A stretch of 25,125 nt of DNA, taken from Planctomycetales bacterium. GTDB lineage: Bacteria > 4484-113. Below the pieces are notes generated by a model, which was not told where the DNA came from, did no database searches, and was given only the letters and a program-made list of their open reading frames with translations. Made by a program: the position numbers and the translations under genes. The stretch is from positions 1-25,125 of the forward strand of contig JBBIJQ010000026.1 in assembly GCA_037445915.1 (NCBI GenBank), given 5' to 3'. Positions within the stretch are counted from its first letter, which is position 1, and each line of letters opens with the position of its first letter. Of the stretch, positions 1 through 25,125 are shown one piece after another.

Positions 1-1
1 C

Positions 2-1570
2 CTCGCCGACCAACACTACAACACGTTCACACGCCGCTTCAAGCCGTTCCCCTTCCGCGTGGAGCTTCTGTCGCGTTTCAAGAAGCCGTCGGAAATCAAG
101 AAGATAATTGAGGAGACTACCGCGGGCCGCGTTGACGTCGTCATCGCAACGCACCGTGCTTTGGGCAAGGACGTGGAGTTCGCCAACATCGGGCTGCTCG
201 TCGTTGACGAGGAGCAGCGCTTCGGCGTGAAGCAAAAAGAGTCGCTGAAGATGCGCTTCCCCAACATTGACGTGCTCACGCTCACGGCGACGCCCATCCC
301 GCGCACGCTGCGCCTGTCGCTGCTCGGGCTCATGGATATATCGCTGCTGGAGACGCCGCCCACGAACCGCAAGGCTGTGAAGACCTACGTCGGCGAATAC
401 AACGAGCACCTTGTGCGCGACGCAATCCTCAAGGAAATTGGGCGCGGCGGGCAAGTATATTTCCTGCACAACCGCGTGCAGGACCTGCACATCGTGGAAA
501 AGCGCCTGCGCGAGATTTTGCCTGACGTGCCCATCGGCGTAGCGCACGGCCAGCTTCCCGAGCGCAAGCTGGAAGAGATGATGGACGCCTTCAGCATCGG
601 CGCGTTCAAGATTCTCCTCGCCACGACCATCATTGAAAACGGGCTGGACATCCCCAGTGTCAACACGCTCATCGTTGACCGCGGCGAACTGCTGGGCCTC
701 GCGCAGATGCACCAGCTTCGCGGGCGAGTTGGGCGAAGCCACGTCAAGGCGTTCGCTTACTTTTTCCATGCACCGCAGGCCGCGCTGTCCGGCGAAGCGC
801 GCGAACGGCTCCGCGCAATCTACAACTATGCATACCTCGGCGCGGGATACGAAATCGCGCAGCAGGATTTGAACATACGCGGCGCGGGCACGCTTCTCGG
901 CACCGACCAAAGCGGCACCATTGAGCTGGTTGGCATGGACTACTACCTGGAGATGCTCTGCGAAGCGGTGGAGAAAATAAAGGACCTGCCCGAGGACTTC
1001 GTGGACACCGGCGAGGTGCAGTGGGAAAGCGAGCAGCGCGCCGTGCAGGTTGACCTGCCCCTGGCGTGCTTCATACCCGACGATTACATCTCCGACACCG
1101 CGCTGCGCATGCGCATCTACCGCCGCATCGCCGAATGCAAGGACGAGGCGGAATGCGCCGCGCTGGAAGAGGAGCTGCGCGACCGCTTCGGCGACCCCGG
1201 GCTGCCGGTGCGCAACCTATTCTTCGTGCAGCGCGTGAAGCTCGCCTGCCGCGCCGCCGGGGTCATGCAGATTAGCTACATCCCCGCGCAGATGAAGCTC
1301 TCGCTCGTGTTCGGCGACGCCAAGCCCCGCCCGTGGCTGCAAAAGCTCATGATGCTTGACTCGCGCGTGAAGGTCATCGCCGGCGGCGGCATGCGCCAGG
1401 GCACCGCGAGCGGGCAGACCTTCAGTGAAAGCGCAGCGACATCCTCCACCGCCTCCCTTCCCCCCGGCGAGCACATCGCCGCCCGCATCCCCCACGACGA
1501 CCGCTTCCGCGACGAAGTCTCCGAAATCTTGGAGCGCGTGTTGAGGCTATTAGGCGGGGACGGCCAGTAG
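2..1570 (+). CDS. mfd: Transcription-repair coupling factor, 5'-truncated by window edge
   Basis: Frame open from base 2 (LADQHYNTF..VELLSRF); SF2 helicase motifs VDEEQRFGV, LTATPIPRT, AHGQL, QLRGRVGR, TRG motif DLNIRGAG, C-terminal TRCF segment (IPDDYI..R..IYRRIA..ELRDRFG). Confidence 0.97.
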   Translation, partial: LADQHYNTFTRRFKPFPFRVELLSRFKKPSEIKKIIEETTAGRVDVVIATHRALGKDVEFANIGLLVVDEEQRFGVKQKESLKMRFPNIDVLTLTATPIPRTLRLSLLGLMDISLLETPPTNRKAVKTYVGEYNEHLVRDAILKEIGRGGQVYFLHNRVQDLHIVEKRLREILPDVPIGVAHGQLPERKLEEMMDAFSIGAFKILLATTIIENGLDIPSVNTLIVDRGELLGLAQMHQLRGRVGRSHVKAFAYFFHAPQAALSGEARERLRAIYNYAYLGAGYEIAQQDLNIRGAGTLLGTDQSGTIELVGMDYYLEMLCEAVEKIKDLPEDFVDTGEVQWESEQRAVQVDLPLACFIPDDYISDTALRMRIYRRIAECKDEAECAALEEELRDRFGDPGLPVRNLFFVQRVKLACRAAGVMQISYIPAQMKLSLVFGDAKPRPWLQKLMMLDSRVKVIAGGGMRQGTASGQTFSESAATSSTASLPPGEHIAARIPHDDRFRDEVSEILERVLRLLGGDGQ

Positions 1571-1573
1571 CCT

Positions 1574-2971
1574 CTATGGATTTACCGTAATCGCAAGCTT
1601 GGCTTCGTCAGCAGTCACATCGCCGTCGCCGTTAAGGTCTAAGCCCATGTGGGAGAAGTAATATTCCGTTAGGCTGAGATCTGAATAATAGGTACGCTTA
1701 ACATCGCGGAATTGCACTAGCTCAAGCTGGGTTGTTCCCGGCTGTGAAGCCGTGAACGGAACAGTGACGGCGCTGCCTTGTCCAAGAACTACTTCGTTGT
1801 TTAGCCCGAGTTGGGTGACGTTAATGTCAAAGTAATTGCCATCGGACGAACCCGCACAATAGAGCAATGTCATCCCAGAAAAGAACGTGCCAGACGGAAG
1901 ATCTACCATCCAGTCGCCCGGACTTGCGAGAATAGTGCTGCTTTTCAATATTTCAGCGCCGTTCAGGTTCGCCAGCGGCGACGCGTTTTGGTAGATGTAA
2001 ACGGTGACATATACGGTCTCGCCGACGTTATAGGCTGACTTGTCGCTTAGCAAGTAGATGCTGTCCGGCAGGGCATCCGCGAACGGTTCAAGCACGGTGT
2101 AAGAAAAAGGATATGTAACGGAGGATGTCCCTATGAAGAGAGTAAAGACACCCTCGTAATCACCAGGGCTGCCCAGCACAACTTCCGGCGCCCAGTCGGT
2201 CGACGCGTTGGGAGCCGCTCCTCCGCCGAAATCCCACGACATAGAATCAGGGCTGATGCCTTGACGGACGTTCGCCGTGAACTTAACAATTGACTCCGCC
2301 CAGCCTGATTGTGGCGCAACTCCGTTGACGGCTGGAAGGCAGACCACATTGCTTAATTCGCCGGCTGATAAATCCGCGCTTACCGGCACAACCGCAGTAT
2401 ACACAAGCGCCCCGGAAGGCAGAAATACATCCCAAGCCTTGGGGAAGCTTGAATCCCCGAATGCAACGGTTCCGATGCTGCTATAAGGTCCGCCTTCATT
2501 GGCAGACGTCATGATGTAGTACTCCGTAACTTCGCTTAAGAATCCCATTGCGATTGGCGTGATATCGCTAATCCCGACTGCGCCGTCTCCGTCGCCGTCA
2601 ACCCATGACTCGAGCGCATCGTTCCCCTGGCCGTCATCGGTGTCGGCGCCAAAGTGCATCGCTATCGGCGTTATGTCGGAGACGCCGACCGCGCCGTTAA
2701 GGTCATAGTCTCCCCGGTTCACGTAAGTCCACTGGAGCTTGTAGAAGCCGCCGATTAATTGGAGCTCTAAGTCGGCAACTTTCCCTGCTGCGCCCTGCGG
2801 AGCCGCCAACGCTAGCTTCGGCGGATTATCAGCGGCTTCACGCACAGGCGAAAGGCTTGGCCCTTCACAGCCAGACAGCGTTAAGGCGAATGAGCACAGG
2901 AGCCAAAGAAGTAGAACGGCGGGTGCGCAGCGAAGAACTTTCAATCCCGCTCTCCTTGTAATTCCCATCAT
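1574..2971 (-). CDS. Secreted lipoprotein with duplicated dockerin-like Ca-binding motif, PKD-like and cohesin-like beta-sandwich domains (~465 aa)
   Basis: Start re-set to ATG 2971 (or 2968): MMGITRR..LLLWLLCSFALTLSGC lipobox; repeats GDYDLNGAVGVSDITPIAMHF and VDGDGDGAVGISDITPIAMGF; WDFGGG PKD-like motif; C-terminal YNVGETVYVTV..VTVPFTASQPGTTQLEL. The ORF-track extension to 3424 is antisense to lysS. Confidence 0.75.
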   Translation of the reverse strand: MMGITRRAGLKVLRCAPAVLLLWLLCSFALTLSGCEGPSLSPVREAADNPPKLALAAPQGAAGKVADLELQLIGGFYKLQWTYVNRGDYDLNGAVGVSDITPIAMHFGADTDDGQGNDALESWVDGDGDGAVGISDITPIAMGFLSEVTEYYIMTSANEGGPYSSIGTVAFGDSSFPKAWDVFLPSGALVYTAVVPVSADLSAGELSNVVCLPAVNGVAPQSGWAESIVKFTANVRQGISPDSMSWDFGGGAAPNASTDWAPEVVLGSPGDYEGVFTLFIGTSSVTYPFSYTVLEPFADALPDSIYLLSDKSAYNVGETVYVTVYIYQNASPLANLNGAEILKSSTILASPGDWMVDLPSGTFFSGMTLLYCAGSSDGNYFDINVTQLGLNNEVVLGQGSAVTVPFTASQPGTTQLELVQFRDVKRTYYSDLSLTEYYFSHMGLDLNGDGDVTADEAKLAITVNP

Positions 2972-2976
2972 TACAT

Positions 2977-2985
2977 AGTTTACCA
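2977..2985 (-). promoter_or_regulatory. Extended -10 box TGGTAAACT, 5-8 nt before lipoprotein start codon
   Basis: TGnTAnnnT match; no Shine-Dalgarno between box and ATG. Confidence 0.5.
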
Positions 2986-3083
2986 CGGCGGTATAACAAG
3001 GATCGTCAAACCTTCGTGCGCTTAGAGCGCCGAACCGCATTGGGCAAATGCTGATGTCCATATCACACCTTGACATTGGCAGC

Positions 3084-3114
3084 TTGCACTTCTTGTTAGC
3101 GGGCAAGCTATAAT
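3084..3114 (+). promoter_or_regulatory. Putative sigma70 promoter of lysS
   Basis: Perfect TATAAT at 3109-3114; TTGCAC at 3084-3089 (19-nt spacer, suboptimal). Confidence 0.45.
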
Positions 3115-3143
3115 CATCTTCATCCCATTGTGGGAATAACGAT

Positions 3144-4640
3144 ATGCCTAAACTGACGCCGTATGAGGAAGAGAGGCTGCCGCAGGCGCAGCCGCCGCCG
3201 GACGACCAAAGCGGGATGCGCCGCTGGAAGCTGCGCCGCCTGAAGGAAGCCGGGCGCGACCCGTTCGCGCGGGTGCGCTTTGACAGGACGCACACCATCG
3301 CCGAACTGCTGCCCGGCTTTGACGAGAAGGCCGGCCTGAAGGTGCGCCTCGCGGGGCGCATCATGGCCAAGCGCATGCACGGCAAGGCGCTGTTCTTGGA
3401 CTTGGCCGACCAGGACGGGCGCATGCAGGCCTACGCGAACGTGGACGCGCTGGGCGCGGAGGGCTTCGCGGAACTGGAAAACGCCGACCTCGGCGACATC
3501 ATCGGCGTGGAGGGCGAGCTGTTCAGAACGCGCACGGGGCAGGAATCGGTGAAGCTCGCGGCGTGGGAGTTGCTTACGAAGTCGTTGGAGCCGCTGCCGG
3601 AGAAGTGGCACGGCCTGACCGACCAGGAACTTAAATACCGCAAGCGCTACCTTGACCTCATCGCCACGCCGGAGGCGCGCGAGCGCTTCAAGATGCGCAG
3701 CAAGATGGTCGCGAAGATGCGCAACTTCCTGGACGACCGGGGCTTCCTGGAGTTTGAAACGCCGGTGCTGGAGCCGATATGCGGTGGGGCGACCGCCGAG
3801 CCGTTCATTACGCACTGGAACGCGCTGGACAACGACTTTTACCTGCGCATCGCGACCGAGCTTCGCCTGAAGCGCCTCATCGTCGGCGGCTTTGAGCGCG
3901 TTTATGAAATCGGGCGCATCTTCCGCAACGAAGGGCTGGACACGAAGCACAACCCCGAGTTCACGATGCTTGAGCTTTACTGGGCTTATACCGACTACAA
4001 CGACATAATGCAGCTAACGCAGGACATGATCGTGCACCTCTGCGACGAATGCCTCGGCACGCGCAAGATTATGTTTGAGAACAAGGAGCTTTCGTTTGAG
4101 CCGCCGTTTGCGCGCGTGCAGTTTGAGGACTTGATGAAGCAATACGCGGGCGCGGGCGTTGCGGACATGCCCGACTTGGATGCGGCGAAAGCAGTGGCGA
4201 AGAAGCTCAACATTGAATTTGATAAGTCATACGGCTACGAAAAAGTGCTTGACCGCATCTGGTCGGAGGCGGTGGAGCCGAATTTGGTGCAGCCCACGTT
4301 CGTCATGGACTACCCGGTAGCCATTTCGCCGCTTGCCAAGCGCATTCCCGACCGGCCGCAGTTCGCCTACCGCTTTGAATTATTCGCGGCGTGCGCGGAG
4401 TTGGCAAACGCGTTTTCGGAGCTAAACGACCCGGTTGAGCAGCGCATGCGCATGGAAGCGCAGATAGCGCGCGCGACCGAAGGCTACCGCGAGCTGGACG
4501 AGAATTTCCTGGACGCGCTGGAGCACGGCATGCCACCGACAGGCGGGCTGGGCGTCGGGATTGAACGGCTGCTGATGGCGCTTTTGGGCGAGCCGAGCAT
4601 CCGCGAGGTCATCGTCTTCCCGCAGCTTCGCAAGGAATAG
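3144..4640 (+). CDS. lysS: Lysine--tRNA ligase, class II
   Basis: OB-fold AGRIMAKRMHGKALF, PLPEKWHGL, YRKRYLDL, YLRIATELRLKRL, motif 2 FRNEGLDTKHNPEFT, motif 3 GMPPTGGLGVGIERL. Confidence 0.98.
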   Translation: MPKLTPYEEERLPQAQPPPDDQSGMRRWKLRRLKEAGRDPFARVRFDRTHTIAELLPGFDEKAGLKVRLAGRIMAKRMHGKALFLDLADQDGRMQAYANVDALGAEGFAELENADLGDIIGVEGELFRTRTGQESVKLAAWELLTKSLEPLPEKWHGLTDQELKYRKRYLDLIATPEARERFKMRSKMVAKMRNFLDDRGFLEFETPVLEPICGGATAEPFITHWNALDNDFYLRIATELRLKRLIVGGFERVYEIGRIFRNEGLDTKHNPEFTMLELYWAYTDYNDIMQLTQDMIVHLCDECLGTRKIMFENKELSFEPPFARVQFEDLMKQYAGAGVADMPDLDAAKAVAKKLNIEFDKSYGYEKVLDRIWSEAVEPNLVQPTFVMDYPVAISPLAKRIPDRPQFAYRFELFAACAELANAFSELNDPVEQRMRMEAQIARATEGYRELDENFLDALEHGMPPTGGLGVGIERLLMALLGEPSIREVIVFPQLRKE

Positions 4641-4642
4641 CG

Positions 4643-5335
4643 CTACTCGCCTGAGATAATTTCGCGCGCGGCGTTGGACGCCGCTTCGCTAGTGAAGCCC
4701 GCGCTGATGAGCTTCGCGCGGATCTTATCCATGTATTTCATCTTGAGCTTATACTCAACGCCCTTCGCGCCACCTGCCTTCTTTACTTTCTCATCATCCG
4801 CCAGCGTGCGCTCAAGCTCGCGCTGCATTCTCTCGCGGTAGCCTGCGGCATACTTGCGGGTGAACTTAGCGATTTGCACGGCCTCATATTCGGGTGTTGC
4901 CAATTCAGCTACCAGCCTGCGCGCCTCATCCAACGCCATGCCACGCTTCGCCAGCTCGGAGATAATCTTGCGCGCGCCGTTCATGCCGCTGGAGGTCTTC
5001 TCGCGCACAAGCGATTTTGCCGCGCGCATGTCGTCAAGAAGCCCGTCAGCGCGAAGCTCCCTGAGCACCCGCCCTATCACCTGCGGCGGAATACCGCGCT
5101 GAGTAAGCTTGTCCCGTAGTTCCTTGCTGAAGTGTTCGCGGCGGCCAAGCGCCCGCAGGCAGTAATCTCTCGCGTGCAGGTAATCCGATGCCTCTGCCAG
5201 CAGGTTCACCTGGGCTTCGGTTAGCTCCACCGCCAGCCAGTCTTCAGCTTCGGCCGCCCAGAAGGCGCGCCCGTCTTCAAGGCGCAGCTCCCAGCACCCC
5301 TTCGCTGCCAGAAAGCGGCGTGATTTTACTTCCAT
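4643..5335 (-). CDS. recX: Regulatory protein RecX family
   Basis: ALGRREHFSKELRDKL..G..L...GLLDD, G.RKI..EL..RG and C-terminal L...GF helical repeats typical of RecX. Confidence 0.85.
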   Translation of the reverse strand: MEVKSRRFLAAKGCWELRLEDGRAFWAAEAEDWLAVELTEAQVNLLAEASDYLHARDYCLRALGRREHFSKELRDKLTQRGIPPQVIGRVLRELRADGLLDDMRAAKSLVREKTSSGMNGARKIISELAKRGMALDEARRLVAELATPEYEAVQIAKFTRKYAAGYRERMQRELERTLADDEKVKKAGGAKGVEYKLKMKYMDKIRAKLISAGFTSEAASNAAREIISGE

Positions 5336-5344
5336 GCCAATGTG

Positions 5345-5350
5345 ATTATA
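5345..5350 (-). promoter_or_regulatory. -10 box TATAAT, 9 nt before recX ATG
   Basis: Perfect hexamer, no Shine-Dalgarno in the 9-nt gap. Confidence 0.5.
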
Positions 5351-5380
5351 CGGTTTCGGGAACTCGGCTGCGAAAAGACC

Positions 5381-5409
5381 TTGCCTAAATCACAATGATG
5401 GGTTATACT
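5381..5409 (+). promoter_or_regulatory. sigma70 promoter upstream of cytidylyltransferase gene
   Basis: TTGCCT (5381-5386) - 17 nt - TATACT (5404-5409). Confidence 0.65.
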
Positions 5410-5440
5410 GGAGCCGTTGCTTATGAACGTACTCCTACAA

Positions 5441-5485
5441 AGGTACAGGTGCGCGGTTCCGGTGCCGCACCTGGCCTATTTTTTT
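5441..5485 (+). terminator. Intrinsic terminator-like hairpin inside the 5' leader (candidate attenuator)
   Basis: CAGGTGCG (5446-5453) pairs with CGCACCTG (5466-5473), extended by AGGT/GCCT, followed by A-T7 (5478-5485); lies between promoter and RBS AAGGAG (5492-5497). Confidence 0.6.
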
Positions 5486-5504
5486 ATACCCAAGGAGCTG
5501 ATGG

Positions 5505-6245
5505 ATGAAGAAGGTCGTAATCCTGCAGGCGCGGATTAGTTCGTCTCGATTGCCCCGCCGCGTGCTCTTAGAGCTCGCAGGCAGACCTATTATCCATCAC
5601 ATTTTAGACCGTTTAGAAACCTCTAAGGAAGCAGACGAGATCTGCGTCGCCATCCCTGATGTCGCCGTGGACGATGAGCTTGCTGAAGCCTTGCAGGGGC
5701 GTAACATTCGCCTAGTGCGCGGCCCGGAAAACGATGTCCTGACCCGCTTTACAATCGCCGCATATGACACTCACGCCGATATCGTCATCCGCGCAACCGC
5801 CGACAACCCGCTGGTGGACATTGGTCTGATGGACGAGCAGATACGCTATATCGTCACCAATGCCGATACCGACTACGTGTTCACTAAGGGCTTGCCGCTG
5901 GGCGTTTCCACCGAGACTTTCACGCGCAAGACGCTGGACAAGCTGGAATACCTGGCGCGCACGCCGCTGATGCGCGAGCATGTGACCTACTACCTGGTTC
6001 AGAACCCAGCGCCGTTCAGCGTGGTTCACCTTAACCCTCCGCCGGAGATGGCGCACCCGGAGCTAAGGTTAACGCTGGATACGCGCGAAGACATGGAATT
6101 GTTCCAGGCGATTTACAACGAGTTCTACACTGCCGGGTCGCTGGTGAACACATCGGAAGTCGTCAGCTACTTGCTGGACAGGCCCGAGCTTATCAAGCTA
6201 AACGAGCAGGTCAGGCAAGTTCCTGCTTGCCGGGCTTTGGCGTAA
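5505..6245 (+). CDS. SpsF-like nucleotidyl(cytidylyl)transferase family protein
   Basis: ILQARISSSRLP..VL, RGPENDVLTRF, IRATADNPL, REHVT.Y, RLTLDT.ED are SpsF/CMP-sugar synthetase-family motifs; RBS AAGGAG. Confidence 0.85.
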   Translation: MKKVVILQARISSSRLPRRVLLELAGRPIIHHILDRLETSKEADEICVAIPDVAVDDELAEALQGRNIRLVRGPENDVLTRFTIAAYDTHADIVIRATADNPLVDIGLMDEQIRYIVTNADTDYVFTKGLPLGVSTETFTRKTLDKLEYLARTPLMREHVTYYLVQNPAPFSVVHLNPPPEMAHPELRLTLDTREDMELFQAIYNEFYTAGSLVNTSEVVSYLLDRPELIKLNEQVRQVPACRALA

Positions 6246-6606
6246 GCCGGCTTACCCACACGGCTGCGAAGTAAGCCAGCAAGGGCAGCGACAGCATCGC
6301 CATTTCCGCATTAAAACCCTGCGCATAACTCAGCTTGCTCAAGTCAATGCTGCGCACGAGGGCTATGTTCCCCGCATTCACCGCGAGAATCGTCCAAGCA
6401 AGCGTTAGTATCGGCGCTTTGCTGGAGCCGAAGTAATACCATGCTGCGGCGGGGAAAAAGAGCGCTGCTCCGCCAAGTATGGTGGTTAGCCACCACAGGC
6501 GAGGCGCATAGAGCCAATCCCCTCCCCAAAAGACGGCATAGTGCACCAGCGACATTGATGCCAACAGCATCACCAGCGGCGGCCCAAATCTCGTCAGCTT
6601 GCGCAC
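6211..6606 (-). CDS. Small hypothetical membrane protein (~4 TM helices)
   Basis: Four hydrophobic segments; GTG 6606 preceded at 6 nt by extended -10 TGCTATACT (6613-6621); 3' end overlaps the convergent gene by 35 nt. Confidence 0.6.
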   Translation of the reverse strand: MRKLTRFGPPLVMLLASMSLVHYAVFWGGDWLYAPRLWWLTTILGGAALFFPAAAWYYFGSSKAPILTLAWTILAVNAGNIALVRSIDLSKLSYAQGFNAEMAMLSLPLLAYFAAVWVSRLTPKPGKQELA

Positions 6607-6694
6607 GTGGGAAGTATAGCAGAGGGAACTGCTTCGTTTGACGCAATCTCCCTGCTTCAATAAAATAATGGTTCATACCATATCCGGGGGGCTG

Positions 6695-8716
6695 ATGGAC
6701 AAGTTATATATTGTGCTGCTGATAGCCGTGCTGGCGGTTCTCGCCGGCGGATTGCTCACGCTGCGCGTCCAGCAAGCCGCGCCCGGAGGCGAGAAGCTTC
6801 GTTGGGCAGGCGGCGCGCTCAGGAGGGCCGCTTTCCCCTTCGCCATCCGCGCGACCATCGCCCTGGGAGCGCTCGGCGTTCTCCTCTTCCTCTTCTTCGC
6901 ATTCATCCCCGGCTTGTCGCTGCGCCTGGCGTTCTCGGCGCTCATCGGCGTCGCAGCTTCGCTTTTTGCTGCGCACGTTTCCCTCCATGCCGGCGTCCGC
7001 GGAATCACCAATGCAGCGGCGGCTGCAACCCGCAGCCCGGCGGTGGTCGTGCGCAAGGCGATGGCGGCAGGCGCCGCCGGTGGCTTCACCGCGGCTGGAA
7101 TCGCATTGCTCGCGCTCGCGGCACTGGTCATGGTATTAGCACGCGGGGCAGAAGCCGCGGTCTTAGGCGAGATGTTGCTGCAAAACCTCGCGGGCTTCGT
7201 GCTGGGAACATGCGCAGTCGCGATAGCCTTCCGCTGCGGCGGGGGCATAGCATCGCAGGCCGCGGCCATGGCGAAAGCGTCAGTGCCAAATGATATTCAG
7301 CTTGAAAGCGACCCTGCAAAGAACCCCGCAGAGATATGCGCCATCGGATGCGAAAGCATCAGCGGCCTGGGCGGACTCGCCGCCGAATACTGCACCGTCC
7401 TTTCAGCGTCGCTGGTCGCAGCGATGATACTTGGCGTCGTGGCGCTAAAATCTTCGCTAGGCACGGCCTACCCGCTTCTAATAGTTGCAGGCGGACTCAT
7501 GGCGTCGCTGTTATCAATGCTATGGGTGTTCCGCTCATCTGCTCAAAAGACGTTGTCTGCTGCGCGCGCGGGACAGCTTGTCGCGACGGTGTTGATGCTT
7601 CTGCTCGCGCTGCTAATCACGACACTCAGCCACATCCCAACCGGCATGTTCCTCGCGGTGCTTTTCGGCGCGGCCGCAGGAGGAATCATCGCGCTGGTTG
7701 ACGATTACTACGCTTACCTCAGAGCCAAGCCCGCGGGCTCTGAAACATCCCAAGACGGCGGATGGGCATTCCTGGACGCGCTTTGGGTAGGTTCGCGGTC
7801 ATCGCTGCTTCCCGTCATCACGCTTGCCTCCGCGGCAGTAGGGGCATTCGCGGTTTGCGGCGGGTTCAACGAGCCTGCGAAAGGAATGTTCGGGCTGTCG
7901 CTTGCGGCCGTAGGCGCTGTTGCGGCGGGAGCACATAGAATCGCTTCCCTAGCTTCAGCCTGCATCCTCAAGCAGGCTGCGAGCATCGCTCCTATCGCAG
8001 GGCTTGATGAGGGCAGCATTGCCACTCTCAACACACTCCAGGAGAGCTTGCCTTGCGCCTGCCACGTGCGGGGTCATTCAGCGGGTGTCTTTGCGCTGGC
8101 AGGGCTTGGGCTTTACGCCGCATTTACCCACAGCGCGAACCTTCCCGCTTCGGACTTGAACCAGCCGCTCGTGTTTGGAGGGCTTCTCATGGGCGCGACA
8201 CTTGTGTTATGGAGCGCAGGCGGCACGATGCGGGCGACAAGGCTGGCGGCCAAGTCGCTTATCACAGAAGTTCGGCGTCAGTTCGTGGAAATACCTGGGC
8301 TTTCCGAAGGGCAGGCTGAAGGTAACTATGAGCGCTGCTCGGAGATTGCGGCGGCGCACTCTATCAGGGGGCTGGGATATGCCAGCCTTGCGTTGGTTGT
8401 GGCTGCAGTTCTGCTGGGCGGAGTATTTCGCCTGCTCAAAGTATGGCTATACGCTGGGACAAGGTCGGCCGGCGGTGGCGAGTTTGCAGCTGGGATGATC
8501 GCCGGTGCGGTGCTTCTCTCGCTAGTCATCGGCTTGATGGCGGCGGAACTGGCCGGGACGATTAGCAGCCTGCGCAAGAATGCCGGCGACACGCCTGAAG
8601 GTGCTTTCACGGCATCCCTGGGCGCGGCAATCGCAAGCGCAGCATCGCCGATGCTGCTCTTCGCTCCGATTCTCCTCGCATCCGCTGCGCTGGCGTTCGC
8701 CGGATGGCTGCGCTAA
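6695..8716 (+). CDS. Membrane-bound H+/Na+-translocating pyrophosphatase (HppA) homologue, catalytic motifs degenerate
   Basis: 673 aa, highly hydrophobic; recognisable HppA landmarks in order: FRCGGGI, DPAKNPA.I, DYY, G.FGLSLAAVG, P.VFGGLLMGA, EVRRQFVEIPGL.EG.A..NY.RC..I. Start chosen at ATG 6695 after GGGGG. Confidence 0.8.
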   Translation: MDKLYIVLLIAVLAVLAGGLLTLRVQQAAPGGEKLRWAGGALRRAAFPFAIRATIALGALGVLLFLFFAFIPGLSLRLAFSALIGVAASLFAAHVSLHAGVRGITNAAAAATRSPAVVVRKAMAAGAAGGFTAAGIALLALAALVMVLARGAEAAVLGEMLLQNLAGFVLGTCAVAIAFRCGGGIASQAAAMAKASVPNDIQLESDPAKNPAEICAIGCESISGLGGLAAEYCTVLSASLVAAMILGVVALKSSLGTAYPLLIVAGGLMASLLSMLWVFRSSAQKTLSAARAGQLVATVLMLLLALLITTLSHIPTGMFLAVLFGAAAGGIIALVDDYYAYLRAKPAGSETSQDGGWAFLDALWVGSRSSLLPVITLASAAVGAFAVCGGFNEPAKGMFGLSLAAVGAVAAGAHRIASLASACILKQAASIAPIAGLDEGSIATLNTLQESLPCACHVRGHSAGVFALAGLGLYAAFTHSANLPASDLNQPLVFGGLLMGATLVLWSAGGTMRATRLAAKSLITEVRRQFVEIPGLSEGQAEGNYERCSEIAAAHSIRGLGYASLALVVAAVLLGGVFRLLKVWLYAGTRSAGGGEFAAGMIAGAVLLSLVIGLMAAELAGTISSLRKNAGDTPEGAFTASLGAAIASAASPMLLFAPILLASAALAFAGWLR

Positions 8717-8730
8717 GGCTTGAGCGCGTG

Positions 8731-8739
8731 TGTTATGAT
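8731..8739 (+). promoter_or_regulatory. Extended -10 box TGTTATGAT, 8 nt before selD GTG
   Basis: TGnTATGAT match, no Shine-Dalgarno before GTG 8748. Confidence 0.55.
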
Positions 8740-8747
8740 TGACAGCC

Positions 8748-9788
8748 GTGAATGAAGGGAAGAAAATCCGCCTAACCGAGTACGCTTCCTGCGCAGGATG
8801 AGCCTCCAAGGTGGGTCAGGTTGACCTACGGGAGATACTCGCCGGAGTTGGCTTCTTCACGACTCCCGAAGTTTCATCAAGCATGGCGCGAGGGGATGAT
8901 GCGGGGGTCTATAGGCTGCGCGACGACCTCGCGCTAATACAGACTGTGGATGTCTTTACGCCGATTGTGGACGAGCCGCGCGACTACGGCCGCATAGCGG
9001 CAGCCAACTCGCTCTCCGACGTTTACGCGATGGGCGGCAATCCCATCACCTGCCTCGCGATAATGGCAGCGCCTGCAATGGAATTCCCAAACTGGGTAAT
9101 GAGCGAAATCCTCGCGGGCGCGAATGAAATCGCCAAGCTCGCGAGTGCGCCCATCATAGGCGGACATTCCCTGAAGCTTCGCGAACCTGCATTCGGCCTA
9201 GCCGTCACGGGCATAGCGCACCCTTCGCGCATCATCGGCACTGAAGGTGCGCAACCCGGAGACGCGCTTGTGCTTACTAAGCCGTTAGGCAGCGGCATCA
9301 TAACGACTGCCGCCAAAAGCGGAGAAGCGATTGATGCAGCGCTGAATGGCGCGATAAGTGCAATGTCGTGCCTTAACCGTATCGCCAGCGAAGCTATGCA
9401 GAACCTCACCCGCGCAGCGGCCACCGACGTCACCGGCTATGGCCTGCTCGGGCATCTCTGGCACATTCTTGAAGCATCGGGAGTGGGCGCGCGCATAAGC
9501 TTCAAAGATATACCGCCGCTGAAGGGAGCGCTGGAGTTGGCGCTCAAGTTCGTGCCCGGCGGGACTATGAAGAACTTCCAGTTCGCCTCGGCATTCGCGG
9601 ACTTTGGCTCGCTTGCCTACGAGGAAAAGATGCTCATTTGCGATGCGCAAACTTCCGGCGGCCTGCTCATTGCCTGCCCTCTCGGCGAGCTGTCAGAGCT
9701 GCTTCACGAAATCACTAGACGCGGCGAGGAAGCGTGGGTCATCGGCGAGCTTACGCAGAAAGGCGCGCCCGTTGTTACAATAAGCTGA
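8748..9788 (+). CDS. selD: Selenide, water dikinase (selenophosphate synthetase), selenocysteine-containing
   Basis: Reading from GTG 8748: MNEGKKIRLTEYASCAG-U(TGA 8799-8801)-ASKVG, the SelD active-site G(C/U)xxK motif; body has DDAGVY, QTVDVFTPIVD, AAANSLSDVYAMGG, GGHS, LTKPLG, TDVTGYGLLGH, DAQTSGGLL. Confidence 0.95.
8804..8834 (+). promoter_or_regulatory. Bacterial SECIS element
   Basis: GTGGGTCA (8811-8818)/GGT loop/TGACCTAC (8822-8829) with lower stem CTCC (8804-8807)/GGAG (8831-8834), immediately 3' of the UGA; G-starting apical loop 17 nt after UGA. Confidence 0.8.
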
Positions 9789-9814
9789 TACACGATGGAG
9801 AGCGGTTTATCCAT

Positions 9815-9839
9815 TGCTATAATTTTCATCTGCTAGAAT
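9815..9839 (+). promoter_or_regulatory. Two tandem extended -10 boxes upstream of DUF1844-kdsA
   Basis: TGCTATAAT (9815-9823) and TGCTAGAAT (9831-9839); GGAG and ATG 9849 follow. Confidence 0.55.
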
Positions 9840-9848
9840 GGGAGCATC

Positions 9849-10379
9849 ATGAACGACAACGAGTTTGAGAATGGCGAAAAGAAACGCGGCAAGGTAATCA
9901 TTGAAGATAAGCGCTTTATGCGCGAAGACAGCGTGGCTGAGGAAAAGCCCAAGGCTGAAGAAGCTGCGCCCAAAAAGCCCGCGCATACACACAAGCACGA
10001 GCACAAAGCTGCCGCTGGACAGCCCGCCGAAGGCGGGCAGGAAGGCGTGAACCTTTTTGATATCGGTATTGAGGGCTTCATTGAATACAACCTCGGCATG
10101 GTCCTCCAGTTCGCGTGGGTTTACATGGGAATGGCGCCCAGCCCCTCCACCGGCCTCATCGCGCGCGACCTTGAGCGCGCGAAGCTTTGCATTGACGTGT
10201 TTGAATTTATGGCCGCGAAGATAAAGCCCATGCGCCCCAAAGAAGCGCAGGAAGAACTGACGCGCATCACCAAGGACATGAAGCTAAACTTCATCCAAAG
10301 CGCTGCCGCGCCTGAGCCTGAGACTACGCCTGCAGAAGACTCGCCGAGAATTATCACTCCCGATTCGCCCAAGAAGTAA
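9849..10379 (+). CDS. DUF1844-like domain protein
   Basis: KVIIEDKR N-terminus, then AWVYMGM.P.P.TG...RDLERAKL.ID...M pattern; stop overlaps kdsA start (TAATG). Confidence 0.75.
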   Translation: MNDNEFENGEKKRGKVIIEDKRFMREDSVAEEKPKAEEAAPKKPAHTHKHEHKAAAGQPAEGGQEGVNLFDIGIEGFIEYNLGMVLQFAWVYMGMAPSPSTGLIARDLERAKLCIDVFEFMAAKIKPMRPKEAQEELTRITKDMKLNFIQSAAAPEPETTPAEDSPRIITPDSPKK

Positions 10380-11215
10380 TGGCTGGCACCGGCAAAGTAT
10401 TCCTGGAGCAATACGGCATCACTATCGGAAACGACAGGCCGTTCACGCTCATTGCCGGCCCGTGCGTGCTGGAAGACAGCGGCAGCTACTTAGCGGTTGC
10501 GGAAAAGCTATCAGAGCTCACGCGCGAGCTGGGCATTCCCTACATCTTCAAGGCGAGCTACGACAAGGCCAACCGAAGCTCCATCCACAGCTACCGCGGC
10601 TTCGGGCTTGAACGCGGGCTGGAAGCGCTGGCGCAGGTGCGCGAGAAATTCGGCGTGCCCGTGCTCACCGACGTGCATTCGCCGGAGGAAGCGGCGCAGG
10701 CTGCGACGGTCGTTGATGTGCTGCAGGTGCCCGCGTTCCTCTGCCGCCAGACCGACATCATCGCGGCGGTGGCTGCAACCGGCATACCAGCGAATATCAA
10801 GAAGGGCCAATTCCTTTCGCCGCCCGAAGTCGGCAACATAATCGCGAAGTTCGCCGAAGGCGGCGGCAAGGACCTCATCATCACCGAGCGTGGCACGACC
10901 TTTGGCTACAACAATCTCGTAGTGGACATGCGCGGCTTCCCGCAGATAAAGGCGATGGGAGTGCCTGTGTGCTTTGACGCGACGCATTCGGTGCAGCTTC
11001 CCGGCGGCGGCGGCACGAAAAGCGGCGGCCAGCGCGAGTTCGTCATGCCGCTTTCGCGAAGCGCGCTAGCGCAGGGCATCGCCGCGCTGTTCTGGGAAGT
11101 CCACCCCAAGCCTGAAGAGGCTAAGAGCGACGGTCCGAACATGATTTCCCTCACCGAAATGCCAATGCTGCTTAAGGAACTCAAAGCGCTTGATGGGTTC
11201 GTTAAGGGGAGATAA
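10379..11215 (+). CDS. kdsA: 3-deoxy-8-phosphooctulonate (KDO8P) synthase, metal-dependent type
   Basis: IAGPCVLE, FKASYDKANRSS, PAFLCRQTD, KKGQF, TERG..FGYNNLVVD, FDATHSVQ, SDGPN. Confidence 0.97.
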   Translation: MAGTGKVFLEQYGITIGNDRPFTLIAGPCVLEDSGSYLAVAEKLSELTRELGIPYIFKASYDKANRSSIHSYRGFGLERGLEALAQVREKFGVPVLTDVHSPEEAAQAATVVDVLQVPAFLCRQTDIIAAVAATGIPANIKKGQFLSPPEVGNIIAKFAEGGGKDLIITERGTTFGYNNLVVDMRGFPQIKAMGVPVCFDATHSVQLPGGGGTKSGGQREFVMPLSRSALAQGIAALFWEVHPKPEEAKSDGPNMISLTEMPMLLKELKALDGFVKGR

Positions 11216-11225
11216 TCCCCGAACT

Positions 11226-11502
11226 TTAGGCAGGGCTTTCGCCCGGCTCTGCTCTTCCTGGTGGCACGGACGACTCGTCTGTGCGCTTAGTTGCACAGCC
11301 CAAAGGGCTGTGATGCAACTGCCTGGAAGCTCAATAATCAACCAATGTGTACGCCGGACTCACCAGCGCGGCTGTGGATACGCGACCTAACGGTCGCGTG
11401 ATTCAATGCACAAGCTGGATGCATGTGCCACTATTCAGACTCCCAGATGGCGGGGCACATGTCCCCTCCTTACAGTGAGAGCCGCACTGAAGCGCCGCCT
11501 AC
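11226..11502. repeat. Cluster of REP-like palindromes between convergent kdsA and kbl
   Basis: Hairpins at 11226-11251, 11261-11284, 11289-11320, 11380-11399, 11407-11431, 11449-11473, 11477-11502; several start GTAG/GTGG/GTAA; two families recur at 21566-21697. Confidence 0.7.
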
Positions 11503-11526
11503 CCTGATAGCTGTAATTATCCGAGG

Positions 11527-12780
11527 CTACATCCCGTACTTGGCGATGATTTCGTCCTTCTTCAAGCCGAGGATGCCGTACTTGTCGCCGATCTTCGTAA
11601 ACGCCTCAAGCGCCTTGTCCAAATGGTGTTTGTCGTGGGCGGCGGAAAGCTGCGTTCTGATGCGCGCGGCGCCGTTCGGGACCACCGGGAAGAAGAAGCC
11701 GATGACGTAGATGCCCTCGTAGAAGAGGTCGCGCGCGAAGTCCTGCGCGAGCTTGGCGTTGTAGAGCATGACTGGCACGATGGGCGTGTTGCCGGCCTTC
11801 AGGTCGAAGCCTGCCTTGGTCAGGCCCTCGCGCCAGTAGTTCGTGTTCCACTCCAGCTTGTCGCGGCGCTCGGTCGAGGCGGAGATGAGGTCGAGCACCT
11901 TGTTCGCGCCCGCGACGATTACCGGCGCGACGGAGTTGGAGAATAGGTAGGGGCGCGCCTTCTGGCGGCACATTTCCACAAGCTCCGCGCGACCGCTGAC
12001 GCAGCCGCCGGACGCGCCGCCGAGCGCCTTGCCCAGCGTCGTCGTGATGACGTCAATGCGCCCCAGCACGCCGCATGCCTCGTGCGTGCCCTTGCCGCGC
12101 TTGCCGATGAAGCCCGATGCGTGCGAGTCGTCAACCATCACCATCGCGTCGTACTTGTCGGCCAGCTCGCAAATCTCGTCAAGCTTCGCCGTGTCGCCGT
12201 CCATGGAAAACACGCCGTCGGTGATGATCATGCGCTGGCGGGCGGTCTGGAACTCCTGTAGCTTGCGCTCCAGGTGCTTCATGTCGGAATGCTTGAACGT
12301 GTCGTATTTCGCGGAGCAAAGCTTCATGCCGTCAACGATGCTCGCGTGTACCAGGCGGTCGGAGAGCATCACATCGTCGGGCGTGAGCACCGCTTCAAAC
12401 AAGCCTGCGTTGGCGTCCATGCACGACGGGAAAAGCACTGTATCCTCGGTCTCAAGGAACGAGGTGAGCTTGTTTTCCAGCGTGCGGTGGATGTCCTGCG
12501 TTCCGCAGATGAAGCGCACTGAAGACATGCCGTAGCCGCGGTCGCCCAAGCCCTCGTGCGCCGCCGCGACAACGTCAGGGTGGCTGGAGAGGCCGAGATA
12601 ATTGTTGGCGCAGAAATTGAGCACCGGCGCAGGCTTTACGCCCTTGCCCACCGGGAATTCAACTTCAATCTCCACGCCCTGCATGGAATGGATGTAGCGT
12701 TCTTCCTTGAACAAGCCCTTTTCAGAAAGGCCGCCCAGAATTTCCTGATACTGGCTTCGCGCCTTATCAGAATAAGCCAT
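11527..12780 (-). CDS. kbl: Glycine C-acetyltransferase (2-amino-3-ketobutyrate CoA ligase)
   Basis: FKEER, NFCANNYLGL, SVRFICGTQDIH, TDGVFSMDG, DDSHA, PLP lysine TLGKALGG, RPYLFSN, ARIRTQLSA; RBS AAGGAG. Confidence 0.92.
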   Translation of the reverse strand: MAYSDKARSQYQEILGGLSEKGLFKEERYIHSMQGVEIEVEFPVGKGVKPAPVLNFCANNYLGLSSHPDVVAAAHEGLGDRGYGMSSVRFICGTQDIHRTLENKLTSFLETEDTVLFPSCMDANAGLFEAVLTPDDVMLSDRLVHASIVDGMKLCSAKYDTFKHSDMKHLERKLQEFQTARQRMIITDGVFSMDGDTAKLDEICELADKYDAMVMVDDSHASGFIGKRGKGTHEACGVLGRIDVITTTLGKALGGASGGCVSGRAELVEMCRQKARPYLFSNSVAPVIVAGANKVLDLISASTERRDKLEWNTNYWREGLTKAGFDLKAGNTPIVPVMLYNAKLAQDFARDLFYEGIYVIGFFFPVVPNGAARIRTQLSAAHDKHHLDKALEAFTKIGDKYGILGLKKDEIIAKYGM

Positions 12781-12800
12781 TATGTTCTCCTTCGCCGGGG

Positions 12801-13052
12801 CTACTGCGCCTCAGGCCTGTATTCGCGCACAAGCGCCATGATTTTGCGCACCGTGTCAAAGGCTTCCGGGGTCGCCTTATCATCGGGGATTTTGATGTCG
12901 TACTTGTTCTCCAGGAAGGTCTTCAGCGAGACCATGGAGAACGAGTCTACGATGCCGCTTGAGATGAGGGGGTCGTCCAAGCCGGGCGCATCATCGTCGT
13001 CTTCAAGGTATTCGTCCTTGACATACTGAGTGATCATTTCTTCCATTGCCAT
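12801..13052 (-). CDS. Acyl carrier protein
   Basis: 83 aa, acidic, phosphopantetheine site GIVDSFSMV, LE.KY.I.IPD, FDTV..I; RBS AAGGAG. Confidence 0.9.
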   Translation of the reverse strand: MAMEEMITQYVKDEYLEDDDDAPGLDDPLISSGIVDSFSMVSLKTFLENKYDIKIPDDKATPEAFDTVRKIMALVREYRPEAQ

Positions 13053-13067
13053 GGCGGGTCTCCTTGT

Positions 13068-14786
13068 TTAATCGTCCAGGGTTGATAAATCGCCCACGGG
13101 CTCGCCGCGGTCAATCGCGCGCAACACGCGGCGCATGATTTTGCCGCTGCGCGTCTTGGGCAGGCTGTCAACGAATTCTATGTACTGCGGCATTGCCAGT
13201 GGCGACAACCGCTTACGGACAAAGTTCATGATGTTCAGTTCAAGGTCCTTGCTCGGCGCGAAGCCGGGGTTGAGCATGATGTAGGCCTTCACGACTTCCA
13301 TGTTCACCGGGTCGGGCGTGCCGATGGCTGCGGACTCAGCGACGGCCTCGTGCTCAAGAAGCGCCGACTCAACTTCAAACGGCGCGACGAGGTGGCCGCC
13401 GGTGTTGATGACGTCGTCGTCGCGGCCTTCAAACCAGAAATAGCCGTTCTCGTCAATCCGCGCGCGGTCTCCGGTGAGATACCATCCGTTTTTGAATTTC
13501 TTGGCGTAAGTCTCCGGGTTCTTCCAATACTGGCGGAACATGGACGGCCACGGCGGCTTGATGGCTAGTTTACCGGCCACATTGGGCTTAGTGATTGGCT
13601 CAAATGTAATGTCATCAAGCACGCCGGCTGTGATGCCGGGGAATGGCTTGCCCATAGAGCCGGGAAGCACTTCCATTCCGGGGAAGTTGGTCACCATTAT
13701 CGCGCCGGTTTCGGTCTGCCAGAAAGTGTCGTGGAACGGCAGCCCGTAAACCTTGTCAGACCAGATGACCGCTTCGGCGTTCAGCGGCTCGCCGACGCTT
13801 GCGAGGTGGCGCAGCGACGACAAGTCGTATTGCTTGATTATCTCCTCGCCTTCGCGCATCAACAGGCGGATTGCGGTCGGCGCTGAATACCACATGGTAA
13901 CTTTGTGGTTCTGCATCGCGCCATACCAGCGGGGTGGCACGAAGCCCACTTCCATAACGAGCTGCGTCACGCCGATTGACCATGGGCCGATGACGCCGTA
14001 GGAAATGCCGGTGACCCATCCGGGGTCGGCTGAGCACCAATATACGTCCTCAGGCTTCAAGTCCAGTACCCATTTCGTCGTTAGGTGCTGGGCGTATAGC
14101 GAGCCGTGGACATGCTGCGCGCCTTTAGGCTGGCCGGTCGTGCCGGATGTGTAATGCAGGACTGATGGAGTCTCAACCTGCGCCGGGAAGATGGGGAACT
14201 CGTCAACGCGCGGCGCTGCTTCCACATCAAAGGTCAACTCGTCAGCGAGGAGCTTCTCACCCTCGGCGGGATCAATGATTATTACGTGCTTGAGCGCGGG
14301 AAGCTCAGGGCGCGCTTTGCGAAGTTTCTTCGCAAGCTTGTGGCTCGTTACGCAGCCCACGGCATCGCAGTTACCAAGGCGCATCACAAGCGCTTCCTCG
14401 CCAAACGCAGAGAACAGAGGGACTGCGATTGCACCGAGTTTGAGGATGCCGAAGAATGCAAAGTAGAGCGAAGGCACGCGGTCAAGGAAAATAGCCACGC
14501 GGTCTCCCGGCTGCACTCCGAGGTCTTCAAGCTTCTTGGCGAATGCGTTGCTGTAAAGGCGGATTTGGTTGAAAGTGTATTTGCGCACTTCGCCGTCGTT
14601 GCCTTCCCAGATTAAGGCGACTTTGTCGCCCAGCCCGCGCTCGCAGTTGCGCTCAACGCAGTAGTAGGCGATGTTAAGCGGCTGGCCTTTTTCGTGACCG
14701 AGTTCGGCAGCCGCCACGTCCCATGTAAAGCCTTTGACGCGCTCTTCATAGGAGCCGATATTTGTCCCTTCAGCGGGGATCTTCAT
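13068..14786 (-). CDS. acsA: AMP-forming acetate--CoA ligase (AcsA type)
   Basis: YTSGTTGQPKG, ADPGWVTG, SAPTAIR, SVGEPLN, DTFWQTETG, YLTGD, GRDDD, PKTRSGKIMRR, GDLSTL; RBS GAGG. Confidence 0.9.
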   Translation of the reverse strand: MKIPAEGTNIGSYEERVKGFTWDVAAAELGHEKGQPLNIAYYCVERNCERGLGDKVALIWEGNDGEVRKYTFNQIRLYSNAFAKKLEDLGVQPGDRVAIFLDRVPSLYFAFFGILKLGAIAVPLFSAFGEEALVMRLGNCDAVGCVTSHKLAKKLRKARPELPALKHVIIIDPAEGEKLLADELTFDVEAAPRVDEFPIFPAQVETPSVLHYTSGTTGQPKGAQHVHGSLYAQHLTTKWVLDLKPEDVYWCSADPGWVTGISYGVIGPWSIGVTQLVMEVGFVPPRWYGAMQNHKVTMWYSAPTAIRLLMREGEEIIKQYDLSSLRHLASVGEPLNAEAVIWSDKVYGLPFHDTFWQTETGAIMVTNFPGMEVLPGSMGKPFPGITAGVLDDITFEPITKPNVAGKLAIKPPWPSMFRQYWKNPETYAKKFKNGWYLTGDRARIDENGYFWFEGRDDDVINTGGHLVAPFEVESALLEHEAVAESAAIGTPDPVNMEVVKAYIMLNPGFAPSKDLELNIMNFVRKRLSPLAMPQYIEFVDSLPKTRSGKIMRRVLRAIDRGEPVGDLSTLDD

Positions 14787-14826
14787 GCAAACACCTCACG
14801 AACTATTGTATTTCGCAATGCCAGCG

Positions 14827-15888
14827 TTACTCGTCCGAAGGCATCGGATTAAACACCAGCTTGGAAGCGGGCTCGCGGCGGTTGCACACCAAATCAAGCC
14901 CCTTTAAAGCGTCTTTGAACGGTATGACGTGCGTGATAACGGGCGAAGGGTCTACGAGCTGGTAGTCCAGCAGCGCTTTCACCTGGAACCAGGTCTCAAA
15001 CATCTTGCGCCCGTTTATCGCTATAAGGTTAGCGCCCTTGAACACGAGCCCTTCGGCGTAATCCACTTCAATCGGGCGTGAAGGGATTCCGAAGGCGATG
15101 AACGTGCCGGTGCGTTTTAGCATTGCAAGCCCGTCGTGTATCGCGGCATGGTTGCCGGCCATATCCAACACGACATCAACCCCGCCGTTAGTTTCTTCAA
15201 TTATTCGGCGCACGTAATCATTTTCCTTTTCAACGTTGACGGAGATATGCGCGCCCATCTTGCGCGCGATGTCCAAGTTGAAATCAATCATTCCAAGGTT
15301 GTAGATGACCGTGGCGCCGACAGCTTTCGCAATACCGCAGGCGAAGCAGGCAATCGGGCCGTCTCCAATGATGGCGACTTTCTTCAGCGAGACTTTGCCT
15401 TCCATCACGCAGTAGGTCGCGTTGCCGAAAGGCTCTTGAATTGAAGCCGTTACCAAGGAGAGGCCGGGGTCGTTCTTCCAGCACACAATCTCTGGAACGG
15501 CAACGTATTCCGCGAACACGCCGTTACGGTCAACACCAAGGATTTCCACATTTGCGCATAGGTGCATGTTGCCGGTGAGGCATTGAGCGCAATGGCCGCA
15601 GGGTATATGTGTCTCCAGCGATACAGAGTCGCCAACCTTGACGTTCTTGCAGCCATGGCCCGTCTCAACAACAGTGCCGCAGCACTCGTGCCCGAATATC
15701 ATCGGGGGCTTGATGCGCCCCTGCGCCCAAGGATCCCAGTTGTAGATATGGTGGTCGGTACCGCAGATGGATGCCGCGCGGACTTTTACTAATGCTTCGC
15801 CGGGCCCCGGCGTCGGGATATCAAGCTCGGCAAACTCCGCGCCCGGAGCGGCTTCCTTTTTGATAACGCAAAGCATCTTGGCGGACAT
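14827..15888 (-). CDS. tdh: L-threonine 3-dehydrogenase (Zn-dependent MDR)
   Basis: SICGTDHHIYNWDPWA, GHE, ETHIPCGHCAQC..G..H.C, ILGVDRNGVFAEY, EPFGNA, INGRKMFETW; same operon as kbl. Confidence 0.92.
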   Translation of the reverse strand: MSAKMLCVIKKEAAPGAEFAELDIPTPGPGEALVKVRAASICGTDHHIYNWDPWAQGRIKPPMIFGHECCGTVVETGHGCKNVKVGDSVSLETHIPCGHCAQCLTGNMHLCANVEILGVDRNGVFAEYVAVPEIVCWKNDPGLSLVTASIQEPFGNATYCVMEGKVSLKKVAIIGDGPIACFACGIAKAVGATVIYNLGMIDFNLDIARKMGAHISVNVEKENDYVRRIIEETNGGVDVVLDMAGNHAAIHDGLAMLKRTGTFIAFGIPSRPIEVDYAEGLVFKGANLIAINGRKMFETWFQVKALLDYQLVDPSPVITHVIPFKDALKGLDLVCNRREPASKLVFNPMPSDE

Positions 15889-15959
15889 AAAGAACCTCTA
15901 GCCCTTGAATTGGGTTTGCCGCCTGGGGAAGCAAAAATTAGCGGCAAGAGCAACCGTTG

Positions 15960-15988
15960 AATCTACTCCTACGGGGCTGGAATGTCAA
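15960..15988 (-). promoter_or_regulatory. sigma70 promoter of tdh-acsA-acp-kbl operon
   Basis: TTGACA (15988-15983) - 17 nt - TAGATT (15965-15960). Confidence 0.7.
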
Positions 15989-16033
15989 TCCCAGCAGGGC
16001 AGTAAGCTGCTAATTAGGTAGCTTTCCGATTAG

Positions 16034-16405
16034 CTACTCGTAACTGGAAGGGGCGGCTGCGCTTTGGACTTTTAGGTCTACAGTAGAGGTTTTGCCCGGC
16101 CGTACTACTATGTTCTTCGGCGAAAGCACCTGCAACTCAATTTGGGCTGCATTCTTCACCATAAAGGTATACGTGCCAGCGGGAACCCCTTCCATTAAGC
16201 TGACACCGCGCTCGTTAGCCTGGTCGTCAACGACTACTTTACCCGTTGAGTCAATCAGCATGAGCGTCACGTAACCGTAAGTCTGCCCTTTCTCATCATA
16301 GATGGTGATCTTAACGACTGACTTAACGTTCTTCTCAATAAACGTGCAGGCGGAAATTCCCACCAAAACAAGCGCAATCAAAGCGAGTATCCAGAGTTTC
16401 TTCAT
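16034..16405 (-). CDS. Small lipoprotein with prealbumin/carboxypeptidase-regulatory-like beta-sandwich
   Basis: MKK + hydrophobic core + ISAC lipobox; G......VPAGTY and V.PGKT..VDL patterns; RBS GGAGG. Confidence 0.75.
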   Translation of the reverse strand: MKKLWILALIALVLVGISACTFIEKNVKSVVKITIYDEKGQTYGYVTLMLIDSTGKVVVDDQANERGVSLMEGVPAGTYTFMVKNAAQIELQVLSPKNIVVRPGKTSTVDLKVQSAAAPSSYE

Positions 16406-16431
16406 CTGCTACCTCCAAATGATAGATGTAA

Positions 16432-17520
16432 TCAGTATAGAACAACTTTGCCGTCGCCGGGGATAACGCCGCCAATCCGCCGCAAGCCTAAGCTTTCGCC
16501 GAAAAGCACCAGTGCGGCATCAGCCTGTTCCGGCGAGACAACGACCGTCATTCCTATGCCCATGTTGAACGTGCCCCACATCTCAACCTCCGCGATGCCG
16601 CCGCGCTCCGCGACTAAATCAAAGACGGGCAGGACTGTGATAGCAGCGCGGTCTATCCGAATATCAAGCCCAGGCGCAAGCATCCTCGCAGCGTTGCCGA
16701 GCAGGCCGCCGCCGCTAATGTGGGCGATTGCTTTTATCTCCACTTCCGCATCGCGCATCTCCTGCAGGTGGCGGTGGTAGATAATCATCGGCTGCACCAC
16801 TTCGTCCGCCAGCGAACGCCCGATACGTGGGTTGAAGCTCCGCCATTCAGCGTCGCTCAAGCCCTCAAAAGCGCGGCGCACCAAGGTCGTCCCGTTTGCG
16901 TGAATGCCGCTGGAGGGGAGGCCCAGCACTACATCGCCCGGCACAACAGCACTGCCGTCAACCATATACGGGCGGTCAACTACCCCTACGGCGAAGCCGG
17001 CGAGGTCAATCTCGCCTTCGGCGTAAACCTCACCCATTTCCGCAAGCTCGCCGCCAAGCAGCACACATCCGCATTCCAGGCACCCATCCCTGATTCCGCT
17101 AACGATCCGCTCAACGATACGCGGGTTAAGCTTGTAGCAGGCGATATAATCCAGGAAGAACAGGGGGACAGCGCCGGTCGTTATGATGTCGTTGACGCTG
17201 ACAGCAACCAAGTCGCGGCCCGCGCTCTCCCAGGCGTTAAATCGCGCTGCCAGCTTAATCTTCGTGCCTATCCCATCTGTTGACGAGACAAGCACAGGGT
17301 CGGTGTGCTCATCAAAGTTGGCCTTGAACGCCGCCCCGAATGCGCCTACACCCGCAAGTACGCTGGGTGTGTAAGTCGCTGCGGCAAGGGGCTTGATTAG
17401 TTCAATGGCCTTGTCTTGCGCGGCGATGGAGACGCCAGCCTGCTCGTATGTCAGGCCGCGTTTTGCGGTAGGAATTCCATCATCAGAAGAATTGTGCGTC
17501 ATAACAAGCCCGGGCTCCAT
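16432..17520 (-). CDS. purM: Phosphoribosylformylglycinamidine cyclo-ligase (AIR synthetase)
   Basis: TYEQAGV, STDGIGTK, VNDI...GA.PLFFLDY, GGELAEM, SSGIHANG, AHISGGG, TFNMGIG; exact start uncertain (17520 or 17502). Confidence 0.95.
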   Translation of the reverse strand: MEPGLVMTHNSSDDGIPTAKRGLTYEQAGVSIAAQDKAIELIKPLAAATYTPSVLAGVGAFGAAFKANFDEHTDPVLVSSTDGIGTKIKLAARFNAWESAGRDLVAVSVNDIITTGAVPLFFLDYIACYKLNPRIVERIVSGIRDGCLECGCVLLGGELAEMGEVYAEGEIDLAGFAVGVVDRPYMVDGSAVVPGDVVLGLPSSGIHANGTTLVRRAFEGLSDAEWRSFNPRIGRSLADEVVQPMIIYHRHLQEMRDAEVEIKAIAHISGGGLLGNAARMLAPGLDIRIDRAAITVLPVFDLVAERGGIAEVEMWGTFNMGIGMTVVVSPEQADAALVLFGESLGLRRIGGVIPGDGKVVLY

Positions 17521-17578
17521 ACCCGATAGCCGAGTATATTAGGAAACCTTGGCGCGGAATGCAATACGCCGGGCTTGC

Positions 17579-17938
17579 CTAGCGTGCGAGCAAAAGCGCG
17601 AGTACCGCCACAGGCGCTAAAGCTGCAAGCATCAAGAGGCCAAGGCAGCCTGATTTTACTTTAACTTGTTGCTGGCTGCTTGATTGATCCCTGTTGAGTT
17701 TCGCTTCAAGGCCATCCGAACGAGGCATGGCGTCTATGCCTTTATAGCGGTTGAGGCGCGTCTGCTCGCGTTCAAAGTGCTCCCCCTGGCCCGCCTTCAA
17801 CAGGCCGCCGGAGTACTTTTGACTAGCATCCGTCGGTTTCACAGTTTGGGGTTTCTGCCCCTCAATCATTGAGATGTCCGGCGCCCTGATAGGCCGACGA
17901 ACAACTGGGCGTTTTTGCTGCTCCTGGTTACGCTCCAC
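17579..17938 (-). CDS. Hypothetical protein with single C-terminal membrane anchor
   Basis: Hydrophilic Q/R/K-rich body, ends KSGCLGLLMLAALAPVAVLALLLAR; GGGGA upstream of GTG; TGGTATAAT promoter upstream. Confidence 0.6.
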   Translation of the reverse strand: MERNQEQQKRPVVRRPIRAPDISMIEGQKPQTVKPTDASQKYSGGLLKAGQGEHFEREQTRLNRYKGIDAMPRSDGLEAKLNRDQSSSQQQVKVKSGCLGLLMLAALAPVAVLALLLAR

Positions 17939-17969
17939 CTAATTAGTCCCCCGAAAAGCCAAACGGCCA

Positions 17970-18065
17970 GATTAGCTTCCATCCTTGAAGCTAATCCATT
18001 ATACCACTACTGTTCCCGCGTTGTAAGGGTTGTCAAGCCCTATTTCCTGTGGTAAACTAATAACG
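17970..18065. promoter_or_regulatory. Divergent promoter region with perfect inverted repeat
   Basis: Minus strand TGGTATAAT (18006-17998); plus strand TTGTCA (18030-18035)-17-TAAACT (18053-18058); GATTAGCTTC-N7-GAAGCTAATC at 17970-17996. Confidence 0.65.
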
Positions 18066-18491
18066 ATGGGAAAGGAAGTAATCGAAAAGCTGTGCCGCCG
18101 CCTGCTTGACGAGCGGGCACGGACTTTGCGCACCATCGCCCAGGAACTCAACGAGAACGACCTTCGCCGTCCATCCGGTACAGAGGAACTCAGCGTCGCC
18201 GACATTCTCCAACTCCTCGTCGTAGGCGATGCCGACTTCTTCACTGGCGAAGAAGAGGAGATTGAAGCTCCCATAGGCGCGTTTCTGCATCCGCTTTACT
18301 TCATCCGCCTGGCTTCGGAAACGAGGGGCAAGCTTCTCACACAGTTGCAGGAGCTTACAGACGAAGATTTGGATTCGCCGTTTGGAGACACAAACCTTAC
18401 GGTGCGCCAAGTCGTCGAGGATCTCATCGCTAGCGAAAGCGAATACCTCCGTCCTGCGCTGGAGCGCTACATCGTTTCCCGGGGAAATTAG
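18066..18491 (+). CDS. DinB/YfiT-like four-helix protein lacking the His metal ligands
   Basis: R.RTL..I..LNENDL..P.....SVADIL.LL and R..LL..L.ELTDEDLD......TVRQVV pattern; start set at ATG 18066, 7 nt after -10. Confidence 0.6.
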   Translation: MGKEVIEKLCRRLLDERARTLRTIAQELNENDLRRPSGTEELSVADILQLLVVGDADFFTGEEEEIEAPIGAFLHPLYFIRLASETRGKLLTQLQELTDEDLDSPFGDTNLTVRQVVEDLIASESEYLRPALERYIVSRGN

Positions 18492-18646
18492 GCGAGGCAC
18501 GGGCTTCTGTGTTAGCGCCTGCAATGCCGGCGTAATCCCTGCTTGAACCTCGCCATCGCTGCTGCCGCGCAATTTACGCACGACGATTTCTTTGCCGCGC
18601 GCTTTCGTGATAACATATTAGGCATCTTAATTCTAAGGAGTTAACG

Positions 18647-18769
18647 ATGCCTTGCGCAAAGAAACCTGCTGCGAAAACTGCCGCTAAGAAGACTGAGACC
18701 AAACCCGTCGCGAAGAAGGCTGCCCCGAAAAAGGCTGCCCCGAAGAAGGCCGCCGCGAAGAAGAAGTAA
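18647..18769 (+). CDS. 40-aa Lys/Ala/Pro-rich histone H1-like basic peptide (not in ORF track)
   Basis: MPCAKKPAAKTAAKKTETKPVAKKAAPKKAAPKKAAAKKK; strong RBS TAAGGAG (18634-18640) 6 nt before ATG; downstream hairpin. Confidence 0.85.
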   Translation: MPCAKKPAAKTAAKKTETKPVAKKAAPKKAAPKKAAAKKK

Positions 18770-18790
18770 CAACTCCGCCTGAACTACGTT

Positions 18791-18838
18791 GCAGCCCTGC
18801 CGCAGCCCTTATCCGAGGTTGCGCAGGGCTGTTGCTTT
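18791..18838. terminator. Long GC-rich hairpin between convergent small ORF and alaS
   Basis: GCAGCCCTG..CGCAGCC pairs with GGTTGCG..CAGGGCTGT, followed by TGCTTT. Confidence 0.6.
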
Positions 18839-18848
18839 AACTGCAAGC

Positions 18849-21542
18849 CTAGCTAAGCGTTGCCAGCTTTAAGCGCAGGAGCGACACGACATCTTCCATC
18901 TTGCCTGCATCTTTCCCGCCTGCCTCGGCGAACTCGTCGCTGCCGCCGCCTCCGCCGCCCATGAGCTTCGCCAGCTCGCGCACTATCGCGCCTGCCTTCA
19001 GTCCGCGCGGAATGAGGTCGGCGGAGAACTTCAACGTCAATCCAACCGACTTCTCTTCCTTGCGCACAATCAATACCGCATATGGCGACTTGCCTGCCTT
19101 GACCAGTTCGCGCGCCACGCGCTCCACGACCGTCTTCACATCATCTTTCGTCGCGCCCTCAAGCCCGGCGGTGACCAGCGCAACTTCGCCTACAATTTCG
19201 GGTTGCGTAACCCTCTCCGCAATCGCAAGAAACATCGCATTCCGCCGCAGGTTCATCATTTCCTCGTGCGCCTCGCGCAACCCCTCGCGAAGCTTGCCGA
19301 CTGTCATCGTCACTTCGTTGAGCGGCACGCGAAATTCGCGCATCAGGTCTTCGCTGACTTCGCGGAACGTCGCGAGAAAGCGCACCGCTTCCATCCCCAC
19401 TGCGCCCTCAACGCGGCGGATGCCCGACTGCACCGACTCCTCTTTCACCACGACGAAGCTGCCCGCCTGCGAGCTGCGCGTCATGTGCGTGCCGCCGCAA
19501 AGCTCGCGCGAAACCTGCGCGCCTTCTTCGCCGATGTTCACTACGCGCACGGCCTCGCCGTATTTCTCGTCAAACACCGCCGTCACGCCTTCGCGCTTCG
19601 CTTGCACCAGCGGCAGTTCCTGCATCCACACGCGGTAGTCGGTTAGGATTATCTCGTTGACGATGCGCTCCATCTCGCGAAGCTGCGCCGGGCTCACCGC
19701 CTCGTAATGGCTAAAGTCAAAGCGGATGCGGTCGGGGTATATCTGCGAGCCGGCCTGGTTGATATGGTCGCCCAGCACCTGCTTCAGCGCGGCGAGCATC
19801 GCATGCGCCGTCGTATGCGCGCGCATTATCGCTTGTCTGCGCGGCTCGTCCACTGCAAGCTGCACCCCTTCGCCCGCGCGCATGTCAGCAACGCCGCCTT
19901 CGGCGAAATAGCCGATGTGCTCGCCCTTCGCGCGGCAGTCCACGATGCGCATCTTCCCATTGCCCGCGAGCGCCCAGCCCATGTCGCCGGGCTGGCCGCC
20001 GGTTTCGGCGTAGAACGGCGTGCGGTCGGTGTAGAGCGTGTACAGCTCATGCCCCTTCGCCTCATCCGCGCCCGCCGAGTCCTTTTCCTTAGCTTCCATC
20101 TTTCCAGCGAAGGGCTTGATGCAGCGCACCTTCGCATTCGCGCACAGCGTGTCATACCCTAGAAATTCCACATCGCCTGTTTCCACCGCGCCTTCCTCCA
20201 CCTGGAAGTTGGAGTTGAATTCCTTGGCGTCGCGCCCGCGCTGGCGCTGCGCTTCCATCTCGGCTGCGAACTCCGCCTCGTCCACCTCGCATCCGCGCAA
20301 CCGCGCCAGTTCCTGCGTCACTTCAAACGGGAAGCCGTAGGTGTCGTGCAGCGTAAATGCAAACTTGCCGGAGACAGCGCCGCCGTTGCGAGTAAACTCG
20401 CGCTCCAAGTCATCAACTCCGCGCTCAAGCACGCCGAGGAAGCCTTCCTCCTCACGCGCAAGCCATGTAAGTATGCTGTCGCTGCGGCTTTGCAGCTCGG
20501 GATACGGCGCGCCCATCTTCCCAATGACAAGCTGCGCCGCCTCGCGCAGAAATGTCTTGCGCACGCCCAGCAAATACGCAGTCTTCACTACACGCCGAAT
20601 GACGCGCCTAAGGACATAACCACGATCAAGGTTGCTCGGCGTGATATTGTCTGCTAGCAGGAACGCGGCGGTGCGCATGTGGTCGGCGCAAAGCCAAAAC
20701 GGGTTGTATGCTAGCTGCGAAGCCTGCACGCGCTCCGGCGCTGTGGCCGACGCGGCAAGCTTCGTGAAGTAATCCACGAGATACGCAAACAGGTCGCATT
20801 CATACACGTTTTGCTTGCCCTGCAGCACCATCGCAAAGCGCTCCAGGCCTGCGCCTGTGTCAATGTTCTTCTTGGGCAGCGGTGTGAGCTTCCCCGCCTC
20901 GTCGCGGTTGAACTCCATGAAGACAAGGTTCCACACCTCCATCATGCGCCCTTCGTCGGTCATGCGCACGAAGTCGTCGGCATTCTTGCACGGGTTCTTC
21001 TCCGCGCGCTGCATGTCAAAGAATATCTCGGTGTCGTAGCCGCAGGGGCCGGTGTCACCCGCAGCCCACATGTTATGCTCATCGCCCAGGCCGAAGATTC
21101 GGCCGCGCGAAACGCCCGCGGCTTTCTCCCACAAGCCGGGCGCATCGGGATCGTTATTGTGCGTCGTCACGTAAAGGTGTTTCGGGTCAAGCCCTGCCCA
21201 CTGCTTGCCGGTAAGGAATTCCCACGCAAACTCAATCGCTTCTGCTTTGAAGTAGTCGCCGAAGCTGAAGTTCCCCAGCATCTCAAAAAACGTGTTGTGG
21301 CGGTTGGTGAAGCCGACGCGGTCAAGGTCAACCGTGCGCACGCACTTCTGGCACGATGCCGCGCGCGGCGCGGGGGGTGCTTCCTTGCCTTCAAAGTAGC
21401 GCTTCATCGGCGCCATGCCTGCGCCTATGAGCAAAAGCGACGGGTCAGCGAGCGGGACCAGCGGGGCGCTGGGCACAACCTTGTGCCCCTTCCCCGCGAA
21501 GAAATCCAGGAAACCTTGCCTTATTTCATGTGATTCGCGCAC
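18849..21542 (-). CDS. alaS: Alanine--tRNA ligase
   Basis: AGMAPMK, QKCVR, RHNTFFEMLGNFSFGDYFK, EVWNLVF, IDTGAGLER, DH.R, TPFYAETGGQ.GD, editing HTTAH and ELCGGTH, C-terminal GGGGG..A.AGG. Confidence 0.98.
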   Translation of the reverse strand: MRESHEIRQGFLDFFAGKGHKVVPSAPLVPLADPSLLLIGAGMAPMKRYFEGKEAPPAPRAASCQKCVRTVDLDRVGFTNRHNTFFEMLGNFSFGDYFKAEAIEFAWEFLTGKQWAGLDPKHLYVTTHNNDPDAPGLWEKAAGVSRGRIFGLGDEHNMWAAGDTGPCGYDTEIFFDMQRAEKNPCKNADDFVRMTDEGRMMEVWNLVFMEFNRDEAGKLTPLPKKNIDTGAGLERFAMVLQGKQNVYECDLFAYLVDYFTKLAASATAPERVQASQLAYNPFWLCADHMRTAAFLLADNITPSNLDRGYVLRRVIRRVVKTAYLLGVRKTFLREAAQLVIGKMGAPYPELQSRSDSILTWLAREEEGFLGVLERGVDDLEREFTRNGGAVSGKFAFTLHDTYGFPFEVTQELARLRGCEVDEAEFAAEMEAQRQRGRDAKEFNSNFQVEEGAVETGDVEFLGYDTLCANAKVRCIKPFAGKMEAKEKDSAGADEAKGHELYTLYTDRTPFYAETGGQPGDMGWALAGNGKMRIVDCRAKGEHIGYFAEGGVADMRAGEGVQLAVDEPRRQAIMRAHTTAHAMLAALKQVLGDHINQAGSQIYPDRIRFDFSHYEAVSPAQLREMERIVNEIILTDYRVWMQELPLVQAKREGVTAVFDEKYGEAVRVVNIGEEGAQVSRELCGGTHMTRSSQAGSFVVVKEESVQSGIRRVEGAVGMEAVRFLATFREVSEDLMREFRVPLNEVTMTVGKLREGLREAHEEMMNLRRNAMFLAIAERVTQPEIVGEVALVTAGLEGATKDDVKTVVERVARELVKAGKSPYAVLIVRKEEKSVGLTLKFSADLIPRGLKAGAIVRELAKLMGGGGGGSDEFAEAGGKDAGKMEDVVSLLRLKLATLS

Positions 21543-21549
21543 AGCGAGT

Positions 21550-21558
21550 AGGATAGCA
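21550..21558 (-). promoter_or_regulatory. Extended -10 box TGCTATCCT, 7 nt before alaS GTG
   Basis: TGnTAnnnT match; no Shine-Dalgarno. Confidence 0.55.
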
Positions 21559-21565
21559 TAAGGCT

Positions 21566-21697
21566 GTAAGGCGCGGACTTGTAGAGCGCTAATGGGACTT
21601 TAAGTAAGAGAGCGGAGGCGGGATACATGTTCCCGCCCTACACCCAAAGCCAGAGCCGGGCTGGTTGCCCTTCGCAGGCAGGTAAAGCCCCGCCTAC
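21566..21697. repeat. REP-like elements between alaS and GNAT gene
   Basis: 21617-21641 is 20/25 identical to 11449-11473; degenerate inverted partner at 21566-21590; 21651-21697 matches the reverse complement of 11226-11251 at 23/26 after removing a 21-nt insert. Confidence 0.7.
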
Positions 21698-21788
21698 AAG
21701 GAGTTATTTAGTCTGAAAAGCCAGAACAGGCTATTCCGGCGCAGAAATGCGGTAGAATACCGGCGTGGGGTAATAAAGAGGAGTCTAA

Positions 21789-22490
21789 ATGGCGACGATA
21801 GACTACAGGCCGATGGACAGGGACTACATTCTCCCTGTATGCCCAAAAGTCCTGGTAAAGGGGCCGTTTGACCGCGGCGACCCGACCGGGCACTTCGGAT
21901 TCGTCAGCGATTGCCCCACCGTCAACGACGAGCTTCTGCGCACGTATGTGGAGAAATACGGCACCTGCGGCTATCTCGCCTGGGACGGCTACGCGGTCGT
22001 GGCTGCCTCGCTCTTTTTCCCGCTCAACGACCTCCCCGCGAAGCTTTGCAAAATCTACGACGTTGACGAATACCCGCGCAGGTGGTTTGACGCGCTCAAC
22101 AAGGAAAAGGGCACGATGGTCATGGGCTGCTGCATAGTCGCGCCTGATTACCGCGACCGGGGCATCGGCACAAAAGTCGTTGAGGCGTCGCTCGCGTGGA
22201 TGCGGCGCAACCGCTGGCTGCGCGCGGTGAAGCTCGGCGTGCCGTCGGAAGTTTACGGCTTCACCGACCATTTCAATTTGCCGTTTTGGGAGAAGATGGG
22301 CTTTCGCGTCTTCAGGCTTATTGACCGCAGCGAAACCGAGCCCTGGGCGAGCCGCGAGCGCGCGAAGCTCCTGCGCCTGCACGAAAGCGGGCACTTCAAC
22401 GCGCAGGGGATTGACTTCTGCGGCATCCTCAAGACGCGCGGATGGCAGGGCATCCTCGGCGTTAACGACCTAGAACAGCGCTTCGCATAG
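21789..22490 (+). CDS. GNAT family N-acetyltransferase
   Basis: Acetyl-CoA motif A VAPDYRDRGIGT, motif B FWEKMGF; RBS GAGGAG. Confidence 0.8.
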   Translation: MATIDYRPMDRDYILPVCPKVLVKGPFDRGDPTGHFGFVSDCPTVNDELLRTYVEKYGTCGYLAWDGYAVVAASLFFPLNDLPAKLCKIYDVDEYPRRWFDALNKEKGTMVMGCCIVAPDYRDRGIGTKVVEASLAWMRRNRWLRAVKLGVPSEVYGFTDHFNLPFWEKMGFRVFRLIDRSETEPWASRERAKLLRLHESGHFNAQGIDFCGILKTRGWQGILGVNDLEQRFA

Positions 22491-22507
22491 GCTATACCCA
22501 CGCACTC

Positions 22508-23212
22508 CTACCCCGACATGTAATCGCTGAAGGGGCGCTCTTCGGCGGTTCCGGCGGTGCAGCGGGGGATGCTCTCCACAATTCCCGGAAGGTGGCAATA
22601 CGGCACGCTCACATACAGCACGCCTTCGGGGGTGCCCGTCATCTTGCGCGCCGTCCAGTCGCCGAAGCTCACGTTCACTTCGCCCGTCACCAGTGAATAC
22701 GCAACCGCCATGTGGCAATGCGCGCCAATCATTTCGGTTTTCGGCGAGCGGCCGGTGAAGAATGCGTGCAGCGTGATGAGGCGGCACGCCTGCTCGGGGC
22801 TAACGTAAAATACCGCGACGTCGGGCTCAAGCTGCGCGCTGTCCATCGGCGCTATGACGATATGGCTCGCGAGGCCCTTGGGCGGCGGGGAGGCAGTGAC
22901 CATCATTCGGTGGAAGACGGCGTAGCTCATCGCCAGCTTCTCGCCGTGCACGAGGAACTTCTTGAGGCCTTCGCCTGCCTTGCCCTGCGGGGGGTCGCCC
23001 AAGCCGAGATGCCATGTCCCGCCGCCGCACGAGGAGTTTTCAGCGTCAAGGACGATGGTCTCGCCCTGGTGCGCCTTGTCAAGCGCGAAGCATCCCCGGC
23101 AAGCCTTGGGGCGCTTTACATCGGGCGGGTCAAACGTGTAGCTCACGGCGACGATGCTGCCTTCAAGTTTGAGAACTTCGGTTAGCGTCTTTGCATACTG
23201 CTGCCAAATCAT
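22508..23212 (-). CDS. DUF169 family protein
   Basis: LKL.G..VAV, C......A..G, SC.GG...LG, EPDV..F...PEQA.RL, C...VA....TG..NVSFGD..AR pattern; RBS GGAGG. Confidence 0.8.
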   Translation of the reverse strand: MIWQQYAKTLTEVLKLEGSIVAVSYTFDPPDVKRPKACRGCFALDKAHQGETIVLDAENSSCGGGTWHLGLGDPPQGKAGEGLKKFLVHGEKLAMSYAVFHRMMVTASPPPKGLASHIVIAPMDSAQLEPDVAVFYVSPEQACRLITLHAFFTGRSPKTEMIGAHCHMAVAYSLVTGEVNVSFGDWTARKMTGTPEGVLYVSVPYCHLPGIVESIPRCTAGTAEERPFSDYMSG

Positions 23213-23240
23213 AATTGCCTCCGGCTTAGCCGCGCAGGTG

Positions 23241-24704
23241 TCAGATTATAAAACTCAGGCGCGGCATCAAAACGATAACGGTTATATTGTCCTTGCCCCC
23301 CAACGACAGCGCTTCGCGCACGAGCGCATCGGCAAGCGCGGCGGGCTGCGCTGCCTCCCCTGCGATTTCGGCGATGCGCGCCGGGCGCACGAGGTCAGAC
23401 AGCCCGTCACTGCAAATCACAATGAACGCATCAAGCGGCAGGCGGAACGCGGATACGTCGGGCTTCACGTCGGGGACAATCCCCATGCCCTGTGAGATGA
23501 CATTGCGCTGCGGGAGGGTATAGGACTGCTCCTCGGTGATGCTCCCCGCGTCCAGCATTTCCTGCACCAGCGAATGGTCGCGCGTCAACGGACGGACTCT
23601 CTGCCCCCCTGCCGCGAAGGCGCGCGAATCGCCGACGTTGAATACGATGCATTGCGCCGCCGCAAGCGGAAAGCCGGTTTCCAGCGAGCCGGGATGCGTT
23701 ATGTATATGCCCGTGAGCGTCGTGCCCATGCCGGTGAATTCGGCGGAAGCGGAAGACGACTCGTGCAGCTCGCGGCTGATGGAGCGGATGTGCTCCGCGA
23801 TGAGCGATGTGGCGCTGCGCTTGCGGTCGCCGCGCGAGAGCGGCCAGAGGCCCGAATAAAAGCGCAGCAGTTCAAGGCAAAGCGCTGATGCAAGCTCGCC
23901 CGCTTTATGCCCGCCCATGCCGTCGGCGACGGCGAAAAGCGACGAGGAATCGGCCGAGCCTTCTATGACGCAAGTGCTCGCCATATAGGCGTCTTCATTA
24001 TTGTCTCGCACCAAACCTGCGTGCGTGCTTGCCGCAAAGTCCATTTGCAGCTTGAGTTGCGGTATGAGGCTGGTGAAGTTCTCAGGCGACTGCGCGATTG
24101 CCGCGAGGAAGTTCATCATCGCGCTGTGGCACTCAACGAATGCAGGAGTTGCTTTGCGCTCAGCGAAAGCTCTTTGCAGCCAATGCGCGATTCCCTTTGT
24201 AATGCCGAAACTCGGCGCATCAGGCGCAAGGTCTTCAAGGTGGTAGAAGCGCATCCTGTAGTCGCTGAGGCCGGGCACACGCATCTCTCCTGCGTTGCGG
24301 AGGTAGATGCGCGAGGCGTCAAATGCATTTAGCGATGCGCCTGCCGCGTCCTGGAACGAAGCGTCCAGCCCCAGCGCCTGTGCAATGAGGGGCAGCACGT
24401 CCGAAAGCTCCAGCCCCTGCGCTGCGTCTTCCAGCGTAAAGTCAAAGTCGCTTGCGGTGTAGCCTGCGTCTTCCAGCAGCAAGTCCTCGCAACCTGGCAG
24501 CGCGTCGGGCAGCGCGGATAGGAGCTTAGCGATATGCGCTGGTGGCTTGCCTTCCCACGTCCAGCGCAAATGCGTAGCCCCATTCCTGCGCACGCGGACT
24601 AGCTTCGCACCGTTCTCGGCAAGCAGCTCTTCTTCGCTCTTGCTTCCAAGCACTGGGATGAAGGGGTCCGTGCAGTCGCCAGGCGGGTCGCTATGTGCAG
24701 CCAC
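23241..24704 (-). CDS. PP2C/PPM-family Ser/Thr phosphatase with ~220-aa N-terminal extension
   Basis: G.VRDNNEDA, AVADGMGGHKAGELAS, GMGTTLT, NVGDSRA, LTRDHS, CSDGL, GGKDNITV. Confidence 0.9.
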   Translation of the reverse strand: MAAHSDPPGDCTDPFIPVLGSKSEEELLAENGAKLVRVRRNGATHLRWTWEGKPPAHIAKLLSALPDALPGCEDLLLEDAGYTASDFDFTLEDAAQGLELSDVLPLIAQALGLDASFQDAAGASLNAFDASRIYLRNAGEMRVPGLSDYRMRFYHLEDLAPDAPSFGITKGIAHWLQRAFAERKATPAFVECHSAMMNFLAAIAQSPENFTSLIPQLKLQMDFAASTHAGLVRDNNEDAYMASTCVIEGSADSSSLFAVADGMGGHKAGELASALCLELLRFYSGLWPLSRGDRKRSATSLIAEHIRSISRELHESSSASAEFTGMGTTLTGIYITHPGSLETGFPLAAAQCIVFNVGDSRAFAAGGQRVRPLTRDHSLVQEMLDAGSITEEQSYTLPQRNVISQGMGIVPDVKPDVSAFRLPLDAFIVICSDGLSDLVRPARIAEIAGEAAQPAALADALVREALSLGGKDNITVIVLMPRLSFII

Positions 24705-24708
24705 CGCC

Positions 24709-25125
24709 TTACAACCATTCCTTGCGGTAGAAGTAATAAATGATTGCGCCGCTCATCAGAAGAAGGAATACGTCCAGCCCCCAAATAAAATACTTCTCTT
24801 CCATCCCGTGCAGAACGTTAAGGTTCATGCCGAAATAGCTGGCTACGAAGGTCAGTGGAATGAACAACGCTGCATAGACCGTGAGGATGCGCTGGATTTC
24901 CTCTGAGCGCGCCTGGATGATGGTGGAATGCATCCTCAATAGCTGGGTCAGGATTTCACGCTCATGGTCAACGATTTGGGCTGCTTTCTCCAGGTGGTTA
25001 ATTAGGCCGCCAAGGTAAACGACGATTTCCTCGCGCTCCTCGTCGGAGATGGGCAGCTGCTCCTCAGGCTCTTCATAGGCGCGCACCTGTTCCTGGAGAA
25101 TCTCCAATTCCTGCAAAATTGACTT
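24709..25125 (-). CDS. corA: CorA-family divalent cation transporter, 5'-truncated by window edge
   Basis: LTV...LFIPLTFVASYFGMN signature, second TM and YFYRKEWL tail; frame open to window end. Confidence 0.88.
   Translation of the reverse strand, partial: KSILQELEILQEQVRAYEEPEEQLPISDEEREEIVVYLGGLINHLEKAAQIVDHEREILTQLLRMHSTIIQARSEEIQRILTVYAALFIPLTFVASYFGMNLNVLHGMEEKYFIWGLDVFLLLMSGAIIYYFYRKEWL

Follow-up and report, generated by a model that had tools for sequence, protein, structure and literature searches.

Membrane-bound pyrophosphatases (mPPases) are regarded as primary pumps forming one uniform family with near-invariant catalytic Asp and Lys, and every member is named "sodium-translocating pyrophosphatase" in databases. 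Pseudoenzymes of the membrane are familiar from other families, among them the iRhom and Derlin pseudoproteases and the ABC exporters with a degenerate nucleotide site. No dead or pseudo-mPPase was described in the openly available full texts searched, including PMC9408878, PMC11210485 and PMC3198990. The mPPase dimer interface is formed by helices 10, 13 and 15, and helix 13 is involved in communication between the subunits (PMC10897367, PMC5150537).

The protein P0001 is encoded within a window of 25,125 nucleotides (the whole stretch of DNA that was analysed), and the features of its locus are collected in Table 1. In the best explanation, to which a rough probability of 0.62 is assigned, P0001 originated as an mPPase of the NF001960 type and is now a pseudoenzyme maintained by selection in a non-catalytic role. 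Like iRhoms, Derlins and the degenerate ABC exporters, which have known partners and roles, P0001 keeps its fold without catalytic residues under selection.

Table 1. Features of the P0001 locus, with positions counted from the first letter of the window.
Feature	Position	Strand	Remarks
CTP_transf_3 cytidylyltransferase	5505..6245	+	syntenic neighbour, 65-69% identity in sister genera
orf149, small membrane ORF, no family	6211..6660	-	syntenic neighbour, 43-46% identity in sister genera
Sigma-70-like promoter match TTGACG-17-TAAAAT, 10/12	6638..6666	+	29 nt before ATG; consensus match only
GGGGGG run, possible Shine-Dalgarno	6686..6691	+	3 nt before ATG 6695; function inferred from sequence
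Dead mPPase gene P0001	6695..8716, including stop codon	+	673 aa; Pfam H_PPase; fold model
Former Mg-PPi helix 5, loop 5-6 and helix 6 (residues 182-234)	7238..7396	+	K to Q; D to A, A, A, E, G; gate D to E231, E to T234
Former DAYGPxxDNAGG and DxLDxxGNTT, helices 11-12 (residues 419-461)	7949..8077	+	now LASACILKQAAS, LPCACHVRGHS
Helix 13 and loop 13-14 (residues 491-544; EVRRQFxEIPGLxEGQAEGNYERC)	8165..8326	+	best-retained part
Helices 15-16 (residues 594-667)	8474..8695	+	GGAWDNAKK, GDTVGDPFKD and gate Lys gone
Terminator-like hairpin	8709..8728	+	overlaps stop codon; 1 vs 2.4 expected, not above chance
selD (TIGR00476, 311 bits)	8811..9788	+	syntenic neighbour, 65-67% identity in sister genera

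Membership of P0001 in the family is seen in its match to the Pfam H_PPase profile PF03030 at 203.2 bits (gathering score 29.7; E 1.1e-59), which covers residues 12-619 and profile positions 1-586 of 645; a whole-genome search with the H_PPase profile gave 202.7 bits. Twelve NCBIfam mPPase equivalogs also matched, all far under their cut-offs, the best being NF001960 with 226 of the 546 bits required. The phmmer search aligned P0001 with chains of VrPPase (E 3e-28) and TmPPase (E 2.9e-21), and VrPPase (PDB 4a01, 5gpj, 6af*) is the top match among solved structures by both sequence and fold (Foldseek E 3e-25). The AF2 model of P0001 has 16 long helices (pLDDT 83.9, pTM 0.89), although the input alignment consisted mostly of active enzymes and the confidence in the fold is inflated by this. 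Comparison of the model with VrPPase and TmPPase entries (5gpj, 8b21, 4a01) in Foldseek gave TM-scores of 0.84-0.88, with the next fold below 0.2. In the ESM Atlas the clusters nearest to P0001 are H_PPase proteins, mostly of Myxococcota (score 0.92-0.93), which serve as leads only.

The active site has been eroded almost throughout. Of 35 conserved positions in the catalytic site or the ion path, chosen from the known motifs, P0001 retains 6: the RNP Asn, one of the EDD Asp residues, and from EVRRQ the Glu, both Arg and the Gln. None of the Mg/PPi-binding Asp or Lys is kept, and the 29 losses extend to all ligands on helices 11, 12, 15 and 16 as well as both nucleophilic-water Asp. As 147 of the 258 full-length homologues examined keep all 35 positions, this is not the chance divergence of a working enzyme. 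A motif of 18 residues has become GGGIASQAAAMAKASVPN, DDPRNPAVIADNVGDNVGD is replaced by SDPAKNPAEICAIGCESISG and DAYGPIADNAGG by LASACILKQAAS; GNTT is deleted or replaced (LPCA), GGAWDNAKK reads AGTISSLRK, GDTVGDPFKD reads A-SLGAAIASA, and EVRRQFxEIPG is still present. The ion gate is also altered, its Asp being Glu231, the helix-6 Glu being Thr234 and the helix-16 Lys being Pro. Relative to VrPPase, with residue numbers taken from the phmmer alignment, the equivalents of R242 and N273 are kept, while K250, D253, D257, K261, D279, D283 and D287 are Q, A, A, N, A, E and G, respectively. Judging from these residues, P0001 would hydrolyse no PPi and would not pump by the known mechanism, so that any work it performs is likely non-catalytic, as a membrane protein. 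A sequence-only reading of this DNA had described a full-length H_PPase homologue devoid of catalytic residues; the profile match, the phmmer alignment and the count of 6/35 agree with it, and each of the motif replacements it quoted is present at the aligned place. The HMM and residue comparison with VrPPase and TmPPase that it proposed gave the family match of 203 bits and confirmed the motif losses.

The ancestry of P0001 is indicated by its surroundings. The order recX, CTP-transferase, orf149, PPase, selD, DUF1844 is identical in three sister-genus genomes (G005, G007 and G008), and in G002 the upstream part of this order is kept up to where the contig ends within the PPase gene. The same-genus genome G001 (62% complete) is uninformative, as the locus is unassembled, and neither selD nor the cytidylyltransferase was found there. 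The syntenic PPases of the sister genera have all motifs intact, with NF001960 scores of 913.9 and 887.5 bits; a candidate pseudogene among the PPases, that of G006, was rejected as its frame breaks fall on runs of N. P0001 is 33-34% identical to the syntenic PPases, compared to 65-69% for the neighbouring CTP-transferase and selD, and active orthologues across genera share 66-75% mutual identity. In a quick tree with SH-aLRT support, the stem branch of the dead clade is about 4.7 substitutions per site. Compared to the NF001960 K+-dependent type, with TmPPase (4av3, 5lzq, 8b21) as its solved relative, the relationship is one of direct ancestry, with equal length and a 16-helix fold, and P0001 carries features of this lineage in the LLKxWLYxGT insert before helix 15 and in CGGFxEPAKG. 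On gene order and these sequence features, P0001 is the positional orthologue of an intact NF001960 "sodium-translocating" mPPase that has changed very fast in this genus. The canonical hppA that the sequence-only reading had suggested looking for is present elsewhere in the genome (L001, on contig C15), scoring 817 bits with Pfam and 949 with NF001953 (cut-off 783). L001 has the K at GNxxK and is an intact enzyme of another subfamily; the two proteins belong to the same family, are both full length and share 25-26% identity. The earlier label of paralogue thus holds only toward this NF001953-type hppA, as P0001 is otherwise a positional orthologue of the intact NF001960-type enzyme.

Several lines of evidence bear on selection. 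Strain variants within the gene number 25, of which 15 are synonymous and 10 non-synonymous with no indels listed, giving a pN/pS of 0.25 (binomial p 7e-4, or 9e-3 with a generous synonymous share) in a sample drawn from contigs of one study, some at a depth below 5. Two close orthologues are full length with the same ends, P0003 at 85% identity (670 aa) and P0004 at 81% (674 aa), and in substitution-only neutral simulations at the divergence of each the frame stayed open in 4/300 and 3/300 runs, falling to 0/100 at 49%. The replacements are conservative, with mean BLOSUM62 scores of +0.20 and +0.29 vs an expected -0.54, and none of 5000 resamples reaches the observed values. Indels and variability concentrate in loops, where invariance is 0.29 (loop 5-6) and 0.15 (loop 9-10) compared to 0.59-0.96 in helices, and within the dead clade the least variation is seen in helices 1-6 (82-96% invariant). 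Fold, length and membrane character are held by purifying selection. A fragment with 51% identity to P0001, P0123, shows the same derived losses. The attribution of the intact frame to selection in the sequence-only reading is upheld by the pN/pS, a neutral frame survival of about 1% and the conservative replacements. No full-length relative of the P0123 lineage was obtained in a search of low sensitivity, whose hits were all canonical enzymes scoring at most 83 bits and did not include P0001-P0004. A search of genome contigs with P0001 found no relative, and queries with P0123 and alignment A5 gave none among metagenome contigs. In P0394, from the most distant dead lineage, an Arg/Gly-rich stretch lies at the expected helix 11, which could be decay.

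The gene is intact by selection though nearly all its catalytic and ion-gating residues are gone, so the shell of the pump has probably been put to another purpose. The genus ancestor would already have possessed a second, canonical NF001953-type H+-PPase, and in this ancestor the NF001960-type copy may have lost nearly all Mg-PPi ligands, the water-activating Asp pair and the gate Glu and Lys. These losses would have arrived as a burst of substitutions; since then, purifying selection has preserved the 16-helix fold as well as protein length and membrane character. The dead protein may then act through its preserved helix 13 and loop 13-14, dimerising with itself or with the other mPPase; within the pseudoenzyme reading this is the most likely guess as to mode of action, though a tentative one. 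That helix 13 and its loop have been selectively retained is the only sequence feature favouring a dimer-based role: 13 of 15 family-invariant positions are kept there vs 59 of 173 elsewhere (Fisher p 9e-5), and the other helices of the dimer interface have no special retention (2/5 in helix 10 and 5/14 in helix 15). Against a special role, among 25 other degenerate homologues it is again the Glu and Gln of EVRRQ that persist most often (21/25 and 22/25), and the EVRRQ block may simply be a need of the fold. A complex prediction from alignments of the helix 10-16 halves (residues 352-673 of the dead protein with 334-670 of the canonical hppA) returned a score of 0.00 and a mark of 0.32, which gave no answer.

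The constraint on the gene may stem from nothing more than the cost that misfolding of a membrane protein incurs, with no function involved. P0001 would then be a relic, redundant beside the canonical hppA and decaying, with the frame and the hydrophobic helices persisting only as misfolded or truncated membrane proteins are costly while the promoter fires. The huge stem branch, an identity of 30-33% where 66-75% is normal, and the loss of all functional motifs would fit such a relic, as would a SNP density in the gene (25/2022 bp) above that of its flanks (3/741, 1/450 and 7/978), the odd N-terminal stretch of P0394 and the small size of the clade, which amounts to 3 close clusters among 5.8 billion proteins. 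It is nonetheless unlikely given the low pN/pS, the survival of the frame in just 1% of neutral simulations at the observed divergence, the conservative replacements with nearly invariant helices 1-6, and the persistence of 2 kb through species-level divergence in a 1.8-Mb genome. A more specific role, pairing with the active NF001953-type H+-PPase via helices 10, 13 and 15 as a regulatory subunit that alters half-of-the-sites behaviour, is rather improbable. The kept helix 13 and loop 13-14 favour it, as does the dimeric nature of mPPases with inter-subunit communication through helix 13, as described in PMC10897367. The helix-13 Pro is absent in the dead clade (TLVLWSA) as in the NF001953 type (MLVLLFS), with the distant P0123 having the Pro, and the genome (90% complete) yielded no soluble family I PPase, so its sole active mPPase is probably important. 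However, the partners would be 25-26% identical members of different subfamilies, helices 10 and 15 are not retained, and both enzymes are active in G002 and G004, indicating that pairing is unnecessary. The NF001953-type helix 13 is identical in genomes with or without a dead partner, so there is no co-variation; co-evolution of helix 13 with the canonical hppA was rejected, since the Pro-less NF001953 helix 13 also occurs in G002 and G004, where the partner is active.

It is very unlikely that the emptied funnel has been refitted for a new ligand, as a passive cation path, an anion or PPi sensor, or a thiol/His metal site, yet its composition has shifted in a manner consistent with this. Compared to active family orthologues, the dead proteins have fewer Asp (10-14 instead of 23-27) and more Cys (10-11 instead of 1-4); none of the 10 Cys of P0001 is changed in P0003 or P0004, with seven on inner-ring helices 5, 6, 11 and 12 (C173, C181, C215, C219, C233, C423 and C456) and C454 in the loop directly before helix 12. 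R180 and E231 are kept from the gate Arg/Asp pair, and the most invariant helices of the clade are 1-6. The Cys excess is not general in degenerate homologues (p 0.07), which also counts against a Cys/His metal site, P0123 is without the CAC motif, and the loss of the gate Glu and Lys speaks against a passive channel. It can hardly be credited that P0001 continues to act as a pyrophosphatase or pump by means of catalytic residues placed elsewhere: five acidic residues do lie in loop 5-6 and helix 6 (D200, E204, D206, E213 and E220) in addition to E231, but 29/35 positions are gone, among them both Asp for the nucleophilic water, and E204 and D206 are absent from P0003 and P0004.

The reading of P0001 as a selected pseudoenzyme can be set beside the 25 further degenerate mPPase homologues found in metagenomes (e.g., P0122, P0167, P0190 and P0216). 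In these, the Mg-PPi Asp residues are kept in 2-8 of 25, whereas the Glu and Gln of EVRRQ persist as given above and the equivalent of N273 is kept in 20/25. The P0001 clade is the most eroded here, with 5-6/35 positions compared to 9-21/35 in the others, and its gate Asp is changed where 20/25 of the others keep it. A non-catalytic use of the mPPase fold is probable; it is doubtful that a second, PPi-independent use, open to selection whenever a redundant copy becomes free, has arisen repeatedly in unrelated lineages, with a dead subunit that preserves just the helix-13 communication module acting either as an obligate asymmetric partner or regulator of the remaining H+-PPase or as a stand-alone membrane sensor or conductance in the emptied funnel. 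P0001 is a clean natural example of a dead enzyme with a conserved shell: its ancestor is known, the genes around it have not changed, and the genome carries an active copy elsewhere. For annotation pipelines, it means that PPi-based energy conservation is overstated in uncultured anaerobes. The contrast between the retained elements (helix 13, the EVRRQ loop, the Arg of helix 5 and the Asn of RNP) and the lost ones forms a natural mutagenesis map separating structural or dimer-communication residues from catalytic ones, and this map bears on the debate over half-of-the-sites coupling in mPPases.

The open reading frame itself extends from 6638 to 8716 on the forward strand, where it would encode 692 aa from a TTG; from the ATG at 6695 it encodes 673 aa with no stops. 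The alignment of MDKLYIV with the MVLVY N-termini of the orthologues supports ATG 6695 as the likely start. Promoter-like matches in the region number 3 vs 1.0 expected. Downstream, the true start of selD lies upstream of 8811, with an in-frame TGA at 8799-8801.

P0001, the 673-residue product of the dead membrane pyrophosphatase (mPPase) gene in the window, is a member of the H_PPase family by homology and fold. The sequence-only reading had taken it for a full-length but dead homologue, and this is borne out by a Pfam H_PPase match of 203 bits (residues 12-619) and a model that superposes on the solved enzymes of Vigna radiata (VrPPase) and Thermotoga maritima (TmPPase) with TM-scores of 0.84-0.88, yet only 6 of 35 conserved positions are retained. 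The same two enzymes were matched in the PDB at E 3e-28 and 2.9e-21, respectively, and no other structure scored above 0.2 against the model. The AlphaFold2 model, made from 25 sequences, has 16 long helices (pLDDT 83.9, pTM 0.89, a confidence partly borrowed from active enzymes, as these make up most of the alignment), and the predicted fold is that of an mPPase.

The 35 positions were picked by us from the six motifs and are what we take to be the conserved set; all are intact in 147 of the 258 full-length homologues examined and at least 33 in 200 of them, a sample biased by consisting of hits to a dead query. With residue numbering taken from the alignment of P0001 to VrPPase, the replacements in helices 5 and 6 are K250Q, D253A, D257A, K261N, D279A, D283E and D287G, and the ion gate is also altered, its Asp being replaced by Glu231, its Glu by Thr234 and the helix-16 Lys by Pro. 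Every motif replacement listed in the earlier reading is present at the aligned place. As judged from these alignments, P0001 lacks the residues that bind Mg-PPi, hydrolyze it and gate the ions. None of the NCBIfam mPPase equivalogs matched by the protein comes near its cut-off, the best being NF001960, the "sodium-translocating" type, at 226 versus 546 bits; as P0001 fails the catalytic and gating hallmarks as well as this cut-off, it should not be classified or annotated as a pyrophosphatase.

Features of the window around the dead gene, with the identity of relatives' proteins to the window's protein at the syntenic locus
Feature	Position	Strand	Identity	Remark
616-aa ORF	1574-3424	-		No Pfam family at E 0.001 or better
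Cytidylyltransferase gene			65-69%	
orf149 (small membrane ORF)	6211-6660	-	43-46%	No match in Pfam (E 0.001 or better) or NCBIfam
Alternative TTG start	6638	+		Would extend P0001 by 19 residues; orthologue N-termini align with the ATG instead
Sigma-70-like site, TTGACG-17-TAAAAT	6638-6666	+		Consensus match only
G-run before the P0001 ATG		+		Putative expression signal; consensus match only
P0001 gene (PPase)	6695-8716	+	33-34%	Frame open from ATG 6695 to stop 8714-8716
selD, as listed	8811-9788	+	65-67%	GTG start
selD, extended upstream	8757-9788	+		TGA 8799-8801 read as U

Orthologues with the same losses, which had been proposed as a check, do exist: the only close clusters among 5.8 billion proteins are P0002 (99%), P0003 (85%, 670 aa) and P0004 (81%, 674 aa), and all three share the losses of P0001. 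A canonical hppA, another proposed check, is likewise present elsewhere in the genome (1.79 Mb, 90% complete, 120 contigs, the window being contig C26), on contig C15; it scores 817 bits on H_PPase and 949 bits on NF001953, the H+-PPase type (cut-off 783), and retains all motifs, with Lys at GNxxK. The matches of P0001 in six genomes of family relatives (G005, G007, G008, G002, G004 and G003) reach 245-288 bits versus 107 bits for its own genome's hppA. These PPases are catalytically intact by motifs, and the two that were scanned, L004 of G005 and L007 of G004, match NF001960 at 914 and 888 bits.

In G005, G007 and G008 the locus runs recX, cytidylyltransferase, orf149, PPase, selD and DUF1844, with the PPase in the place of P0001; G002 shows the upstream part only, its contig breaking off within the PPase gene. 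Active PPase orthologues are 66-75% identical to one another between genera. Two lineage-specific marks of the orthologue group, CGGFxEPAKG and an LLKxWLYxGT insert ahead of helix 15, are still present in P0001. A quick tree places the dead clade, as one group (SH-aLRT 100), beside the family's active enzymes, with a stem of about 4.7 substitutions per site and tips of 0.05-0.15. The shared locus, intact orthologues, shared marks and tree together show P0001 to be orthologous by position to an intact pump and to have diverged very rapidly in this genus; its ancestor was an intact NF001960 enzyme. The label of paralogue given in the sequence-only reading thus has to be replaced, as P0001 is an orthologue gone dead and is a paralogue solely of the NF001953-type hppA. 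Both types are present and active in G002 and G004, the NF001960 type only is found in G005, G007, G008 and G003, and the window's genome has the NF001953 type and the dead copy. Among the dead mPPases examined here, P0001 has the cleanest ancestry and is also the most eroded.

The gene is under purifying selection, as had been supposed from its intact frame alone; strain variants, simulated frame loss, conservative replacements and variation concentrated in loops all agree on this. Variants were taken from contigs, partly at depth under 5, of four runs of one subsurface-metagenome study, one of which may be the source of the window. Of the 40 variants listed among 49, 36 were used; the four at 8996-9009 were left out as they come from other organisms' contigs touching only an 88-bp conserved part of selD. 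The dead gene holds 25 of the 36, with 15 synonymous and 10 non-synonymous changes over 555 and 1464 sites (pN/pS 0.25; binomial p 7e-4, or 9e-3 with 35% of changes allowed to be synonymous), and no indels among the listed variants; counts in the flanks are 3:0, 1:0 and 3:4. Both P0003 and P0004 span the full length and share the same ends. Neutral drift simulated from the dead gene at kappa 2 left the frame open in 4 of 300 runs for 15% amino acid divergence, in 3 of 300 for 19% and in 0 of 100 for 49%, and since only substitutions were included, adding indels would lower survival further. Where P0003 and P0004 differ from P0001, the replacements average +0.20 and +0.29 in BLOSUM62, versus -0.54 for random non-synonymous single-base changes (0 of 5000 resamplings reach the observed values). 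Variation and in-frame indels cluster in loops 5-6 and 9-10 (invariance 0.29 and 0.15; helices 0.59-0.96). P0123, a 232-residue fragment from another metagenome that is 51% identical to P0001, has the derived states RGHS and AEGQAExNYERC and has lost GGAWDNAKK and GDTVGDPFKD, indicating that the dead state predates the three close sequences. One observation speaks against maintenance: a member of its cluster, P0394 (298 residues, 94% identical to P0123), has an Arg/Gly-rich stretch at the place of helix 11, which could reflect decay through a frameshift or else a gene call that entered from the end of a contig.

Retention within P0001 is uneven. At positions where 14 or more of 15 active enzymes agree, it keeps 10 of 12 in helix 13 and 3 of 3 in loop 13-14, compared to 59 of 173 elsewhere (Fisher p 9e-5), including 7 of 25 in helix 6, 5 of 20 in helix 12 and 4 of 21 in helix 16. 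The block EV(R/K)RQFxEIxGLxEGQAExNYERC is also the best conserved at the depth of P0123. According to two papers, helices 10, 13 and 15 form the mPPase dimer interface with a communication path from helix 5 to helix 13 (PMC10897367), and closure of the pocket acts on the interfacial helix 13 (PMC5150537). Interface helices 10 and 15 of P0001 show no special retention (2 of 5 and 5 of 14), and across 25 other degenerate homologues the sites most often kept are likewise the E and Q of EVRRQ (21 and 22 of 25), so the block may simply hold the fold together. Helix 13 of the NF001953-type enzymes of G000 (the window's genome), G002 and G004 (L001, L017 and L018) reads MLVLLFS, the Pro being missing, versus LPFLF in nearly all other aligned mPPases; this Pro is also lost in P0001, P0003 and P0004.

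In the explanation we favor, P0001 would hydrolyze no PPi and pump nothing, redundancy with the NF001953-type enzyme may have permitted the loss of catalysis, and the protein would now serve a non-catalytic role. Its main competitor is a relic with no function, in which nothing but the cost of misfolding in the membrane constrains the protein. This would suit the enormous stem of the dead clade and the odd stretch of P0394, but fits poorly with the selection data and with 2 kb having been kept in a genome of 1.8 Mb. Within the non-catalytic reading, a role through helix-13 dimer contacts, with itself or another mPPase, takes roughly a third, the remainder being divided between a role that is structural alone and a funnel refitted for a ligand, a metal or conductance. 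The heterodimer first proposed, of P0001 with an active HppA, here the NF001953 type, has weak support: the retained helix 13 and the Pro lost in both paralogues are consistent with it, however the two proteins are 25-26% identical, G002 and G004 run both enzymes active side by side, and helix 13 of the NF001953 type does not co-vary with the partner's state.

The 25 further degenerate homologues, among the 258 full-length ones examined, keep at most 21 of the 35 positions and include P0216, P0167, P0170, P0215, P0213, P0256, P0190 and P0205 (within P0154-P0259). The Mg/PPi Asp residues are kept in 2-8 of the 25, and the gate Asp and N273 in 20 each. Catalytic loss seems to have started on more than one occasion around this family. 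One of the 25, P0122, a 696-aa metagenome protein with 15 of 35 positions, is a half-degenerate relative of the family's NF001960 enzyme, 54% identical to L007 and at 530.9 bits on NF001960 (cut-off 546). The nearest H_PPase clusters to P0001 in the ESM Atlas are mostly from Myxococcota. No inactive or pseudo-mPPase is described in the full-text literature searched (subscription-only papers and supplements lay outside its reach), nor in the reviews and the evolutionary study checked; "membrane pyrophosphatase" and "catalytically inactive" do not co-occur in the same literature.

The hairpin count at the P0001 stop codon is not above chance expectation. Family I soluble pyrophosphatase (PF00719) was not found in the 90%-complete genome, the control being positive in 10 of 14 reference genomes. 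A short N run (X in the translation) lies in the N-terminus of hppA (1462-1540 of contig C15), leaving its true start and first helix unreadable. The PPase L015 of G006 (C57, 3908-7942) was considered as a pseudogene as it spans three frames, yet each change falls at an N run and all motifs are intact, so the breaks come from an assembly gap. Upstream of the P0001 gene, orf149 is conserved in place across sister genera. Downstream, reading the TGA as U extends selD into "...RLTEYASCAG-U-ASK...". The N-terminal Gly-rich loop of SelD carries Sec or Cys, and this stretch looks like that loop with selenocysteine, which would make the protein a Sec-type SelD, with a start that simple ORF listing places wrongly.

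Follow-up and report, generated by a model that had tools for sequence, protein, structure and literature searches.

The window analyzed here, a 25,125-nucleotide stretch of DNA from a Planctomycetales bacterium, contains four co-oriented genes on the minus strand, surrounded by housekeeping genes. In order, these are a tdh-like gene (14827..15888, 353 aa), whose product is a look-alike of Zn-dependent (MDR-type) L-threonine 3-dehydrogenase (Tdh), a ligase gene (13068..14786, 572 aa) encoding an AcsA-type AMP-forming acetate ligase of a carrier-linked clade, a carrier gene (12801..13052, 83 aa) encoding a dedicated acyl carrier protein with Ser37 in GIVDSFSM, and a kbl gene (11527..12780, 417 aa) encoding a carrier-linked Kbl paralogue (a PLP enzyme of the glycine C-acetyltransferase family, hereafter Kbl*). 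The ORF list of the window bears out the four co-oriented genes of the original prediction, with gaps of 40, 15, and 20 nt, and the ribosome-binding sites ascribed to them are recognizable as Shine-Dalgarno-like sites located 5-7 nt 5′ of each start, namely AGAGG (tdh), GAGGTG (ligase), AAGGAGA (carrier), and GAAGGAGA (kbl). The motifs GWVTG, SVGEP, DTFWQTE, SVRFICGTQ, RPYLFSN, and DSF were all found in the translations, and the description of the locus as one operon-like unit stands. The proposed promoter fares less well: the sequence TTGACA-17-TAGATT is present (15960..15988, minus strand, 71 nt upstream of the tdh start, matching 10 of 12 consensus positions), but as a promoter it is a consensus match that by itself is no better than chance, because two such sites were found in the region vs. 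1.9 expected from shuffles.

The window Tdh, which is the only copy in the genome, contains the Pfam domains ADH_N and ADH_zinc_N and scores below the cut-offs of two Tdh models (358.2 bits vs. 458.35 for TIGR00692 and 353.8 bits vs. 380 for NF003808). All five solved chains that match it at E ≤ 1e-40 are L-threonine 3-dehydrogenases (such as 2d8a, 7.7e-86). In the cassette of relatives, an SDR-type Tdh is found in the same slot (7cgv, 2.1e-130); among 24 genomes of the phylum, 18 have the SDR type and four the Zn type, never both. Since two unrelated types of Tdh occupy the same slot, the link to threonine is strengthened.

The ligase only just exceeds the cut-off of NF003313, the equivalog model of AMP-forming acetate-CoA ligase (752.7 bits vs. 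729), and its best solved relative is an acetyl-CoA synthetase (9g79, 572 aa, 8.4e-164). A set of 76 carrier-linked ligases forms one clade with a support of 0.997. As predicted, the acetate pocket is kept: V310, T311, V386, and W414 (in E. coli/Salmonella Acs numbering, which is used for all ligase residues), which we take from the Acs literature to be the pocket residues, are present in the window and in 75-76 of the 76 sequences, and the catalytic K609 as well as R584 are kept in all 76. It was reported that three conserved arginines of Acs (R191, R526, and R584) are tied to CoA use, and that R526 stabilizes the thioester-forming state, its substitution impairing the use of CoA (PMC10455477). 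The R526 column is occupied by Leu in 76/76 carrier-linked ligases and by Arg in E. coli Acs, 9g79, and 8rpk; Leu526 also occurs in representatives outside the carrier-linked clade, which was counted against the carrier-dependent reading. The R191 column, in a loop whose alignment is uncertain, is not Arg (Pro in 33/76, Lys in the window), and a K-x-R-K motif is kept.

The window carrier lies just under the cut-off of the Pfam PP-binding family (PF00550, 20.5 bits vs. 20.8), a precomputed match to which is present in many close homologues, and no NCBIfam model reaches its cut-off (the best being ACP_for_OlsHI, 46.9 vs. 130). There are 4636 homologues at E ≤ 0.001. An alignment of 20 carrier sequences has 38 invariant columns, including D36, S37, and F38 (20/20), and the DSF serine is invariant across phylum-level groups, between which carrier identity is 63-76%. 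The source genome has one AcpS gene, not adjacent to the cassette; elsewhere, of the 65 non-phylum loci with a full ligase, at least 49 have acpS (PF01648) immediately upstream of the ligase gene (judged by the N-terminal motif), and ten of ten such neighbors scored with PF01648 reach its cut-off. As would be expected of a phosphopantetheine carrier, the attachment serine is conserved, and genes for a matching phosphopantetheinyl transferase were found.

With regard to the PLP enzyme, its assignment as Kbl-like and not SPT-like is confirmed: it reaches 571 bits with TIGR01822 (cut-off 493) and 569.7 bits with NF005394 (cut-off 460), whereas SPT models give 222.7-305.1 bits against cut-offs of 500-670, and BioF and ALAS models are also far below cut-off. 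Kbl*, the only Kbl-family gene in the source genome, has 55% sequence identity with E. coli Kbl (structure 1fc4; residues 19-404 aligned, 7.4e-140), and the stretch TLGKALGGASGG, whose lysine is presumably the PLP-binding one, is identical in both. In the Kbl tree, the carrier-linked enzymes (85 tips and, in addition, one mis-called ORF) group together with moderate support (0.81 and 0.53), while E. coli Kbl and 32 canonical paralogues fall outside this clade. Kbl* has a C-terminal extension and 18 clade-specific positions (100% of the 85 have R142, D160, and H169).

Judging by the genomic context, the thiol partner of Kbl* is probably the carrier and not CoA. When a Kbl* dimer was modeled together with the carrier, the complex received a score of 0.40 (runs 0.02, 0.42, and 0.40; best of three controls 0.01), with the runs agreeing in at least 50% of contacts and a partner pLDDT of at least 80. 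Of 80 solved complexes, 58 reach the mark used for such predictions, as do 2 of 110 mismatched pairs; with a score of 0.60 or less, only 7 of the 80 solved complexes reach it, together with both passing mismatches. The predicted complex may thus be taken as weak support for the pairing.

The gene-neighborhood check suggested with the original prediction came out positive. Of 80 loci taken from species genomes, 73 have ligase, carrier, and Kbl in this order, with short gaps and across distant phyla; in 79 of the 80, Kbl immediately follows the carrier gene, and in 74 the ligase immediately precedes it. Species genomes contain at least 548 confirmed loci, and the cassette is spread over about a dozen phylum-level groups (as named in the records). 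On account of this synteny, the arrangement is more than chance, and so strongly conserved a ligase-carrier-Kbl unit fits an acetyl group borne on the carrier protein. A literature search found no paper describing it; the cassette is widely conserved and apparently undescribed so far. Some loci contain further genes, such as a second, canonical Kbl in or beside the cassette (34/80), an adjoining sodium:solute symporter from the family to which ActP belongs (two loci, L037 and L043), and Pat-like acetyltransferases nearby (15 loci). Among the neighbors examined, neither other conserved acyl-activating or acyl-using enzymes nor conserved tailoring, lipid, or export genes were found.

Within the phylum, Tdh and Kbl are nearly universal (22/24 and 21/24 genomes, respectively). 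The carrier-type ligase was detected in 12 of the 24 genomes, all 12 of which also have the carrier, and in none of the eight carrier-less genomes. The four genomes of genus g9 keep the carrier and Kbl*, but their sole Acs is a canonical enzyme with SGHRIG, a pattern that was counted against the carrier-dependent reading. In sister genera of the same family (genomes G002 and G008), plain tdh-kbl is found at the same purM...kdsA locus, in the order purM-lipoprotein-Tdh-Kbl...kdsA, without ligase or carrier. The ligase, the carrier, and the Kbl* type are gained or lost together within one family at one locus. This alternation suggests that the four-gene cassette and plain tdh-kbl are equivalent at the pathway level. 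True acetate kinase is present in 5/24 genomes, only those that also have carrier and ligase, which indicates that the ligase is no simple substitute for it. Membrane pyrophosphatase was detected in 5/5 genomes, with a second, divergent copy in the window 3 kb away, while family-I soluble pyrophosphatase was not found in the two genomes G000 and G006.

In our reading, the operon encodes a form of the Tdh-Kbl pathway that depends on a carrier protein and is coupled to the interconversion of ATP with AMP and PPi. Briefly, the Zn-type dehydrogenase would interconvert L-threonine and 2-amino-3-ketobutyrate, Kbl* would convert the latter and the free thiol of the holo-carrier reversibly into glycine and acetyl-S-carrier, and the ligase would interconvert acetyl-S-carrier, AMP, and PPi with acetate, ATP, and holo-carrier. 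The net reaction would be Thr + NAD+ + AMP + PPi ↔ Gly + acetate + NADH + ATP. That the acetyl group is on the carrier, that ligase and Kbl* use the carrier in place of CoA, and in which direction they do so, we infer from the data above. We consider the core of this proposal, in which the carrier shuttles acetyl between ligase and Kbl*, to be quite likely. A private carrier pool could make the ratio of acetyl-thioester to thiol independent of the acetyl-CoA/CoA ratio, and by rough energetics such a free-floating ratio would let a near-equilibrium chain run usefully either way. Other organisms break down threonine with CoA, so the case for requiring a carrier is purely an energetic one.

For the source organism, we lean towards breakdown, in which imported threonine would be converted to glycine and acetate with recovery of ATP. 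The plain tdh-kbl of sister genera, the presence of ThrC in 13/25 other hosts, and the membrane pyrophosphatase were counted in favor of this direction. Moreover, the second, canonical Kbl of 34/80 loci would provide two outlets for one intermediate, which under synthesis would amount to an ATP-wasting loop. For Syntrophus aciditrophicus, it was reported that an AMP-forming Acs works in the ATP-forming direction (PMC13404658). The ActP-family symporter and the Pat-like neighbors fit acetate uptake and activation and were counted against a catabolic reading. The acetyl shuttle and the catabolic direction taken together remain a tentative proposal, a little short of an even call.

Several known systems share parts of this logic. 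The E. coli kbl-tdh operon (1fc4) combines the same two enzyme families, whereas here tdh and kbl are separated by the genes of an AcsA-type ligase and a dedicated carrier, and Kbl* falls in a different clade from E. coli Kbl, marked by signature residues and an extended C-terminus. It was reported for Caulobacter, E. coli B, and Sphingomonas that AasR acylates only a specialized carrier, AcpR, that SPT prefers the resulting acyl-carrier, and that the genes co-occur (PMC9386255). The likeness to this system is one of gene logic, an adenylating ligase, a dedicated carrier, and an alpha-oxoamine synthase being encoded together. However, judging by the pocket residues, the acyl group here is apparently acetate and not a long fatty acid, and the synthase is of the Kbl type, the ligase of the AcsA type, and the context one of amino-acid metabolism with Tdh instead of lipid. 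SaAcs1 of S. aciditrophicus is a precedent for the formation of ATP from a thioester, AMP, and PPi (PMC13404658); the cassette ligase resembles AMP-forming Acs enzymes in that it has the acetate pocket, the equivalent of Lys609, and R584, and that it passes NF003313. It differs from AMP-forming Acs enzymes in that it always adjoins a carrier gene and that its clade has Leu for R526, and its loop is shorter than that of SaAcs1, whose bias residues cannot be mapped onto it with confidence.

The same module might instead work in synthesis, with ATP-activated acetate on the carrier and glycine being joined via Kbl* and the product being reduced by Tdh to L-threonine without ThrC; we regard this as rather unlikely, though a serious contender. 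In its fullest form, the ligase would keep the carrier almost fully acetylated and so push the unfavorable Kbl condensation while Tdh would pull towards threonine, and this ATP-driven ratchet, similarly doubtful in our view, would be the only threonine source in a phylum without homoserine dehydrogenase and ThrC. To our knowledge, every characterized pair of adenylating enzyme and carrier operates in the ATP-consuming loading direction. AasR/AcpR is a published example (PMC9386255), and threonine formation by Tdh and Kbl in vitro, with glycine and acetyl-CoA as substrates, was reported (Marcus and Dekker 1993, cited in PMC3439479). The near-universal Tdh and Kbl of the phylum, GlyA as a possible glycine supply (5/5 genomes), and the symporter and Pat-like neighbors of some loci would also fit. 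The suggested check of whether hosts lack thrB/thrC had a mixed outcome. Inside the phylum, ThrC is over cut-off in 0/24 genomes (vs. 14/14 controls), and homoserine dehydrogenase was not found in any of five genomes, one of them single-contig. Outside, ThrC is over cut-off in 13/25 cassette hosts of other phyla, and three more lie just under it (160.6-166.3 vs. 167.1), leaving 9/25 without a ThrC match near the cut-off. Even in the phylum, ThrC is equally missing from the eight carrier-less genomes, and the group looks broadly auxotrophic from its gene content (IlvC over cut-off in 0/5 genomes, TrpB in 1/5). Furthermore, the canonical Kbl that accompanies the cassette in 34/80 loci would, under synthesis, turn acetate into acetyl-CoA in a futile cycle, sister genera lack ligase and carrier at the same locus, and the intermediate was reported to decarboxylate fast, with a half-life of <1 to 10 minutes (PMC3439479).

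Alternatively, the enzymes may be ordinary ones, a normal acetyl-CoA synthetase and a CoA-dependent Kbl, with the carrier serving another role (regulation, another acyl group, or a partner elsewhere). Both enzymes pass NCBI equivalog cut-offs (acetate-CoA ligase and glycine C-acetyltransferase), the ligase keeps R584 and the basic loop, genus g9 has carrier and Kbl* without the carrier-type ligase, and the window carrier is just under the PP-binding cut-off. We nevertheless judge this improbable, given the conserved gene order with its short gaps across distant phyla, the joint coming and going of ligase, carrier, and Kbl* type in one family at one locus, clades of ligase and Kbl* separate from canonical paralogues with the R526L and R142/D160/H169 signatures, the inclusion of acpS in the cassette elsewhere, and the lack of any other conserved acyl-activating or acyl-using enzyme among the neighbors. 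Still less probable, in fact very unlikely, is a starter module for another product, such as aminoacetone/1-amino-2-propanol, pyrazines, or a short sphingoid-like amino-lipid precursor, which would be conceivable by analogy with the AasR/AcpR/SPT architecture (PMC9386255) and from the reported spontaneous decarboxylation of 2-amino-3-ketobutyrate to aminoacetone (PMC3439479). Kbl* passes Kbl models and stays far below the SPT, BioF, and ALAS cut-offs, the ligase pocket is acetate-sized in 75-76/76 sequences, no conserved tailoring, lipid, or export genes were found among the neighbors of the cassette, its surroundings are housekeeping genes, and Tdh of either type is tied to it. The amino-alcohol or analogue product offered as one option in the original prediction is disfavored, because cassette and plain tdh-kbl alternate at the same chromosomal locus.

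Annotation pipelines name the three proteins as housekeeping acetyl-CoA synthetase, acyl carrier protein, and glycine C-acetyltransferase, and with these names the metabolic reconstructions of hundreds of uncultured anaerobes are probably wired wrongly. The natural alternation of two-gene and four-gene versions at one locus provides a clean comparative system. If the acetyl shuttle is real, it would be the first case known to us of central amino-acid and acetate steps proceeding on a private carrier and not on CoA, and the AasR/AcpR principle would then reach beyond lipids to C2 metabolism. The pathway would then provide either a new way of conserving ATP at the substrate level or a new means of making threonine.

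The cassette occupies the minus strand of the window as a tdh-like gene (15888..14827, an ORF of 353 aa), an AcsA-type AMP-forming ligase (14786..13068, 572 aa), an acyl carrier protein, referred to here as the carrier (13052..12801, 83 aa), and kbl (12780..11527, 417 aa). These ORF coordinates agree with the original prediction of four co-oriented genes separated by gaps of 40, 15, and 20 nt, and the ribosome-binding sites assigned to them were recovered as Shine-Dalgarno-like sites 5-7 nt 5′ of every start. The proposed promoter, TTGACA-17-TAGATT (15988..15960, minus strand), is present as a consensus match; however, a scan returned two matches of this kind where chance alone would give 1.9, so that the motif by itself carries no weight. 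Contigs from relatives in the RNA-library run X18 overlap each of the four genes in part, with one spanning the carrier/ligase junction (12924-13640) and another the ligase/tdh junction (14666-14895). These 85 contigs (1/3/20/61 by likeness class, most of them less than 95% alike to the window) are no demonstration of transcription, and a single transcript lies beyond what they can attest.

The neighbours of the operon are housekeeping genes, including mfd, lysS, a recX-like gene, a divergent membrane pyrophosphatase gene, selD, kdsA, purM, and alaS. The presence of selD (8811-9788, plus strand; TIGR00476, 311.4 bits) indicates that the organism uses selenium. A 176-aa ORF between selD and kdsA (9849-10379, plus strand) and a 119-aa ORF after purM (17579-17938, minus strand) are kept in the loci of relatives. 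For three minus-strand ORFs (1574-3424, 21708-22394, and 22508-23212), a search of NCBIfam at E<=1e-8 gave no hit. Two inverted repeats, GACATGTGCC...GGCACATGC and ACGCGACC-gtta-GGTCGCGT, were recognized by eye 60-150 nt 3′ of the kbl stop (11380-11470, minus strand) and are absent from the list of the terminator scan. No riboswitch or leader matched at the Rfam gathering score in the window and eight phylum loci, or in ten loci from other phyla.

The arrangement of ligase, carrier, and Kbl is widely conserved. At least 548 carrier-encoding loci were found in one-genome-per-species contigs, of which 80 were kept (three of these duplicate phylum loci). In these, the neighbourhood comparison called for by the original prediction placed Kbl directly 3′ of the carrier in 79, the ligase directly 5′ of it in 74, and both in 73. 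Titles as deposited assign the hosts to Zixibacteria, Delongbacteria, Riflebacteria, Aminicenantes/Acidobacteriota, several Bacteroidota, Ignavibacteria, KSB1, Elusimicrobia, Caldisericales, Eisenbacteria, Calditrichaceae, and others; Draconibacterium and Prolixibacteraceae also appear among the titles of cassette-bearing loci. Across species loci, the ligase is 59-77% and Kbl 66-81% identical to its counterpart in the window. Within the phylum, represented by 24 species genomes (that of the window being a 1.79-Mb assembly of 120 contigs, 90% complete), 16 encode the carrier; at the phylum loci other than the window, kbl lies 3′ of the carrier in 15/15 and the ligase 5′ of it in 11/15. Clustering of 2633 neighbourhood ORFs, which overlooked the acpS genes found by a targeted look at the loci, revealed nothing universal besides this trio. 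Lineage-specific neighbours comprise Pat-like (15 loci), thioredoxin-like, DUF5916, MFS, Fe-ADH, UvrA, and MntP genes.

Two genomes of the same family as the window, G002 and G008 (93% and 90% complete), carry the window's own neighbourhood as purM, a lipoprotein gene, an SDR-type Tdh, and Kbl, followed further on by kdsA, with neither ligase nor carrier at this locus and no ligase homologue genome-wide at E<=1e-60. Their Kbl proteins fall outside the carrier-linked clade, and the signature residues are mostly canonical. Across the phylum, the carrier-type ligase occurs in 12/24 genomes, all with the carrier, and in none of the eight carrier-less ones. The four-gene and two-gene versions are thus interchangeable at one locus, which argues that the cassette and plain tdh-kbl do the same pathway-level job. 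A further variant was detected in four genomes of the genus g9 (loci L028-L031), which possess a plain SDR-Tdh-Kbl pair together with a separate pair of carrier and carrier-linked Kbl beside ffh (for example, G016:C1:1539091-1540588). No carrier-type ligase was found in these four genomes, and their sole Acs is the canonical long form with Arg526 (ligase residues follow E. coli Acs numbering).

With regard to the dehydrogenase, the window protein scores under both Tdh equivalog models (358.2 against a cut-off of 458.35, and 353.8 against 380); the only solved chains matching it at E<=1e-40 are five, all L-threonine 3-dehydrogenases. This Zn-type enzyme occupies the slot 5′ of the ligase in the window as well as in two f3-family genomes. 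In the same slot, four genomes from the family of the window have an epimerase-fold gene with hits to solved threonine dehydrogenases of the SDR type (1e-105 to 2e-130). Since the two enzymes are unrelated, share one activity, and swap in one slot, there is good evidence that threonine dehydrogenase activity is part of the unit. Phylum-wide, the SDR type is present in 18/24 genomes, the Zn type in 4/24, and both together in none; completeness is 62% and 85% for the two genomes that have neither type. One genus shows both types beside the ligase, SDR in G021 (L130, G021:C84) versus Zn in G022 (L017, G022:C8). The SDR-type Tdh of G021 shares 91% identity with its counterpart in a different family, and either recent transfer or a binning error could account for the difference.

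The PLP-dependent enzyme was correctly recognized in the original prediction as Kbl-type: it passes both Kbl equivalogs (571 vs 493), shares 55% identity with E. coli Kbl, and falls far under the cut-offs of the SPT, BioF, and ALAS models. Carrier-linked Kbls form their own clade with 18 clade-specific positions, and R142, D160, and H169 are each found in all 85 of them. A modelled complex of the Kbl dimer with the carrier scored 0.40 against 0.01 for the best control, which lends weak support to a predicted contact between the two proteins. A second Kbl-type gene lies within the locus in 34/80 cases, and the four paralogues tested reached 575-619 bits on the Kbl equivalogs. In the window's genome, the carrier-linked Kbl, the ligase, and the Zn-type Tdh are each the sole member of their family.

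The window carrier reaches no NCBIfam cut-off and narrowly misses Pfam PP-binding (20.5 vs 20.8); its family is nevertheless large and highly conserved, with 4636 homologues and, in an alignment of 20 sequences, 38 invariant columns that include the DSF serine. Outside the phylum, an AcpS-type motif opens the ORF directly 5′ of the ligase in 49 of the 65 loci with a full ligase, and all ten of the ligase-upstream AcpS ORFs tested passed PF01648. No phylum locus has acpS directly 5′ of the ligase, and the window's genome has one AcpS gene elsewhere. Fused forms were considered as "Rosetta stone" evidence and rejected: nine longer carrier-containing proteins exist, and of the four read, three look frame-broken. 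In these three (P0121, P0122, and P0129, apparently joining ligase or Kbl to the carrier), out-of-frame, low-complexity stretches separate the domains, as would be expected if frameshifts in GC-rich contigs had produced them; such gene calls would be misleading for domain-fusion analyses. The fourth, P0124 (three members), is a putative fusion of AcpS and carrier. The apparent carrier-Kbl fusion ORF at locus L038 proved to be an upstream extension in another frame.

The ligase passes the acetate-CoA ligase model NF003313 narrowly (752.7 against 729), and its closest solved relative is 9g79, a 572-aa acetyl-CoA synthetase. The carrier-linked ligases of full length (76 sequences) group as one clade, with support 0.997, among 96 representatives drawn from a 1.84-billion-protein library. 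V310, T311, V386, W414, K609, and R584 are each retained by 75-76 of the 76, while the position of R526 is Leu in every one, with Arg in E. coli Acs, 9g79, and 8rpk. PMC10455477 describes R191, R526, and R584 as important for CoA use in Acs, with R526 touching the adenylate phosphate and stabilizing the thioester-forming state. Leu526 was rejected as a mark unique to the clade, since representatives outside it also have Leu. Near the cassette in 15 loci (including L054, L065, L066, L072, and L101; Aminicenantes and Bacteroidales) lies a Pat-like gene, roughly 890 aa in length, with an ADP-forming Acs domain and a GNAT acetyltransferase; its presence hints that lysine acetylation regulates the ligase in the way it does Acs.

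Whether hosts lack threonine synthesis, a check set by the original prediction, gave a mixed outcome. ThrC exceeded its cut-off in none of the 24 phylum genomes compared with 14/14 controls, and homoserine dehydrogenase was found in none of five; however, ThrC is also missing from the carrier-less phylum genomes, and among 25 cassette genomes of other phyla it is over the cut-off in 13 and at most 7 bits short in three more. IlvC (0/5 over the cut-off) and TrpB (1/5) are likewise scarce, one of the phylum genomes searched being a single contig of 4.1 Mb, and the phylum looks broadly auxotrophic for amino acids. Since 13 of the other hosts have ThrC, the cassette is not a general ThrC replacement; within this phylum, the outcome leaves a synthetic role neither proven nor excluded. 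Both GlyA and GcvT occur in 5/5 phylum genomes, and a search for glycine reductase (GRDB) gave 0/5, yet also 0/14 in the controls.

The predicted overall reaction Thr + NAD+ + AMP + PPi <-> Gly + acetate + NADH + ATP is near equilibrium by rough textbook values. A private carrier pool, with a charge state decoupled from that of CoA, would help such a chain in either direction. A membrane pyrophosphatase is encoded in 5/5 phylum genomes, and the window adds a divergent paralogue 3 kb from the operon (6638-8716, plus strand; best NCBIfam score 226.5 bits where 546 is required, PF03030 202.7 bits), the canonical enzyme (817 bits) being on another contig of the same genome. Family-I soluble pyrophosphatase gave no match in G000 and G006 and is present in three other phylum genomes; the window's genome is among those in which it was not found. 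True AckA is over its cut-off in 5/24 phylum genomes, all cassette-bearing, and ADP-forming Acs in none of the 24; neither shows a pattern complementary to the ligase.

An acetyl-carrier shuttle between the ligase and the carrier-linked Kbl is probably the core of the system, as the original prediction proposed. A basic K-x-R-K loop and R584 are still present in the carrier-linked ligases, so these may retain CoA binding; that ordinary CoA enzymes merely lie beside an unrelated carrier is nonetheless improbable, given a trio adjacent in 73 of 80 loci. Operation of the shuttle towards threonine breakdown, one of the directions first suggested, is a tentative preference somewhat short of an even chance, and the lean derives from the equivalence to plain tdh-kbl at the same locus, the co-location of canonical Kbl in many operons, and the ThrC of 13/25 hosts in other phyla. 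The same module running towards threonine synthesis is somewhat less likely in view of these points, though it draws on the ATP-dependent loading that is the general rule for ligase-carrier pairs and on neighbours of the acetate-uptake type. Formation of another product is the least probable reading next to a Kbl-type enzyme and a threonine dehydrogenase slot.

The acetyl-carrier shuttle would resemble in its working the AasR/AcpR/SPT system, as presented in PMC9386255, but differs in the use of acetate, a Kbl-type synthase, and Tdh. A literature search, with supplementary files outside its scope, found no description of the cassette. To the classical Tdh-Kbl pathway the cassette is both a relative and a locus-level alternative, and the window adds to this picture the way in which cassette and plain tdh-kbl alternate at one locus, the exchange of one Tdh type for the other, the mixed thrC outcome, the R526L signature, and the ligase-less variant of g9.
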